The notes beneath the pieces were generated by a model, which worked only from the letters and a program-made list of their open reading frames with translations, had not been told where the DNA came from and did no database searches. A stretch of DNA of 64,000 nt from a virus. How positions within the stretch are numbered: the first letter of the stretch is position 1; each line of letters starts with the position of its first letter. A program made the translations under genes and the position numbers. The DNA is taken from IMG/VR virus record IMGVR_UViG_3300045988_066341. The stretch is one strand, 5' to 3'. This document shows, piece by piece, positions 1-64,000 of the stretch.

Positions 1-2
1 AT

Positions 3-185
3 AATATCGTAAGGGCTAGAGACGAGAATATTCACCATGCTGTTTATACAGCTATATATGATTATCTTGAGAAAATAAAGAGAGATAATAATGAGCTAAG
101 CGCAAAAGATTGGATATTATTCACATCTATAATCTTATCTATTTTCGCAATGGGATTTGCAGGTGGATGGTTGGTATTTAATTGA
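3..185 (+). CDS. 3' end of a CDS entering from upstream; hydrophobic C-terminal helix (..WILFTSIILSIFAMGFAGGWLVFN*)
   Basis: Frame is open from the window edge to TGA 183-185 (hand translation); too short for the ORF track. Confidence 0.35.
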   Translation, partial: NIVRARDENIHHAVYTAIYDYLEKIKRDNNELSAKDWILFTSIILSIFAMGFAGGWLVFN

Positions 186-192
186 TTAAATC

Positions 193-564
193 ATGGGTAA
201 TTTAAAAGACATACAAGATATAACCGGTCTTACGTCAGAAGCTATATTCAATATACGTAAACCTGTTGATTATATGTGCAGTGATATAGATAGCCATATA
301 AAAGATATCAGGACACAATGTGATTATATTATGGATGGGGATGAGGAGGATGTTAAATACTATTCAAAATCAATCAAATCAGACGTAGATTCTTATTTCG
401 AGGATATACGGTCAAAGGTCGAGAATCTCCGTGATTGGGGAGAGCAGTGGAAAGTACTGGCTAAAGACCTGTTTAATAAGCTGCTGGAAATAGATAGCGA
501 TAATACTATAGACAGCTATCTGTCTTATAAGGCATTGAATAAAATCAGGGAACATTTAAAATAA
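193..564 (+). CDS. hypothetical protein, acidic, 123 aa
   Basis: ORF track; ATG start 8 nt after the previous stop; part of a tightly packed same-strand block. Confidence 0.6.
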   Translation: MGNLKDIQDITGLTSEAIFNIRKPVDYMCSDIDSHIKDIRTQCDYIMDGDEEDVKYYSKSIKSDVDSYFEDIRSKVENLRDWGEQWKVLAKDLFNKLLEIDSDNTIDSYLSYKALNKIREHLK

Positions 565-574
565 AATTATAAAC

Positions 575-790
575 ATGAATAAAAGAAAAATCAAAAAAAG
601 ACTCCATTTAAATAATAAAGAATTTCAAACCTTATTTCGTTCAGGCAAGAAATACTTTAGATATGCGATAAATAATCTATGTCTTGCTTTTGGATGTTCT
701 TCATTAGAATATTGGATATACTTCTTTGAAGGTAAAAGAGTTGATGGGAGTATATATTATAAAAGCATTTCACGACTAGTTCTTAGATAA
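575..790 (+). CDS. hypothetical protein, basic N-terminus, 71 aa
   Basis: ORF track; ATG start; compact spacing. Confidence 0.5.
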   Translation: MNKRKIKKRLHLNNKEFQTLFRSGKKYFRYAINNLCLAFGCSSLEYWIYFFEGKRVDGSIYYKSISRLVLR

Positions 791-815
791 TGATAAATTA
801 ACAAAATAAATAGAC

Positions 816-1400
816 ATGAGCAAATTACTATTTTTTGATTTAGAGACAACCGGGGTTAAGTTCTGGAGAAACGGGATACACCAAATAGGAGGGATCGTGG
901 ATATCGACGGGCAGGAGGCCGAGAGGTTTGACATTCGCCTAGCCCCGAACCCTGCCGCCACGATAGAGCAAGAGGCGCTGGACGTGGCTGGCGTTACCTT
1001 GGAGCAGATACAGTCGTATCAACCTATGGAAGAAGGGTACAGGCAGTTAGTTGGTATATTATCCAAATACGTGAATAAGTTCGACAAGAGGGATAAAATG
1101 TATTTAGTGGGGTATAACAACGCTGGATTCGATAACAACTTCCTACGGGCTTTATTCCAGCAATGTGGGGATAAGTATTTCGGATCATGGTTCTATCCTA
1201 ACTGTATGGATGTATATGTTATGGTGACACCGTTCCTGATGGGTGTAAGAAACGATATGGAGAACTTTAAGTTGATGACCGTAGCCAGAACTATGGGTAT
1301 TGAGATCGACGAGAATAAGCTTCATGACGCCACTTACGATATTGAGCTGACTAGGGATATTTTCTATCGTATAATTGGCAAAATGGACATTAAGCTATGA
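816..1400 (+). CDS. DEDDh (DnaQ-like) 3'-5' exonuclease
   Basis: Exo I LLFFDLETTG, Exo II GYNNAGFDNNFL and Exo III HDATYDIELT motifs in the canonical order. Confidence 0.8.
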   Translation: MSKLLFFDLETTGVKFWRNGIHQIGGIVDIDGQEAERFDIRLAPNPAATIEQEALDVAGVTLEQIQSYQPMEEGYRQLVGILSKYVNKFDKRDKMYLVGYNNAGFDNNFLRALFQQCGDKYFGSWFYPNCMDVYVMVTPFLMGVRNDMENFKLMTVARTMGIEIDENKLHDATYDIELTRDIFYRIIGKMDIKL

Positions 1401-1502
1401 GGGACATTTTAGAGGCGATGCATGATTACCCGGATGAGGCGCTTGGGTTGTGTTTCTTTTTGATAGTGATTGTCTGGTTGTTGTCAGGTATATTCGAGAA
1501 AA

Positions 1503-1733
1503 ATGGATGATAAGATTAATGAGATACTGGATCTCCTGAGATCTCAGAACGAGATGATTAAGGATATCCACGATTATGTGAAAGAAGTTACCAGCGAGAA
1601 ATATATAGGGGAGTATAGAATGACCAGCTTCTCTATCAACTTGGCCGCTGATATACTTACCGAAGCCATTAGCCCTAAGATAAAAGGGATGATGGTGGAT
1701 TTATTAAGGAAACAGGGATGGAAAACCGAATGA
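1503..1733 (+). CDS. hypothetical protein, 76 aa
   Basis: ORF track 1470-1733 begins at a TTG; first ATG (MDDKINEILDLL..) is at 1503. Confidence 0.5.
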   Translation: MDDKINEILDLLRSQNEMIKDIHDYVKEVTSEKYIGEYRMTSFSINLAADILTEAISPKIKGMMVDLLRKQGWKTE

Positions 1734-1736
1734 GAC

Positions 1737-2192
1737 ATGGGAACATATGAGAAGAAGGTAAATCAGTTAAAAGATTTGATGGTAAGGAAATACAAATCGG
1801 CTTACAACAAATCCAAGGAAATGGACATAGATATAAGCTCGATGACATATCTTCCAGAACCGGACGTATTCAATGTTATGTACACTGAGCATATGTCCGT
1901 TATTCTTGATCGGGTTAATAAGATCATAGATGATAACAAGGATAAGCTTAAGAATCCGACTTGTTCTACATGCGTACATCTGCATGATAATGATTGGGCG
2001 AAAAGATACGGGAAGGTATGTTGCTCTATTTGGCAAGTGTGCGACCATTATATAAACCCTAATAGAAAATATAATAGGGAGCAAAAGACTTATGCGAGAC
2101 GGCCAAGCAATAAGGCTTGTCCTAATTATGAGTATGGTGATGATAATTTTGAAAACAGAAGAAGATGTATAAAAGAAAAGAATACCCAATAA
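1737..2192 (+). CDS. hypothetical Cys-rich protein, 151 aa
   Basis: ORF track; CSTCVH..CCSIWQVCDH..ACPNY cysteine pattern. Confidence 0.55.
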   Translation: MGTYEKKVNQLKDLMVRKYKSAYNKSKEMDIDISSMTYLPEPDVFNVMYTEHMSVILDRVNKIIDDNKDKLKNPTCSTCVHLHDNDWAKRYGKVCCSIWQVCDHYINPNRKYNREQKTYARRPSNKACPNYEYGDDNFENRRRCIKEKNTQ

Positions 2193-2677
2193 AGAGCTAT
2201 GTGCCGATGCGCACCAACAAGGATAGGACGTGTATCTGCTGTGGCGATACGATCCCAGCCGGCAGCAGCAGGATGATACCTAGACACGCTAAGGCAAATC
2301 ACGGTCTATGTTTCCCGTGCTTCAGGAAATGGAGAGATACCGGAGGAGATCTTAAGCTTATGAACAACCCAGGAGATGCGAAGAAAGAATATGTCATACA
2401 TATGTCTAATATCCTGAAAGGGAATTGTGATATAATAAAAGGTCGAAAGCTTTACGTGGCTTTTAAAAAGGCGATAAACGGCGGAAAGAAGATCGTTATC
2501 AAATTTGACACTGATCAACCGATATCTATGTCAACAAGAGTCATGAATCCTTCATTCGGGGAGATTATGGATGAGTACGGCAAGGACATATTCCAAGGTA
2601 ATCTCAAACTGGTAGATGTCCCAAAAGGAGTTAAAGACTTGATAGTTAGCTATATAGAAAAATATCGTAAATTATGA
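2165..2677 (+). CDS. hypothetical protein with a CxxC..CxxC zinc-finger-like N-terminus, 170 aa
   Basis: ORF track; CICCGD...CFPCF; an alternative non-overlapping ATG at 2207. Confidence 0.55.
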   Translation: MYKRKEYPIKSYVPMRTNKDRTCICCGDTIPAGSSRMIPRHAKANHGLCFPCFRKWRDTGGDLKLMNNPGDAKKEYVIHMSNILKGNCDIIKGRKLYVAFKKAINGGKKIVIKFDTDQPISMSTRVMNPSFGEIMDEYGKDIFQGNLKLVDVPKGVKDLIVSYIEKYRKL

Positions 2678-2780
2678 ACTTCAAGACATTTATATTCATG
2701 ATCCTGACATTCAGGAGAGTAGATCCTATACCTAGGAATATAGGTCTTATGTTAAGTACAACGTTCTGGATATCTATAGT

Positions 2781-3275
2781 ATGGATAATATCCAACTTTA
2801 CTATATTGATAATGAGATTAATAAAATAGACAAGATGAAACAAGGAGACGTGATATACAAGAATGGTGTGGAGCTGCTTGTGGTATTAAGCTACGACCAT
2901 AATGAACCATGTAAGGGTTGCTTCTTCTACGAGGATAAGGCGTGCGGATCAGAAAGACTGATAAAATGCTGGGATTGTAAAAAGGAATATATATTCACGG
3001 CTATACGTAAATATAATACGACTGAACTGTGCGGAATAGTAAAAAGATATGAGGAGACGTATAAGATAATACTTAAAACAATCAAGAAGATTGAGAAAGA
3101 ATGTCAAAAATATGTTATCTGGGATACTGTGCATGTGATGTTGAAAGATGATGGAGAGCTTATTATAAAAGCCTTATCCAAGGATAAGTCCGTGCTTTTA
3201 AATGATTTCATTATATACATCAACAATAATGGGAGTATAGACGAAGAGGACTATGATCTATTATTAACTAAATAA
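2781..3275 (+). CDS. hypothetical Cys-rich protein, 164 aa
   Basis: ORF track; CKGCFFYEDKACGSERLIKCWDC; alternative ATG at 2835. Confidence 0.55.
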   Translation: MDNIQLYYIDNEINKIDKMKQGDVIYKNGVELLVVLSYDHNEPCKGCFFYEDKACGSERLIKCWDCKKEYIFTAIRKYNTTELCGIVKRYEETYKIILKTIKKIEKECQKYVIWDTVHVMLKDDGELIIKALSKDKSVLLNDFIIYINNNGSIDEEDYDLLLTK

Positions 3276-3287
3276 TTGATAGTACAA

Positions 3288-3680
3288 ATGGACAAATCAA
3301 ACAAAATAGAGAATCTAGCAAACAAGTATGTTGAAAGGCATATAAGAGATAGACATCTAAGCGATGATACGATAAAAGAAATAAAAATAGCTTATATTAT
3401 GATTATAAAAGATTTTATAGCTATTGTCGATAAATCTACATCAATGAATGAAGATGATATAATATACGTCGTTAACAACATATCATCAATATTATATGAA
3501 CCTGTAGAAATCTCTAATACCGATAAAAAAATATTGGAGATAGGGATAGCGCTAGGCCTAAAGAGCGCCATATCATGTATATTTGGTTCATTATTAAAAG
3601 ATGATTGCAATATAAAAGATGAGATAATTGATATATCTAAACATATAAAAGAAAAATTAATATCAGATAATCATGGATAA
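3288..3680 (+). CDS. hypothetical protein, 130 aa
   Basis: ORF track 3276-3680 starts at a TTG; first ATG at 3288. Confidence 0.5.
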   Translation: MDKSNKIENLANKYVERHIRDRHLSDDTIKEIKIAYIMIIKDFIAIVDKSTSMNEDDIIYVVNNISSILYEPVEISNTDKKILEIGIALGLKSAISCIFGSLLKDDCNIKDEIIDISKHIKEKLISDNHG

Positions 3681-4116
3681 TAAACAACTTTATAAAATAA
3701 CGTTGACAAGGGAGCAGCTAATGCTGATATCCCAATGCGTGGAAGACATCAGTAGATTCGCCGCTGGCGACATGGACCTACAACATACGACAGATACGTT
3801 GATAAATGATATGGATGGAGCGGAAACGCTGGGGATAAGAAGCTTTATAGTCAATAACTCACGAGCGATAAGAAGAAGACTGTTCCCTGATCTTGGGGAT
3901 TATGAGCATATAGGATATGATGGGGGTAGTAAGGATAAGATAAATAGGAAGAGACTTATCGGTAACACCTACCAGATATATAGGTCGATATTACATCAGT
4001 TGGCCATTGACGAGAACTGGAATAACGTGTATAGCGGTATTACGTTACCTTCAGGTGATATGGGAACAATTAAAGTGGAGAGGGTTGATGATGAACGGGA
4101 AAGTAAGGGCGTTTAA
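3673..4116 (+). CDS. hypothetical protein, 147 aa
   Basis: ORF track; 8-nt overlap with the previous gene. Confidence 0.55.
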   Translation: MDNKQLYKITLTREQLMLISQCVEDISRFAAGDMDLQHTTDTLINDMDGAETLGIRSFIVNNSRAIRRRLFPDLGDYEHIGYDGGSKDKINRKRLIGNTYQIYRSILHQLAIDENWNNVYSGITLPSGDMGTIKVERVDDERESKGV

Positions 4117-4864
4117 CGGGGATATGGGTATGGCGATGTCCGTATTCAAGGATATGGTAGGGAAGGTAAGATTTGTTTTTGCCGACCCTCCTTATAAGAT
4201 AACCCAGGCAAGATACGACAAGGAGGGATTTGATTATAAGGCGATGTGGGAGGTAATCCAAAAAATGCTGTGTCCGTACGGGGTGGTAGCCGTCACCTGT
4301 TCCCTCACGGCGGCGGTCGAGATCATGAGGGTCGCCCCAGCGGGATGGTACCGGTACGACCTTGTTTGGCATAAGACTACCCCTACCGGTTTTCTTAACG
4401 CCAAGAAAGCTCCATTAAGAAATCATGAGTTGATACTTATCTTCTCACCTATGCCACTTGGGAAGCATACATATAACCCTCAAAAGACTTATGGTCACGC
4501 AAGGAAAGTATCCAAAGCCTCCAGCAAAGTAAGATGCAAGGAAACGGAGCTATATGGCAAAGCTGGTCTAACTACATACGATAGCACGGAGAGATATCCG
4601 CTATCGGTCATGACGTTCAAGACAGACAAGCAGAAATCGGCCATCCATCCCAACCAGAAGCCGGTGGAGTTATTAAGACACCTGATACGGACATATACGA
4701 ATCCGGGGGATACGGTAATGGATCCGGTAGCAGGAAGCGGAACGACAGGTATAGTGGCTTACGAGGAGGGAAGGGACTGCCTGCTTATGGAGATAGACCG
4801 TCAATTCTTTAATGAGATGATAAACAGATTTAATAACAATAACATTAAAACAGATAGAATATGA
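4088..4864 (+). CDS. DNA methyltransferase, beta-class N6A/N4C (N6_N4_Mtase type)
   Basis: FADPPY (motif IV) precedes VMDPVAGSGTTG (motif I). The N-terminal 27 codons of track ORF 4007-4864 overlap the previous gene, so ATG 4088 was chosen. Confidence 0.85.
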   Translation: MMNGKVRAFNGDMGMAMSVFKDMVGKVRFVFADPPYKITQARYDKEGFDYKAMWEVIQKMLCPYGVVAVTCSLTAAVEIMRVAPAGWYRYDLVWHKTTPTGFLNAKKAPLRNHELILIFSPMPLGKHTYNPQKTYGHARKVSKASSKVRCKETELYGKAGLTTYDSTERYPLSVMTFKTDKQKSAIHPNQKPVELLRHLIRTYTNPGDTVMDPVAGSGTTGIVAYEEGRDCLLMEIDRQFFNEMINRFNNNNIKTDRI

Positions 4865-5232
4865 ATAAGATTGAAGAACTGGAAAATAAGTTGAAGGAAG
4901 AAAGAAGCAAGATGCAGGCTAATCTAAAAGAGAACTATAAATGGGTTGTTGGGAAATACGTCAAATTCGATGAATCTTCTATAATGAGAATAGATAATCT
5001 ACGTTATATTCCTATAAATACCATAGAAGATTATTACAAAAATGAGCTGGATCCAAATGACGCTATTTACGTAGATGGCCTTCTGACTCATTATAATGTA
5101 GAGGACAATTATTATTCTTTGGCAAAACATAAAAACATACAGATAAAGATAAGAAATATAATAGAGCCTGATGATGAATTTGAGAATCTGGTAGAACGGT
5201 TGTTTAATGATGCAAAAAAGAACTTGCTATGA
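4861..5232 (+). CDS. hypothetical protein, 123 aa
   Basis: ORF track; ATGA start/stop overlap with the methyltransferase gene. Confidence 0.55.
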   Translation: MNKIEELENKLKEERSKMQANLKENYKWVVGKYVKFDESSIMRIDNLRYIPINTIEDYYKNELDPNDAIYVDGLLTHYNVEDNYYSLAKHKNIQIKIRNIIEPDDEFENLVERLFNDAKKNLL

Positions 5233-5507
5233 GCCTGTTTGTATGCGCTAAATGCGGTTGTGTCGATAATACCGCCACGTCTAGTTACTGGATGTTGACA
5301 AACGAGTATATGGTGGACAAATTCGAGTATGCCAAGGAACTACAGCCGTACAAGGGCATGGGGCTGTGCAGCGAATGCGGGAGGCTGGCTACCAGCCCTG
5401 ACGGCCGTGATGTCGTGGTGCCCGGAAAATGGCACGGGAAGTTCCCGAAGAAGAAAGCTACCGAAGAGCAGATGAAGAAAGTAGGACACAAAAATTTAAT
5501 AAGATAA
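5229..5507 (+). CDS. hypothetical zinc-ribbon protein, 92 aa
   Basis: CAKCGC...CSECG; ATGA overlap with the previous gene. Confidence 0.55.
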   Translation: MSLFVCAKCGCVDNTATSSYWMLTNEYMVDKFEYAKELQPYKGMGLCSECGRLATSPDGRDVVVPGKWHGKFPKKKATEEQMKKVGHKNLIR

Positions 5508-5518
5508 ATAAAGAGAAT

Positions 5519-5869
5519 ATGGCAATAATAGGAATAGATTTCGATGGGACATGCGTGACAGACTTATTCCCTTATGTAGGAGACAATATCGGAGCCGCTA
5601 GCGTATTGAGGAAACTAGCTGATAAGAATCTTCTGATATTATATACGGTAAGAGATGGTAAATATCTACAGGATGCCGTGGACTGGTTTAAATATAATCA
5701 TATCAATCTGTATTCGGTAAACTACAATCCTGAGCCAGTATCATCATCACCAAAATTGTATTGTGATTATTATATAGATGATAGGAATATCGGCACGCCA
5801 CTTACGGATAAAGGATATGTTGATTGGAATAAGATGTTGGAGCTATTAAGGCAAAAGAACTTATTATGA
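5519..5869 (+). CDS. small HAD-superfamily hydrolase-like protein, 116 aa
   Basis: Motif I IGIDFDGTCV (DxDGT), later T-x-R and YIDDRNIG; ATG 5519 chosen inside track ORF 5429-5869. Confidence 0.6.
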   Translation: MAIIGIDFDGTCVTDLFPYVGDNIGAASVLRKLADKNLLILYTVRDGKYLQDAVDWFKYNHINLYSVNYNPEPVSSSPKLYCDYYIDDRNIGTPLTDKGYVDWNKMLELLRQKNLL

Positions 5870-5982
5870 AGATAATAAAAATGAATATCAAAAGATATAA
5901 GGAGATTATAAGAAAAAAGGATATACTAACACGAGCCTTATCAGAGGCTCATAAATTAAACAAATCAATAATATGGGAATGA
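5866..5982 (+). CDS. possible small ORF, 38 aa
   Basis: Hand translation MKIIKMNIKRYKEII..; ATGA overlaps at both ends fill the gap between neighbours. Confidence 0.3.
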   Translation: MKIIKMNIKRYKEIIRKKDILTRALSEAHKLNKSIIWE

Positions 5983-6239
5983 AATATTATACTGAAGCGG
6001 GAGTCGAATGCACCCCAGAAGAATGTAAGCTGATTGACTCATTAAATAGATTAGCGAAGAAATGGGAGAAGGACGGCAAACGTCTTTGGTTGTATTCCGC
6101 TAGTGGAGTTCTTACCGTTATGATGCATGGTGATAGGGAAGATAACCCTATACCTGAGATGCTTCCTAACGCAGGGACAAATCCAGATAATATTATAACT
6201 ACAATATTAGGAATAGGTAATGATGGAGGAGATTGGTAA
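5973..6239 (+). CDS. hypothetical protein, 88 aa
   Basis: ORF track. Confidence 0.5.
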   Translation: MGMKYYTEAGVECTPEECKLIDSLNRLAKKWEKDGKRLWLYSASGVLTVMMHGDREDNPIPEMLPNAGTNPDNIITTILGIGNDGGDW

Positions 6240-6253
6240 GCAAATTATAATTC

Positions 6254-6700
6254 ATGAAAATAGGAGAACAGACAATAGTATTTTTAGCCGTGAACAAAAA
6301 CGGTGACGAGGTTATTCTTAACAACGCCCCCGCTCGGCAAGGAGAGATATGGACGGACGAGAGGTCAGCGCACGACGAGGAATATTTCTCTGTCGAGGAT
6401 CACAATTCAGCGATCGTACTTCCAAGAGGTACAATCTATAAGTTAGCAGGTAGGCACCTGACGTGGGAGGATGACCCTATATCTCTTAAATCATTCACTG
6501 AGGAACGCCCTCATATAGATATTGAGCTTTGCAAAAAGGAATTTTTCTTATTAGATGAAGAACTGGAAAGTTTTAAAGAATTTTTGAATGATTCTACAAA
6601 AAACATCTATCATTCTATTGATGGAGTAAAAATTGTCAAATCAGAAAATGGGGGACTTTGCGGAGTAGGCAGAATACCTCATCGTCTAAGAACTTTATAA
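6254..6700 (+). CDS. hypothetical protein, 148 aa
   Basis: ORF track; C-terminal FFLLDEELESFKEFLND is paralogous to the start of the next gene. Confidence 0.5.
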   Translation: MKIGEQTIVFLAVNKNGDEVILNNAPARQGEIWTDERSAHDEEYFSVEDHNSAIVLPRGTIYKLAGRHLTWEDDPISLKSFTEERPHIDIELCKKEFFLLDEELESFKEFLNDSTKNIYHSIDGVKIVKSENGGLCGVGRIPHRLRTL

Positions 6701-6710
6701 AATTACAAAT

Positions 6711-6935
6711 ATGAAGACAGCAAAAGATTATCAACAAGAGTTTAGATTAAAGGATGATGAGTTAGCTCAATTCGATGAGTTCTTAAATGATCCTAAACGT
6801 ACATGCTTCCATGGAAAAGAATATTTAATATATAAAGATCCTGATCCAGAAGGGAGTTTTATAATAGTTGGTGTTAATTTCAGGATATTACCAACCGGAA
6901 CTCCTATAGTTACAAAAGATGGATCTGTAATTTAA
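6711..6935 (+). CDS. hypothetical protein, 74 aa
   Basis: ORF track; FRLKDDELAQFDEFLND shared with 6254-6700. Confidence 0.5.
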   Translation: MKTAKDYQQEFRLKDDELAQFDEFLNDPKRTCFHGKEYLIYKDPDPEGSFIIVGVNFRILPTGTPIVTKDGSVI

Positions 6936-6965
6936 TGATGGGTAATTATATAATAAATTATATTT

Positions 6966-7139
6966 ATGAAAAGTAATAAGAAACAAAAAGAACTGGAAGA
7001 AAGGTTAGCTTATTTAATAGATAAACCTTTCTTAACGAAAGAGGAACATGATGAGATGGTAAGAATTGGCAATGAGTTGCCAAAGTCTCCTCCTACTACG
7101 CTCTCTTTTAATATTCGCCTTGATAAAATGGCTAAATAA
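6966..7139 (+). CDS. possible small ORF, 57 aa
   Basis: Hand translation MKSNKKQKELEERLAYLIDKPF..; fills an otherwise empty gap. Confidence 0.4.
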   Translation: MKSNKKQKELEERLAYLIDKPFLTKEEHDEMVRIGNELPKSPPTTLSFNIRLDKMAK

Positions 7140-7164
7140 TCACATATCATTTAAATTTTGAATC

Positions 7165-7688
7165 ATGAAAAAGTGTAAATTGTTAATAACAGATTTAGAC
7201 GGGACACTGATTGAGACAGTGTCAGGGGATACATTCCCTAAAGGTATATGGGATATGAAAATAAAACTCGACGTGTTTGAGGCTATCAAAAATTACGCTC
7301 CTGATGACATCCTAATCATATCAAATCAGGGAGGTATAGAAAAGGCTTCGTGGACAAAGAGATGTTTGAATATAAATTCGATTACATATCAAATGCCTTG
7401 GAAGATTATACAGATGTATCCGTAAGTGCTTATTACTGCGAAAGCAATAATAAACGCAACATCAATAGGAAGCCAAATATAGGGATGATAAAAGAGTATA
7501 TGGATTTCATAGAATACATGAATAACGATGAAGATGAGGAAGAAAAGATCGTATACGATACTATCTTGATGATTGGGGATGCTTCCGGGAAAGAAGGACA
7601 GTTCTCCGACTCCGATAAGAAGACGGCGGAAAACTTCGGGTGTGAGTATATGGATGTGGATGATTTTGTGGATAAATATAAAGACTGA
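7165..7688 (+). pseudogene. HAD-superfamily phosphatase (PNK 3'-phosphatase / HisB-like subfamily) split by a 1-nt frameshift near 7341-7350
   Basis: Motif I LITDLDGTL and motif II ISNQGGI are in frame 1. The rest (..FEYKF.., IGDASG..SDSDKKTA) is in frame 3. One extra G at GAAAAGG would read IEKGFVDKEMF continuously. Confidence 0.65.
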
Positions 7689-7700
7689 TAACGAAAATAA

Positions 7701-7730
7701 GAAGGATAGGGTGATGATCTCCTATCCTTC
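7701..7730. terminator. perfect 10-bp hairpin at the convergent junction of the + and - blocks
   Basis: GAAGGATAGG-N10-CCTATCCTTC, 13 nt after the last + strand stop. Confidence 0.55.
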
Positions 7731-7950
7731 TATTATTATGTAAATCCATTTTTGGATTACATTAAGCATCAATAGTATAACTATTTATTTATACTCATCT
7801 TTCTTTCCTTGTTATCAAACATTCCATGCAAAATACAGTTATCATATATACAATTGTTGATCTTCCCTCAGTAGGGTTTTTACCATTTTGGGTAAAAACT
7901 TTATAATCAATATCTTTAATGAACCTATTATCACCAGTAAGCGCTCTCAG

Positions 7951-10900
7951 CTATCTTCCTCTATCAAAATACCAATTAGCGTCCTCCCCAGACTCATCCT
8001 TATTCCTGCCTCCTAAGAAGAATCCCATCGTCATGCCGTTGGTCATCAACCAGTAGTCGGATGTCTGTTTAATATCCCTAGCCGTCTTGATATTATACCA
8101 TTGCTTACCAAACGAGAACTTCATGAGCTGCCTCCATAGCTTGCTCTCGCCCTTATACACGCCGGTCTGGACGGTAGCGAACGGATCCCAGTTCCGAGGA
8201 TCGGTAAGATCACCCAACTTACGGGCCGTAACCAGCGGGTCTTGTAACATGTCTATAGCGTTAAGCTCCATGAACGGGGATGCCTGGGAAGCGATCTCAT
8301 TGATCGTCCTAAACCCTATATAGGTAATGAACTGCCCGAACCAGCTATCCTCATTATCCTCCCTATATCCCATCAAAGCCCGTCCTATAGCCATCATCGT
8401 GGCGAATACCGCCATATTGATAATCGATCTCTTGATATTGATCTGCTCGTAGGGGGTAAGCTTATCATACTCTTCCTTAAGCACGTCATATGCCTCCCCC
8501 ATCCTGCCCTCGGACATCGATCCATAGACATTACCGGCCAGTCTCCATAACGTTCTCATATATCCTTCCTCAAACTGGTTGGTTTGGAAATTGAAACCGG
8601 CTTTCTTATACGCCCGCTGCACGGCCAATATAAACCATCCACGATGAGGCAGAACCATGTTAAGGATAGCGTTCCGGCTAGCCCCCACCCGGTTCTGCTC
8701 GTTCAAGGCGCCGTCGCAGATCTGCACCATGCTCCTGACCCTACTGGACAAAGTAGGTATGTATCTGTCTATAATATCCTTGTTAGCCTCATTCTTAGCC
8801 ACAATCTTTCCGTCCTTGACATCTACCATGTTCCACATAGAATAATCCCTTAAACGCTCCCAATCGCGTTTAGCCTCGTTAGCGGACATATTTCTGTCTT
8901 TCATCATCATCTCCTTGAAATTGGAGTATGACCAAAACTGACCCTCGTATAGGCGGGTATCATCCATGACCGATATAATGACCTGCGGATCCAACGGGGA
9001 GTTAAGAACCTCCATCATCTTAAACGGCAGGTCCCGGAATAAGGTTCTCCAGATTTTGTTATACGCTGCCGATCGTACACGGTTACGGACATTGAACACG
9101 CCTAGAGCCTCTCCAACGACATATAGCTTGTTGGTGCGGTTTATATCCCCGATCTCCGACACGTACGTACTTAACTGCTTCTGGGCTTCCCCATAGGCGT
9201 ATTTCATGGAGTCCTTGCTTATATACTGCCCTACCATACCCTCCAAAAGGAAGTTGGCCTGCCCGGTAAGGGCGCCGGTAGCCGCGACGAACGGGGAGAA
9301 GCCTAAGTTGGATCTGGATACGAATTTGGTAAACATAAGAGCCAGCTTATTAAGATCGACCTTATAATTACCTATATTCCATTCTGCCCGCTTATTATTT
9401 ATCCTAACATCATAGATACTGGCGTTAACCCAGTCCTGAAACATTCTATAGGCGTGAGTGGCCTCTGGGTTCTTACCGCCGTCGTATTGCGTCTCCAGCA
9501 TCATGTTCCTGTATCCCATGACATCATCCAAGGCCGCCCTCTTATACTTGTAAGAGGTCGCTTGTAAGGATAACATGGAATAGGAGTAGGCGAAGTCATG
9601 GGACACGTCATCGGCGTTCTCCAACTTACTAAGATAGTATTTGGGGATCATACGATATTTGTTATCGTTCTCATCAAGCCCTCCTAGGTCTTGTCCCTGA
9701 CCATGTATAGGGTCATCCACCCTCTCGCCAACGATATCACGTACGGCGTTGCCGATAGCCGCCTTCGGGTCAACCCCGGCCTGCACCATCCTCTCCACGC
9801 CGCCCTTGGATATTTGTGGTATCTGGTAGATATTCCTAAACCGCTCATCATAATCCTCCATAGCCTTACGGCTTATGTTAAGCAGCTCCTTCCTCATCTC
9901 CCACTTATCCTTATTGATCGTAGCTTCCTCCCCCTCGTTGGTAATACCGTATTTCTTGAAGAAAGCCTCGTTCTTGTACTTATCGAACCTAGGCGTATGA
10001 TATCCATAACCCAGATCGGGATTATAATTAGGATTACGAAAAGAACTCTCGGCGTCAGCCTCATCAAGCCACTGGTTATTGATCGTCAGATCGATCATAT
10101 TAATATCAAACCCGAAACGGGATACGCTCTCTTCCTTAGATATACCATTTTCTATGGCATCAAAGAACTCGGATACCTTATACGTACCGTTATTTATCTT
10201 CCTGACAAAGCCAGAATACCCCTTGGGAGAGTATCTCCTCATATAAGGATACAGCCGGGTCCTGGCGTACTCGACAAGGATCTTATCAGCCTTACCCATC
10301 GCTATGTCGTTAGCTAGCTTATTATTGAAGTCAGGACCGTATTTCCTTCTCAAAAACGATACCTCCACGGTCGTCCATGACGGATTCTTCCTAGATAGCT
10401 TAGCGGCCATCCTATCCACCTGACTCCGGGAGCGGGCAGACATATGTCCCTTGGCGAATTTAATCTCATCCATACCCTTGTCGTATACCATGGCATCCCT
10501 TAAAGCGTTACGGTAAGAATCCGTGACTCCACTCTCCACCGTATCAGGCATATCCATCTCAATAGCCTCAGCGGAAGCGGCGGCGTTAATAACGCTCTTA
10601 GCCTCAGCCAGACGATCATATAACTCGTTTATCTTTCTTAATGAGGCGGATCCACGTAACCTATCGAAATCATATTCCCCGTATCTCGTGCTATCCCGGT
10701 ACTGGATAAGCAAAGGCCTTAGCTGGTCATTGATCTCGTTTATTGTCGCCATCGCCTCCTCTACCTTCTCTATCCTTGATGATGATACAGATTGCTCCGT
10801 GATCTTATCAACCAGATTCTCGTAATAATCACCCTCCTCGGATCCCCACATATCCTTGGAGAAGCCAAGATGACCGCCAGCTAGCAGGAACTCAAACGCA

Positions 10901-13900
10901 GCCTTGCCGCCCTCGGACCGCTCTATCCCACGAAGTATCTCCTTGAACTCGGCGGAAGCCTTACGACCCTCGTTGGTATTCCCGAACTCCTCGGCCCACG
11001 CCTCGTCCCATGCCTTGATCTCCTCGGACATCATCAGAGCCTCGGATCCCTCTTCCTTTGGTGTCCCATCGGAATACCACTCGCTCTTGGCTATAGCCCT
11101 ATCACGAAGGATATCCAGATAAGATCTCCATGCTATAGGATCGGATTGGAATGCCGACCAATCCACTTTCCCGTCTTTCACGAATTTATCCATAGCCACA
11201 TATCTACTCCTGCGGATACGGGACATGAAATCGGATGTAGCTTGTGATACCCTGCGACCCAGCCTTTCCTCTACCTTCTTGTTCACATTCTCGATCTTAT
11301 CGTAATAAGCCTGCACCATAGGTTTCTCACGATTCTCATCCAACCACCTATTTATCGCATCGAGATATCGTTGCTGATCCTCGAATGTCATGGCCGAGAT
11401 ATCAAAATTCTGGATACTTGGCTTGAATATATGACTGACCTCCTTTGTAATAGGTTTATCACCATCATATCCTATGATATCATCACGAGTCTTGACCTTA
11501 AGCCCCTTATCAGATAAAAGCATGTCGACAAGTTGCTTCTCGGTCTTACCCGTAACCTTTTTAAGATCATATATATCAATAATAGCTTTCGCCTGCTCTG
11601 TCCGATACAGTAAATCGTATTTGGCGAAATCACGGGACGAGTCAAGGTAATCCGAGTTCTTCCCATTTATCTTCTGTATAAGATCCTCATTATCCTTTAT
11701 CCCCCATCCACGCTCTTTCATCATCTTCGTCATCTTATTGATATTAGCCACGCCCTCAACATGAGCGTCGTTATAAGCCTTGGCAAGACGTTGCCCTAAC
11801 ATGCCTAAGATAGCGTTCCCGCTATGTTCTAACGTCCCGAAAAACCGGGACATGACATTGATATCCTTATGGATGTTATCTATCAACTTCTTTATCCCAT
11901 TCCAATATCTTTCCGGGATATTAAACATCCGGAGCTGTCCATCCAGCCAATCCTCGTTACGATCGCTACGAAGGGCGTTTATATCAGACATAGATGTCTC
12001 AGCCATCCGCAATATATCATCCATATCCTCTACCATGCCAACCTTGTTGTTGCCATAATAATCCGCCGCCTGATTATTGACGAATCCACGAAGGTTCCTG
12101 ATTAACGGTACTATCTCCCCATATACGTTATCGATAACCTGTATCGTCTCATAATCCAATCCTTTTCCGCTCTTACGTAGGCTACTGGCAACCGTAACCA
12201 AATACTCCACCTCAGCCTTGGCGGTCGCTATGACACTCTTGGTGGATAACAGGTTGTTGTTTTTATTAAGCTCACCCCCGACTTGTCTCACCTTCTCGCC
12301 TATATCACGAAGAAGGGAGATACTCTCACCGATCCTCTGGCTTTGGCTTGATCTCATCCTCTGCAATCTAGTATACAGCCTTTCTAATGACCTGCCATTC
12401 TTGATCAGCTTATTAGCCACGTCAATGTCCGATAACGAGTACATGAGATGATCGCTATCCTTTAGCAGAAGCACGTCAAAGGCGCTTGGATCATCAGCTA
12501 ACGCCGACTCCTTTATCCTGTCAAGTACCTTATTCAAATCCGATCTTTGGCTGGAGAAGAAATTACGTATAGCTCGTACCATCCTGCCAAACAAGGAGAG
12601 CTGGGCGTCCTCGGACGAGGCCAGATCCTCCACCGCCTGTTCCATGCCCGGTACGAACCGCTGGGCCAACGTCTTACCTAGGATCTCCCGCTTCACCATC
12701 CGATCCAGTTCCTCCCCTTGGTATTCCTTCCCATACACCTCATAGTAACGACCGGCGAATTGATTCCATAATGGCGTGTCGACAACAGAGTCCAGAACCT
12801 CGTCAATCTCCTGCTGATTACGATAAGTATCGATCAAGAAGTGAGCCACCTCCTCATTAAGATCCTCTACCGTAGCTCCCTCAGCCAGGGCAATAACCCC
12901 ATTAGCCATATCGGATAAGGCCCTAGCCGAAGGCTCGACACCATTACGCATCTTATACTTATCCATATATTCGGACATACCCATCACACGGATACCTAAC
13001 GTGGATAAGATGTTGGTGATATCAGTCCTGTTCTGAAGATCCTCCGCCTTCTCATTCTCAATAACCCCACGGACATTACTTCCGTACAAGGCGTTATCCT
13101 CCATCATCAACGACAAGGCTAGCTCCATGAACCCATCATACTTATTATTAAGCTCCTCAAACTTACCTTGCCTTAACATGCCCTTTATCTCCGATCTGCT
13201 TACCGTAACCTTCTCCCCTGATGTCGTGATAAGATCAAGATCGTTATTTACCTCCGTATCAAAACCGATGGAGCCTAATACGTTCATCTCAGAAGACATA
13301 CTACCAAACCTGTTCCTTAGTCTAGACAAGGCGTCCATAGCGTTATAGATCTTAAGACCATCAGAGTTGCCGGCTCCGGTAAGATAATACCTATCCCCTA
13401 ACCTTATACGCTCCCCGCTCAACAGACCTTTCTTGATAAGGTAATTGACAAACCCTCCACGAGTGCTTATATTAGAGCCTGAGCTGATACCAAGGACCGG
13501 TATGAATGACTCGCTGTTGTTAAGGGTTATGGAGGACGAGCCAAAGGAGATATCAGCCGTACCGGACGGGACGTCACTCTCCTCGACACTGCCGGCCAAG
13601 AACCCGGCCTCGATCCGCCCGCCGGACGAGCCTTTTATGACGTTGGCGTAAGAGTCGTGTATCTTGCCGTCATCCGATCTAAAGAACAACCTGGGCTCCC
13701 CGCTATCATAAGCAAGGAGATTGTTTATCTGGTTCATGGGCTTACTAAGCTCCTTATCCACCTCCGATAACCTATCCCTTGACCTAGTGAGAAGCGTACG
13801 CATATCCGTATCATTCATCTTAATATCGAGACCCATGGAACGAAGGGCGTCACGGATAAACGACACTATCTTATCCCATAAGCTGGAGTCCGGATTGGAT

Positions 13901-15195
13901 TCGGCAAAGGTAGCCATAAACTCCTCGGCGGCTATAATCTGATTGCCATATCGGTCTAAATAAGACCGCTGGTCAGCCTCGTCCATCGAATCGAATATCT
14001 TCCTCATCGTATCATCAAAACGATTACCAAGAAGATCTCTAAGCCCTTTATGCGCAACTACCTCATGCAAGATAGTTCTCTCCAAATCCTGCTCATCCTC
14101 TATATTGTCAGCTACGATAGTGATGGTATCGGTATCCGTGTCATACCATCCCTTGCTCTTGGACATCATATCGGCGTAATCATGATCACTTACCTCACTT
14201 CTTATATCGTCAATCGAAACGATATTCACCGTAGTACCTAATTTAGCGAGACCAGATACTTTCTCCGACATACCGGCCTTTACCTCGCTTACGTCCCTGA
14301 ATCTCAAATCCCCAGGTCTCTTCCTTGTCACGACGACGGCCGTCATGCCAGACGCCATTCCGCTGTTGCCGGGATTCGCAGTCTCCACCTCGAACATACC
14401 CCCAAGCTCACGCTCGACATATTCTTTAAGCGACGACCTCGTGAACCCTTTTTGATAGGCCCTGATATTCCCCTTTGAATCAGTGACAAGTATCTCCGAC
14501 GGATCGTCAAGCTCTATTTTCTGCTTTTGTGCGGACACGCCCTTAGCGTCACGGACATTTATGAACAACTTGCCTCCGACCTTCAATTTGTCAGCCATTG
14601 ATTTAAGTACGTCGGATCTCCAATCATCAGGGATCACGTTCAATACAGCGTTGCTGATTATGTAATCATACTTCTTGTCTATATCCTCGTACCTCAAATA
14701 CGTGGGAGGGACCCTTTTGGATGACGGGTAAGGCTCGACATCATCGACATCCATCCCCATATCACGTAACGCCCGCGTGCCAACGCCAAGACCTGACGAG
14801 GCGTCCAATATAGATTTACCCTCCATACCTTCGTTGGATATAAAATCACCGATCCTCTTATACGTGTTCACGGTAGACGTGATCTGCGTGGAATGCTGAC
14901 CGGTAGAAGTGGTCTGGCCGCTAAGCCACGTGGGATATTCCTCGAACAGCCGTGACGACGTCCTAAACCTAAGGGATGACCTTAATCCCTCTTTCTTGGC
15001 GTTAGACACCCAATCCCCGAACCTGGACCTGAACTTATCGTTATACGTGGCCATATAAGCCTCGGCGGCCTTATCAAGGTCACTCACGGCGGCTATACCC
15101 GATATCTTATCGAACAAGGTAGATACCTCGCCGGAAGGGGTCAAGACACGGGTTATCTTACCCTCCTTATTCCTTTTAATTACGCAACTCGACAT
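7951..15195 (-). CDS. giant polyvalent-type virion protein (2414 aa) with a class-I SAM methyltransferase domain near the N-terminus
   Basis: Uninterrupted ORF. ATG 15195 lies 17 nt downstream of a -7 box; the track extension to 15237 runs through a terminator. HEVVAH motif at 14050-14067. Confidence 0.85.
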   Translation of the reverse strand: MSSCVIKRNKEGKITRVLTPSGEVSTLFDKISGIAAVSDLDKAAEAYMATYNDKFRSRFGDWVSNAKKEGLRSSLRFRTSSRLFEEYPTWLSGQTTSTGQHSTQITSTVNTYKRIGDFISNEGMEGKSILDASSGLGVGTRALRDMGMDVDDVEPYPSSKRVPPTYLRYEDIDKKYDYIISNAVLNVIPDDWRSDVLKSMADKLKVGGKLFINVRDAKGVSAQKQKIELDDPSEILVTDSKGNIRAYQKGFTRSSLKEYVERELGGMFEVETANPGNSGMASGMTAVVVTRKRPGDLRFRDVSEVKAGMSEKVSGLAKLGTTVNIVSIDDIRSEVSDHDYADMMSKSKGWYDTDTDTITIVADNIEDEQDLERTILHEVVAHKGLRDLLGNRFDDTMRKIFDSMDEADQRSYLDRYGNQIIAAEEFMATFAESNPDSSLWDKIVSFIRDALRSMGLDIKMNDTDMRTLLTRSRDRLSEVDKELSKPMNQINNLLAYDSGEPRLFFRSDDGKIHDSYANVIKGSSGGRIEAGFLAGSVEESDVPSGTADISFGSSSITLNNSESFIPVLGISSGSNISTRGGFVNYLIKKGLLSGERIRLGDRYYLTGAGNSDGLKIYNAMDALSRLRNRFGSMSSEMNVLGSIGFDTEVNNDLDLITTSGEKVTVSRSEIKGMLRQGKFEELNNKYDGFMELALSLMMEDNALYGSNVRGVIENEKAEDLQNRTDITNILSTLGIRVMGMSEYMDKYKMRNGVEPSARALSDMANGVIALAEGATVEDLNEEVAHFLIDTYRNQQEIDEVLDSVVDTPLWNQFAGRYYEVYGKEYQGEELDRMVKREILGKTLAQRFVPGMEQAVEDLASSEDAQLSLFGRMVRAIRNFFSSQRSDLNKVLDRIKESALADDPSAFDVLLLKDSDHLMYSLSDIDVANKLIKNGRSLERLYTRLQRMRSSQSQRIGESISLLRDIGEKVRQVGGELNKNNNLLSTKSVIATAKAEVEYLVTVASSLRKSGKGLDYETIQVIDNVYGEIVPLIRNLRGFVNNQAADYYGNNKVGMVEDMDDILRMAETSMSDINALRSDRNEDWLDGQLRMFNIPERYWNGIKKLIDNIHKDINVMSRFFGTLEHSGNAILGMLGQRLAKAYNDAHVEGVANINKMTKMMKERGWGIKDNEDLIQKINGKNSDYLDSSRDFAKYDLLYRTEQAKAIIDIYDLKKVTGKTEKQLVDMLLSDKGLKVKTRDDIIGYDGDKPITKEVSHIFKPSIQNFDISAMTFEDQQRYLDAINRWLDENREKPMVQAYYDKIENVNKKVEERLGRRVSQATSDFMSRIRRSRYVAMDKFVKDGKVDWSAFQSDPIAWRSYLDILRDRAIAKSEWYSDGTPKEEGSEALMMSEEIKAWDEAWAEEFGNTNEGRKASAEFKEILRGIERSEGGKAAFEFLLAGGHLGFSKDMWGSEEGDYYENLVDKITEQSVSSSRIEKVEEAMATINEINDQLRPLLIQYRDSTRYGEYDFDRLRGSASLRKINELYDRLAEAKSVINAAASAEAIEMDMPDTVESGVTDSYRNALRDAMVYDKGMDEIKFAKGHMSARSRSQVDRMAAKLSRKNPSWTTVEVSFLRRKYGPDFNNKLANDIAMGKADKILVEYARTRLYPYMRRYSPKGYSGFVRKINNGTYKVSEFFDAIENGISKEESVSRFGFDINMIDLTINNQWLDEADAESSFRNPNYNPDLGYGYHTPRFDKYKNEAFFKKYGITNEGEEATINKDKWEMRKELLNISRKAMEDYDERFRNIYQIPQISKGGVERMVQAGVDPKAAIGNAVRDIVGERVDDPIHGQGQDLGGLDENDNKYRMIPKYYLSKLENADDVSHDFAYSYSMLSLQATSYKYKRAALDDVMGYRNMMLETQYDGGKNPEATHAYRMFQDWVNASIYDVRINNKRAEWNIGNYKVDLNKLALMFTKFVSRSNLGFSPFVAATGALTGQANFLLEGMVGQYISKDSMKYAYGEAQKQLSTYVSEIGDINRTNKLYVVGEALGVFNVRNRVRSAAYNKIWRTLFRDLPFKMMEVLNSPLDPQVIISVMDDTRLYEGQFWSYSNFKEMMMKDRNMSANEAKRDWERLRDYSMWNMVDVKDGKIVAKNEANKDIIDRYIPTLSSRVRSMVQICDGALNEQNRVGASRNAILNMVLPHRGWFILAVQRAYKKAGFNFQTNQFEEGYMRTLWRLAGNVYGSMSEGRMGEAYDVLKEEYDKLTPYEQINIKRSIINMAVFATMMAIGRALMGYREDNEDSWFGQFITYIGFRTINEIASQASPFMELNAIDMLQDPLVTARKLGDLTDPRNWDPFATVQTGVYKGESKLWRQLMKFSFGKQWYNIKTARDIKQTSDYWLMTNGMTMGFFLGGRNKDESGEDANWYFDRGR
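14323..14865 (-). other. SAM-dependent methyltransferase domain inside the 2414-aa protein
   Basis: Motif I ILDASSGLGVG, acidic post-I DVEP, IISNAVLNVIP, GGKLFINV. Confidence 0.7.
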
Positions 15196-15211
15196 AACTT
15201 CATGTTTTTGA

Positions 15212-15219
15212 CAAAGATA
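15212..15219 (-). promoter_or_regulatory. -7 box TATCTTTG (TAnnTTTG), class A
   Basis: 17 nt upstream of ATG 15195; followed by TCAAAAAC. Confidence 0.6.
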
Positions 15220-15222
15220 AAC

Positions 15223-15250
15223 AAAAAGCCCCCACAAAAGAGCGGGGGCT
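15223..15250 (-). terminator. intrinsic terminator
   Basis: GCCCCCGC-UCUUUU-GUGGGGGC followed by UUUUUGU on the - strand, after the stop at 15274. Confidence 0.75.
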
Positions 15251-15273
15251 AATATCCAAACGCGAGAAGATGA

Positions 15274-15597
15274 TCATAATATCATCCAATCGGTAGCCAG
15301 CATATCAGTCTGAGATGCTAACCAGCCATTTACGATAGTATCATCAGCGGCTTTCATACACAAATAAGCCGTGAACTTGATCTTGTCCGTTTCCGAGTCA
15401 CCATAATTATTAGCAACCCATTTCTTTACTGCATCAGGTAAGGATTTAACCTTATTCACGACCATGTCTGTAGACAAACAGTCTTCAGGACGCTGAAAAA
15501 TAAACATCCCTTTTCCATTCCATCCCTCACGGCAAGCCAACTCTCCTTTCTTCACAGCCTCAATAGCCTCTCCAAATGTCAATCCTTTATCATTCAT
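15274..15597 (-). CDS. DUF2829-family protein (family of the Tad2 anti-Thoeris sponge), 107 aa
   Basis: [25 protein letters not shown] ... [18 protein letters not shown] matches the family signature from end to end; ATG 15597. Confidence 0.8.
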
Positions 15598-15641
15598 GAT
15601 TGTAATTATTTTAATTAAACAAATATAGGTAAAAATAATCA

Positions 15642-16415
15642 TTATTCTTCAACTTTCCCTAACACGACATCCGATATACATCTGGCACACCATCCTACCA
15701 TATAAGCTATAGGCTCTTGATTGTCAGCATGAAACTTGATCCCTAACTCGCTAAGAATATCCATAGAGACATGAAACGCCTCGTGAGAGATCATAGACGG
15801 ATCAACATCCTTGTCATCTATCCACACGACAACCAGTTCCCCGTATTTACCGGTATCCTTAAATCTCACCATAGGGAAAGTAGTCATGGATGGCTCCGAT
15901 CCCACCTCCATCTCAATCTCAATCTCAGAGTCATCCCTTGTCGTAAACCTGTCTATAACATCCTTTGGCTCGCACCCTTTCATCACGAACAAGCTCCTCG
16001 GATATATCTTAGGATCAAACTCATATACTATTTTATCCATTTTCTTTTCACCATTCTTTCTAATATTATGTTTCCCAAAAATAGGATCACGTGGATCCTT
16101 TTTTGGATTATAACTAAACACCTTATCAGTTAATTCTTTAAGTTGATTATTCATCTCCATAAGTCTTATAAAACGATCATTCGTATATGCCTTAAACTCA
16201 TAAACAGGCAACCCGGAAGAGCTGGATATCTCAGCGGAAGGGGATACGACTATAAAATCCCCATCATTAATAATTATGTGCTTATTATCACGCTCCACGG
16301 AATAATATCCATTTCTTTCTGTAACAGATATACCAAAACGTTCTATAGCCTTATTGATATTCACAATATCATATGAATGAAATTTGAATACCTCCGTATT
16401 TAAAGAATATATCAT
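15642..16415 (-). CDS. hypothetical protein with an HExxH motif (possible zinc metallopeptidase), 257 aa
   Basis: [14 protein letters not shown]; no other motif recognised. Confidence 0.6.
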
Positions 16416-16690
16416 AACTCTCTTAATTTCCCTATAACCTCAAAACACATCTTACACTCAATCCTACGATACAACTGCCTTACGCCATCTATCGTAGTCC
16501 AATAACGACCACCCTCACGGTGTAGGAACTCGCTCATAACTTTAGTGTCAGCCACATCATGTAAATCATATGAACTGAAACATAACTTACATATATCGTC
16601 AAGATCAAAATAAGTAACCTTATTATACGATATACAACGGATTTGTCCTCCATCAGGAATCTGAACATCGAAAACATCTATCTTCTCCAT
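16412..16690 (-). CDS. hypothetical protein, 92 aa
   Basis: ORF track; own class-B promoter and structured leader; ATGA overlap with the next gene. Confidence 0.55.
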   Translation of the reverse strand: MEKIDVFDVQIPDGGQIRCISYNKVTYFDLDDICKLCFSSYDLHDVADTKVMSEFLHREGGRYWTTIDGVRQLYRRIECKMCFEVIGKLREL

Positions 16691-16758
16691 ATTAAAAATA
16701 GAGGGATACCGATCCCATCACAGACCTGTATCCCCTTATAATAAATTAGCGACGAAAA

Positions 16759-16776
16759 GCATGGTGATGGACATGC
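16759..16776 (-). promoter_or_regulatory. leader hairpin GCAUG-UCCAUCAC-CAUGC
   Basis: Starts 5 nt after the -7 box; its 8-nt loop is identical to that of hairpin 28804-28823. Confidence 0.5.
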
Positions 16777-16780
16777 GCCA

Positions 16781-16788
16781 CAAATGTA
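16781..16788 (-). promoter_or_regulatory. -7 box TACATTTG, class B (GGCG start, long structured leader)
   Basis: 91 nt upstream of ATG 16690. Confidence 0.5.
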
Positions 16789-16814
16789 ATTACAAAATTC
16801 GTAAAAACAAAATA

Positions 16815-17132
16815 TCAAGGGCAATCACCCGTGCATTCGCATGGAGCATCGCTTTTCAAAACCCCATATACCCGATTGTCGCTAGTCAGCCATCGTTTGC
16901 CGTCGCTCGTGATATAAGCCTGCCGGCATCCCTCCTGATTCACCGTGAGCGTCTTCTTAACACCTTTTGGAGTTGTTATCTCCAGCTCAAGAGTCCGATC
17001 AAGACCGTTGTTCATCACCGAGCCAAAGGAAACGGGGGCGCTTCCGGCCCCGGACCCCGGACTGACGGTAAGAGGCTGGTCCGTTACCTCGCCTACCCCG
17101 TCCTTCCAATTAATATTCAAATCATTAGCCAT
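16815..17132 (-). CDS. BACON/Ig-like domain protein, 105 aa
   Basis: SPGSGAGSAPVSF..NNGLDRTLELEITTPKGVKKTLTVNQEG resembles the BACON-type pattern (judged by eye). Confidence 0.55.
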   Translation of the reverse strand: MANDLNINWKDGVGEVTDQPLTVSPGSGAGSAPVSFGSVMNNGLDRTLELEITTPKGVKKTLTVNQEGCRQAYITSDGKRWLTSDNRVYGVLKSDAPCECTGDCP

Positions 17133-17156
17133 AGTTGTATTATTTTTGTTCTATTG

Positions 17157-17164
17157 CAAAGATA
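17157..17164 (-). promoter_or_regulatory. -7 box TATCTTTG, class A
   Basis: 25 nt upstream of ATG 17132. Confidence 0.55.
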
Positions 17165-17166
17165 GC

Positions 17167-17204
17167 AAAACAAATAAACCCCAACCGGCTTTAGTCGATC
17201 GGGG
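17167..17204 (-). terminator. intrinsic terminator
   Basis: CCCCGAUC-N10-GGUUGGGG followed by UUUAUUUGUUUUG on the - strand. Confidence 0.6.
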
Positions 17205-17228
17205 TCTGAGTAAGCGAAAAGAAACTGA

Positions 17229-17888
17229 TTATCGTCCCATCATTCTCAATACGGTTCTAGCCGCAGCTTGCGCCCATGTCCAGCTGTCATTAGATGTTAC
17301 GTTAACCGTCTGTTGAGTACCATTTACATCCAAGTTAATAGTCTCCTTGTCAAGCTCGATAGTAGAGTCCCCAGCGGCTTGCGTTACCGTCACGTTAGCT
17401 GTCTGGCCACCAGCGGCAGTTACTTTCAATGTAGCTGTCAGTTCCTCGATCGTGACGTTGGCCGGTACGTCCGAGATCGTGATGCTCCAAACGAACTCGC
17501 CAGCGGCTCCGGGATCGTCGGCGATAATCGCTCCGTTAGCCGTAGTCTTTCCAGCCGCCGTGTAGTTAGCAGGGAGTCGTAACGTAAGCCCGTTCTCCTC
17601 AGCCGGCGTGACCGCGAACGTAAGCTTAGTACTGTTAGACTTACCGGTGATGGTAACATTACCACCTGTCTTTTGTACGGAAGCGTTAGGGCTGTCTGAT
17701 CTTACCACCTCAGCAGCCGCTGCCTGATTAACTACCAACGCCTTCTTAGCCCCGCCGTTCGTGGTGACCGTAAGGTTGATAGTGCGTTGAAGACGACCGG
17801 TGTGTTTATCACCGGAGAAATTAACCGCCTGATCTCCTGATCCTGATACCGGGTCTACGGTTACGAAACCGAATTTTTGTGATGCCAT
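17229..17888 (-). CDS. tandem BACON/Ig-like domain protein, 219 aa
   Basis: N-terminal VSGSGDQAVNFSG..GRLQRTINLTVTT..KKALVVNQ and C-terminal LDVNGTQQTVNVTSNDSWTW. Confidence 0.6.
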   Translation of the reverse strand: MASQKFGFVTVDPVSGSGDQAVNFSGDKHTGRLQRTINLTVTTNGGAKKALVVNQAAAAEVVRSDSPNASVQKTGGNVTITGKSNSTKLTFAVTPAEENGLTLRLPANYTAAGKTTANGAIIADDPGAAGEFVWSITISDVPANVTIEELTATLKVTAAGGQTANVTVTQAAGDSTIELDKETINLDVNGTQQTVNVTSNDSWTWAQAAARTVLRMMGR

Positions 17889-17923
17889 ACTTAAATATAT
17901 TTATAAATGTCCTTTTATTATGC

Positions 17924-17931
17924 CAAAAATA
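17924..17931 (-). promoter_or_regulatory. -7 box TATTTTTG
   Basis: 36 nt upstream of ATG 17888. Confidence 0.4.
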
Positions 17932-17958
17932 ACTTATATAATGTTAGCCATAAAATAT

Positions 17959-17967
17959 GGGGGGGGG
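17959..17967. repeat. G9 homopolymer (C9 on the coding strand)
   Basis: Intergenic, 16 nt after the stop at 17984 and 70 nt before ATG 17888. Confidence 0.9.
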
Positions 17968-17983
17968 ATAGATAGCACTACGA

Positions 17984-19027
17984 CTACACCCGCTCCACGT
18001 ACAGACCTATTAAATCCTGTAGATTATGGCTGAGAGGAGTTCCGCTATCCCTAGTACACTTATACACATCAGCGTTCTGGATGTAATATTTATCCTTGAA
18101 TATCTCCATTGGAGGGAAATACGGGATAGGATCCCCTATGGTCCCGGCATGCTCCTTATCAATGACCTTGTATAAGGAAGCCGTATTTAGTCCGGGTTCC
18201 CATTCCTTTGATAATGTATGTTGTTGAATAACCTCATAAAGGATATCCGTATCGTCCTTCACCACCCTGAGACAGAATCCGGCATCCACCGACAACCCGA
18301 ACTCCGCCCCTTCTTGTCCCCATATAGGGAATAGGACCTTAACATCCAATTTATCGTTAGAGGATAAGGATAAGTCTTTATTATTAACCACCATTCTAGA
18401 AAATTTTACAGCCACCTTCTGAGGATCAGAGGCGTCCTTCTCCTTCGCCTGTTGCTGGACGTATGCTGTGGTGACACTTATCTTGTCTGGATATCCGGAT
18501 TGGACATCAATAGCCCTTACCTGCTCTACGGTAGTGGCTAGATTGATCTGCTTTTGCTTGTCCCCTAACGCCGACATAAGATCATTATCATACTTATCCA
18601 TCATCCCGATCAAGATCTTGCCTTCCGTTATATCGAATTCCAGACCCATGATCGTTATCTTGCCAGCTATAGCCCCATCAGGCAAGGCGTTACGTCTATC
18701 ATGTTCAGGAATATAGATATTCTGATCATCCAAGAAGAACTCATATAGATTTCCGGTCTCATAAGTTCTTATCTCCTCGTATTTAACTGATTTCTCCTCA
18801 TTAAGAAGCCTTGACTCATCCAGCTTAGCCTCGATAATCTCCTTGACAGTAGCTTTAGGATTAGCCTCCTTGAACGCCAGTTGCTCCTCCACAAGCTCTA
18901 TCCATGGGGCGGGAATACCTTTGGAGTAATCATCATAACTATAGCCCTTGGCGTAATTATCGTCAAGAGGCTCATCTTGAACCAACATCTTGGGATATAT
19001 CTCCCTGTTTATATATGTAAAACTCAT
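17984..19027 (-). CDS. hypothetical virion-module protein, 347 aa
   Basis: ORF track; begins 7 nt after the tail-fibre gene. Confidence 0.6.
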   Translation of the reverse strand: MSFTYINREIYPKMLVQDEPLDDNYAKGYSYDDYSKGIPAPWIELVEEQLAFKEANPKATVKEIIEAKLDESRLLNEEKSVKYEEIRTYETGNLYEFFLDDQNIYIPEHDRRNALPDGAIAGKITIMGLEFDITEGKILIGMMDKYDNDLMSALGDKQKQINLATTVEQVRAIDVQSGYPDKISVTTAYVQQQAKEKDASDPQKVAVKFSRMVVNNKDLSLSSNDKLDVKVLFPIWGQEGAEFGLSVDAGFCLRVVKDDTDILYEVIQQHTLSKEWEPGLNTASLYKVIDKEHAGTIGDPIPYFPPMEIFKDKYYIQNADVYKCTRDSGTPLSHNLQDLIGLYVERV

Positions 19028-19033
19028 AGCTTA

Positions 19034-21058
19034 TTAATCTTGTTCTTTAACGGCGATGCTATACTTGCCTGAAGCGTAACACCAGATATTTATCTCGAAA
19101 GGCTTGTTAGCCGTAGTGGTTATAGAAGTTCCGCTCATGCTGACATAATCCCCGGAATTAGGTATCGCTTGGGTGAAAGCCGCTGAGGGTACACACCTGA
19201 TCATCAGCTCCTCCCCTACCTGCATCCCTGACTGCACGGATAGGGTGGTAGCGGCTGATAACGTAGCCGTGATACTTCTCTTGCTAATAGGCAGGTTAGC
19301 TAATGTCGTGACCGTATTAACTCCTATAAGCCTGTTCATGGTCTTCTTGTCAGCCGCCGCCATCAACCCGTTAGTAGACTCGTTGGCTACGGCGTATGTC
19401 GTGTTAGGAGGTGTAGCCCAAGTGCCATCTCCACGCATGAAACTGGATGTGCTTCCATTAAGCTGTCTCAATAAGCCGTTAGCTGTAGTAGAGGCTAATC
19501 CGTATGTGGTATTGGTAGGCACTACCCACGTTCCATCACCACGAAGAAAAGATGCCTGCTTGCCAGCGGCTGGGGCCGGTACCAATCCCGCAGCACCAGC
19601 CGCCGAGGCCGTAGCCGCCTTCATATTGGCGTAGGTAGTATTCGTATCCTTATAATAGGGGATACCACCGACAATAGGACAAGCCGTATATCCAGAGGCG
19701 TTTGTCACGGTACTGCCGTTCTTGACCAATCCTGTGGACCCGTTAGCTCCTACAACACCATACGTTGTATTAGTATCCGTCCAAGGCACGTTAACATACA
19801 TCTTACCACTACTATCCAGCTCTACCGGATAATTCTTACCGTTCTCAGTATATCCGATCATCACCAATCCTAATGTCGTGGTATTGGCCTTGGCGTATGT
19901 GGTATTTGTCGGAACCACCCACGTACCATCGCCACGGAGGAAAGAGGTTTGCTTGCCGGCAGTCGGAGCGGGTACCAATCCCGCCGATCCTGCGGCTGAG
20001 GACGTCGCTCCACCCATGTTGCTATATGTGGTATTAGGAGGGGTTTGCCATGTCCCGTCACCACGAAGATACTTGGCTTGCGCTCCGGCGGCAGGTGCGG
20101 GGACCAAACCTGCCTTTCCCGCCGCTGAGGCAGAAGCGGCTCCCATATTGGTGTATGTCGTGTTGGTATCCGTCCACGGAACATTCACATACATCTTACC
20201 ATTTCCGTCAAGAGCTACCGGATAATTCTTCCCATTAGCTGAGTACCCGATCTTAACAAGACCCAGATTATCGCTCGTGGCCTGTGAGTATGTAGTGTTA
20301 TTGTCAGTCCAAGGGACATTGACGTACATCTTGCCATTAGCCAAGAGCACAGCGTAGTTCTTTCCATTAGAAGCATAGCCGATCTTAACCAATCCTAAGG
20401 TGTCGGCCGTGGCTTCATTATACGTTGTGTTATTATCCGTCCATGGAACGTTGACGTAAGCGTTGCCGAACGAATCCAGTTGCACCTTATAGTTCTTCCC
20501 GGAAGTCGTATATCCCACCTTAATACCGCCAAGAACGGTAGCGGAGGACGTGGGAGGTGTGAAGGTACTTGGTTTGCCCGTAACCCCTGACCAAGGCACG
20601 GAGGAAGCCTGACTGGCCGTGTAAGGCTCATACCCATCCTCACTGTTTAATTTAGACTCGTCTTTTATCAGATACATCTTACCTGTAGACGTGACCTTTA
20701 CCGTATCACCACTTTGAGCCGTAGCGGTGGTAAGGGCGAATCTAGCCGTATCATTAGCTACCACGACCAATCTCTCCAAAGCCGCCTTAGGTAACCTATC
20801 TATGCTGATGGTTCCGGACGCGATCTTAGAGGCATCAAAATTGGCCAATGTCGTGGAGATAGTTACGTTGTCTCCGAAGTCCGATGAGACACTACCGGTA
20901 ACAGCCCCGGACAGCGCTATGGTCCTAGCCGCCTGTAATTTCGTGGCGGTAGGGGCATTATCCGTCTTAAGAGCATATTTGGTAAGATCAATATCATTAG
21001 CCTTATCCAAAAGCTGCTCTATCTGCTTACCATTGTATTTACCTTGAAAATCTTCCAT
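19034..21058 (-). CDS. tail fibre protein, 674 aa
   Basis: Repeated AGLVPAP..G..FLRGDGTW and GKNY.V.LD..GKMYVNVPWTD.NTTY modules. N-terminus MEDFQGKYNGKQI..LDK is shared with 43282-44232. Confidence 0.75.
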   Translation of the reverse strand: MEDFQGKYNGKQIEQLLDKANDIDLTKYALKTDNAPTATKLQAARTIALSGAVTGSVSSDFGDNVTISTTLANFDASKIASGTISIDRLPKAALERLVVVANDTARFALTTATAQSGDTVKVTSTGKMYLIKDESKLNSEDGYEPYTASQASSVPWSGVTGKPSTFTPPTSSATVLGGIKVGYTTSGKNYKVQLDSFGNAYVNVPWTDNNTTYNEATADTLGLVKIGYASNGKNYAVLLANGKMYVNVPWTDNNTTYSQATSDNLGLVKIGYSANGKNYPVALDGNGKMYVNVPWTDTNTTYTNMGAASASAAGKAGLVPAPAAGAQAKYLRGDGTWQTPPNTTYSNMGGATSSAAGSAGLVPAPTAGKQTSFLRGDGTWVVPTNTTYAKANTTTLGLVMIGYTENGKNYPVELDSSGKMYVNVPWTDTNTTYGVVGANGSTGLVKNGSTVTNASGYTACPIVGGIPYYKDTNTTYANMKAATASAAGAAGLVPAPAAGKQASFLRGDGTWVVPTNTTYGLASTTANGLLRQLNGSTSSFMRGDGTWATPPNTTYAVANESTNGLMAAADKKTMNRLIGVNTVTTLANLPISKRSITATLSAATTLSVQSGMQVGEELMIRCVPSAAFTQAIPNSGDYVSMSGTSITTTANKPFEINIWCYASGKYSIAVKEQD
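19391..20536 (-). repeat. intragenic repeats of the fibre (4 x YVNVPWTDxNTTY units, 3-4 x GLVPAP..LRGDGTW units)
   Basis: Seen in the translation and as recurring DNA blocks (for example 19520-19620, 19917-20010, 20047-20140). Confidence 0.8.
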
Positions 21059-21077
21059 ATCAAACTTATTTTTTGCT

Positions 21078-21085
21078 CAAATATA
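21078..21085 (-). promoter_or_regulatory. -7 box TATATTTG, class A
   Basis: 20 nt upstream of ATG 21058. Confidence 0.55.
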
Positions 21086-21113
21086 GTTATATACATAAAT
21101 ACCAAGAAATCGA

Positions 21114-21122
21114 GGGGGGGGG
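21114..21122. repeat. G9 homopolymer (C9 on the coding strand)
   Basis: 15 nt after the stop at 21138; 28 nt upstream of the fibre -7 box, where a -33 element would lie. Confidence 0.9.
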
Positions 21123-21137
21123 AGATACGGGTAAGTG

Positions 21138-21467
21138 TCAGAAACTGCCGTCCCCGTGCAGGAATCCGCTACGGAATATAATAGCCTTGTCTTTAAGTTT
21201 CTGGACAGACTCCCATTCCCATTCACCCTCACAAGGCTTAACGACATACTTATTCCCCCATGTCTTAAACTTCCTCTCTATAACAAACATCTCTGGGTCT
21301 TTTAAGACATGGAAGATACTTCCAACAGGGAAATACTTATCAGTTCTCAATATAACTCGATGATGTCTCTCGTCATATTCAGGATCGCCTACGATACGTG
21401 CCTTATAAAACTGGAAATCATTTAACGTCTGATCCACTGGCTCTATCCAATAATACCCCTTACCCAT
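21138..21467 (-). CDS. hypothetical protein, 109 aa
   Basis: ORF track; long structured leader. Confidence 0.5.
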   Translation of the reverse strand: MGKGYYWIEPVDQTLNDFQFYKARIVGDPEYDERHHRVILRTDKYFPVGSIFHVLKDPEMFVIERKFKTWGNKYVVKPCEGEWEWESVQKLKDKAIIFRSGFLHGDGSF

Positions 21468-21488
21468 TGCAGTTTGTATTTAATTATC

Positions 21489-21496
21489 TATATTTG
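21489..21496 (+). promoter_or_regulatory. -7 box TATATTTG on the + strand, opposite to all neighbouring genes
   Basis: TATATTTGCGGTGT is identical over 14 nt to the class-B promoter at 28084-28071 (- strand). Confidence 0.45.
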
Positions 21497-21569
21497 CGGT
21501 GTAGTAACTCATAATGTTTTAAGTGATTTTCAACCAAAGGGGAAGGGTGTCCGTGAGGATGCCTTTTTT
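21497..21569 (+). ncRNA. candidate ~65-75-nt antisense small RNA
   Basis: Bounded by the + strand promoter and a + strand intrinsic terminator GGUGUCC-GUGA-GGAUGCC-UUUUUU (21546-21569); no ORF inside. Confidence 0.4.
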
Positions 21570-21612
21570 CATTCCCGCCCACCCTTCCTATGAACAAAAG
21601 ATCTACCTCGAA

Positions 21613-21620
21613 CAAATGTA
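21613..21620 (-). promoter_or_regulatory. -7 box TACATTTG, long-leader class
   Basis: 146 nt upstream of ATG 21467; convergent with the + strand promoter at 21489. Confidence 0.45.
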
Positions 21621-21640
21621 ATCATAATAAGGCTACGATC

Positions 21641-21680
21641 AAAAAGAAACCCTATCGGTATTCTATTGCCGACAGGGTTC
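21641..21680 (-). terminator. intrinsic terminator
   Basis: 11-bp stem AACCCUGUCGG/CCGAUAGGGUU followed by UCUUUUUG on the - strand. Confidence 0.7.
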
Positions 21681-21698
21681 TCCAACGTTGTATCAAAC

Positions 21699-22085
21699 CT
21701 AAATCATATCACTCCATTTGATTGTGTCACCGACGAAGCACCGCACCGCCAGATACCTTACGAACGCCGTCCCTTCCGGGGCGTCAGGGTCTTCCAGATA
21801 AGCCAAGACAGCCTTGACTATTTTCTGGTCGCAATCCAATACCTTAGGAAAGTAGTCGCTATAGAACATAGCGAACAGATATTGGATATCTCCCCAAGTG
21901 GCGTTATCAGGTTTCTTAGCCCCGCATTTATCGAACATCTGCTTAGCGTCCTCCATCGTCCATCTTCTCTTGGATCCGTCGGCGTTAAGCATCTTGTCAG
22001 CGGCTTCCCTAGCCAGCTCCTTGGAAAAGTGATATCCATGGGTGTCTATATACCGCTTATAATCCGGATCATCGGCGTCTGCTCC
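21699..22085 (-). CDS. conserved-looking domain with no start codon of its own for 31 codons; probable read-through extension of 22086-22454
   Basis: Same frame as 22086-22454, separated only by TGA 22086-22088. The first ATG (21992) falls inside ..HFSKELAREAADKMLNADGSKRRW.. Confidence 0.5.
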   Translation of the reverse strand, partial: GADADDPDYKRYIDTHGYHFSKELAREAADKMLNADGSKRRWTMEDAKQMFDKCGAKKPDNATWGDIQYLFAMFYSDYFPKVLDCDQKIVKAVLAYLEDPDAPEGTAFVRYLAVRCFVGDTIKWSDMI

Positions 22086-22454
22086 TCAGTAATAACGACT
22101 CCTGCGTCCCCTGCGCATATACGGTTCAGTACCTTCGTACTCGTCACGGATGCCGCGCTCACCGAACCATCCCCTGCGATACATCTCGTCCTCGCGTTCA
22201 TGGAGTCTCTCACGTTTCTCAAGCTCACGCTCGTCACGTTCCAGCTCCCTCTCGCGTCTTTCAAGATCACGCTCACGGCGTTCTAGCTCATCCATTCTGC
22301 CGTCATGCTCCTTGCCATAGTGGTCGTATATTCCACCACCATAACCCATGTAAGTCCCATCCGAACGTCTGCTACGTCCACGGCCGCCTCTACGATCGTA
22401 GATCTCATCATCGTAGTCCTCATCGTGGCCGCCGCCTAAATCTATAACTCTCAT
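22086..22454 (-). CDS. Arg/Glu/Asp/Gly/Tyr-rich low-complexity protein, 122 aa, ending at a TGA
   Basis: ORF track; ELERRERDLERRERELERDERELEKRER repeats. Confidence 0.6.
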   Translation of the reverse strand: MRVIDLGGGHDEDYDDEIYDRRGGRGRSRRSDGTYMGYGGGIYDHYGKEHDGRMDELERRERDLERRERELERDERELEKRERLHEREDEMYRRGWFGERGIRDEYEGTEPYMRRGRRSRYY

Positions 22455-22455
22455 C

Positions 22456-22989
22456 TTAACCTAATTTTTTAATTAACAACTCTTTTAGCTCATCGAAAGA
22501 GGATCCCATCCTATCGACTTTCTCCTCAAGATTCTTGATCTTCCGGTCTTGATCCTTAGTCTGCTTAAAAGCCGGATTGATTTCCTCAAGGATCGAATCA
22601 CAAGCCTCTAGCGTCCTCCTATGCTTATCGATACTATCGAGAATATCGGAGCTGGTTCTCTTAGCGGCGTTAAGCTGGTTCATGATCGGATCGACCGAGC
22701 AGGCCAAAGTTATGTTATTGGACATAGCGACATCCCTGCTCTCCGGTACGACATAGGTCATGGAAGACCCGTTTATCTCCACGGTAAGATCTATCACCCT
22801 ATCCTGTAGTTGCTGATATTGCCCCATCTGACCCATCTGGGGTTGCTGGAACCTAGGCTCGGACACGTTGACCACATTCCCCATCCTGAATACCGGAACA
22901 TCGGACGTATCCAGCGTATATACTTGAAATCCTTTCTTTAAGTCTCTAAACATATCTCGATTTTTAAGCGGGAGGGAATACCCTCCCAT
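22456..22989 (-). CDS. hypothetical protein with a Gln/Met-rich linker and coiled-coil C-terminus, 177 aa
   Basis: ORF track. Confidence 0.55.
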   Translation of the reverse strand: MGGYSLPLKNRDMFRDLKKGFQVYTLDTSDVPVFRMGNVVNVSEPRFQQPQMGQMGQYQQLQDRVIDLTVEINGSSMTYVVPESRDVAMSNNITLACSVDPIMNQLNAAKRTSSDILDSIDKHRRTLEACDSILEEINPAFKQTKDQDRKIKNLEEKVDRMGSSFDELKELLIKKLG

Positions 22990-23006
22990 TAGACATCCAA
23001 TCTAAC

Positions 23007-23423
23007 CTATTCCTCATCAACAGTCGTCTCCGACGCCGAGGCGGAAGTTGTAGGCACACAGCAATCCATGAGCCTCAATACACCCCTTACCTTGTTGAAA
23101 TAAACAAGGCGTTCGGTGTTGTTAACCATAGCCGCTCCGGTCACAGCCACGTTGATCGGATTCACCACAGCCACGCCGGTTACCGGGCAGCATGTGTCAT
23201 CACCTACCGTGGATACGGTGCTGTTCGCTGGGACAGCTATCTGTACTGGCAATGTCTCGCCTGTTGTCGGAACCACCTGCCGGATTTTCAGCAGCAGAAG
23301 GCCCTCGCATGGCAAGGACAGCCATATCCTTGGGTTGATACCGAAGATGGTGTTGGTAGTAGTCACTACCACGTTCTTCGTGACCAACTCATAAAGAGAC
23401 CCTATTTTAGAAACACAAGCCAT
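23007..23423 (-). CDS. small Cys-bearing beta-rich protein, 138 aa
   Basis: ORF track. The only strong Shine-Dalgarno noticed in the window (AAGGAAGGAGG, 5 nt before the ATG). Cys at MAC.., ..DDTCCP.., ..MDCCVP.. Confidence 0.6.
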   Translation of the reverse strand: MACVSKIGSLYELVTKNVVVTTTNTIFGINPRIWLSLPCEGLLLLKIRQVVPTTGETLPVQIAVPANSTVSTVGDDTCCPVTGVAVVNPINVAVTGAAMVNNTERLVYFNKVRGVLRLMDCCVPTTSASASETTVDEE

Positions 23424-23446
23424 AATAGCCTCCTTCCTTTATAGAG

Positions 23447-24454
23447 TTAAATAGCGGCGTTTCCGTTGTTGCAGCATCCATTGTTGCACCCACATCCGTA
23501 ATTACCTCCATAAAATGCTTGACCCCATCCATAAGTCTGGTAAGGAGAGCATGAAGGATAAGCCGGCACAGGGGTAGGTCTCAACTGGTTGATCAAATTC
23601 TGAGTCTGTTGCTGAGTCAACGCGGAGGCTTGGTAAGCCGACCTTTCATCACGCAACTGATTGATCGTATTCTGCATCTCACGCATTTCCAATTGACAGA
23701 ATTTATCATTAATCAAGGTTGTTTGAGCATCAATCTTAGCGCTCAAGATATTGAACCGACTCGTGGCTTGCTCACGATTGTTCGTCAATCCTTGATTAAT
23801 AGTGTTTTGTAACGTGTTAGTCTGATTCAATGTCTCAAGACGATTCTCATAACCTTGATTGTTGATCATCTGCTGAGTCTGGCAAGTGCTTTGGTTGATC
23901 AAAGAACTCAAATTGCAGCAGCAAGAGCTAATTTGATTACCGATCTCACAACCTTGTTGCTGTACGGCGTTAATAACAGCCTGAGAGGTCATACCTACCT
24001 GACCAGCTACCTTATCGATAGCGCCTTGTACGTTACAGATAGCGCTTTGCAATTGAGTGGTAGTACAGTTCAAGGCGTTAGCGATCTGATCGATAGCGCT
24101 TCTGTTACCTTGGATAGCCTGCATCAGTAACTCACGACCATAGTCGTTATTCAATTGAGCTGGAAGACCATTAGCGCAACACTCATTACCATTGCCAAAA
24201 CCATTGCCAAAGCCACGGCCACCCCATAACCAGAACAGGACGATGATCCACAACCACCAACCGTTAGCCCCGCCGAAACCGTCTTGGTTGTTACGACCGT
24301 TCATCAAAGCCGCTACCAAGTTCGGATCCATCTTATTTCCGCCTATTAAGTTGGCGAACATCCCCGGAATCATAGATAATAAACCGTTAGTGGCGCTTCC
24401 ACTACCGGAACCCATACCGTCTAACAAAACGATTTTGTCTCCACTTGTACCCAT
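23447..24454 (-). CDS. Gln/Asn/Cys/Gly-rich membrane-anchored coiled-coil protein, 335 aa
   Basis: Trp-rich TM segment WWLWIIVLFWLWGG, GFGNGFGNGNECC, long Q/N heptad-like region, C-terminal GCGCNNGCCNNGN. Confidence 0.6.
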   Translation of the reverse strand: MGTSGDKIVLLDGMGSGSGSATNGLLSMIPGMFANLIGGNKMDPNLVAALMNGRNNQDGFGGANGWWLWIIVLFWLWGGRGFGNGFGNGNECCANGLPAQLNNDYGRELLMQAIQGNRSAIDQIANALNCTTTQLQSAICNVQGAIDKVAGQVGMTSQAVINAVQQQGCEIGNQISSCCCNLSSLINQSTCQTQQMINNQGYENRLETLNQTNTLQNTINQGLTNNREQATSRFNILSAKIDAQTTLINDKFCQLEMREMQNTINQLRDERSAYQASALTQQQTQNLINQLRPTPVPAYPSCSPYQTYGWGQAFYGGNYGCGCNNGCCNNGNAAI

Positions 24455-24600
24455 GTCTATTTATTTTTGAATTAATAATAACCCCACCTGATGGCGGGCG
24501 TTACAAAGTTCAAAAATTAACAGCCCTAAAATCGTGATATGTGTCATCATCAAAGTACGTCATGTCTTGTAAATGGGATTAATAAGAACCGATACAAGAC

Positions 24601-24634
24601 AAAAAAATCCGGAGCGTATCACTACGACCCGGAT
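24601..24634 (-). terminator. terminator-like hairpin inside the leader of 23447-24454
   Basis: AUCCGG-N16-CCGGAU followed by U7 on the - strand, directly after the -7 box at 24641. Confidence 0.55.
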
Positions 24635-24640
24635 TCATCA

Positions 24641-24648
24641 CAAATCTA
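24641..24648 (-). promoter_or_regulatory. -7 box TAGATTTG, long-leader class
   Basis: 187 nt upstream of ATG 24454. Confidence 0.4.
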
Positions 24649-24671
24649 TAAAATCCAATGTTTCAATGCTC

Positions 24672-24693
24672 GAAAGAAAACGTCTCACGACGT
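24672..24693 (-). terminator. intrinsic terminator with a GUGA tetraloop
   Basis: ACGUC-GUGA-GACGU-UUUUCUUUC, 10 nt after the stop at 24704. Confidence 0.65.
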
Positions 24694-24703
24694 CAAAGAG
24701 AGA

Positions 24704-26941
24704 TTAACTACACGAAAAATCTCGCATCAACTTATTTGTATTAGCAGTGTATTCATTAACTATCTTACTGGATGAGGGATTATCCTCTATCCTTGACAGG
24801 CGGTTATCGTCACTCCTTACCGTAACGTCACCCATCCTTCGTACCATGTTTTCTTGATATGATGATGGATCGGAGTATATAAGATCATCAACGAACCTGT
24901 ATATCGCACCATCAACCGTCTCACCTACCTTCTCATATAAGCCGGATTGGAATGACACGAAATCATCATACCTCTCACGAGCCAAGAACGAACCGTCCGG
25001 TCTCGCCTCGACGCCGCCGTTGACCTCCCGGAGCAGGCCCGGATTCCTTTGGTACAGATACCTGTAAAACCCGACATCCATCATCCTGTCCTGACTATCC
25101 AGATAGAAAAGGTTTCTCATGCTACTGTCACCGGACTCGATAGCCACGTCAAACAGAAGATCCCTTACCTGACCTTCCGGCAACGACATCTCCATGCTTT
25201 TTAACGTACCTCTGTCATGGTGGTTCAAAGATACGTTATAAAATCCATTAAAATCAAGGAAACGTAAGACATTATTATATAAATCCGATTTTTTTAACCT
25301 TTCCTTGATCTGGATCTTCCTCAACGAGGTACAGGATTTGATAAAATCCCGATCCTTTCCCTGCCTAGCCTCGTATCTCCTGAACTCCCGATCAATATCG
25401 ACATCATCCATCTCAGGAGTCACGGGATGTTGGTATATTAATCTGGTAAGGATCATGTTCTCTGTATTCGAGGATGAGATGTTGGACATAACTAGCTTCT
25501 TTATGTTATCCTTGACCACGCCAATATCGGAACGGGAAGCCCCGGCGGGGACCACGCCAGCCGGCAAGTACGAGGACCGCTCTATCCCGATATTGGCCAA
25601 CATCTCATAGGCCTGATCGGTGTCGGTTATCGGGGCTGTGTTATGGTACGTATTCCTACCCATATACAACATGCTCCTATCATACATATCGGAAGGGGAT
25701 GTATTCCCGGACCTTACATACACCATCCTATCCCCAGTAGAATAAGTATCCTGAACCTCGTATATCGGGTTCCCTTTTCCTGTTATCCTATCAAGATCGG
25801 AGATAAAGCTATCGTATACCGAATTGCCGGCCTGTATGGAAGACAACATGACATCCAGCGACGCCATAAGATCACGGATATCCTCCGGTCTGGATATAAT
25901 CATCTCATCGCTGATCGCCTCGCTTATATCCACACCCATGTCGGCAAGATCCATGGCTATGTCATGCAGACGTCCGGCAACGTCCTTGATGTCCTTAAAA
26001 TCATCCATATCGATTATCTCCCCAACCTTATCCCTTAGACCCTTCATATCCTTAGGCATACTGATATACGGTGTGGTACTATTGAAGTACGAGTCGGTAA
26101 TCGTATTTCCGTCCTGACTCCGAACCTCCATACGGGTCATATTACGATACGTGTCATACATCCGATCTGCGTAATCCTGATCCTCCTGATACCAGAGTGC
26201 CAAGGAAGGGTATGGGATGGAGGCGAAAGCCTGATCGAACTCCCGGCGGTCGCTGATACCGCCTACCGCCCTCATGATCGTATCCCTTACCTCTATTGGA
26301 TTCAAGCCCCTTCTCTTTCCTAACGAGTCATATGTATCCTCATATATCATATAATCATCACCAAGACCTGACTCGGAGGACAGGAAATACATATCCTTCT
26401 CATTAAGATTCCCCTCAGACATAAAATCGACAATCCTCCTCATCATATCCCTTACCCGCTCATACTCCGATCGGTTAGTCATGATATTATCAATCTCATC
26501 AGCGTCATACATCCCAGATCGCTCAAGATTGTACCTATTGAGGAATATATCACCGCCGGAAAGGAAGTTAGATACGATCATATCATTAAGATCATTGATA
26601 TTATCAACACCCAAGGAAGTAAGAGTATTATTAATATCCTTAACCTCATCAGCCATGAAATTGCCGGCGAAATAGTTCTTCCGCTTGATAAAGGACATGA
26701 CATCATCATACCTAGGTTCCCCATTACTATCCAGATCATATTCTGATGGCATGGACATCCAGTCGCCAAAGAAGGACACGAAGTCGGGGGAGTAGGCCGT
26801 ACCCCAGACCGATAAGGCCTGCTTCTGGTCGCCCAGCACCTCCATCGCCCTTTGGTATAATCCGGATGGTTGGTCGTTCGGGGCAAGGACATTATCTATC
26901 CCACCCTCCTTATTTTTTATAACATAACAAGATCGTCCCAT
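24704..26941 (-). CDS. large virion-module protein (745 aa) sharing an N-terminal ~65-aa module with the 2414-aa polyvalent protein
   Basis: ATG 26941 lies 19 nt after a -7 box; the track extension to 27025 crosses a terminator. SCYVIKNKEGGIDNVLAP...FGDWMS is comparable to SCVIKRNKEGKITRVLTP...FGDWVS. Confidence 0.8.
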   Translation of the reverse strand: MGRSCYVIKNKEGGIDNVLAPNDQPSGLYQRAMEVLGDQKQALSVWGTAYSPDFVSFFGDWMSMPSEYDLDSNGEPRYDDVMSFIKRKNYFAGNFMADEVKDINNTLTSLGVDNINDLNDMIVSNFLSGGDIFLNRYNLERSGMYDADEIDNIMTNRSEYERVRDMMRRIVDFMSEGNLNEKDMYFLSSESGLGDDYMIYEDTYDSLGKRRGLNPIEVRDTIMRAVGGISDRREFDQAFASIPYPSLALWYQEDQDYADRMYDTYRNMTRMEVRSQDGNTITDSYFNSTTPYISMPKDMKGLRDKVGEIIDMDDFKDIKDVAGRLHDIAMDLADMGVDISEAISDEMIISRPEDIRDLMASLDVMLSSIQAGNSVYDSFISDLDRITGKGNPIYEVQDTYSTGDRMVYVRSGNTSPSDMYDRSMLYMGRNTYHNTAPITDTDQAYEMLANIGIERSSYLPAGVVPAGASRSDIGVVKDNIKKLVMSNISSSNTENMILTRLIYQHPVTPEMDDVDIDREFRRYEARQGKDRDFIKSCTSLRKIQIKERLKKSDLYNNVLRFLDFNGFYNVSLNHHDRGTLKSMEMSLPEGQVRDLLFDVAIESGDSSMRNLFYLDSQDRMMDVGFYRYLYQRNPGLLREVNGGVEARPDGSFLARERYDDFVSFQSGLYEKVGETVDGAIYRFVDDLIYSDPSSYQENMVRRMGDVTVRSDDNRLSRIEDNPSSSKIVNEYTANTNKLMRDFSCS

Positions 26942-26959
26942 TACTAAATCGTTTTGACA

Positions 26960-26967
26960 CAAAGATA
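26960..26967 (-). promoter_or_regulatory. -7 box TATCTTTG, class A
   Basis: 19 nt upstream of ATG 26941. Confidence 0.6.
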
Positions 26968-26999
26968 GAAAATCCCGCCTACTCTCACGAGCGGACGGG
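26968..26999 (-). terminator. intrinsic terminator with a GUGA tetraloop
   Basis: CCCGUCCGCUC-GUGA-GAGUAGGCGGG-AUUUUC on the - strand, abutting the promoter. Confidence 0.65.
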
Positions 27000-27114
27000 A
27001 CACCAAAATAACAACATAATAACAAACCTTATGTTTCTCCGAAAAGTGCAAATCTTTTTGCCGATCCTCACGAACAGGCAAAAGCTCAATCCTAAATTAC
27101 AAAAAAAATGGAAT

Positions 27115-27963
27115 TTATCGTTTAGCGAAAATATCTTTATCTGATCTATTCAGAACCCTGCCTTTCAATTCCAAGAACCTAGGCATCCATTCTTTAGATA
27201 TCTTAGACACGATCCACTGAAATCCCTTAGGAGTCACATAGACAGTATTAGTGCCGTAGAACTCGTCATCATTACGATATCTGTAACGAGCATAACCGCT
27301 GTCTATCATCCTTTGGGAAAGCAACCACCTCTTACCGGTCTTAGCGAAGAACTTCTTATCCTCAAGCAATATTCGAAGATTCTTCTCCGCTATATCATAT
27401 CCATGAGCCTCTAGCTTTTCCCGAACCTCTCTGATCAACATATCTGTCTCTTGGGCTATTTCGGCTGTCTTAGCAAACTCAACCATAGGAGCCTGTTCTT
27501 TGATGATGTTATCAGATATCCTTTTAGCCTCTAATGCAAGCTTAGCTTCTTTTTCAGCCCTTTCTCTAGCTTCCACCTCATCAGCATACATCCGTAAAGC
27601 CTCCGAATAGCTAGATGGTATTTTATTTATCACTTTATGAAAAACATCCCTGTAAACATTAAATACAGATCTAACCTTTCTAGCTATAAAATACTCCATA
27701 CAAGATATAGAAATCATATAAACATTTACAGGTCTTCCTACTGTCGTATTTTCGCCATTTGTGGCTAAAATCTCATAATCAATACCTTGCATAAACTGAT
27801 CACTACTTACTAAAGCTCTAACAGCTTTCTCCTTAGCCGAATAAACCAATGGCCATACATCATCTAAATTAACAGGGAATTTATCACCAAGTTTACTTAG
27901 ATTTAAAACCTTTTCAAAATACGATCTGATAGATAAGTCATCACTCAAAACAATATTACACAT
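27115..27963 (-). CDS. phage antirepressor-like DNA-binding protein (AntA/Rha-like N-terminus plus KilAC/ANT C-terminus), 282 aa
   Basis: DDVWPLVYS..GIDYEIL..GRPVNVYMISISCMEYF; central EARERAEKEAKLALEAK..PMVEF; C-terminal GKRWLLSQRMIDSGY...VYVTPKGFQWI. Confidence 0.6.
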   Translation of the reverse strand: MCNIVLSDDLSIRSYFEKVLNLSKLGDKFPVNLDDVWPLVYSAKEKAVRALVSSDQFMQGIDYEILATNGENTTVGRPVNVYMISISCMEYFIARKVRSVFNVYRDVFHKVINKIPSSYSEALRMYADEVEARERAEKEAKLALEAKRISDNIIKEQAPMVEFAKTAEIAQETDMLIREVREKLEAHGYDIAEKNLRILLEDKKFFAKTGKRWLLSQRMIDSGYARYRYRNDDEFYGTNTVYVTPKGFQWIVSKISKEWMPRFLELKGRVLNRSDKDIFAKR

Positions 27964-28076
27964 AATACAAAACAACAAGGGCCGTTGGCGTCCGTTATTC
28001 CACCAATAGCCCTCATCTATCGCCTACGCCTAGGCGAGTTAATATCTTCTTATGGCCCAATAACGGATGGACACCG

Positions 28077-28084
28077 CAAATATA
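28077..28084 (-). promoter_or_regulatory. -7 box TATATTTG, class B
   Basis: 114 nt upstream of ATG 27963. The leader folds into a long stem (CCGUUAUU..AAUAACGG, GGGCC..GGCCC). Confidence 0.5.
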
Positions 28085-28138
28085 AGACCTTATTTTGAAA
28101 CTACAAACAAACAGGAGATATTTTTACAAAAAATGTAA

Positions 28139-28738
28139 TCAGCCATATTCCTCTGTCATATATAAAGCGTAGCTATACCTATCCTCTATCATCTCCACCA
28201 CCTTCTTGATATCAGATAAAGTTAGTTTCTTTATCTCCATATTCCTACTATCCATCCTGACAAAAGAGTTCTTGAACTCCTGCTCGGTTATAGCATCCAA
28301 CCTAAATAGATTGTATTTTATAAGCAACTGGCTTACGTCAAATATCAGGATATTAAGATCAATATCATCCTTCAACTCATCAAGAAGATCACGCATCATG
28401 GCTTCGATAGCATCAGTATCAAGCTCCAGTTTCTCGGCTTCCTTCATCAACTTCTTGATAATACCATTGTGCTCGATTATGATGTTAGCATTATCATCAT
28501 CGGTAGGTAAAAGGATATCCATCGTACATTTTATACCAACCTTATCACTAAGTCTTTTATTGAACTCAGTCATATAATCAAAAGCCTGATCCCTACTTAA
28601 TGAGTATGTATGATCAAGCAACTGCTTTTGTCTGACCTTGACAAAATAGTTACTGGTGTATAACATCATCAAGACCTTCACTCGCTGGATGCGTAGGTCT
28701 TGCATGATCTTCCGATGTAAAAAAGAATCTAGTTGCAT
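28139..28738 (-). CDS. hypothetical protein, 199 aa
   Basis: ORF track 28139-28786. ATG 28738 chosen by analogy with the homologous leader of 16412-16690; alternative ATG at 28765. Confidence 0.55.
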   Translation of the reverse strand: MQLDSFLHRKIMQDLRIQRVKVLMMLYTSNYFVKVRQKQLLDHTYSLSRDQAFDYMTEFNKRLSDKVGIKCTMDILLPTDDDNANIIIEHNGIIKKLMKEAEKLELDTDAIEAMMRDLLDELKDDIDLNILIFDVSQLLIKYNLFRLDAITEQEFKNSFVRMDSRNMEIKKLTLSDIKKVVEMIEDRYSYALYMTEEYG

Positions 28739-28803
28739 AATATAAAGAGTCCCCACCGGGGCCATCACACACCCGACAGGGACCAACTTTTAAATATCTT
28801 ACT

Positions 28804-28823
28804 CGTCAGGTGATGGACTGACG
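28804..28823 (-). promoter_or_regulatory. leader hairpin CGUCAG-UCCAUCAC-CUGACG
   Basis: Starts 4 nt after the -7 box; its loop is identical to that of 16759-16776. Confidence 0.5.
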
Positions 28824-28826
28824 CCG

Positions 28827-28834
28827 CAAAGATA
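28827..28834 (-). promoter_or_regulatory. -7 box TATCTTTG, class B
   Basis: 89 nt upstream of ATG 28738; 17 nt after the stop at 28851. Confidence 0.5.
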
Positions 28835-28850
28835 AGTCAAGATATTTTAT

Positions 28851-31800
28851 TTAGCAAGGATTTTCCGCCTCATTTTCTCCGGATACTACGTTACCGTCGG
28901 AAACCAAAGACTTGTCCTCGGCCGCCTTCGTAGGCGAGGCGAACTCCGATGGCAGATCCGGCAGGTTAGGGAACGAGACTTCCGTCTCCTCCTTGGATAC
29001 CTTGTTCTCCTTGATACTCATCCTAAACTTAGGAGCTATGAAAGGATCGTTGTTAAGATCGATGTTGATCGTAACGTCATTCATCAAAATATCCTCCTTA
29101 GTTCTGGAATCACCTATCCATCCTCTTACGTCAGCGGTCATAGGCATCCTGCTAGCCGCTTCCTTGACAGCTTTAAGCCGGTTCTTGATAACATCCACGT
29201 CTCCCGCCAGCGGAATCATATATGTCTTATTATCCAACCCTGATCTGGCTATAGCGTTATTAAGATCCATTATATCATCAATACTTACGCCTCCGCCTAG
29301 ACCCTCCGTAATCCTATCAGCCATCGATCCGATCATGGATGAGAATGACGATATATCCTGATTTTTCAATCTTACGGGGTACAGGTAATTTCTTCCATTT
29401 CCTGTCTTTATAGCTACGACCGGGATACGTGAATCTTTATAGTCACCATACTTGTCCCTGACGATAGCCGTACAGAACGGGAATATATTATACTTAATAT
29501 CATCCCTCATCGTAACCTCCCCATTCTCTATATATCCTACGCTCTCGACTTTACCAACCGTCTCGTTGGTAAAATCATTCTCGGATACCATCAACGTACC
29601 ATTATCATCACTTACGCTAAAATTAGGTCTTCCCGGCAAAACACTGGTAACTGTACCTACGAACGGTATATCAATCTCGCCAGTAACAGATCCTATATTA
29701 TCCCTATATAACTCAAAGGCCCTACTCCTTAAATCAGCGTTACTTCCTTTTGAATCCGGGTCATTGGCTTTCAGTACCGAGACGAAATTGCCGTCGCTAT
29801 CCACGATCTTAATAACCATATTATCAACCAGCTCTCGGTAAGCCGACTTAGTCTCATCAGAATTAGGGTCAACGGCGTTAAGACTATTGTATTTATCATA
29901 CAGTCCCTTGGTGTATGGATCTGACATATCCATCTTAAACCTTACCATATCACCCTTGCGGAGGCTAGCCGCTGCTTCCTGATTCACCGACTCGTTGTTA
30001 GATCCAAACGTATCACCCGTATAATAAGGGACAATAGATCCATCCTGCCCCTTGCGATACACCATGAACCAGATGGAGGTCGACAAGGCGGTTTGCCGCC
30101 CCAATATGACACCGGTAGCGTTCTCGAAAGCCTGAGCGTCATCCTCGCTAATCATCCATCTTGAGTGGTTATCTGACTCTATAACAGTAAATATGTCGGT
30201 TCCGTTGGTGAAATCCATCACCCTTCCATTATCAGTATCAGTGGCATCAGATCTTTTAAGCCCAAGACTGTCCATAAACCTGTCAAGTCTCATTCCGCCA
30301 ACCTCATAATACATGACCCCACCGATCTCTCTCTTCTGGGCCATCAACACCACCGGGTTCTGGGCGGCGTTAACTTCCGTCCTGCCGGTGGATGTCCCGG
30401 GTTCGCTCTCTGTGAGGACATCACCCATAGGTATGGATTTATCGTAATCCTTGACAGCTATACTTCCATTATCATACAACCTCATCCATTCCACGAATTG
30501 AAGAAGAGGATCATCAGAATAGTTATTGATAATATCAATAGCCTCATTAAGCTTATCCTGATCAACCTCATTGCCATTGTCAGCCTCATTCATAAGATCG
30601 TTATAGGTCTTTATAGCCTCCTTAACCTGATCCTGATCAAGACCATTAATATTCATATCTATGATATCATCAATATTATCCTTAATATTATCTGATACAT
30701 TATCATTGATCTTTAATCTATCTATCATTGACTTAGCCCTATTTATCCTAGCTATAGGATTATCGCCAAATCCTTTTACAAGATTATTAATACGATCCTT
30801 ATTGTTATCATATATCTGCTTTTCCCTAGGAGATAAAATATCCTCATTACCGTTCCAGATCTTTATGGCTATATCATTGGCTCTATCATCTGAAGGATTT
30901 ATAATATCCTCATCATCAGGAACCCTCTCAACTATATTACTTTCATCAGCCTTAATCTCATTCTCCATAGATCTGGCTATCATATGATTATATGTCTTGA
31001 ACATAAATGCCTCATCCTCTCCTATAAGACCATCTTGGTAAGCCTTGTCTATGGCTTGATCATTAGCGTAAAGGGCGTTTGCTTCAGGATTATCAGTATT
31101 CCTGAAATCATACTTGCTATCATCCTCCTCATAAGTCTTACCCCATGCGTTCGACAATATCTTCATGAACCCGCGCTCCTGCGCCCGGATGAATCTTCTG
31201 TCACGCATACGACGAAGAGACTCGTTTATATTCTTATAAGCCACAAGATTATGACGATACTCGCTAAGCAACGCCATGGCCTCTTTATGATTATCGACCC
31301 CACGGGTAGACACGGCATTCTCAAAATCAACTATAGTCTCATAAGCCGCCATAAGATCTGAGACGCTAATCTTAGAATCATTATCATTTAAAGATAACTT
31401 AGATATATCCACATCTGAATTAATCAACGTGCTTAACTTTCTCTCCAAGGCAATTCTTTCTTCCGTCAATTTAAGAAGCCTATCATTCTCCTCAGCCAAC
31501 TTAGTCTTATCAGACTCAATTGCTTCCTTCGATGCAACCTTTTGTTGAGTATTTAAAATATTCCTCTCCATCTTCCGTATATCATTCGTCAGCTTCCGGA
31601 GTTTTTCGAGAGCCTTGCTTGAATCAGGATTAAGATGAGAGTATATATCAAGGGCATCACCTATACCCGTCTTATATATCCTGTTTAACTGATTGGTGAT
31701 ATCATTCAAATTATCCTTAGCCTCAATACCGTTATATACCATATTGGAGATATAGGCGTTAAAAGACCTGTTCGGGATACCCTCAGTAAGTGAGTCGGCG

Positions 31801-33716
31801 AATCTGTTGGCCATGGTAAAATTATCCACCTTCTTATTAAACTCGTTGACAAGATCGGCTTTATACTCATTAACCTGCTCATCCGTCATATTCATATCGG
31901 ACGCTATATCGCTATTAGGTATAGATTCGACTACCGTCCTGAAATTCTCCTTGGTATCATCCAACATCCCCATCTCCGAATCATAACGGAGACGATTGAA
32001 TACGGCGTCACTAAAATCCTTATTTATGATCCTACCATCACTCTCGTACGATGTGTCTACACCAGATAATTGAGCGTTAAGAGCCATACTGCCACGAATA
32101 GCACGGACAGCGGCGGTGGTCAAGGCGCCGGCATTGGCGTTGTAGGCCTCCACCATCCCCTTGTTCCGGGACATGTCTTGGCTCCATTCCTTTATACCCC
32201 CAATAGTCTTTCCACCCATAATCGATCCGATAATCATACCGATACCGATCTCCTTCCATCCTTGGCTAGACCCGTACGTCTCCTTGAACCCATTCTTTAT
32301 AGCCTCCATATAGCCTATATTCTGCCGGATAGCCATAGGATTGTATCTTGATTCTACCCAATCCTTGGCGGACTTACTAGCCACTCCCTGAAGACCTTCC
32401 TCATACAGACCCTCTGACACTGGGCGCTTGATGATATTGAACGTATTTCCGGCTACCTTCTGCCATTTCTTTGGTGTTATGGCTCTTAACGTACCGTTAT
32501 CCATCCTCTCGGCACCTACGCCAAATATATTGCGTTTTATGAACTTATCCACACCAAGATCCATGCCGAACATATCGCCGAACATAGCTATATTGGATAA
32601 TGACAATATGCCGACGTTGGCGGCAAATACGGCATTAGCGGCATTGGCATTGTCAGCTCTGAACTTCATAAGCTCCTCATATGGGACTTCCCTTCCATAA
32701 GCGTTACGGTAAGACTGCCTGAAATTCTCCTCAGCCTCCATCAGCATGCTTCTGGCCTCGACAGACGCCTCCCACGAGGTAGATGTGCCAAGGAAAGCGA
32801 GGGTGTCCAGTCCCTTGCCTATCCTCCGTCCCGTACGGGCGGCCCTAAGGTAGACACCGAACGCTTTCTTGGTATCCGAAGCCGCTTTGCCTATCCTAGC
32901 CAAAGCCACACCCGCCCTAGCTCCCGTACGAGCTAAGTTCATCAATCCAGCGCCGGAATATACGGCTGACGATAACATGGCTCCAGCGGTAAAAGCAAGA
33001 CCGGATAAAAAATCGTTAGACCAGAAATTAGCCGTAGTCATGCTTTGAAGGAAATTCATATCCCGCTCCTCACGATTGTAATAATGAGCAAGACCGTAAT
33101 CCATCTTCTTGTCCTGATCATCCAACCATCTCGTGAAATCGTTATCAAAAACAGCGTTAAAATTACCTCTGGATACACCGGCGTAAATACCATAAAAAGG
33201 CTGAATAACACCACCTAATCCATACAAAGCGGCTTTACCTACAAATTTCCCCAAACCTCTCATCCATTTCTCAGTCCTACCTTGACTCCTAGATAAACGT
33301 GTGTCGTTATCTACACCGGGGATATAAGACTCGTATTTAGGTATCCAAGTACCGCTACTAAGTCGATACCTTGAATCCTCCAACGATATCTCCGGACCAG
33401 TAAGATTAAACCTGCCCTTATAGCTTTGATCAGAAGCCATATATCCTAATGGGGACATATGTTTCATATCATCATAATAATTTGTCTTAACAGTATTCTT
33501 GATCCTCTCCGACAATGACGGTATCTGGGACTTTGATCTCTCGGAAGCGGAATACGGATCCAATACCGGAGGCAGGTCACGATCCGGTATATCATAGGGA
33601 TCCGTACCAATAGCCTTTATATTATCTACGTTTATGGTAGGATATCTGTACTTCTCGGCAAGATCCTTTCCGTTAGAGGTATTATTATAGATTTCCATTG
33701 TTTCCATTATTTCCAC
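28851..33716 (-). CDS. giant virion-module protein (~1615-1621 aa) with Gly/Ala-rich hydrophobic segments; possible internal/ejection protein
   Basis: Uninterrupted ORF; start ambiguous (GTG 33716, ATG 33707 or ATG 33698) within a 9-bp tandem repeat. Confidence 0.8.
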   Translation of the reverse strand: MEIMETMEIYNNTSNGKDLAEKYRYPTINVDNIKAIGTDPYDIPDRDLPPVLDPYSASERSKSQIPSLSERIKNTVKTNYYDDMKHMSPLGYMASDQSYKGRFNLTGPEISLEDSRYRLSSGTWIPKYESYIPGVDNDTRLSRSQGRTEKWMRGLGKFVGKAALYGLGGVIQPFYGIYAGVSRGNFNAVFDNDFTRWLDDQDKKMDYGLAHYYNREERDMNFLQSMTTANFWSNDFLSGLAFTAGAMLSSAVYSGAGLMNLARTGARAGVALARIGKAASDTKKAFGVYLRAARTGRRIGKGLDTLAFLGTSTSWEASVEARSMLMEAEENFRQSYRNAYGREVPYEELMKFRADNANAANAVFAANVGILSLSNIAMFGDMFGMDLGVDKFIKRNIFGVGAERMDNGTLRAITPKKWQKVAGNTFNIIKRPVSEGLYEEGLQGVASKSAKDWVESRYNPMAIRQNIGYMEAIKNGFKETYGSSQGWKEIGIGMIIGSIMGGKTIGGIKEWSQDMSRNKGMVEAYNANAGALTTAAVRAIRGSMALNAQLSGVDTSYESDGRIINKDFSDAVFNRLRYDSEMGMLDDTKENFRTVVESIPNSDIASDMNMTDEQVNEYKADLVNEFNKKVDNFTMANRFADSLTEGIPNRSFNAYISNMVYNGIEAKDNLNDITNQLNRIYKTGIGDALDIYSHLNPDSSKALEKLRKLTNDIRKMERNILNTQQKVASKEAIESDKTKLAEENDRLLKLTEERIALERKLSTLINSDVDISKLSLNDNDSKISVSDLMAAYETIVDFENAVSTRGVDNHKEAMALLSEYRHNLVAYKNINESLRRMRDRRFIRAQERGFMKILSNAWGKTYEEDDSKYDFRNTDNPEANALYANDQAIDKAYQDGLIGEDEAFMFKTYNHMIARSMENEIKADESNIVERVPDDEDIINPSDDRANDIAIKIWNGNEDILSPREKQIYDNNKDRINNLVKGFGDNPIARINRAKSMIDRLKINDNVSDNIKDNIDDIIDMNINGLDQDQVKEAIKTYNDLMNEADNGNEVDQDKLNEAIDIINNYSDDPLLQFVEWMRLYDNGSIAVKDYDKSIPMGDVLTESEPGTSTGRTEVNAAQNPVVLMAQKREIGGVMYYEVGGMRLDRFMDSLGLKRSDATDTDNGRVMDFTNGTDIFTVIESDNHSRWMISEDDAQAFENATGVILGRQTALSTSIWFMVYRKGQDGSIVPYYTGDTFGSNNESVNQEAAASLRKGDMVRFKMDMSDPYTKGLYDKYNSLNAVDPNSDETKSAYRELVDNMVIKIVDSDGNFVSVLKANDPDSKGSNADLRSRAFELYRDNIGSVTGEIDIPFVGTVTSVLPGRPNFSVSDDNGTLMVSENDFTNETVGKVESVGYIENGEVTMRDDIKYNIFPFCTAIVRDKYGDYKDSRIPVVAIKTGNGRNYLYPVRLKNQDISSFSSMIGSMADRITEGLGGGVSIDDIMDLNNAIARSGLDNKTYMIPLAGDVDVIKNRLKAVKEAASRMPMTADVRGWIGDSRTKEDILMNDVTINIDLNNDPFIAPKFRMSIKENKVSKEETEVSFPNLPDLPSEFASPTKAAEDKSLVSDGNVVSGENEAENPC

Positions 33717-36681
33717 TATTTCCGTTATTCCTGTTTCTTATCTCCTGATCAATCATATCAGCTATGGGCGAGATGAAGCTCTCGAAATCATCAGTAGTAG
33801 ATCTTCCCTCGCTCCTCCAATACACCTCATTCTCCTTGCTAAGTATCTGTTGCCATGCCATGACCAAATAATACTGCGGGCAGAAGTCGATCTTCCTTGC
33901 TACCTCATCAGCATAGTTAACGCCATCCAGATCAATTGAATACAACGGGGTATTACCCTCTCTAGCCCCTCCTTTGCTATATATATCAACATTTATCCCA
34001 GAAGAACCATTATTATACTTATATCCGGAAGCCCTTAACTCGTACATAGAAGCGTTATCGAACAACACGTCAGTAGCGATCATCATCTGATTCTTCCTGA
34101 TATTCCCGTCATTTATATTCGTAAACATATCTATATAAGGCATTACCGTGTCCTTGGCCCCGCTAGCGTAAGCGAATGGAGCTACCAACAATGACTTAGC
34201 CATCTTCCCATAAGCGTTGTTGCTTGAGCTGGCGAAAGATATGGGTACGACACCGGAATCATAGGTCTCGGACGGGATGCTTACATCCTCTTTGTAGAAA
34301 GTAAGTCCATTCGCAGCCAGATCAGCCTCGCTTACCTCAACAACAGATCGACCATCACCTCCATTATTGCCAATGATCTGATAATTACCATCACCTATAG
34401 GGGATATGGTAAACGTTATCTTCGTATTGGCATTATCCTTATCCTTAGGAATAAAACCGCCACCACGGGTAAATAGGTCACTAACCTTTATATAATCTTT
34501 CTCTTCTTGACTTTTAGACGGATAATCACCGGAGAAGATATACTCACGCTCGGCATACTCATGACGATATTGTCTCAGGTAATCCTCGCCAGCACGTTTA
34601 GCGTCATCAGCGATCCTACCTAAATCCCCACGACTCCATTTATGTCTTAATAAATCATTCCTCTCTTTATGAGCCTCATCATATATAGCGGTAGCGACAG
34701 CGATCGCCCTGTTATCCCCGGCAAACCTATCTCTTATTTCCTCAATGTGCTTATTCTTACTAGCCCCAGATACGGCAAGAGACATTATAGATTCAATATC
34801 ATCAAGCGAAAAAGACGTTCCCATTAAATCATTCACACGATCCAATAAGACACCTGATTGACCCGAATCCATTGATACATGAGGCATTTCTCCTTCAACA
34901 CCGTAATTAATAGTATTTATATTATCATTTAACAAAGAGCTGTAAGCGGACAACTTACTCCAATCATTTAATGTTATATCGTTTATACCATTTATATCAA
35001 AAACCTTATCGCCATTGTTATTAATATCTCCAAGATTGAATGTGCCGAATCCATAACTAATATCTATACCTGACCCACTGTCCGATCTAGCTTCTCTCTG
35101 AATTATAGTATCAATACCATCCAAAACAGCATTGCTCGCCTTATTGAATCCATCATTGATCTTATTATACTTCCCTCTTTGGGTATTTAATCCAAGAAGC
35201 TTCAAATAACTATCCTGACCATTGTAATCAAGCAACTCGTTCCTTGACCCTCCATTGGCCTTGAAATAAGCCATGATAACCTGATCGTTATCCATATCCT
35301 TGACCACGTTACTATTCTCAGGATCAGACGCCCATGCGTCGATCTTCCTTCTAGCGTCATCTGATAATGACTTAACGAAATTACCCATGCCGGTAGTCAC
35401 CGCCTTCTCGTTGGCTATGAACCCGTTCATGAACTCATCGCTTATGCTCACATCGTCAAGGTTTGCGCTCTTGGTAACCACGGTAGGCCCGGTCGTGTCA
35501 TCACCTCCGCCACCTCCATTCTCCGACTTACCCGATTTGCTGGCTCTCATCAACGCTGCTTTCTCCATGGCTAGATTATGCCTTTTTGTCTCATTAAACT
35601 TAGCTCTATCCATCATCTGCTGATTAGCCTTGAAATAATAATCATCAACACCCAACGTCTCGTATGAGTTATTATAAGACCATCTCAGCCCGACGCCACG
35701 AAGGAACTGCTGTCGTACCATGAACATGCCGGCTCGCTCCGGGCTGTAGTTGCTACCGATAACGCCCTCGGCCTCCTCCACGAAATCATTTCTCTGCTTG
35801 ATAATATCCGCCAGCTCCGACTCCAACTTAGCCCTCTTGGCCTTGTCATTGCCAACGCCCTTTAGCTTGGCTCGTATGGATTCTTCCTTGACACTGAAAT
35901 CATCAATATACCCTTTAAGGAAATCTGAGGTGCTTTGAACATTAAATAAGTCAGGATTCGTTCTAGCCATATATCTTCCCTCTAATTGCATCTGAGCCTT
36001 ACCGTTCTCAGATATAGAAGCCATGGCTATATCCCTGACCTGAGCGTAACTCATCTCATCTATATACATCTCACGCATCTCGCCCGTCCTGTTGCCATTG
36101 GCATCAGTCACCGGTACATTGACTTTCTTCCCCTTGTTAAGGGAGATGAAATTCTTCATCTTCTCATCAATCTCAGCGTGGTAATCCGTATAAGGGGTAT
36201 AATGTATAGGATTAAGACGTGTCCCTACCTGACCGTCATTCATCCAAGCCACGGCATCCGCAAAAGCCTCAGCCTCGTTTATAGGACTATACATCTTGGG
36301 ATTGTTCAGCTTCATATCCTCCATCTTCTCGCTAAAAGCCCGGATCTCCCTAGTACCGGAAATAGCATTCAACACACGGGTATCCAGAGCTTCTCCAAGA
36401 CGAGCCTGTATGCTTCTGGCTATACCGTCGGAAGCCAAATTAGATTTACGATACACGTTATTCACGTCCTGTATCAGCCCATTTAACCTATTCTGAAGAT
36501 ATTCCCTATCCTGAGGTTTTATAATGTCAGAATTGATAATATAATCAGCATACTCGTTTATAGCCTGCCGATTGGTATCTATCTTCTGCTGCATGTACCC
36601 CATCCCCTGCATCATGACATCCATGTTGTAGGGCGATACATACTTGCCGTAATTCCTTAATATACTATATTGTGAAGCCAT
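33685..36681 (-). CDS. large virion-module protein, 998 aa, function unknown
   Basis: Uninterrupted ORF; Gly-rich linker SENGGGGGDD; overlaps the next gene by about 30 nt. Confidence 0.8.
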   Translation of the reverse strand: MASQYSILRNYGKYVSPYNMDVMMQGMGYMQQKIDTNRQAINEYADYIINSDIIKPQDREYLQNRLNGLIQDVNNVYRKSNLASDGIARSIQARLGEALDTRVLNAISGTREIRAFSEKMEDMKLNNPKMYSPINEAEAFADAVAWMNDGQVGTRLNPIHYTPYTDYHAEIDEKMKNFISLNKGKKVNVPVTDANGNRTGEMREMYIDEMSYAQVRDIAMASISENGKAQMQLEGRYMARTNPDLFNVQSTSDFLKGYIDDFSVKEESIRAKLKGVGNDKAKRAKLESELADIIKQRNDFVEEAEGVIGSNYSPERAGMFMVRQQFLRGVGLRWSYNNSYETLGVDDYYFKANQQMMDRAKFNETKRHNLAMEKAALMRASKSGKSENGGGGGDDTTGPTVVTKSANLDDVSISDEFMNGFIANEKAVTTGMGNFVKSLSDDARRKIDAWASDPENSNVVKDMDNDQVIMAYFKANGGSRNELLDYNGQDSYLKLLGLNTQRGKYNKINDGFNKASNAVLDGIDTIIQREARSDSGSGIDISYGFGTFNLGDINNNGDKVFDINGINDITLNDWSKLSAYSSLLNDNINTINYGVEGEMPHVSMDSGQSGVLLDRVNDLMGTSFSLDDIESIMSLAVSGASKNKHIEEIRDRFAGDNRAIAVATAIYDEAHKERNDLLRHKWSRGDLGRIADDAKRAGEDYLRQYRHEYAEREYIFSGDYPSKSQEEKDYIKVSDLFTRGGGFIPKDKDNANTKITFTISPIGDGNYQIIGNNGGDGRSVVEVSEADLAANGLTFYKEDVSIPSETYDSGVVPISFASSSNNAYGKMAKSLLVAPFAYASGAKDTVMPYIDMFTNINDGNIRKNQMMIATDVLFDNASMYELRASGYKYNNGSSGINVDIYSKGGAREGNTPLYSIDLDGVNYADEVARKIDFCPQYYLVMAWQQILSKENEVYWRSEGRSTTDDFESFISPIADMIDQEIRNRNNGNSGNNGNNGNL
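33691..33735. repeat. 5 tandem 9-bp units (ATTTCCATT-like)
   Basis: Encodes ..NNGNSGNNGNNGNL* in one frame and MEIMETMEI.. in the overlapping frame. Confidence 0.8.
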
Positions 36682-36684
36682 CCT

Positions 36685-39285
36685 TTATCCTTTCTTGCCT
36701 TTAGTTACTTCCTGAGCAGGATATAATCTCCTATAACTCAATATATCTCCTTGAGGATCAGCGATTAATTGTCCATTGGGACCAATCTTTACATCCCCAA
36801 ATATAGACCTTAATGTATTCATGGTCGTAGCCGTATTCCACTTCTGCTGGATCTCGTCATTTACGCTATCGAAATACCTAGCCCAGTTCTCGTCATTTAT
36901 AGCCAATCCCTGCAATATCCGTTGCTGGTAAGCTTGACGTTGGGCTATATTCTTATCATACGTATCAGCCCAAGTACGGGCGTTTACATTATCAGCCCAA
37001 GCCCTTTGAGCCACGTTCCCTTGTTCTACCTCATTAATGTATCTACCTATATTGGAACTCATGATAGCCTGTAAGTTGGATGATAAAGCCCCTCTCTGGG
37101 AATCCGGGACATTACCCATCTGATCCAATTGTGATTGGAAAGCACGATTGGTCTCAACCATATACTGATCAGCCGATCTCAACACCGGATCCACGGTAGG
37201 AGCGTAATGCCTTTCCAGACCTTCCGTTGTCACGGCTCCCGGGGTCATCCTAAATACCTCGGGGAAGTCAAGACCGCCACCCACTATATTCCTGCCTCCA
37301 TTGCCGCTGTTCGACTTACCGGCATTTGTATTGGTCTTAGGGAGTGTATTGGGATCAATCAGCTCAGGCATATCCAGTTTAACATCAGGTTCCTCCACAT
37401 CACCTATATCCATAGGACCTGGAGCCACCTTATGAGGGTCAAGTATAAAATCAAGACCTTCCATTCCTTTCATGGATCTCAATGCCTGCATCTTAAGCAT
37501 ATCCTCGCCAAGTATCTTATTAACGACATCCTTGTTCTTGTCAGAGAATAGTTGGCTAAAATGGGTGATACCAGCATCGTTAAGAGCCTTATGCTGTTCC
37601 TCTGTAACAACGTCTAGACCGATCATAGGGCGAGATGTGGTAAACAAACCTAATTTATTGTCTCTCATCCTATCATGATATGCGGCTTTCTTGTCTTCCG
37701 GGTAATTACCTTGACTATCCTCACCGCCAAAGGAAACGAGCGTCGTGTAATCCCGAAGCGCCTCGGCGTTGGCGATGATCGGGTTCTCAGCCGTAGCCAA
37801 GCCCATCCAGCTACTTGTCTGACCGTAGATAGCGTCTTGCAACGCCCTAGCCCTAGTGCCCTCTGAAGCTCCCATATAAGCATCGTAAGCGACCGGATTG
37901 AATGTCTTATAATAATTCAACCTCTCATCCGTATTAATACCTCCATAAGAGCCATCAGTTCCTTGGCGCTGATAACCGAAATAGTTAGGATCATTGTTGA
38001 ACCTATTCTCGATCGGGCGGAAAGTTAATTTACGACCGAACAAAGACGTGCCTCCTATCTCCATCTTCTGGCGAATACCAGCCACTTTCTTAAGCAGCTC
38101 TTTCTTAGCCTCAGCTATATCCTCCTCCGTAAGACCGTATTCTTTCATGGATCTGGATATGATGTTATCTATCTCACCTCCCTTGGCGAAATACGTATCC
38201 TCATCCTTCTTCATCTTCAGGTCTTCCTGCTCCTTGTATATGATATTAGCGAAGTCCGTAAATCTTCCTTCTAAGCCATTAACGGTATCGTTGCTATCAT
38301 TTATAGCCTTAGATAATACGGAGGCGTTTAAACGCCTTGTATTCTCATCATCTATCTTATCGTTCTTCTTCAACTTCTCTAACGCCTTCTTCTGGTCATC
38401 GTAAGCCGATTTAAGACCGATCTTAGCCTTATACCTATCCATTAACGTAGCGTATGTGTCCTTAGGCGTGGCCTTAATCCCATACGTATCCCTAATGTAT
38501 TTGGCGAAGTCCGGCTCTATGGTGGTATCATCGGTAATAACCTTCGTACCCTGCTCCAAAGAAACGGGCGTTCCTCCATCGGCATGCTTCTGCCCCATGG
38601 CCTCCATCGGCGCCTCCCCGGGCTGCTCCACGTACTCGCCCTTCTCGACCTCTACGTTGGCTTGATCTTCCATCGACTTAGGTAACGGATATAGATACTC
38701 ACCGGTAAGGCTACCGCTATCGAATCTATTATTAGGCCCTAGATAAACACCACCTCCATCCTTATACCGCATCTGAGATTGCCGTCTCTGCCTAGCCTCT
38801 CGCTCTTGAGCTAACCTGATATTAGTACGAGTGCCTTGCTCTGACGCCATCCCTGAGAATACGTTCCTTACCAACCCTAAGACACCGCCGATGCCTGACA
38901 TTACAGTACCCACGACATTAGCTGTCTTAACCCCGGTGGATAAATCACCGTATCCCTCGCTTCTCATACGCCCTATACCACGACCCATCTGGGTAAACCT
39001 AGATCCTATATCATCAGCACCATAGTAAGGGATAGTGGTAAAATCAAAAACATCCGTACTACCAGACTTATCAACCTTCTTATTACTGTCAACCAAAGCG
39101 CTCAAATCACTTGTATCAATGGTATTAATATCAGGCTGCTGAATATCAAATCCTATCTGGGTAGACGAAACCAAAGGCTCCACTCCAATACCCTGAAGAC
39201 CAACAACATTACCGGGCATGATAGGGGTGACTTCCCCAGCCTCTTGATATTTAGGTATCTTCCTCTTGATTACATATTTGCCCAT
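36685..39285 (-). CDS. large virion-module protein, 866 aa, function unknown
   Basis: Uninterrupted ORF; ATG 24 nt after a -7 box. Confidence 0.8.
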   Translation of the reverse strand: MGKYVIKRKIPKYQEAGEVTPIMPGNVVGLQGIGVEPLVSSTQIGFDIQQPDINTIDTSDLSALVDSNKKVDKSGSTDVFDFTTIPYYGADDIGSRFTQMGRGIGRMRSEGYGDLSTGVKTANVVGTVMSGIGGVLGLVRNVFSGMASEQGTRTNIRLAQEREARQRRQSQMRYKDGGGVYLGPNNRFDSGSLTGEYLYPLPKSMEDQANVEVEKGEYVEQPGEAPMEAMGQKHADGGTPVSLEQGTKVITDDTTIEPDFAKYIRDTYGIKATPKDTYATLMDRYKAKIGLKSAYDDQKKALEKLKKNDKIDDENTRRLNASVLSKAINDSNDTVNGLEGRFTDFANIIYKEQEDLKMKKDEDTYFAKGGEIDNIISRSMKEYGLTEEDIAEAKKELLKKVAGIRQKMEIGGTSLFGRKLTFRPIENRFNNDPNYFGYQRQGTDGSYGGINTDERLNYYKTFNPVAYDAYMGASEGTRARALQDAIYGQTSSWMGLATAENPIIANAEALRDYTTLVSFGGEDSQGNYPEDKKAAYHDRMRDNKLGLFTTSRPMIGLDVVTEEQHKALNDAGITHFSQLFSDKNKDVVNKILGEDMLKMQALRSMKGMEGLDFILDPHKVAPGPMDIGDVEEPDVKLDMPELIDPNTLPKTNTNAGKSNSGNGGRNIVGGGLDFPEVFRMTPGAVTTEGLERHYAPTVDPVLRSADQYMVETNRAFQSQLDQMGNVPDSQRGALSSNLQAIMSSNIGRYINEVEQGNVAQRAWADNVNARTWADTYDKNIAQRQAYQQRILQGLAINDENWARYFDSVNDEIQQKWNTATTMNTLRSIFGDVKIGPNGQLIADPQGDILSYRRLYPAQEVTKGKKG

Positions 39286-39308
39286 ATCAAATTAATTTCG
39301 TTCTGACA

Positions 39309-39316
39309 CAAAGATA
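39309..39316 (-). promoter_or_regulatory. -7 box TATCTTTG, class A
   Basis: 24 nt upstream of ATG 39285. Confidence 0.6.
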
Positions 39317-39320
39317 ATCT

Positions 39321-39360
39321 AAAAAAACGGAGACTCACCATTTATATAACGATGAGTCTC
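39321..39360 (-). terminator. intrinsic terminator
   Basis: GAGACUCA-N15-UGAGUCUC followed by CGUUUUUUU on the - strand, 8 nt after the stop at 39368. Confidence 0.75.
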
Positions 39361-39367
39361 TTTAATA

Positions 39368-40120
39368 CTAATATTTTAAAGCCGCAACAGGATTACCCCA
39401 TTTCTTCTTCCATTCATGCCCAAGATAGTCTATAAGCTTATCATAAGTATCTATAAAGCCTCCATCTATAATGCCGGTAATAACATTCTCTACAGCTACT
39501 ATGTCGTTTAACTGATTCTTTGTGGCCGTATTCCTTATCCCACTCTCATGCTTGTTAAAGACGATAAAATTAATAGCCTTAGCTACCCTTGATATCTTAT
39601 CAGACAACTGACTCTTGTCGCTAACCAACCTGGCGACGGCCGAACTCATCTTGATATAAGCCTCGCCAGCGGCATTCCTGTCCTCTATGAATCCATCATG
39701 CAACCATATTATCACCTTGGCGTATATCTCTGGATCCAATTCCAATGCTACCATAACAAAAAAATACGGATTTACATACCATTTCTGACCCTCCCCCTTT
39801 CCTCTTCGGTAAGCCATTCCGTATTTTTTGAGATCGGTTATCTTATTGATTTTCAATTCATGGTTTTGTACCGTAAGATTTCTTACAGTACATATATCAT
39901 TAATACTCAGCTCCCTAACAAGAGCTTTCATCTTTTCCTGAAATCCATTAGTAGCAAACAAATGATCAAGCCTTCTAGACTCCAACCCCATAGATTTACG
40001 TTTTTCATTCAAGGCTTCCATAACTTCCGTTATGCATACAAACCCGTCCTTGGACATAACAGAAATGTTCCTACCTAATAATTCCCTACTCTCTGATGAT
40101 AAAATCAAATTACTTTTCAT
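39368..40120 (-). CDS. KilA-N-like DNA-binding domain protein, 250 aa
   Basis: QKWYVNPYFFVMVALELDPEIYAKVIIWL fits the G.WVHP.L...A.WL.P.F...V..W pattern (judged by eye). Confidence 0.5.
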   Translation of the reverse strand: MKSNLILSSESRELLGRNISVMSKDGFVCITEVMEALNEKRKSMGLESRRLDHLFATNGFQEKMKALVRELSINDICTVRNLTVQNHELKINKITDLKKYGMAYRRGKGEGQKWYVNPYFFVMVALELDPEIYAKVIIWLHDGFIEDRNAAGEAYIKMSSAVARLVSDKSQLSDKISRVAKAINFIVFNKHESGIRNTATKNQLNDIVAVENVITGIIDGGFIDTYDKLIDYLGHEWKKKWGNPVAALKY

Positions 40121-40184
40121 ACCTTTACTAAAAGTTTTAAATTAATAAATGCGCCTATCCGCTCGTGATGAGTAGGTAGGCGCA

Positions 40185-40192
40185 CAAATATA
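40185..40192 (-). promoter_or_regulatory. -7 box TATATTTG, class B-like
   Basis: 65 nt upstream of ATG 40120; immediately followed by the 14-bp-stem hairpin 40151-40183. Confidence 0.5.
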
Positions 40193-40282
40193 AGCAATAC
40201 TAATATTATTACAAAATATAATAGCCTATATTATAGATAATAAAATCTTGAAATTTTACATATCTCAAATAATTACAAGATG

Positions 40283-40660
40283 CTAGATCCTTTTTACAAA
40301 CAGTGATCCTATAGCTTTCACCAGATCGTAGAAGCCGGCACTACTGAACCCAACAGCTACCCCATACAGCAATGCCTCCCACCATTCACTCCCTATAAGC
40401 AATGGAGACACCTTTAGAAACCACGCTAATATACAAACCAGCATACCTATGACTACGGCGGATAGGACTTTAGCCCACTTATGGGTGTCAATATACGGCA
40501 CAACCTTGGCTAACTGCGTAGCTGACATCGTGACGAAAGCCATGATGCCGGTGAAGGTAGTTAAATCAATAGTGATAGCCCCTTCTGATGGGATTACCTC
40601 TTGCGCCATCAAAACGAACGGCGTCAATAACATAGCAAATAAAAACAACAATCTTTTCAT
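40283..40660 (-). CDS. small membrane protein with a signal peptide plus 2-3 TM helices; candidate holin or membrane partner of the lysozyme-domain protein
   Basis: MKRLLFLFAMLLTPFVLMAQE then hydrophobic helices; ATG 40660 lies 24 nt after a -7 box. Confidence 0.45.
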   Translation of the reverse strand: MKRLLFLFAMLLTPFVLMAQEVIPSEGAITIDLTTFTGIMAFVTMSATQLAKVVPYIDTHKWAKVLSAVVIGMLVCILAWFLKVSPLLIGSEWWEALLYGVAVGFSSAGFYDLVKAIGSLFVKRI

Positions 40661-40683
40661 ATCTAAAACGTTTAATAATTTCA

Positions 40684-40691
40684 CAAATGTA
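40684..40691 (-). promoter_or_regulatory. -7 box TACATTTG
   Basis: 24 nt upstream of ATG 40660; it overlaps the GTG used by the ORF track. Confidence 0.45.
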
Positions 40692-40694
40692 GTA

Positions 40695-43001
40695 TTAATT
40701 TCGAGTTCTACTCATACCTTTTATGTTAAGACTTAACCCCGGTATCATATTAAGCACCAGCTGCCTTTTTGCCTGTTCTCTACGCATACGCTCAGCTTCC
40801 GCTACCTGTGCCTCTGATTGGGGATCGTTCTTGATGTTGTTAGCGATATCCTCTATAGCTTTCTTGTTGGCGCCTGATTGAGCTAGCATCTTATATAACA
40901 GGTCTTGACCTTCCTTCTCCCACCAGCTATCCACGGCAGGATGGGAAGCCAAAGAAGGGCCGGCGGGGGCTACCGTCTCAGGCACGGGCTGATGACCTCC
41001 GTCTCCCGTACCAGAATCCCGCTGCCCGAACTCGTATCTCATTGGCTCGTTCTCCGGGACACCGTATCTGTTGGAGAACATATCGGCGAACTCAAACCGC
41101 TTCTCGTTTCTTAATGTCGATCCAAGGGGTCTTCCGTATCCTTGATTCCATGCTACGGTAGCGTCCTTATAATTCGTGGCGTTATCAAAATCAGCTTTCG
41201 AATACATATAGTAATTATATATATTGCCTTGAGCGTCCTTATCAAAGAACTTGCCTTGGTTCATGTAGTTCCAACCTAGCCCCGGTACACGACCTTGATA
41301 CTCATCCACAAGATAATCCAGTTGTTGGGTCAATGTCGGTTTCTTACCATACCTGCGCTGTAGCTCCTTCTTCCTCGGTCCAAGCCATTGTTGGATGCCA
41401 AAATCACCGGCGGCTCCTAGGGCTTCGGTGTCCCCTCCGGACTCGGCGGCGATGTTCGACAGGATACCGATAGCTTGCGTTTGTGGTATTCCCTTCTTGT
41501 CGGTCAGATAATCCCATATCTCGTCATATACAGCCATCTTACTATCCTCTGATCTACGAGGATCAATTACATACTTGCCAGAACCATAAGCCCTCCCTGT
41601 ATTTACCGAACCTCCTCTATCCTTTTTATCAATACTACCATCTATCTTAAATACATCCCCATTCAAAAGAAACTGGACAGCGGGATTGAAATCATATACA
41701 TCCCTATATCTGTATCCGCCCATATCCTTGTCACGATATATCGTATAATCACCAAGTACACTATGAGGACCCGTCTCGTTCTTATCAAGTCTACGATCCC
41801 TATAATTATACTCATTCACGACACCATACCCCTTATCATAAAGAGACCTCAACCCTTTTATATTCATCTCGTCCGCTGATATGGCACCCTCTCTTACCCT
41901 TTTCAGATCCTTATATTCCCTCTGAATCCTCTCATACTCCTCTGGATCGGCATCACTTAAAGCTTTTATAAGTCCTTCATTGTATTCCTTAGTTTCCTTA
42001 TCAAACAGACTCCTATTCACATCAATCCTATTCCTTACGATAGACGAATCAGGTATCATCCTATTAGATAATTCCTTTCGTATACTATACGTACCATCAC
42101 CATTATCTATCAATACAGACTCATCGTAAGGGAGTTTATTATATTTAGCCCAAGCCTCATCACTAGTTCTTGTGCCTAAATCATCATTATCACTATCGCT
42201 ATATAACTTGTTATTAAAATCACCAGATATATATTTCCCGAACATCTTCATAAAATGAACAGGATACTCATACCATTCCGGATTCTTCCCCATAGGATCT
42301 ATTGATGAATACGCAGCTTTATTTATGCGAGTAGGGCCATCAGTATACCTTGAATTAGCGATATCATATATTATTGACAAAACCGGGTGAGCAGAAGCTA
42401 CGTAATTATCCAATACCCTGCTCCCGAATCTAGGTCTATCAAGAACAGACTCTCTTGTTTCTCCTCCATCTTGCTTCCTCTCAATTTTTTCTCCCCATAG
42501 CCCATATTTCTTCCTAGGCCATATGCCGTCTATGGCATCCACATAACCAACGGGATGCTCCCCTTCCAGACGCCGGTCCCGTCGCTCGTCCGCTGGGTAC
42601 AGGGCGTTGGCCAACGGCTGCGTGATATGACCCAACCCCTTATCCTTGGAACTCGACATAGCATCCACCACAGTCCGATATACAGGTCTTAATTTCTCAG
42701 GTAAATATAGCCCCGCCTCATCAACCAACTCACCGATCTTCTTATTTATACCCCTGATACTGAAATTATAATTACCCATGCCATTATTCAACGGGGACAA
42801 CGCACCTCTTATCCCATTCATGCCTTTAACTGCGGCTCCTCCGCTAAGGATATCAAACTCCGGGGACACGTTTCTCAAAGGACTATCATCCATACCCCTG
42901 AAATACATAGGACGCTCGCCTCTTACGACACGATCAAGATCCTCCTTATATAAATCCTTTATCCATGAAGGAATTTCCTCTGGTTTATCTTTCTTAGCCA
43001 T
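40695..43001 (-). CDS. virion-associated protein with a phage tail-lysozyme (peptidoglycan hydrolase) domain, 768 aa
   Basis: QAIGILSNIAAESGGDTEALGAAGDFGIQQWLGPRKKEL (about nt 41080-41500) matches the GILGNI..ESG...G.GI.QW..R signature. Confidence 0.75.
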   Translation of the reverse strand: MAKKDKPEEIPSWIKDLYKEDLDRVVRGERPMYFRGMDDSPLRNVSPEFDILSGGAAVKGMNGIRGALSPLNNGMGNYNFSIRGINKKIGELVDEAGLYLPEKLRPVYRTVVDAMSSSKDKGLGHITQPLANALYPADERRDRRLEGEHPVGYVDAIDGIWPRKKYGLWGEKIERKQDGGETRESVLDRPRFGSRVLDNYVASAHPVLSIIYDIANSRYTDGPTRINKAAYSSIDPMGKNPEWYEYPVHFMKMFGKYISGDFNNKLYSDSDNDDLGTRTSDEAWAKYNKLPYDESVLIDNGDGTYSIRKELSNRMIPDSSIVRNRIDVNRSLFDKETKEYNEGLIKALSDADPEEYERIQREYKDLKRVREGAISADEMNIKGLRSLYDKGYGVVNEYNYRDRRLDKNETGPHSVLGDYTIYRDKDMGGYRYRDVYDFNPAVQFLLNGDVFKIDGSIDKKDRGGSVNTGRAYGSGKYVIDPRRSEDSKMAVYDEIWDYLTDKKGIPQTQAIGILSNIAAESGGDTEALGAAGDFGIQQWLGPRKKELQRRYGKKPTLTQQLDYLVDEYQGRVPGLGWNYMNQGKFFDKDAQGNIYNYYMYSKADFDNATNYKDATVAWNQGYGRPLGSTLRNEKRFEFADMFSNRYGVPENEPMRYEFGQRDSGTGDGGHQPVPETVAPAGPSLASHPAVDSWWEKEGQDLLYKMLAQSGANKKAIEDIANNIKNDPQSEAQVAEAERMRREQAKRQLVLNMIPGLSLNIKGMSRTRN

Positions 43002-43016
43002 AAATCATGTTTTTCA

Positions 43017-43024
43017 CAAAGATA
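43017..43024 (-). promoter_or_regulatory. -7 box TATCTTTG, class A
   Basis: 16 nt upstream of ATG 43001. Confidence 0.6.
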
Positions 43025-43092
43025 GGAATAATAGCATGTAGATTAAAACAGTAAGCGGATACATGATTCATATCATCTACCCGCCTACATCC

Positions 43093-43269
43093 TCAATGCA
43101 TATGATAAGCCGCTAAGGCTTTCTTAGCCGAATCCCTCGACTTGTACTTGGCCGGCCATAATTTACCGGTCTTGTTGCTAACCACTCGCCAATTACTCCC
43201 TACTTTCTTAATGCATCCTGACTTCGGGCATTCGCCCTTCTTCTTACCGCTAGCTTTTCCTGTTGCCAT
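43093..43269 (-). CDS. small basic protein, 58 aa
   Basis: Hand translation MATGKASGKKKGECPKSGCIKKVGSNWRVVSNKTGKLWPAKYKSRDSAKKALAAYHMH*; below the ORF-track size cut-off. Confidence 0.5.
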   Translation of the reverse strand: MATGKASGKKKGECPKSGCIKKVGSNWRVVSNKTGKLWPAKYKSRDSAKKALAAYHMH

Positions 43270-43281
43270 AACATCAAATAT

Positions 43282-44232
43282 TTAAATTACAATAGTACTT
43301 ACCTCATAAGTATCATAATTAATTTTTATCTTACTCATTTTTGAAGAATTCGGATCAAAAAATACCAAATAAGCGGCATCATAAATATAACTTGCTATGA
43401 TATATGAATTAAAAGCCGCCGTAAAACCGGAGCCAGATATCACTCGTGAAAGATACATATGATAATTATTTAGAATATAACTTTTTATATCATCATATTT
43501 TGATTTGGTTATAGATGATACTATATCAATAGTGCCAGGTTCTAATAGATAACTTGATATGTCTATACCTCTTATATCATGATATAACCCATTATCCATC
43601 AATGCTTTATTCCCAGTCCCTTTCAACTTAAGATGAAGCTGATTATCAAAATTTATATTATCTTCTGTATTCCCAAAAGACCTTACAATAACTATCTCAG
43701 TGTTATCTGATGATGCTATATTTAAAGAAGAATTAATATATTCAACATTCAAATTAGGGTAAACAGATATAGATATATCTGAAAATCCCATATTAAGGGA
43801 ATTATTTGAAGCGCTGATATAAATAGTGATACAATCATTCCTTTGATCATTAAAAACCATCAAATCATTAATATTCACGCCACCTAACGCTTCTACAAAA
43901 GAATTGTTAGGTCTTATCATCCTGACATTGGACGTAGAACTACCATCAAACAACGACTTTATAGTATTATATTGAGATTGAGGCAAAGTAGTAGATTGAT
44001 CTCCTACAAGCTGTAAGATGATAGCTAAAAAAGCATCCTCATCATCACTTTTAGCTACTGCGTCCTTTCACGTACCATCACCACAAAGGAACCTACCCTC
44101 ATCCCCCTTAGCAGGAGCCGGCACCAATCCCGCAGCGCCAGCCCCGGACGCCGTGGCGCCAACCATATCCTTGACCTTATCAAGTCTACTGTCTATTTGA
44201 TTACCATCGTACTTACCAATAAAATCCTCCAT
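43282..44232 (-). CDS. second tail-fibre paralogue (316 codons) interrupted by an in-frame TGA at 44068-44070
   Basis: MEDFIGKYDGNQI..LDK.. AGLVPAPAKGDEGRFLCGDGT-TGA-KDAV.. continues in the same frame into track ORF 43282-43986. Confidence 0.65.
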
Positions 44233-44267
44233 ATCGTTTTAATATACAAGGGAGAGGCGGCAAAATA

Positions 44268-44276
44268 CCCCCCCCC
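44268..44276. repeat. C9 homopolymer (G9 on the coding strand)
   Basis: 14 nt after the stop at 44291 and 35 nt before ATG 44232. Confidence 0.9.
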
Positions 44277-44290
44277 TATATGTTAATAAA

Positions 44291-47200
44291 TCAATAAACT
44301 TTCTCCTCATTGCTAAACCAACGAACTATCATCTTGAACCGACTCTCAATGTCATTCACGAACCTAGCCAAGAACCAATCGCCACGAAGACGATCACGCC
44401 ACCTCCGGTGATAATCGACGGCCCTAGGGTCGATCTTCCGGTCAATATCATTCACGTCCTTGATCCATACCGGGAGGTTATTAGTATCGTCTTTGACCTC
44501 GTTAAAATAGTCATTTATATTTATCTTCTGATCAACCTCCGTCACCAGTATCTCACGGCTATCGTCATTGGTTACAGGATACCTTAACCGCTGGCTCATA
44601 TCGTTCTTGTCGGCGATAACCATCCGAAGTTCACCGCTGTTGTTCGTATCATTATAAAACCATGCCTTATTGAATCCAGTAGTCCTAAGAATTTGGTAAT
44701 TAACCTCATCCTGATATCTTCTGGCATCCATCCGATATTGGTAGTTGGTGAGGATCTTATTCACGTACTGCTCACGTACCGGAACCTCTATAACAAACGG
44801 ATATAGCTTACCATAAAATACTTGATACGATTGGTTGGTCAATCCATGAGACCATAACCCTATCTCCTGACTTTCACTTGAGTAGTTCTTTCCAGACTGG
44901 AAATAATGCTGGTGCTCGATATAATAATCAGGGGTGTAGGATAAATATGATTTCCACTCACCCTTCAGGCAGTTATATCCAACGGTGAACGAGACGTCCG
45001 TGAAATGGCTGGCGTCCTGTAGCTCCACCGCCTGCCCGTTCCTGTAGAACCGGCCGCCACGGAATTGGTACTCGCTCGGATTCCCTACCGGTATATAATC
45101 TTTCTTGGTTATCAGAACCCTCTTAAACCTATTATCCCAACCCATGGACAACCCTATACCAAAAAACTTGTTATCAATATCATAATAAGACAACTCAGCG
45201 TCCGTATCAGCGTTATATATCCGGCTACGGATGATCTTCATCTGAAGATGCTCATTAAACCAGTTTCTAAGCCCCGGTGTGACCTCCGTAAGATTCCTAC
45301 CATTAGAATCTACCTTAAACACCTGACCACGCCTTAAATCGACCCAAAAATGCCCAAACTCGCAACTGATCATATCCCGGCTCTGGGTCCCGGAATATCC
45401 TAACGTCGTATTATTATACTCGATACCACGAGAGGCGAAAAGACCACCTGTCCCTAGCTCGCTACTCTCCGGGGATATTCTCTCCGCCAACACGTCTATG
45501 GCATTGTACAACCCTACCTGATTCTCAAAACGAGCCAGTATCTGATCCGACTCTATCCCTTTCATGCTTATAAGTTTCCCGAAAGATGTCTTGAACTCAT
45601 GGTAATCCATAGGCTTGTACGACAGCCAAGGATCGGTCATGCCGTTCTCCGACACGTCGGCGGTGCTCCATATGACGCCGTTGGGTCTTTGGTAAGCGCA
45701 GTCCCAAAAATTGCTATCATACGTCTCTGGTAATGACCTGCCACCTAACGTAAATCGATTCTTATACACAGGACTTATCTTAAACACATTATCCCTTGAT
45801 ATAGGGACATTACGCTCCTGAGTCCATGATATATAATCCCCCACCTCCGGATAGAACCCCTCGTAAGGCTCAGGTCCGGCTATACGGAAATTGCAATTGA
45901 TCTCAGACTCCACAAGAAACTGAGGTATGCCATAGAAGTATAGGAAGAAACGACCGCTAAGATACATATCTCCGGTCTTGCAAACCATCTCATAAGCGCT
46001 CTTCCGGCTAGGGAAAGAGTATAGCGATCCGGTATCCGTATCGGTCTTATTAAGATAATCCTCCCCGGTGTCGTAATTAACAAAATAACGGGGATACCCG
46101 ATGTTCCGATAATCATAATAAGGGAATGGTATCATGTCCCCCTGACCAAACTGAGTCAAGTAAAACATAGGCATCTTCCTCTTAAGTGAGAATCTTGATA
46201 TAAATACATCACCTCCAAAAACAGGTTTACGCTTATCCTTATCCATCAACCCGCAACCACCTAACGATACCCACCTGATATCCTCTATCTGTCCGTATTG
46301 AGCCGGAGAATATTTCTTTATCCTCATATAGGGGCAGGATACGAAAGATTCACGTGTCATAAAATGAGGCGTCATACCAGCCACCTCATCGTTACGAATA
46401 TTACACTCATCCTGAATACGGCTGGTATCGTAACTTGAAACCAACTCCGGATATTCAAGCATATATTTATCCATACCAAATGACATGAATAACGAGTGCT
46501 CACGATCGAGGTTGTTTATGATAATAGGCTTACCGCCTACGGTCTCCCCTTGCGAAGAGATATCTGTTACCGGATATAACCCGCTCTTGATATATTTAGC
46601 CGTTGACAATCCACGTAACTCTGACTCCCCTATTTTTTGGTAAAATAAATTATAATGAGCGACAGAAGTATAATAATAAGCATAGTTCCGTCTAGGTCCC
46701 CTATCTATCAATGCCGTTAACCACTGATACCTGTACTTGCCTATATCCACCACGGACTGGGCTGTGGCCTTGGCGATACCCGTAGCCAGACGGATAGCCG
46801 TCAGCGCTATGCCGACAGGGTTGGCTAAAAAGAACACGCCTCCACCGACATATTGCTGTGAAGCCGACTGATATGTATACTCAGCTATAGCGGATATTAA
46901 ATTAGCCATAGCCTCCACCGTAGCCAATGATGTTGCCATACTGTAAGCCTTACTCCCTAATATCGTCCATTTAGGGTGATCCTCCACTTCCCTGAATATA
47001 CCGGAGGATTTACCTAATTGATAACCATCAACAAGGCACTCGGTGGGAGCGTCAGGCTTGTTAAAGGCAATATCAGGGCTTAAGAATGAATACCAGATAT
47101 TACCCCTCCTGTTAAACGGATGCGTTATAAATTTCTCACGATTAATATCCTTATAGATATACATATCATCAGACAAATCGTTGTAAGGGTAATTAGGATA

Positions 47201-50200
47201 AAGGTTAGCCGATCCGTCGGGATCATCGTACTTAAACATATCATAAGCCAGACCAGTTCCGATAACGCTCTTATCCAACGTCCTATCGCCCCTATACAAC
47301 TCATATCCTATTATAGAATCTCTTCTAACCTTATCTATAAGACCGTTCTCTACCGCTATATCCAGAAACTCATTAACGATATCGTCATCAAGCATCACCC
47401 CCATAGGATAAATATAGGAGTCAACTCCATATTGACCGGTCAGTTGAGACGGATTACCCATAAAAGGAGCGACAGAGTTATCCGGGAACTTGTAATGACG
47501 TATAGGTCTCTGACAAAACGTGGTTGACGTATTTGGGTACTCAGCGTTACCCCCATTACCGGTGAAATAAGACTTACCCCCAACTGATTTAGGAGACCCA
47601 TAGTATTTCATCAAAGAATCTATTATGTCCTTCCTCTTTGATCCTCCCGATGATATCCCGATCTTACTTGAATCATACAACTCAAAATTAGCCGGATACT
47701 TATTGGTAGACTCCCAATATCCGAAATCACCGTACTGATATGGTCTGGGAGCGCAGTCAGCGGGTTTATCCCCACATGAGATACATTTCGCCTCATAGGT
47801 AACGAATCTCCTTAATTTCAATTCTTTTGTGAAGAAGAATACGTATTTCACCTCCAGTGGCCGAATGCCAAAACAGAACGGGGCAGGGAAGATGGCGGTG
47901 CCGGCCGTATAGAATCCGGCAAGCTCCTTCATGTCCTGCCTCATGGCGAAACCGGTGAAGAACACGCATACCGCAGGCTCGATGCAAACATATATCTTAT
48001 GGAAAGTAGTCTTGTCATCATTCCAGAACAAGTACTTTGGCATCATAAATATCTTATGATCCACGTAATTCACTATAACACCTTTCTTGGCATCATTAGC
48101 CAAAGGATTAGGAGCCACGGTACCTTCCTTGTCCGAGAAAAACGTTATACGAACCTTATTGTATGATGACGAGTCGCCGATCGGATAATTATAGTTACCC
48201 ATCATCTCTATATACATAATACCGTTATCAGGATCGGATAAACCACTTATGTATTTCTCGTAATCCAACTCCACCCATCTGGCGTATGAGGATACATGTG
48301 GATAGAACTTGAAATAAGTCAAGTTGCTTCTACCGAACCAATTGGTCTTGGCGTCAATATCATTCTGCATAGACACACGACCTTCCCAGTCAGTAGTTAT
48401 ACCGGTATTAAACTTAGAATTATCACCATCGCCAAAAAGACACATGGCGTTCTCGATACCAAACTGACTCTCATATTGGGGGAAATAAGCCTCCATCGTA
48501 TCCATTAACTGATCAAGCATCGTCTCCGTATGCTTCTTTCCTTCCCATCCGGGATATTGATACAAATATGTGCACTTACCCAATGACCTACCCCCTTGGA
48601 ATGTAGGAAGTTGAACATCGTTAATAGTAGGATTCACGTGAGGATCACCTACCGAACACCCATTAGTACATATACCCTCATCATATAACTGCCGGACATT
48701 AGACATATCCTGACACAAGACCAAGGCGGAGGAGTCTATATCAGACGGGAATTTATCCTCATCCTGACCATCCAACCATTCCTGAACCAGATCTATGATA
48801 TTCTTACCTCCACTGGAGTAATTATCGAAATCACACAATACAGAAAACTTCCTTTGAGACTCGGCGTTACTTTGTATTAATGTCGTAGGTTCGGTCTCCA
48901 CGTAATCACTAGCCAGCTTATACGTAAAATCAATCCTAGAATCTACCAAAGAGTTTTTATCCAATATAGTCCTGGTCTCTATTCTCTCGATATTATCACA
49001 TCCACTAGGGAAATCAGGAGCCTTTATACCATCTTGATCTTCCGGCAACGATATAGCCGCACATAACTCATCAGTAATGCCTACATTGGATTCTATAAGA
49101 TCACACAGATTCTCTATATTGTCAGCGATATAATCAATAACATCATCTACCGTAACATCTTCCCCCATCGTGTTGATAACGAATTGGGTCTCTCCTACCG
49201 TGGCATATTCCTGCTCTACATACCTGAGTTGCTTGACATCTAGCTGATTCTTGCATTCTCCTCCAAAATCATCAAATCCCCAAGACGGATCGTTTATAAT
49301 CTTTGCCGTATTCTTAAACTGCCAAAGATGACGGCGGCTGTTCCCGGCGCACTGCGGGTTGTTCTCCAGCACCGAAGCAGCCGACAGGTCGTCAGAGTTA
49401 CCGTCCTCATCAACGATAACCTCCATCTCCTCCCTTGTGGCCGGACGAGGGATAAGCGGGAATCTAGCCGTCCTGTATCCTGTATTGGTAAAGAATCTTA
49501 TACCCAACGGATATACCTCGTCACGCATGAAAGAGGCGTATTTAGAGCAAGCCACACCGTCTTTATACAAATTCTCCGTGGCTATAGATGTCTGCCATTT
49601 AACGAAATGACCCAAGAAGTTAACGACCGGTTGAAGATTCCATTCGTTCTCCACGGTCAAGCCGTATTGAAGAAGACGATTCCCGACAGACGTCATGCCT
49701 CTGGCTGTCTTATATACCGGTATTTCCTTGGATAACTTCTCCATGGTCGTACGCTCGCTATACTGATCCGTAAGGTAATAGATGGTCCTTTCCGTTATCG
49801 GATGTATACCTTCTATGAAATACTCAAGAACCGGGCTTTGCTCACCATTAAACCCAACCGTGTTCTGTATAACACCTATCTTATAATGAGATACCTGCTT
49901 GTCTATATTGGATACAGTAAGGCGGATACCCATATTGGTTGACTTACCCCATAAACCATCACGGATAACCATATCTTGGCGATCGAATAACATGATTGGG
50001 TTGGTCAATGAGCAATATCCGGTCTTCTCTATCCCGAACTCATCGCACAACGCCACGCAGAACTGGTAGGTCCCGGCACGCAAGCTCCCCCCGAACTCCA
50101 CGACCTCGGGCTCCACGCACGGGACCGTCAGCAACGGGAACACCAGCAGCTTCTCGCAGGCCAGCCTACACCTCTCTATTGGCTTGTCATCCCCACATGT

Positions 50201-50809
50201 CTTATACCCATGGTAATGATACCAAAAATCACCATCATCATCCGGATTAAGAGCCTTATCGACCATAACATATCGCTGGGGATTATATCCATCGGTCCAG
50301 TATATCACCTTCCCGCATTTCTCGTCCTTGATCTCTATATCGAAGATCGGATGATGAATGGAGAAATTAAGACAAGGGTCATCAACCCAGTCCTCTATCA
50401 GGATCTCCATCAAATCACATATCTCATCAAAACGACCATCCGACTCCTCAAGCCTCTCGCCAAGGATACGATGGATGTCCTTTCCCGATCCAGCCAATTG
50501 ATCCTCCACGGTCTTGATATAATCCAATGACCGCATGAACGTGATCTTAGACGTATTATCATCCGGATTGGATAGAAAGAAATAAGTGTTATCACCAGCT
50601 ATGTCATTCTTATACCCAATAACCTTATAGCCATCAAATCGCTTACATAAAAGGGTACTAGGCTCGTTCTGGATCTTAAGCTGGCTTCCATCGTCACCCT
50701 CTATGGTAGCGTTCAAGGCGAAACTATATTCAGACGGGGATAGATCCTGTGGATGCTTATCCCTGTTCATCCCGGAGTCGGGAACCGCTATGTTAGAGTT
50801 ATTTTGCAC
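44291..50809 (-). CDS. giant Cys/Trp/Tyr-rich virion-module protein, ~2172 aa, function unknown
   Basis: Uninterrupted ORF. GTG 50809 lies 17 nt after the -7 box (alternative ATG 50770); the track start 50854 lies upstream of the promoter. Confidence 0.8.
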   Translation of the reverse strand: MQNNSNIAVPDSGMNRDKHPQDLSPSEYSFALNATIEGDDGSQLKIQNEPSTLLCKRFDGYKVIGYKNDIAGDNTYFFLSNPDDNTSKITFMRSLDYIKTVEDQLAGSGKDIHRILGERLEESDGRFDEICDLMEILIEDWVDDPCLNFSIHHPIFDIEIKDEKCGKVIYWTDGYNPQRYVMVDKALNPDDDGDFWYHYHGYKTCGDDKPIERCRLACEKLLVFPLLTVPCVEPEVVEFGGSLRAGTYQFCVALCDEFGIEKTGYCSLTNPIMLFDRQDMVIRDGLWGKSTNMGIRLTVSNIDKQVSHYKIGVIQNTVGFNGEQSPVLEYFIEGIHPITERTIYYLTDQYSERTTMEKLSKEIPVYKTARGMTSVGNRLLQYGLTVENEWNLQPVVNFLGHFVKWQTSIATENLYKDGVACSKYASFMRDEVYPLGIRFFTNTGYRTARFPLIPRPATREEMEVIVDEDGNSDDLSAASVLENNPQCAGNSRRHLWQFKNTAKIINDPSWGFDDFGGECKNQLDVKQLRYVEQEYATVGETQFVINTMGEDVTVDDVIDYIADNIENLCDLIESNVGITDELCAAISLPEDQDGIKAPDFPSGCDNIERIETRTILDKNSLVDSRIDFTYKLASDYVETEPTTLIQSNAESQRKFSVLCDFDNYSSGGKNIIDLVQEWLDGQDEDKFPSDIDSSALVLCQDMSNVRQLYDEGICTNGCSVGDPHVNPTINDVQLPTFQGGRSLGKCTYLYQYPGWEGKKHTETMLDQLMDTMEAYFPQYESQFGIENAMCLFGDGDNSKFNTGITTDWEGRVSMQNDIDAKTNWFGRSNLTYFKFYPHVSSYARWVELDYEKYISGLSDPDNGIMYIEMMGNYNYPIGDSSSYNKVRITFFSDKEGTVAPNPLANDAKKGVIVNYVDHKIFMMPKYLFWNDDKTTFHKIYVCIEPAVCVFFTGFAMRQDMKELAGFYTAGTAIFPAPFCFGIRPLEVKYVFFFTKELKLRRFVTYEAKCISCGDKPADCAPRPYQYGDFGYWESTNKYPANFELYDSSKIGISSGGSKRKDIIDSLMKYYGSPKSVGGKSYFTGNGGNAEYPNTSTTFCQRPIRHYKFPDNSVAPFMGNPSQLTGQYGVDSYIYPMGVMLDDDIVNEFLDIAVENGLIDKVRRDSIIGYELYRGDRTLDKSVIGTGLAYDMFKYDDPDGSANLYPNYPYNDLSDDMYIYKDINREKFITHPFNRRGNIWYSFLSPDIAFNKPDAPTECLVDGYQLGKSSGIFREVEDHPKWTILGSKAYSMATSLATVEAMANLISAIAEYTYQSASQQYVGGGVFFLANPVGIALTAIRLATGIAKATAQSVVDIGKYRYQWLTALIDRGPRRNYAYYYTSVAHYNLFYQKIGESELRGLSTAKYIKSGLYPVTDISSQGETVGGKPIIINNLDREHSLFMSFGMDKYMLEYPELVSSYDTSRIQDECNIRNDEVAGMTPHFMTRESFVSCPYMRIKKYSPAQYGQIEDIRWVSLGGCGLMDKDKRKPVFGGDVFISRFSLKRKMPMFYLTQFGQGDMIPFPYYDYRNIGYPRYFVNYDTGEDYLNKTDTDTGSLYSFPSRKSAYEMVCKTGDMYLSGRFFLYFYGIPQFLVESEINCNFRIAGPEPYEGFYPEVGDYISWTQERNVPISRDNVFKISPVYKNRFTLGGRSLPETYDSNFWDCAYQRPNGVIWSTADVSENGMTDPWLSYKPMDYHEFKTSFGKLISMKGIESDQILARFENQVGLYNAIDVLAERISPESSELGTGGLFASRGIEYNNTTLGYSGTQSRDMISCEFGHFWVDLRRGQVFKVDSNGRNLTEVTPGLRNWFNEHLQMKIIRSRIYNADTDAELSYYDIDNKFFGIGLSMGWDNRFKRVLITKKDYIPVGNPSEYQFRGGRFYRNGQAVELQDASHFTDVSFTVGYNCLKGEWKSYLSYTPDYYIEHQHYFQSGKNYSSESQEIGLWSHGLTNQSYQVFYGKLYPFVIEVPVREQYVNKILTNYQYRMDARRYQDEVNYQILRTTGFNKAWFYNDTNNSGELRMVIADKNDMSQRLRYPVTNDDSREILVTEVDQKININDYFNEVKDDTNNLPVWIKDVNDIDRKIDPRAVDYHRRWRDRLRGDWFLARFVNDIESRFKMIVRWFSNEEKVY

Positions 50810-50825
50810 GACATTATCTTTTTCG

Positions 50826-50833
50826 CAAATATA
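50826..50833 (-). promoter_or_regulatory. -7 box TATATTTG, class A
   Basis: Followed by CGAAAAAG, as in other class A promoters. Confidence 0.55.
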
Positions 50834-52112
50834 ACAAATCCTGCGGATAATCACTTATGTGGCGGATTCTATTGACATACTCCCATCACTAAAGCAAATG
50901 GGATTCTTGGATACAGACGCAAGAAACCCCGATATTACTATCGCTGGAATTACTCTTGCTCTCCAATTCGGAAATGCCCTTCCGAAGTATATTACGGGCC
51001 GCAAGAACATCACGGTCGTTGATAGACTCGCATTTTGGACAACACCATGTGCGATCTCTCAACGACAAGTTTTTATTAACAAACCCGCATTCACAAGTCT
51101 TTGAGGAAGGATACCATTTGTCAATCTTATGTACTATCACTCCATACTTTGAAGCGATATACGTAAGTTTGTTAATAAAAGAAGAATGACTGAGATCAGA
51201 AACTTTCTTTCCCCACAAACGTTTCATTCCTTCAATGTTTAGATCTTCAATGAAAATATAATCATATCGCTTGCACAATTCATGAGCTAATTTCCATTGA
51301 AAATCAGATCGAAAATCGTTTATTTTACGATACGCTTGTTGAAGTTCAAACAGTCTTCTTTTTCTATTATTGGATCCTTTCTTCGCATTAGAAAACTTTC
51401 TATTTAGTTTTCTAATCTTGTTTTGATATTGCTTGAAGAATAATGGAGACCCAATTTTGTTACCATCACTTTTAGTTAGGTAAGTTTTCAGACCAAAATC
51501 CAATCCTACAGATGCACCATCATATGTCTTTCTGTAAGAGTTTGCAGGATTGTAATCTGTAACTATAATCAAACTAAAACGATAGCAGGTTTCTCTGACT
51601 ATTCTTATTTGTTTAACATTACCTTCATATGCTCTACTGTATGAAAACTTAAAACGTTTCTTTCCTTTGTTGATTGTGAGAATATTACCATTTAGAGTAA
51701 ACCCTCCTTGTTTAAAAACAAAAGAGTTGAAACAATCTGATCTTTTAAACTTAGGTGGTCTCTTTGATTTTCTTTTAAAGAAACGATTATAAGATTCATC
51801 AAGACGTTCAAGTATTTCTTGTGTTGTTTGAGAATGAAGAAGATTTCTTTTAATTCTTTTAGCAAAATGCTTCTTCATTTTACCAATTGAGATATATTTC
51901 CCAAACAGTTTATAGTATCTACGTTGTAGAGCTAAAGCATGATTCCATACAAAACAACATTCACGAAGCATTTTATCAAGATACTTCGTTTTCTTGGATC
52001 TGTATATATTATATTTGTAGGAAATCATTTTTTTATTTGTAATTTTGATTCAAAATTAATCAAACCAATTCATCCACCTTCTAAAGTATGGTGGTTTTGT
52101 TGGTTAAATAAT
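50834..52112 (-). mobile_element. solo-tnpB IS200/IS605-family (IS1341-like) element; ends approximate
   Basis: tnpB plus flanking hairpins (CCACC-N11-GGTGG at 52072-52092, TTGATT-N7-AATCAA). It is wedged between a phage terminator and a phage promoter and is visibly more AT-rich than the flanks. Confidence 0.5.
50889..52028 (-). CDS. tnpB: TnpB (OrfB_IS605) RuvC-like RNA-guided nuclease, 379 aa
   Basis: RuvC-I GLDFGLK, RuvC-II IFIEDLN, zinc finger CECG..CPKC, RuvC-III DRDVLAARNI. Confidence 0.9.
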   Translation of the reverse strand: MISYKYNIYRSKKTKYLDKMLRECCFVWNHALALQRRYYKLFGKYISIGKMKKHFAKRIKRNLLHSQTTQEILERLDESYNRFFKRKSKRPPKFKRSDCFNSFVFKQGGFTLNGNILTINKGKKRFKFSYSRAYEGNVKQIRIVRETCYRFSLIIVTDYNPANSYRKTYDGASVGLDFGLKTYLTKSDGNKIGSPLFFKQYQNKIRKLNRKFSNAKKGSNNRKRRLFELQQAYRKINDFRSDFQWKLAHELCKRYDYIFIEDLNIEGMKRLWGKKVSDLSHSSFINKLTYIASKYGVIVHKIDKWYPSSKTCECGFVNKNLSLRDRTWCCPKCESINDRDVLAARNILRKGISELESKSNSSDSNIGVSCVCIQESHLL

Positions 52113-52114
52113 CA

Positions 52115-52148
52115 TAAAAAATCCTCCAGACTTTCACAAGTCAGGAGG
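52115..52148 (-). terminator. intrinsic terminator with a GUGA tetraloop
   Basis: CCUCCUGACUU-GUGA-AAGUCUGGAGG-AUUUUUUA on the - strand. Confidence 0.7.
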
Positions 52149-52196
52149 AGAACTAAATACTTTTAAACGCTCGTGTAAAGTACAAAAACACAACAA

Positions 52197-52697
52197 TTAC
52201 AAATTTTTACCCATGTAGTTCGATTGCTTATCGGCATCCTCTACAGATATGTAAAAGAAACCGTTAGTCACGTATCTCTCATTGACATCCACAAAATCAG
52301 TAGATCCTTTGTCCACTCCTTTCTTCGATCCCTCATCACACACAGCTACCAGACTATTAAAGTCATTGGAATAACCAACGACAACACCATGTATGTCACG
52401 ATTCCGAGGATCGAATACGTACCTCATCTTACATCTGTCATAAGCTAACTCTAAAGAGCTTTTGCTTAACCTCTCATCTAATCCAGCACCCGCTACCAAG
52501 GCCAAAACGCTCTTTGATATGTCACTCATGGTGGTATCCTTGGTCGGAGCCTTAGGCATAGAAACGCCTTCCATGACAAAATCCAACGCCTTATCTACAA
52601 GACCATCGAAATCATCATCTCTTATATAATCCTTAAGTACCTCCAGTATATATAACCGGACATGGAGTTCGTTATTTACATCATTCAATGTGACCAT
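52197..52697 (-). CDS. hypothetical protein, 166 aa
   Basis: ATG 52697 lies 16 nt after a -7 box; the track start 52736 is upstream of it. Confidence 0.55.
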   Translation of the reverse strand: MVTLNDVNNELHVRLYILEVLKDYIRDDDFDGLVDKALDFVMEGVSMPKAPTKDTTMSDISKSVLALVAGAGLDERLSKSSLELAYDRCKMRYVFDPRNRDIHGVVVGYSNDFNSLVAVCDEGSKKGVDKGSTDFVDVNERYVTNGFFYISVEDADKQSNYMGKNL

Positions 52698-52712
52698 AAT
52701 ACTAGTTTTCGG

Positions 52713-52720
52713 CAAAGCTA
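52713..52720 (-). promoter_or_regulatory. -7 box TAGCTTTG, class A
   Basis: Followed by CCGAAAAC. Confidence 0.5.
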
Positions 52721-52768
52721 GATTATTCCTGCGCAATAAAAGATCAAATATGTCATAAGTAAAGGACT

Positions 52769-52808
52769 AAAAAACAAAAAAACTCCCCCATCCTCACGGA
52801 CGAGAGAG
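52769..52808 (-). terminator. intrinsic terminator with a GUGA tetraloop
   Basis: CUCUCGUCC-GUGA-GGAUGGGGG followed by AGUUUUUUUGUUUUUU on the - strand. Confidence 0.75.
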
Positions 52809-52840
52809 CTGATAGATATTTGTATTATGAAAAAGAATAA

Positions 52841-53560
52841 TTACTCACCTATTCTTACAATACAGTCACGAGACTCCTTGTTGTAGATCATCGTGCCTAC
52901 CTTAGAATACAAGGTCTTTATATTTTGCCAATTATCCTCACCATGAGCGGATACGTTAGTGGGAGCGTCACCGGTATAAACCTCCTCGCCTCCGATATTG
53001 ACAAAATCATATCCACGTTTCTCCATAGAACCGCCCTTATATGCCGTGAACCTGATAGTGACATCACCTTTCTCACGACCACCATACCAGTTACCGTATA
53101 TACTGCATCTGATCTCAAGAGGTAATTTATCATAATTATCACCATCCAACAACGGTCCCATCTGGATCAAAGCTGCCTCATTACCCGATTCCATGTTATC
53201 ACCACCATGGATGAGATAATCACCTACCCGTTCCTGCGTGGTCTGGTACTGTTTACTCCAACCAACCAGCTTGCCGTCAACATCCGGGAGGCCGGTGTTA
53301 TCGAAACCGGTAGCCGTGTCAAAGTCAATGCCGTCCTCGTCAGCCCAGATATACCTAAGCACTAGGTAGTCGAACTCCGGGATAATAACCACCGGGACCG
53401 ACTCCTGCCTGCACACGAACGTCTTCTCCTCCTTGGTGCCTTCTTTTATAACCTTGTACGTAGCCTGACGTATCTCTCCAGTCTCATTGATATCAGCGGT
53501 AACCCTAACCTCAGCAGGTCCGGTACCACTTGTCTTATCTAAATGTATCCAATCAGCCAT
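52841..53560 (-). CDS. BACON/Ig-like N-terminal domain protein, 239 aa
   Basis: LDKTSGTGPAEVRVTADINETGEIRQATYKV..FVCRQ. Confidence 0.55.
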   Translation of the reverse strand: MADWIHLDKTSGTGPAEVRVTADINETGEIRQATYKVIKEGTKEEKTFVCRQESVPVVIIPEFDYLVLRYIWADEDGIDFDTATGFDNTGLPDVDGKLVGWSKQYQTTQERVGDYLIHGGDNMESGNEAALIQMGPLLDGDNYDKLPLEIRCSIYGNWYGGREKGDVTIRFTAYKGGSMEKRGYDFVNIGGEEVYTGDAPTNVSAHGEDNWQNIKTLYSKVGTMIYNKESRDCIVRIGE

Positions 53561-53574
53561 ATCATCGTATTTTG

Positions 53575-54459
53575 TTAAACCAGTTTAATATACTTATCAA
53601 AAGCGTTGGGCCACATACGCTCATAAGACAGCATCCTCCTCCTATTATCCTCAGCCAGCTCCCGGTAATCATTCAAGGTAATCATCGACATCTTAAGCTC
53701 TTTCATGGCCCTAGCGAACTTACCCGGCTCCTGCTGGGCGTATAGTTTATAAGCATCACCAGCCCCTTGTATCAAACCGTTAACGGCGGCGTTCTCGAAG
53801 ATCTTCATCTTGATATACGTCTCGACATAATCCTCAAGATAACCTAACGCCGTTTCAGGTATATACGGGAGACCGTCATCATCCTTGGGTGTAGCACGAT
53901 ATATGATGTAAATAAATCCATCAAACCCAGTATACATAGTATTGCCAGATATAGTTATATCATAATTATCCCAAGCATATTTATCCCGATACTTGTCGGA
54001 GGCGCAATCACGTCTCAACCCACGACCTATAGACAGCCTTACGGGGTGATGGTAATGGAAGCGAACCTCGTGAGACCCGATATATAGCTTCTCCGTGATC
54101 GTCTTCTCAAACTCCTCCTTACAGCACTCCGTGCAGGAGTTCCAACGGAAGCCGCGCTCGGTGCGCTCGACCCAGCCGATCTCGTGTTGGAGGTCAGCCT
54201 TAGCCTTATCGCCCCCCGGAATCTCACAGACAAGAGGCTCACACCTATAGGCGTCAAGCATGTCGAAGAAATCGGAAGGTAATACCGCCTGTTTGTTGCT
54301 GGTCTTGACAATCGCCTCGGACATGACGGCTATAACACCCCCAAACCTTTTTAAAGCGATCTCAGCCCACCTATAAACAGATGAGGTATCTATAGCCCCG
54401 CTATCATCGTATTTATGTAAATCGGCCTTGATCTCGGCCAATAAGCCCTTTATCGTCAT
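53575..54459 (-). CDS. hypothetical virion-module protein, 294 aa
   Basis: ATG 54459 lies 17 nt after a -7 box; the track extension to 54570 crosses a terminator. Confidence 0.65.
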   Translation of the reverse strand: MTIKGLLAEIKADLHKYDDSGAIDTSSVYRWAEIALKRFGGVIAVMSEAIVKTSNKQAVLPSDFFDMLDAYRCEPLVCEIPGGDKAKADLQHEIGWVERTERGFRWNSCTECCKEEFEKTITEKLYIGSHEVRFHYHHPVRLSIGRGLRRDCASDKYRDKYAWDNYDITISGNTMYTGFDGFIYIIYRATPKDDDGLPYIPETALGYLEDYVETYIKMKIFENAAVNGLIQGAGDAYKLYAQQEPGKFARAMKELKMSMITLNDYRELAEDNRRRMLSYERMWPNAFDKYIKLV

Positions 54460-54475
54460 ATTTAAGTCTTTTGCA

Positions 54476-54483
54476 CAAAGATA
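54476..54483 (-). promoter_or_regulatory. -7 box TATCTTTG, class A
   Basis: Followed by TGCAAAAGAC. Confidence 0.6.
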
Positions 54484-54503
54484 TGTATTTGAATCCGTGA
54501 TAC

Positions 54504-54540
54504 AAAAAAAATCCAGTCTACCCTCACGGGCTAACTGGAT
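54504..54540 (-). terminator. intrinsic terminator with a GUGA tetraloop
   Basis: UCCAGU-UAGCCC-GUGA-GGGUAG-ACUGGA followed by U8 on the - strand. Confidence 0.8.
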
Positions 54541-54551
54541 CACAAAAACTT

Positions 54552-55019
54552 CTACAGTTTGTAAACCCATTTAACTCCAAATACCTTACTCTCCGATTCA
54601 ACCTCCCGGTACAAGAACTTATATCTCCTACCTGATTCCATAGCCAACCTACACTCCCTGTTCAACGCCGGAGAAATATAGAGATGGAAATACTTGTTCC
54701 GAGGCATAAAATCAATACACGTATGGACATAAGAATATCCACCCGTTCCACGTCTGTTAATAGTACCGGTAAGCTTATTTAGATATATCTTACGATTAGG
54801 ATTTATCTTATGGCACAGATAACCGATGTTGTTTATATAAACCCCACCCTCATTCTCCAGATACTTATCACGTATGGCCCTCCATATCAAGGACTGGCAT
54901 TCGAGAATATCATTCTTGTCCACGATCGTATGTTTCCTTCTCTTGCCGTTCTTAGACATAATAGATCTATAAAAACGGAGAAAGTACTGATCAAGTATTT
55001 TAAATGACTTTGTTTTCAT
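54552..55019 (-). CDS. hypothetical basic protein, 155 aa
   Basis: ORF track; ATG only 5 nt after the -7 box (possibly leaderless); alternative ATG at 54959. Confidence 0.5.
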   Translation of the reverse strand: MKTKSFKILDQYFLRFYRSIMSKNGKRRKHTIVDKNDILECQSLIWRAIRDKYLENEGGVYINNIGYLCHKINPNRKIYLNKLTGTINRRGTGGYSYVHTCIDFMPRNKYFHLYISPALNRECRLAMESGRRYKFLYREVESESKVFGVKWVYKL

Positions 55020-55023
55020 ATCA

Positions 55024-55031
55024 CAAATATA
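55024..55031 (-). promoter_or_regulatory. -7 box TATATTTG
   Basis: Abuts ATG 55019. Confidence 0.4.
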
Positions 55032-55066
55032 ACGATTTCATCCTAATACAAGAAATTTATACACAA

Positions 55067-55177
55067 AAATATACCGCCTGCACCAAGGACGAGGCAAACA
55101 GAATAGCCGACAGCAACCTACAGTCAGACGGTATCTCTTACGCTAATGGCTTGGCGCAGGCCGATAGATGCGATTGC
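55067..55177. repeat. inverted-repeat arm (copy 1)
   Basis: About 100/111 identical to the reverse complement of 57366-57476 by hand alignment; 43-bp perfect core 55135-55177. Confidence 0.85.
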
Positions 55178-55450
55178 CTCGAAACATGGAGCGCTTACGC
55201 TAGCGGAAGTTTTAATGGACAATGCTTAAGTATATCCGTAAGTTATGATAATCCATGTGGTAAATCTAAAACAGCATCATTTGATGTATATTATACTAGA
55301 TCTGAACCATCTGGAGATGTAGAATATTTCTCTACCACTAAAACAGTCACCATACCATCCGGATCGGGAACGGTATCAGGCGGAAGTGATTGTGTTAGCA
55401 ATGCTACAAGCATGTATGTATCTAATCCAAGTCAAGGTGGAGGCTGTTAA
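55067..55450 (+). other. silent alternative C-terminal cassette 1 for the 1487-aa repeat protein
   Basis: A 111-bp arm (55067-55177) is the inverted copy of 57366-57476. It continues in frame into a divergent ~90-aa tip ending ..SQGGGC*. No + strand promoter box seen. Confidence 0.7.
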
Positions 55451-55454
55451 AAAC

Positions 55455-55486
55455 AAAAAGGAGAGGTTGATTATCCTCTCCTTTTT
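55455..55486. terminator. palindromic hairpin AAAAAGGAGAGG-N8-CCTCTCCTTTTT
   Basis: 5 nt after the cassette 1 stop; a near-identical copy lies at 57027-57058. Confidence 0.7.
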
Positions 55487-55757
55487 ATATAAACCTAAGA
55501 TCTTTTCTATTAGTATGATTTAATATCCTACTAATATGTCTGGTACTTAATCCCGTTCTTTCCTTTATCTTATCATAGATATAACCCTTGGATACGTAAG
55601 CTGATATATCCCCAAGATCCTTTATGATCTTGTCATACATATCGTGCACCTCATTATATCTTATGATAGAGCTGTCTCTCATCCCTCTTTCGCCTATACC
55701 GTCAACTATGGCGTCATTGAAACCAAAGAAATTGATTATTGATCTTATTAGATTCAT
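55485..55757 (-). CDS. small helix-turn-helix protein, 90 aa
   Basis: C-terminal IKERTGLSTRHISRILNH; ATG 55757 lies 1 nt after the upstream stop. Confidence 0.5.
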   Translation of the reverse strand: MNLIRSIINFFGFNDAIVDGIGERGMRDSSIIRYNEVHDMYDKIIKDLGDISAYVSKGYIYDKIKERTGLSTRHISRILNHTNRKDLRFI

Positions 55758-55758
55758 G

Positions 55759-56454
55759 TTATTGAATTTTTTGTGTTTTCTTATTAATATCCATATCCGG
55801 GTTCTCATCCGTAGGGATCTGCAATTTGGTTACAGTTTCCCTTAATGTTTCGGAAACCACATATTCAAGAAGTTTGTCTGGGCATATGAAATCATAATCC
55901 CATTGAGATGTACATGGCTTATCTTTTTCAGCTCCACATCCCCCTAGCTCTAACGCCGCTTTTCTGTCGAGAGTTATAAGATCAACATTTATAGCCTCTA
56001 TGTTAATATCTGGTATATAGATATATCCATCATTGACATAATAATAGTATTGATCTATATTCCCGTATTTACGTTCCTTGTTGTTAGCGTATTTTCTTAA
56101 CGATATGGAGGTAAATATAATATCATCCATGATATTTGATACTTTGATGATAGCCGGACCTATACGGGTATATATCATATCGGGCAATCTTTTCTTGGAT
56201 CTCATAAGTATCCTGCATAGTTTAAACTCATCAAAACAACAATCAATTTTCCGAACCCTCTCCATCTCCATGCAATTGATATGAGTATACAGTGATTCCT
56301 CGCCGAACAAGGTTCCATCAGCATACTTCTGGGCTATATATGATCTTGCCTTTTGTCTTCCTATGGATAATATCCATCTCCTACTGACATGAGCGTCCTT
56401 ATTGATGGAGTTCATATCATTTATGATTCTAGATACAAATTCTGAATTTTTCAT
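55759..56454 (-). CDS. hypothetical virion-module protein, 231 aa
   Basis: ORF track. Confidence 0.6.
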   Translation of the reverse strand: MKNSEFVSRIINDMNSINKDAHVSRRWILSIGRQKARSYIAQKYADGTLFGEESLYTHINCMEMERVRKIDCCFDEFKLCRILMRSKKRLPDMIYTRIGPAIIKVSNIMDDIIFTSISLRKYANNKERKYGNIDQYYYYVNDGYIYIPDINIEAINVDLITLDRKAALELGGCGAEKDKPCTSQWDYDFICPDKLLEYVVSETLRETVTKLQIPTDENPDMDINKKTQKIQ

Positions 56455-56492
56455 ATGCTAAATACTGAGGAGGGGATATACCCCTCCGGTTA

Positions 56493-56594
56493 TTACTTCT
56501 TTTTCTTAACCTTGCCTCCACATTTCAGTTGAGGTTTCTTTTTCTCGGAGACCTTGCCTCCATTAGCCATTTTCTTTTTCTTATTGCAAGCCAT
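56493..56594 (-). CDS. possible 33-aa Lys-rich peptide
   Basis: Hand translation MACNKKKKMANGGKVSEKKKPQLKCGGKVKKKK*; followed by hairpin GGAGGGG-TATAT-CCCCTCC. Confidence 0.35.
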   Translation of the reverse strand: MACNKKKKMANGGKVSEKKKPQLKCGGKVKKKK

Positions 56595-56682
56595 AACTTA
56601 ATGTATTAATATTAACGATACAATATTAATGATTTTAATTAATAGATAAACAATACGCATTGAATAAGCTAAATTCACATCA

Positions 56683-57011
56683 AGTCAGACGGCACCTCTT
56701 ACGCTAATGGCTTGGCGCAGGCGGATAGATGTGATTGTCCACAAAATTGGAGTGCCAACGTGGTAGACTACAGTGAAAGCGGAAGTTGTATTAACTTTAC
56801 TGTGGAATACAGTAATCCGTGTAGTTCCAGCAAAACCATAACAGTGACAGGAGGAGCGGAAGCGAATACCTCCACGGGTATGGAGATGACCACTAGTACT
56901 ACGGTTACGATAGGTACTGGTAGTGGATCTACTAGTGGTAGAATGTGTTTTCAAGCGGCCATAAGACCAGGAACGGCGCATGCGGCTTGTACCACAGGTG
57001 GACAATGCTGA
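56683..57011 (+). other. silent alternative C-terminal cassette 2 for the 1487-aa repeat protein
   Basis: The 56683-56737 arm (40-bp perfect core 56683-56722) is the inverted copy of 57382-57421. It continues in frame into a tip ending ..TTGGQC*. Confidence 0.7.
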
Positions 57012-57026
57012 TAATGTATATACAAT

Positions 57027-57058
57027 AAAAAGGAGAGGTTAGTTAGCCTCTCCTTTTT
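57027..57058. terminator. palindromic, bidirectional hairpin shared by cassette 2 and the expressed gene
   Basis: AAAAAGGAGAGG-N8-CCTCTCCTTTTT lies between the two tail-to-tail stops (57011 and 57075). Confidence 0.75.
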
Positions 57059-57074
57059 ATTATATATCAGACTC

Positions 57075-60000
57075 TTAACATTGACCACCAGCTCTTCCAC
57101 TTATATTGATAGAATTACATGGATATCCACGATCAAAAGATATCGTGGCCTTTTTAGTGCCTGATCCAGTAGGTATAGTTACTGTCGTACTCCCGATAGT
57201 AGTTCCTGAGCTTGAGGCTGTTACCGTCAAACTCTTCTGCGTAGTACATTCATTACTATACGTAATCTCGACCTCTACTCTTAGCGCTGAAGTGCCCGAA
57301 GGAGCGCCATTGCAAGGATCACCATCGGCATAAGCGTTGGCTGACCAATTCTTCGTTGGCTCCACGCAATCGCATCTATCGGCCTGCGCCAAGCCATTAG
57401 CGTAAGAGGTGCCGTCTGACTGTAGGTTATTGTCGGCTATCCTATTTGCCTCGTCCTTGGTACAAGCCTCATATTTACCAGCGATTTGCTTATAACTGAT
57501 AGTCTTAGGAGTACAGTTGCTAGGACAGTTCGTGGCCTTGACATTTCCCCATCGGTCATCATTGCCAACCTTAGAAGGGCATGTCTTAGCATTAACAAGA
57601 ATCTGAAGAGCCTCCTTAGCGCTAGAATAAGCATCATAAGCGGCGCTAGACGCATCTTTAGCCGTGCTCCTGCAATATTCTCCGGCAGAAACAACCTTCA
57701 TAGGGCTACTAGGAGCGCATACATCACCACATTCGCCCGAACATCCCTTACATACCTCATTGGTATAGATAGTGTAGTCATATGGATTACAACAATGCTC
57801 ACCGCCATTCTGCCAATATCCCGTAGGATCACACTCGCTAGAATAATGCTCCTCGCTATTACCATTATTACACCTGCTATTATCCATACGGTATGTATTA
57901 TCACATCCGCATCCACAAGATCTTGAATCGGACTCAACCAACTCATCTTGATCTAAGGCTGAAGAACAAGGATTGGTCTGATTCCTACTCCTACGATAAT
58001 CGCATCCACTACAATAATAATTCCAATCATCATAAGATGGGGTATCATCGTCATCTGCGCAATCACCATTCTTGTTAGCGTAAGCCTGAGCGGCGGTCTT
58101 AGTCGCCGTATCATTCTTGAAAGCGTTTTGAACCTTGCTGTCGGCATCCGCCTGAGATACGGTAGATGTCAACGCTGACAATCCTAAGGCACTATAAGGA
58201 ACGGATAGAGCGACACCATGTTTACATGTACCACAATTATCCTTATAGAACGTAGCGCTTCCAGTACCGGTCCACACACAAGTGCCATGCTGGTTAGCGT
58301 AATCCTGTCCTCTCTGGTCTAGGATCTGCTCTGCCTTGCTCCTGGCATCAGCCAAAGAAACCTTGCTGGTGATAGGCGTACCGCCGTTGGCTTGCGTAGA
58401 GGTCACCGTTATTCTCTGACCAACCCCGCTTCCGGCGCAATTGTTCTTATAGAAGTCACGGCTTGCCACGTAAGTCCAAGTACATCCACCGTTCTTATTG
58501 GCGTAGTTCTGTCCATCGGCTCCACGAACAGCATTCTCGGCCTTCTTATTAGCGTCAGCCAAAGATATGTTGGAGGTATACGGATGTCCCGGCAGCCTGT
58601 CGCTACTTACGGATACCATGTCGCCTACGCCGCCATCAGCGCAATTGTTCTTCTGAACCTGACCGGTATAGCTTCCTGTCCAAGTACAAGTGCCCTTCGA
58701 GTTGGCCACGGCCTGACCCTGAGAGTTCACGGCGGCCAATGCCTTGGCGTTAGCGTCAGCTTGGGATACACATGACTTAAACTTACCATCAGAGCTAGGA
58801 CTTGGATCCGTAACATCATTCTGAGTTACGGTAACAGAGCTTCCAACTCCACCATCCGCACATTGACGGGTAAAGGCCTTGGATGCCGTACCAAACCAGA
58901 AACATGTATTATTACCACCAGCTATATACCGCTCTTGATTATCAGGATCAGTATAACAGGTATTGGTGTTACGTTGATGTAACTGAGAGATACAGTCCTT
59001 ACATACAGTCTCTATAGTCTCCCATACCGGTTGCTCGGTCTTCGTATGGCACGTATCATCGTAGTTCTTGTTGACGAACGCCTGACCCATTCTGTCGATA
59101 TAGGCCTTAGCCAAAGCGTCTGCCTCTTCCTGAGAACGGGTTGAGGTGAAGAACTGACCCATAAGATCCGGGGTTACGGTAATAGGATCAGCGTACTGAC
59201 AAGTAGGACATTTAGGAGTGAACTCCTTGCTATAATTACCTACATATATCTTCAGCTCATCACAAGTACCACGATCATTGGCTATAGCCTGACCTTGCGC
59301 CTTGACAGCGGCCTTGGCAAGCTCATCGGCGGCGAACTGGCTCTCATAAGAATAGAACGGACCACCAGTGACATCAGCCTCCGTAACGTTAACAGATGAA
59401 GGTATCAATCCGGATGGACAATTATTCTTCTCGAACACCTCACTATAATGACCGGTGTACTTAGGAGCCTCATGGCAAGTACCACGCTCATCGGCAACCC
59501 TCTGTCCTTGATTCATGACAGCGGCCATAGCCACCAAGTTAGCCTCATCCTGCGATACGCAAGACTGGAACGGATGACCATCGACCATATCCTGTGTCAC
59601 GGTGAACGGATCTCCTATCTGATTAGCTCCACAATTGCTCTTAGTGAACTCGAAGCTAGCCCTACCGGTATACATAGTAGCGTCAGAACAAGTACCCCTG
59701 GTGTTAGCCAAAGCCTGTCCTTGAGCCTGTACGGCGGTCATGGCCATAGCGTCAGCGGCGGTCTGGGAGTCGTTAGACTGGAATGGGTGTCCTTCTACCA
59801 TATCTTGGGAGATCGTCACCTTAGATCCGATCTTACACTCACCACAGTTGTTTCTCGTGAACTCCAAGGAAGCACGGCCGGTGTACGTACAAAGGGCGTG
59901 GATATTGGCAAGGGCCTGTCCTTGGGCGTCAACGGCGGCCTTGGCCTTATTATTGGCATCCTCCTGAGATACGGTAGACGTGAACGGATAACCGTCAACC

Positions 60001-61538
60001 ATCCTATCATTTACCGTATAAGTACCACCAGTGCCAGTACCACAATTGTTACGGGTAAACGTACGTGTATAAGTACCGGTATATACAGGCACCTTCTCGC
60101 ACTTACCTTTCACGTTAGCCACATCCTGACCTTGAGCCTCGACGGCGGCCTTAGCCTTATTGTTGGCGTCTTCCTGAGATACGGTAGACCTGAAATCCCC
60201 TGTCACCATAGTCTCATCCACGGTAACCTTGGTTCCGTACTGAGTCTTATCGCAATTGTTTCTGGTAAATTCCTTGCTATACTTACCGTAGTAGATCGTC
60301 TTCTCCTTACACTCACCTTCTAGGTTGGCTTGTTGCTGGGCGTTAGCCTCAAGATCAGCCTTAGCCTTATCATCAGCGTCCTTCTGGGAGATAATAGAGA
60401 AGTACTTACCAGCGGAAACGACATAAGTATAAGGTTGACCGATATGGAACTCATCACAATTATTTCTCGTGACTGTCTTCTCCATCCTTACGTTATAGTA
60501 TACGTTAGTCTGACAGTCGCCACGCTCGTTGGTGATAGCCTGACCTTGCGCCTCGACAGCGTCCTGCGCCAGCTTGTTGGCGGCATCCTGCGATACCGTA
60601 GAAGTGAACGGATATCCAGAACACATCTTCTCGTCCACAGTGAAGTCAACAGGAGTAGAACCCTCAGGGCAGTTGGTTCTCTGGAATACCTTGGAGTACG
60701 ATCCGGTAAATACCGGTATCTTCTCACAGTTACCCTTGATATTCGCTATATCCTGACCTTGAGCCTCGACAGCAGCCCTTGCTAGGCTATTAGCGTCTTC
60801 CTGAGACACGATGGATCTGAAGTCTCCCGTAACCATCGTCTCGTTAACAACCACATCCGTACCGTATTGGGTGGAATCACAATTGTTACGGGTAAAGGTC
60901 TTGCTAAACTTACCATAATAGATATTCTCCTTAGGCTTACACTCACCCTCCAAATTGGCTTGTTGTTGACCGTTCTTCTCAATGTCCTCAATAGCCTTCC
61001 TATCGGCGTCCTCCTGAGAGATGGAAGATACGTACTTTCCCTCAGGAATGATATAAACATATTCCTGACCGTCACTGAACTTATCGCAATTATTACGTAT
61101 AAACGTCTTTCTCTGCTCCTCGTTATACCAGATATCAGTTATACACTCACCATGCTCGTTGGCGTATTTCTGACCGTTCAGGGCTATATCCTCCATAGCC
61201 TTGGCGTCTGCGTCCTCCTGCGAGATAAACGACTTGTAAGTCCTTTCCTCGACCGTATACAACACCACCGATCCATGCTGGTTGGCCAGACAGTCGTCCT
61301 TAGTGAACGGCTGAACCATCTTGATATTATAATAAACGGGCTTGGCGTCCTGAGCTATCATATACTCCTTGACAATATTACCGTCCTTTGACGTTATACG
61401 GAACTTAGCCGTACAGATCTGACCGGTATAATTAGCCTTGTATACGATATTAAGCTTATTATCGCCTACCCCATGGCTCTTGTCGTTAATGGCAAAGCAA
61501 TTACCCTCGACACAATTCTTATCTATTTCCCTTGCCAT
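57075..61538 (-). CDS. 1487-aa repeat protein (putative fibre/adhesin): BACON-like N-terminus, ~15 tandem Cys-bracketed repeats, Cys-rich spacer, exchangeable C-terminal tip
   Basis: Uninterrupted ORF; recurring F(T/Y)(R/K)NNC ... SQ(E/A)DA(D/N).KA ... GQ..AN..G.C units. Confidence 0.85.
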   Translation of the reverse strand: MAREIDKNCVEGNCFAINDKSHGVGDNKLNIVYKANYTGQICTAKFRITSKDGNIVKEYMIAQDAKPVYYNIKMVQPFTKDDCLANQHGSVVLYTVEERTYKSFISQEDADAKAMEDIALNGQKYANEHGECITDIWYNEEQRKTFIRNNCDKFSDGQEYVYIIPEGKYVSSISQEDADRKAIEDIEKNGQQQANLEGECKPKENIYYGKFSKTFTRNNCDSTQYGTDVVVNETMVTGDFRSIVSQEDANSLARAAVEAQGQDIANIKGNCEKIPVFTGSYSKVFQRTNCPEGSTPVDFTVDEKMCSGYPFTSTVSQDAANKLAQDAVEAQGQAITNERGDCQTNVYYNVRMEKTVTRNNCDEFHIGQPYTYVVSAGKYFSIISQKDADDKAKADLEANAQQQANLEGECKEKTIYYGKYSKEFTRNNCDKTQYGTKVTVDETMVTGDFRSTVSQEDANNKAKAAVEAQGQDVANVKGKCEKVPVYTGTYTRTFTRNNCGTGTGGTYTVNDRMVDGYPFTSTVSQEDANNKAKAAVDAQGQALANIHALCTYTGRASLEFTRNNCGECKIGSKVTISQDMVEGHPFQSNDSQTAADAMAMTAVQAQGQALANTRGTCSDATMYTGRASFEFTKSNCGANQIGDPFTVTQDMVDGHPFQSCVSQDEANLVAMAAVMNQGQRVADERGTCHEAPKYTGHYSEVFEKNNCPSGLIPSSVNVTEADVTGGPFYSYESQFAADELAKAAVKAQGQAIANDRGTCDELKIYVGNYSKEFTPKCPTCQYADPITVTPDLMGQFFTSTRSQEEADALAKAYIDRMGQAFVNKNYDDTCHTKTEQPVWETIETVCKDCISQLHQRNTNTCYTDPDNQERYIAGGNNTCFWFGTASKAFTRQCADGGVGSSVTVTQNDVTDPSPSSDGKFKSCVSQADANAKALAAVNSQGQAVANSKGTCTWTGSYTGQVQKNNCADGGVGDMVSVSSDRLPGHPYTSNISLADANKKAENAVRGADGQNYANKNGGCTWTYVASRDFYKNNCAGSGVGQRITVTSTQANGGTPITSKVSLADARSKAEQILDQRGQDYANQHGTCVWTGTGSATFYKDNCGTCKHGVALSVPYSALGLSALTSTVSQADADSKVQNAFKNDTATKTAAQAYANKNGDCADDDDTPSYDDWNYYCSGCDYRRSRNQTNPCSSALDQDELVESDSRSCGCGCDNTYRMDNSRCNNGNSEEHYSSECDPTGYWQNGGEHCCNPYDYTIYTNEVCKGCSGECGDVCAPSSPMKVVSAGEYCRSTAKDASSAAYDAYSSAKEALQILVNAKTCPSKVGNDDRWGNVKATNCPSNCTPKTISYKQIAGKYEACTKDEANRIADNNLQSDGTSYANGLAQADRCDCVEPTKNWSANAYADGDPCNGAPSGTSALRVEVEITYSNECTTQKSLTVTASSSGTTIGSTTVTIPTGSGTKKATISFDRGYPCNSINISGRAGGQC
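57366..57476. repeat. inverted-repeat arm inside the expressed gene (codons K1355-C1391)
   Basis: Partner of 55067-55177 and, over 57382-57436, of 56683-56737. Confidence 0.85.
58059..61316 (-). repeat. ~15 tandem 67-71-aa (about 200-213 bp) coding repeats with a higher-order 3-unit duplication
   Basis: SQ signature at residues 106, 174, 245, 316, 384, 454, 524, 591, 662, 733, 802, 925, 992, 1061 and 1128; units 2-4 resemble units 5-7. Confidence 0.85.
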
Positions 61539-61539
61539 A

Positions 61540-62346
61540 TTATCCTTCAGTTATTCTCCATGAAACATCATCTCCGGCCTCTACCCTCACGATTTGGGTA
61601 TCACCATCCTTATTAAGCGTCAACCTTTGCGGATCCACGTTGAAGGGTGGTTCCGGTTCCGGCTCACTACCATCACCGCAAGTGCAACATACCAGCTCGA
61701 TATCATACTCGGTATTTGACTTGATATCGATGACAACCTGACCGTTCTCACTAGTTACGTTATCAAAGTCATGATCAAGTATGATATAAGGTATATCATT
61801 AGGCTGTTGATTGATATTAACAACCTTACCGTTCAAGACAAACATCTCATGATGTTGTTCGTTATCCATATTCTTAGGCATAGCTATGACAAAGCTAGCC
61901 TCATACAAATCAGTGGCTCCGGGATCCTCAGGATCGGCATACACTATATATCTGCTATCCTCTTCCGGAACCTTCATGGATAAGCCATTCACGTTCATGG
62001 AGACTATATAAGACTTGCTCACCGAGCCACCAAGGGTAAGACAGGAGGCCTTGACCGAGGCGGAGTTAAGCTTGGCGTTGATGACCGCCGTCCCGCCCTC
62101 CATATCGAACATGATATTGGTCGGATCCACGCTTACCCGCTCCATGCCCTTCTGGGTTATGGTAGCGAGCTTCGTAACCTTGCCTTTCTCGACCGCTACG
62201 TAAGTCTCCCTAGGCAACCTACCCATCCATCCCGGCTCTACCTTAATAGCCACCTTGTCGGGGCCGGTACCGGAAATCTTGTCGTAGGACACCCATGAGG
62301 AGCCTTGCTCGATCTTGGCAAGAATATCTTTTAAATTACTAGCCAT
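61540..62346 (-). CDS. BACON/Ig-like domain protein, 268 aa
   Basis: YDKISGTGPDKVAIKVEP..R.TYVAV..ATITQKG and C-terminal LTLNKDGDTQIVRVEAGDDVSWRI. Confidence 0.6.
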   Translation of the reverse strand: MASNLKDILAKIEQGSSWVSYDKISGTGPDKVAIKVEPGWMGRLPRETYVAVEKGKVTKLATITQKGMERVSVDPTNIMFDMEGGTAVINAKLNSASVKASCLTLGGSVSKSYIVSMNVNGLSMKVPEEDSRYIVYADPEDPGATDLYEASFVIAMPKNMDNEQHHEMFVLNGKVVNINQQPNDIPYIILDHDFDNVTSENGQVVIDIKSNTEYDIELVCCTCGDGSEPEPEPPFNVDPQRLTLNKDGDTQIVRVEAGDDVSWRITEG

Positions 62347-62347
62347 A

Positions 62348-62662
62348 TCAATCCGCTTGCGTTATAGTCCATTTATCACTCTTGCCGACAATAATCTCAA
62401 GGATCTTCTCTCCACCCTCAGGAGGATACTCGAAGTTAGTAGGCTTAATCTCAAATACGCTGGCGCCTCCACAACCAAGATCACAGATCATATCCGGCAA
62501 CCATCCCTCCTCAAAAAACCGTTCTATAAGCTCCCTGACAGCCTCTGAAAAAGAATCAAGCTCTAACCTGTCTACGGGAAGAGATCCCTTCTTGAGGGTC
62601 TCACCACATACCCAGCCGTCACACTCGGAAGCCAAGACCGTATCGTACACTCTTTTAGCCAT
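62348..62662 (-). CDS. small BACON/Ig-like domain protein, 104 aa
   Basis: FEYPPEGGEKILEIIVGKSDKWTITQ. Confidence 0.5.
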   Translation of the reverse strand: MAKRVYDTVLASECDGWVCGETLKKGSLPVDRLELDSFSEAVRELIERFFEEGWLPDMICDLGCGGASVFEIKPTNFEYPPEGGEKILEIIVGKSDKWTITQAD

Positions 62663-63071
62663 AACATGAGGTATTTAAAATATTGCTATTCAATGTAGTA
62701 TATACGATATTAACATCAGTGAACTCATCACCCATGCAATATTTCTTCTTAAACTTAACGGACCTGCCAGAAACGACATATCCGTCATTAGGGACGATAG
62801 TACCACAATAGGTAACACTGAGCACATTCAACGGCTCGTATCTTAATCTGACAGCTTGAACGCCCTTGAACGAGTCACGCTGGATGGACGCCGTGGCGCC
62901 AGATACGGCAACCAGCTTCCTTACCAGAGACTCGATTACGTTATTCATGCCATCACCGTTCCTGATATCTGCCTCAGGAAACGACTGGCCGTCATATATG
63001 ATCTGGGAGCTGTAGATACTACATTCGTTCCCCGGTCTATATTCCGGCTTACATGGATTACAATTTCTCAT
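62655..63071 (-). CDS. fibre-associated paralogue 3, 138 aa
   Basis: Shares C..Y...IIYDG....I..G..M..VIESLVRKL with the two upstream genes. Confidence 0.55.
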   Translation of the reverse strand: MRNCNPCKPEYRPGNECSIYSSQIIYDGQSFPEADIRNGDGMNNVIESLVRKLVAVSGATASIQRDSFKGVQAVRLRYEPLNVLSVTYCGTIVPNDGYVVSGRSVKFKKKYCMGDEFTDVNIVYTTLNSNILNTSCYG

Positions 63072-63075
63072 ATTA

Positions 63076-63309
63076 TCAAATTAATTTATTGATCATTCTT
63101 CTTAACTCGGATATCTCCGCATCCCTATCCCGTATAGCCTTTATCATAGCGTTAAGGACATCAGACATATCACAATTAGGGGACAATCCCAGCGACTCCA
63201 CACGTACCTTATCACCGGGGTAAATACAATCGGTACTCATGTACGTAGAGCACGGTACTTTCGTGTCGTCTACAGTAGGTCTGTATTGTTTTTTGTTGCA
63301 ACCGTTCAT
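63076..63309 (-). CDS. fibre-associated paralogue 2, 77 aa
   Basis: CSTYMSTDCIYPGDKV..MSDVLNAMIKAI plus coiled coil; ATG 63309 shares its A with the upstream TGA. Confidence 0.5.
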   Translation of the reverse strand: MNGCNKKQYRPTVDDTKVPCSTYMSTDCIYPGDKVRVESLGLSPNCDMSDVLNAMIKAIRDRDAEISELRRMINKLI

Positions 63310-63710
63310 CACCAAACCTCCTCTTCAGTTCCGCTATCCCCGCCGCTACCACCGGCGTTGACAAGCTCGTTTATAATCCTCTTCAAATCCAGAACCTCAC
63401 GATGGTATAAATCTATCTGCTTATCCCTAGACGCTATAATACGCCTCAATGAGTCTATAACGACAGAAATGTCAGTACCTTTCTCTATGCCATCCGCTAC
63501 CAACTCATCGCCTGAGTACAAGACGCATTTATCATACAAGGTTATAGGACATCCATAACCAACACAAGGTTCGTCCTGACAATCCCGATCGCAAGGATCA
63601 CAAGGATCATCATAACATTTGTTAAGAAACTTATCTATCTTAACGCCATGACAACACTCTTCGGGACGTTCCCGTGAATGATCATGACAACAACCACCTG
63701 AATTACACAT
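63309..63710 (-). CDS. fibre-associated paralogue 1 with a Cys/Asp-rich N-terminus, 133 aa
   Basis: CPITLYDKCVLYSGDEL..ISVVIDSLRRII plus coiled coil; ATG 23 nt after a -7 box. Confidence 0.55.
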   Translation of the reverse strand: MCNSGGCCHDHSRERPEECCHGVKIDKFLNKCYDDPCDPCDRDCQDEPCVGYGCPITLYDKCVLYSGDELVADGIEKGTDISVVIDSLRRIIASRDKQIDLYHREVLDLKRIINELVNAGGSGGDSGTEEEVW

Positions 63711-63732
63711 ATGAATAATATTAATGTTTTTA

Positions 63733-63740
63733 GCAAAGAT
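63733..63740 (-). promoter_or_regulatory. -7 box TATCTTTG, class A
   Basis: Followed by CTAAAAAC. Confidence 0.55.
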
Positions 63741-63853
63741 ACTTATTTGGTTTGATTATAAGACAACAAGACGTATGAAACAATAAGAGGTAGAGACCAT
63801 AAGCCCCTACCTCCAAACACTAATCTAACATTATGGAAAACACAAACGCATTC

Positions 63854-64000
63854 TTACCAATAACATTGATCCTCTTGATCAATATTCTCAATCCATTTCT
63901 CGCACTCAAGATTAAGATCAGCGTACTCCTGCCCCTCTACCATCAAAACCTCACGGGCTTTGGCGTTGGCATCCTCTACTGATATCCATGATCTAAACCT
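63854..64000 (-). CDS. 3' end of a CDS running in from beyond the window; carries one copy of the adhesin repeat signature
   Basis: Hand translation ..SWISVEDANAKAREVLMVEGQEYADLNLEC..QCYW* (TAA 63854-63856). Confidence 0.5.
   Translation of the reverse strand, partial: RFRSWISVEDANAKAREVLMVEGQEYADLNLECEKWIENIDQEDQCYW

Follow-up and report, generated by a model that had tools for sequence, protein, structure and literature searches.

The 64,000-nt window, the whole stretch of DNA analysed here, carries on its minus strand a block of genes for a CrAss_Ring_1 tail ring protein, a BACON-domain protein, a 2187-aa protein, a Phage_lysozyme2-domain protein and a holin-/amidase-like pair. The stop codon of the 2187-aa gene (TGA) lies 59 nt upstream of ATG 44232, which opens a minus-strand reading frame that begins with MEDFIGKYDGNQI and runs to AGLVPAPAKGDEGRFLCGDGT before an in-frame TGA at 44070–44068 (Table 1). 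Past this TGA the same frame continues for 261 sense codons and ends with a TAA at 43284–43282. The ORF list renders this single frame as two calls, a 54-aa ORF that starts with the ATG and a 234-aa ORF that is forced onto a TTG at 43986, and the earliest in-frame ATG beyond the TGA is codon 105. The G+C content is ~56% in the 5' part of the gene versus ~24–35% in the 786 nt past the stop, and since random frames close fast at such a low G+C content, the 261-codon frame is not a chance occurrence. The remainder of the gene is 99% identical across the stop to intact 316-aa orthologues, in which the interrupted codon is TGG; this codon, for Trp55, is the sole Trp codon of the gene, and the change to TGA is a G-to-A substitution at gene nt 165. 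All that the original prediction had read from the sequence itself holds, namely the start, the premature TGA, the open frame down to the TAA, the lack of an ATG near the point of resumption with the resulting use of the TTG, and the derivation of TGA from TGG by a single transition.

Table 1. Features of the disrupted gene, its surroundings and its paralogue in the window.
Feature	Position	Strand	Remarks
5' fragment of the accessory fibre-like gene	44068..44232	-	54 codons (MEDF...FLCGDGT) and the premature TGA
Premature opal codon	44068..44070	-	TGG to TGA, G-to-A at gene nt 165, Trp55 lost
In-frame remainder of the gene	43282..44067	-	261 sense codons and TAA; AT-rich; putative distal variable domain
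First T6 homopolymer	44027..44032	-	36 nt past the TGA; frameshift hot spot in relatives
Second T6 homopolymer	43357..43362	-	T7 gives 292 aa in L025, L052, P0022 and P0050
G9 tract in the leader	44268..44276	-	36–44 nt upstream of the ATG; in relatives from G6 to G14, lengths being unreliable in short-read assemblies
Cassette of ~1.0 kb (leader and gene)	43285..44290	-	many relatives have the fixed 16-nt spacer GGTGATTATATACCTT instead
Upstream 2187-aa gene	44291..50854	-	same block; ends in TGA; intact in all relatives; control
Downstream 58-aa ORF (orf58)	43093..43269	-	conserved with or without the cassette
674-aa paralogue	19034..21058	-	shared N-terminal anchor and four ..GDGTW repeats (BLASTP); phrog_4302 matches both proteins

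The intact gene would encode a 316-aa protein whose first ~55 residues appear to copy the anchor and one ..GLVPAP..GDGTW repeat of the 674-aa paralogue, with the remainder probably forming an AT-rich, module-swapping distal domain. BLASTP aligns residues 1–23 of the split gene with the N-terminus of the paralogue (MEDFQGKYNGKQI) at 61% identity and residues 22–55 with its repeats at 65% identity (E 4e-11). The paralogue carries LRGDGTW three times and MRGDGTW once, so the original claim that the other fibre has the same N-terminal anchor and a Trp at the matching site four times is borne out. Among PHROGs, only phrog_4302, annotated as of unknown function, is found, and it matches the GDGTW repeat. 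For the 316-aa protein there is nothing above threshold in Pfam and no match for the family in a PDB sequence search, in which the 674-aa paralogue gives a weak match to the phage L Dec stalk (E 4e-6). An AlphaFold2 model built from a 23-sequence alignment is poor (pLDDT 47), and a literature search on the GDGTW motif returned nothing relevant. The C-terminal modules are swapped between alleles (P0054, P0076) and some alleles have an extra module (476-aa forms, P0024). An accessory role as a fibre or receptor-binding protein is suggested for the 316-aa protein by the N-terminus and repeat that it shares with the paralogue, by the gene position and by the modular C-terminus. The place of the gene in the crAss ring/cargo block, together with the swapping of the C-terminal modules, fits a fibre.

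The related contigs are 147–158 kb long, and among annotated genomes the nearest is that of crAssE-Sib, an epsilon crAss-like phage that shares a 773-aa protein at 30% identity (PMC11054128). The phage is a crAss-like phage of ~150 kb, probably an epsilon-group relative, and the gene lies in its tail/cargo block. Stop-codon recoding in crAss-like phages has mainly been described for beta- and zeta-group phages (PMC7886860, PMC12386605); the epsilon-group paper leaves recoding unmentioned, and crAssE-Sib has no reported suppressor (PMC11054128). Recoding in the window was assessed by ORF coverage, by stop usage and by a split-ORF scan for each stop codon. Read with the standard code, the window has 51 ORFs of 80 aa or more that do not overlap and together take up 91.6% of its length, the longest having 2428, 2187, 1621 and 1487 aa. 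TGA terminates 15 of these 51 ORFs (29%), eight of them in the same strand block, the 2187-aa gene included. Reading TGA as sense joins no further coding-strand gene pair beyond TAG or TAA in the window scan, and the gene at 44232–43282 is the sole split coding-strand gene in the 64 kb. Genome-wide recoding (code 4, TGA as Trp) is therefore rejected, given a single in-frame TGA and the common use of TGA as terminator. ARAGORN detects no tRNA in the 64-kb window, only tRNA-Met in 20-kb stretches around the gene in ten stop-carrying contigs, and only tRNA-Cys(GCA) and tRNA-Met in the 10 kb past each window end at six related loci. A tRNA with a UCA anticodon, which the original prediction had proposed to seek in the remaining genome, was found nowhere in the roughly 84 kb scanned of a ~154-kb genome.

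A protein search with the read-through sequence gave 1892 homologues, the best 120 of which are mostly intact 316-aa proteins with 70–99% identity; one 90% cluster of the homologues contains 1272 sequences. Every intact orthologue read carries FLCGDGTWKDAV, with Trp at codon 55, and this Trp is invariant in the 23-sequence alignment of intact homologues (71–98% identity). A scan of IMG/VR with a 44-nt pattern across codon 55, in which TGR was allowed, matched 54 contigs, and the codon is TGG in 54 of 54 and a stop in none. The comparison with orthologous codons that had been suggested as a check thus gives TGG throughout, in the IMG/VR copies as in the intact orthologues read. Judged from these sequences, TGG is the ancestral state, and intact 316-aa orthologues are far commoner than the TGA allele. 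The pN/pS ratio among 29 intact alleles is 0.66, which fits a gene under weak constraint as well as a binding domain under diversifying selection, so that selection on the gene appears weak or mixed and the ratio gives little leverage.

At least 23 contigs, in 29 index blocks, carry the exact 54-aa product, and they derive from independent gut metagenomes (ENA, Logan and JGI samples). One of these contigs, L006 (ERZ28579078 scaffold_60, 154,495 bp), is identical to the window over the gene (100%) and over the 3 kb upstream. The TGA is found on at least four flank lineages that are 1.2–4% apart in the 3 kb upstream (the window and L006; L004, L010 and L013; L005, L007 and L012; L008 and L011), and therefore the allele is not private to the window genome. 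Stop-carrying alleles differ from one another by up to 216 nt within the gene. Apart from the stop, the uninterrupted ones lie one or two substitutions from an intact TGG allele, or five in the case of L009, which has TAG at codon 55; beyond the stop, Q218H (window 43579) is all that separates the window from L015, its nearest intact allele. Since both G-to-A transitions of the sole TGG codon give stops, repeated hits at codon 55 would be favoured by mutation alone, and the lesion could also spread by recombination through the first 260 nt, which are nearly invariant. The recurrence of changes at the same codon on several backgrounds could also hint at selection for that change in place of a mutational or recombinational effect, which would speak against a simple knock-out.

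In some lineages the TGA is accompanied by a second lesion. L008 and L011 combine it with a T5 in the first T6 run, which puts a TAG 13 codons past the TGA, and L012 combines it with the insertion of an IS605-family TnpB gene after ~nt 430. With such a downstream lesion, read-through could not give the protein in any of these three. A 316-aa gene beside a TnpB gene in L187 was considered as a second copy and rejected, its sequence being unrelated. The downstream frame is fully intact in seven of the ten stop-carrying contigs displayed, so the decay past the stop that the original prediction had named as evidence against its reading is seen in some TGA lineages (L008, L011 and L012) and most carriers are free of it. 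An intact downstream frame in most carriers is expected for a young allele, and it fits continued low-level use too.

The whole gene is missing from MT837925 (L001), the only GenBank phage match, in which 16 nt separate the stop of the 2187-aa gene from the TAAATATTTGATGTT-ATG of the 58-aa ORF. A scan of IMG/VR for this empty junction found 116 contigs, all with the spacer GGTGATTATATACCTT, versus 54 contigs with the cassette, implying that the cassette is missing in about two thirds of related genomes. The accessory gene is dispensable, to judge by the viable relatives that lack it. The empty-site junctions share only TGAGGT and TTTAA, and the two states may differ either by a deletion between short repeats or by an insertion of the cassette.

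The stop at codon 55 is only one of many lesions in this gene. Ten of the 42 fully covered IMG/VR copies are broken by others: T5, T7 or T8 in the first T6 run (L039, L067, L058, L066), an additional G at nt 87 or nt 125 (L059, L056), deletion of nt 513–657 (L021, L027) and T7 in the second run (L025, L052). Beyond these ten, L045 has an in-frame deletion of 21 nt. In the first run, T5 leads to an immediate TAG and a product of 68 aa, T7 to 88 aa and T8 to 69 aa. A 90% cluster of N-terminal fragments with 57 members includes the codon 55 stop (54 aa; the exact sequence on 15 contigs), the T5 product ending in DEDAF (319 index blocks; P0123 alone on 210 contigs), the T8 product (14 contigs), a stop at Gln74 (73 aa), frameshifts giving 58, 62 and 78 aa, and a deletion that joins codon 44 with the end of the 58-aa ORF (56 aa). 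By index blocks, the T5 product is ~10 times commoner than the codon 55 stop (319 versus 29), these allele frequencies being rough as the collections differ in size and redundancy. The alleles with T5 differ from one another by as much as 225 nt; most lie 1–2 nt from an intact allele, and nine of ten have no other defect. As frameshifts, T5 and the other alleles of this type cannot be rescued by tRNA-Trp. At the same loci, the aligned sequence of the upstream gene (153 kb), the lysozyme-domain gene (43 kb) and the 58-aa ORF (9 kb), ~206 kb in total, is free of frameshifts and premature stops, and with the controls so clean, assembly noise cannot explain the lesions of the gene. A literature search for reports of nonsense or frameshift mutations in crAss tail-fibre genes returned nothing specific.

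The explanation that best accommodates these observations, with a probability of about 0.8, is that the accessory fibre-like gene is dispensable and prone to mutation and that the window carries a young, recurrent opal knock-out allele of it. One G-to-A transition has converted the sole Trp codon to TGA, and translation would stop after 54 residues. The full-length protein would essentially not be made, and any that appeared would come from background near-cognate read-through by host tRNA-Trp. Most related genomes do without the gene, and about a quarter of its carriers bear an inactivating lesion. The knock-out alleles seem to be both young and recurrent, lying 1–2 substitutions from an intact allele and occurring on many backgrounds. 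The allele is presumably non-functional, and its loss would be neutral or conditionally favoured. The nonsense mutation or pseudogene that was among the options offered originally is thus supported in kind, but a fresh private event is not what is found, with at least four backgrounds and the stop being one of ~10 kinds of lesion.

A functional role for low-level read-through is a rival reading of this codon. UGA is decoded as a near-cognate codon by tRNA-Trp, which would insert Trp and hence the native residue at position 55. If tRNA-Trp misread UGA-A at a few per cent, a small, selected dose of the fibre could be made, as for the A1 protein of Qbeta, and both the intact downstream frame in the window and most TGA carriers and the recurrence of TGA on several backgrounds could be seen as signs of it. 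However, the stop is not conserved in relatives, being present in none of the 54 IMG/VR copies while intact TGG alleles are vastly more numerous, and one lineage (L009) has TAG instead. The extension is not kept in all stop lineages, as shown by those that combine TGA with T5 or with TnpB, and frameshift alleles beyond any rescue are about ten times commoner. The 54-aa product is a truncated repeat and implausible as a stand-alone protein. Nor does the RNA past the stop contain a stimulatory element: shuffled sequences fold just as well as the 121 nt around the stop (z = 0.01), and Rfam (E <= 1) gives no SECIS or other element in the gene and only noise in the leader. An apparent hairpin that includes the T6 run was rejected as a SECIS or stimulatory structure, being no stabler than shuffles and matching nothing in Rfam; a selenocysteine UGA was likewise discarded, with no SECIS downstream and Trp encoded in relatives. 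The deliberate read-through fibre that had been proposed finds no support in these results and is quite improbable; trace read-through of the TGA is possible, and nothing suggests selection for it. Still less probable is that a UGA-decoding tRNA of the phage or host acts late in infection and the TGA is an incipient recoded Trp codon. In late genes of beta and zeta crAss-like phages, TGA or TAG is indeed recoded, suppressor tRNAs may occur without visible recoding (PMC7886860, PMC12386605), and the tRNA scan covered roughly 84 kb of the ~154 kb. Against this stand the frequent use of TGA as terminator, in the same late-strand block and in the adjoining upstream gene, the absence of any other gene with an in-frame TGA in the 64 kb, the tRNA complement described above and the standing of crAssE-Sib, from the nearest described group, as a phage with neither reported suppressor nor reported recoding. 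The suggestion of suppressor-dependent expression is therefore unsupported. As to an assembly or sequencing error, also raised originally, the allele does differ by a single base from many intact alleles that are 99% identical, but the same stop in contigs from different studies, assemblers and backgrounds refutes this, and its probability is negligible.

It is unlikely, though less so than these, that the gene is subject to on/off contingency switching, in which hypermutable tracts (the T6 run and perhaps the leader G9) toggle it and the Trp nonsense allele is a rarer off-state. Some hosts or capsule phases would then favour the off alleles and others the on alleles, with knock-outs continually arising and reverting. 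Such switching would account for the T5, T7 and T8 variants of one T6 run on backgrounds as diverged as those described, each 1–2 nt from an intact allele, for the T5 alleles that are otherwise perfectly intact and so widespread, for the variable leader G tract and for the lack of lesions in the neighbouring genes. The knock-outs examined are close to intact alleles and do not form old, heavily decayed lineages, as it would also predict. However, T6 is short for a classical contingency tract, G-tract lengths from short-read assemblies are unreliable, and reversion has not been observed. Many of the lesions are irreversible (deletions, the IS insertion, total absence), and mutation-selection balance, or recombination via the near-identical N-terminal 260 nt, predicts an equal pattern. 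There is likewise only a small chance that possibly reversible off-switching tunes the adsorption of this widespread gut crAss-like phage to the phase-variable surfaces of a Bacteroidales host. If switching did occur, leaky UGA alleles could give an intermediate, low-dose state.

For annotation, the 54-aa and 234-aa calls at 44232–43282 are one disrupted gene that should be merged and flagged, and the locus should not be listed as two genes, as recoding or as read-through. More generally, when a crAss-like phage has just one TGA in place of a Trp codon, this is not to be scored as codon reassignment, a question that comparison across the population settles quickly. The result at the population level is the more interesting one, since it concerns an optional fibre-like gene of a common human-gut phage, a gene absent from about two thirds of relatives. 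Repeatedly knocked out next to clean neighbours, this gene is a candidate determinant of host range or adsorption on which selection may fluctuate.

Several known systems share features with this locus. Recoded crAss-like phages read TGA as Trp or TAG as Gln by means of suppressor tRNAs of their own (PMC7886860, PMC12386605, PMC9523058). The window resembles them in the phage order, in the late or structural block and in a TGA at a Trp position. However, in recoded genomes in-frame stops are numerous throughout the late genes and the reassigned codon is avoided as terminator, whereas the window has a single case, TGA ends 29% of its ORFs and the roughly 84 kb scanned contain no suppressor tRNA. 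The junction between the coat and A1 proteins of Qbeta is similar in that a long open frame lies behind a UGA liable to misreading by tRNA-Trp. The Qbeta stop is fixed, the coat protein that it terminates is complete and the extension cannot be dispensed with, whereas the stop described here is a rare allele that leaves a 54-aa fragment, with the downstream frame further damaged in some carriers. Contingency loci vary by homopolymer slippage, and phages switch host range by inversion of the G segment in Mu and the C segment in P1. The likeness to contingency loci lies in a surface-recognition protein, putative in this case, that varies in the population, with T5–T8 and G6–G14 variants at or before the gene; the T6 tract is short, the lesion in the window is a base substitution and not a slip, and no invertase is involved, unlike in Mu and P1. 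The side tail fibre gene of lambda is a further parallel: Hendrix and Duda reportedly described in 1992 that laboratory lambda PaPa carries a frameshift in stf, a natural knock-out of its side tail fibres. The locus described here departs from it in having an opal codon at the sole Trp codon, in occurring in wild gut populations on several backgrounds, in the many types of lesion and outright absence of the gene, and in the putative status of the fibre role. As in lambda PaPa, a point lesion presumably inactivates an optional fibre-like gene, the phage is viable, the rest of the ORF stays readable, and intact and broken alleles coexist.

The cassette at 43285-44290, which comprises the leader and the TGA-interrupted fibre-like gene, is polymorphic as a whole unit for presence and absence. 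In 116 IMG/VR contigs a fixed 16-nt spacer, GGTGATTATATACCTT, replaces it, and one contig carries a third, distinct sequence at the same site, after a GGTGATTATATAC motif. The gene itself contains two T6 runs, both of which are frameshift hot spots in relatives. Shortening of the first run to T5 leads at once to a TAG stop. In the contig collection this variant was found in 319 index blocks; it greatly outnumbers the TGA allele and occurs on very different allele backgrounds. In related contigs the length of the leader G tract lies between G6 and G14, with G9 counted 27 times, G8 16 times, G10 five times and G11 four times. The tract could be phase-variable, as part of the promoter or leader, or the length differences could be assembly noise in poly-G. 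The coordinates of these and neighbouring features are collected in the table.

Features of the window and of related contigs (L004, L010, L187, L188 and L189)
Feature	Location	Strand	Remark
First T6 run	44027-44032	-	within split gene; frameshift hot spot in relatives
Second T6 run	43357-43362	-	within split gene; frameshift hot spot in relatives
G9 tract	44268-44276	-	leader of split gene, 36-44 nt 5' of ATG
Phage_lysozyme2-domain protein	40695-43001	-	768 aa in window; neighbour of split gene
IS605-family TnpB gene	50889-52028	-	OrfB_IS605 + Cas12f1-like TNB + HTH
tRNA-Cys(GCA)	L187 4411-4483; L188 5765-5837; L189 5767-5839
tRNA-Met	L004/L010 1744-1816; L188 20134-20206

The lysozyme-domain gene, immediately adjoining the cassette, is a second hypervariable locus: its product measures 395, 639, 753, 866, 1065, 1198 or 1268 aa in close relatives, the longest forms having LysM and YkuD domains as well. 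The window's IS605-family TnpB gene lies within the tail/cargo gene block. In relatives, TnpB genes of this family (340-407 aa, possibly more than one element) occupy sites different from that in the window, following the lysozyme-domain gene in L004 and L013, lying close to tRNA-Cys in L187 and interrupting the fibre gene in L012. These differing positions suggest that one or more TnpB elements are mobile in this phage lineage. The tRNA-Cys(GCA) of relatives is located ~5 kb past the right end of the window, and its anticodon is one substitution away from UCA. Some relatives also have a tRNA-Met, located between the genes for the ring protein and the BACON-domain protein, where the window has none.

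The proteins encoded by the fibre-like alleles are modular. The 476-aa homologues P0024, P0025 and P0028 contain an additional internal module, apparently a diverged duplicate of the domain that follows the GDGTW motif, and the final ~100 residues of homologues P0054 and P0076 differ from those of other alleles. Module swaps of the kind seen in these alleles are typical of receptor-binding proteins. In the 674-aa paralogue (19034-21058, minus strand), residues 22-71, in its N-terminal part, match the stalk at the C-terminus of Dec, the decoration protein of phage L (PDB 6e3c, E 4e-6), a similarity which hints that this part of the paralogue forms a trimeric β-helical stalk.
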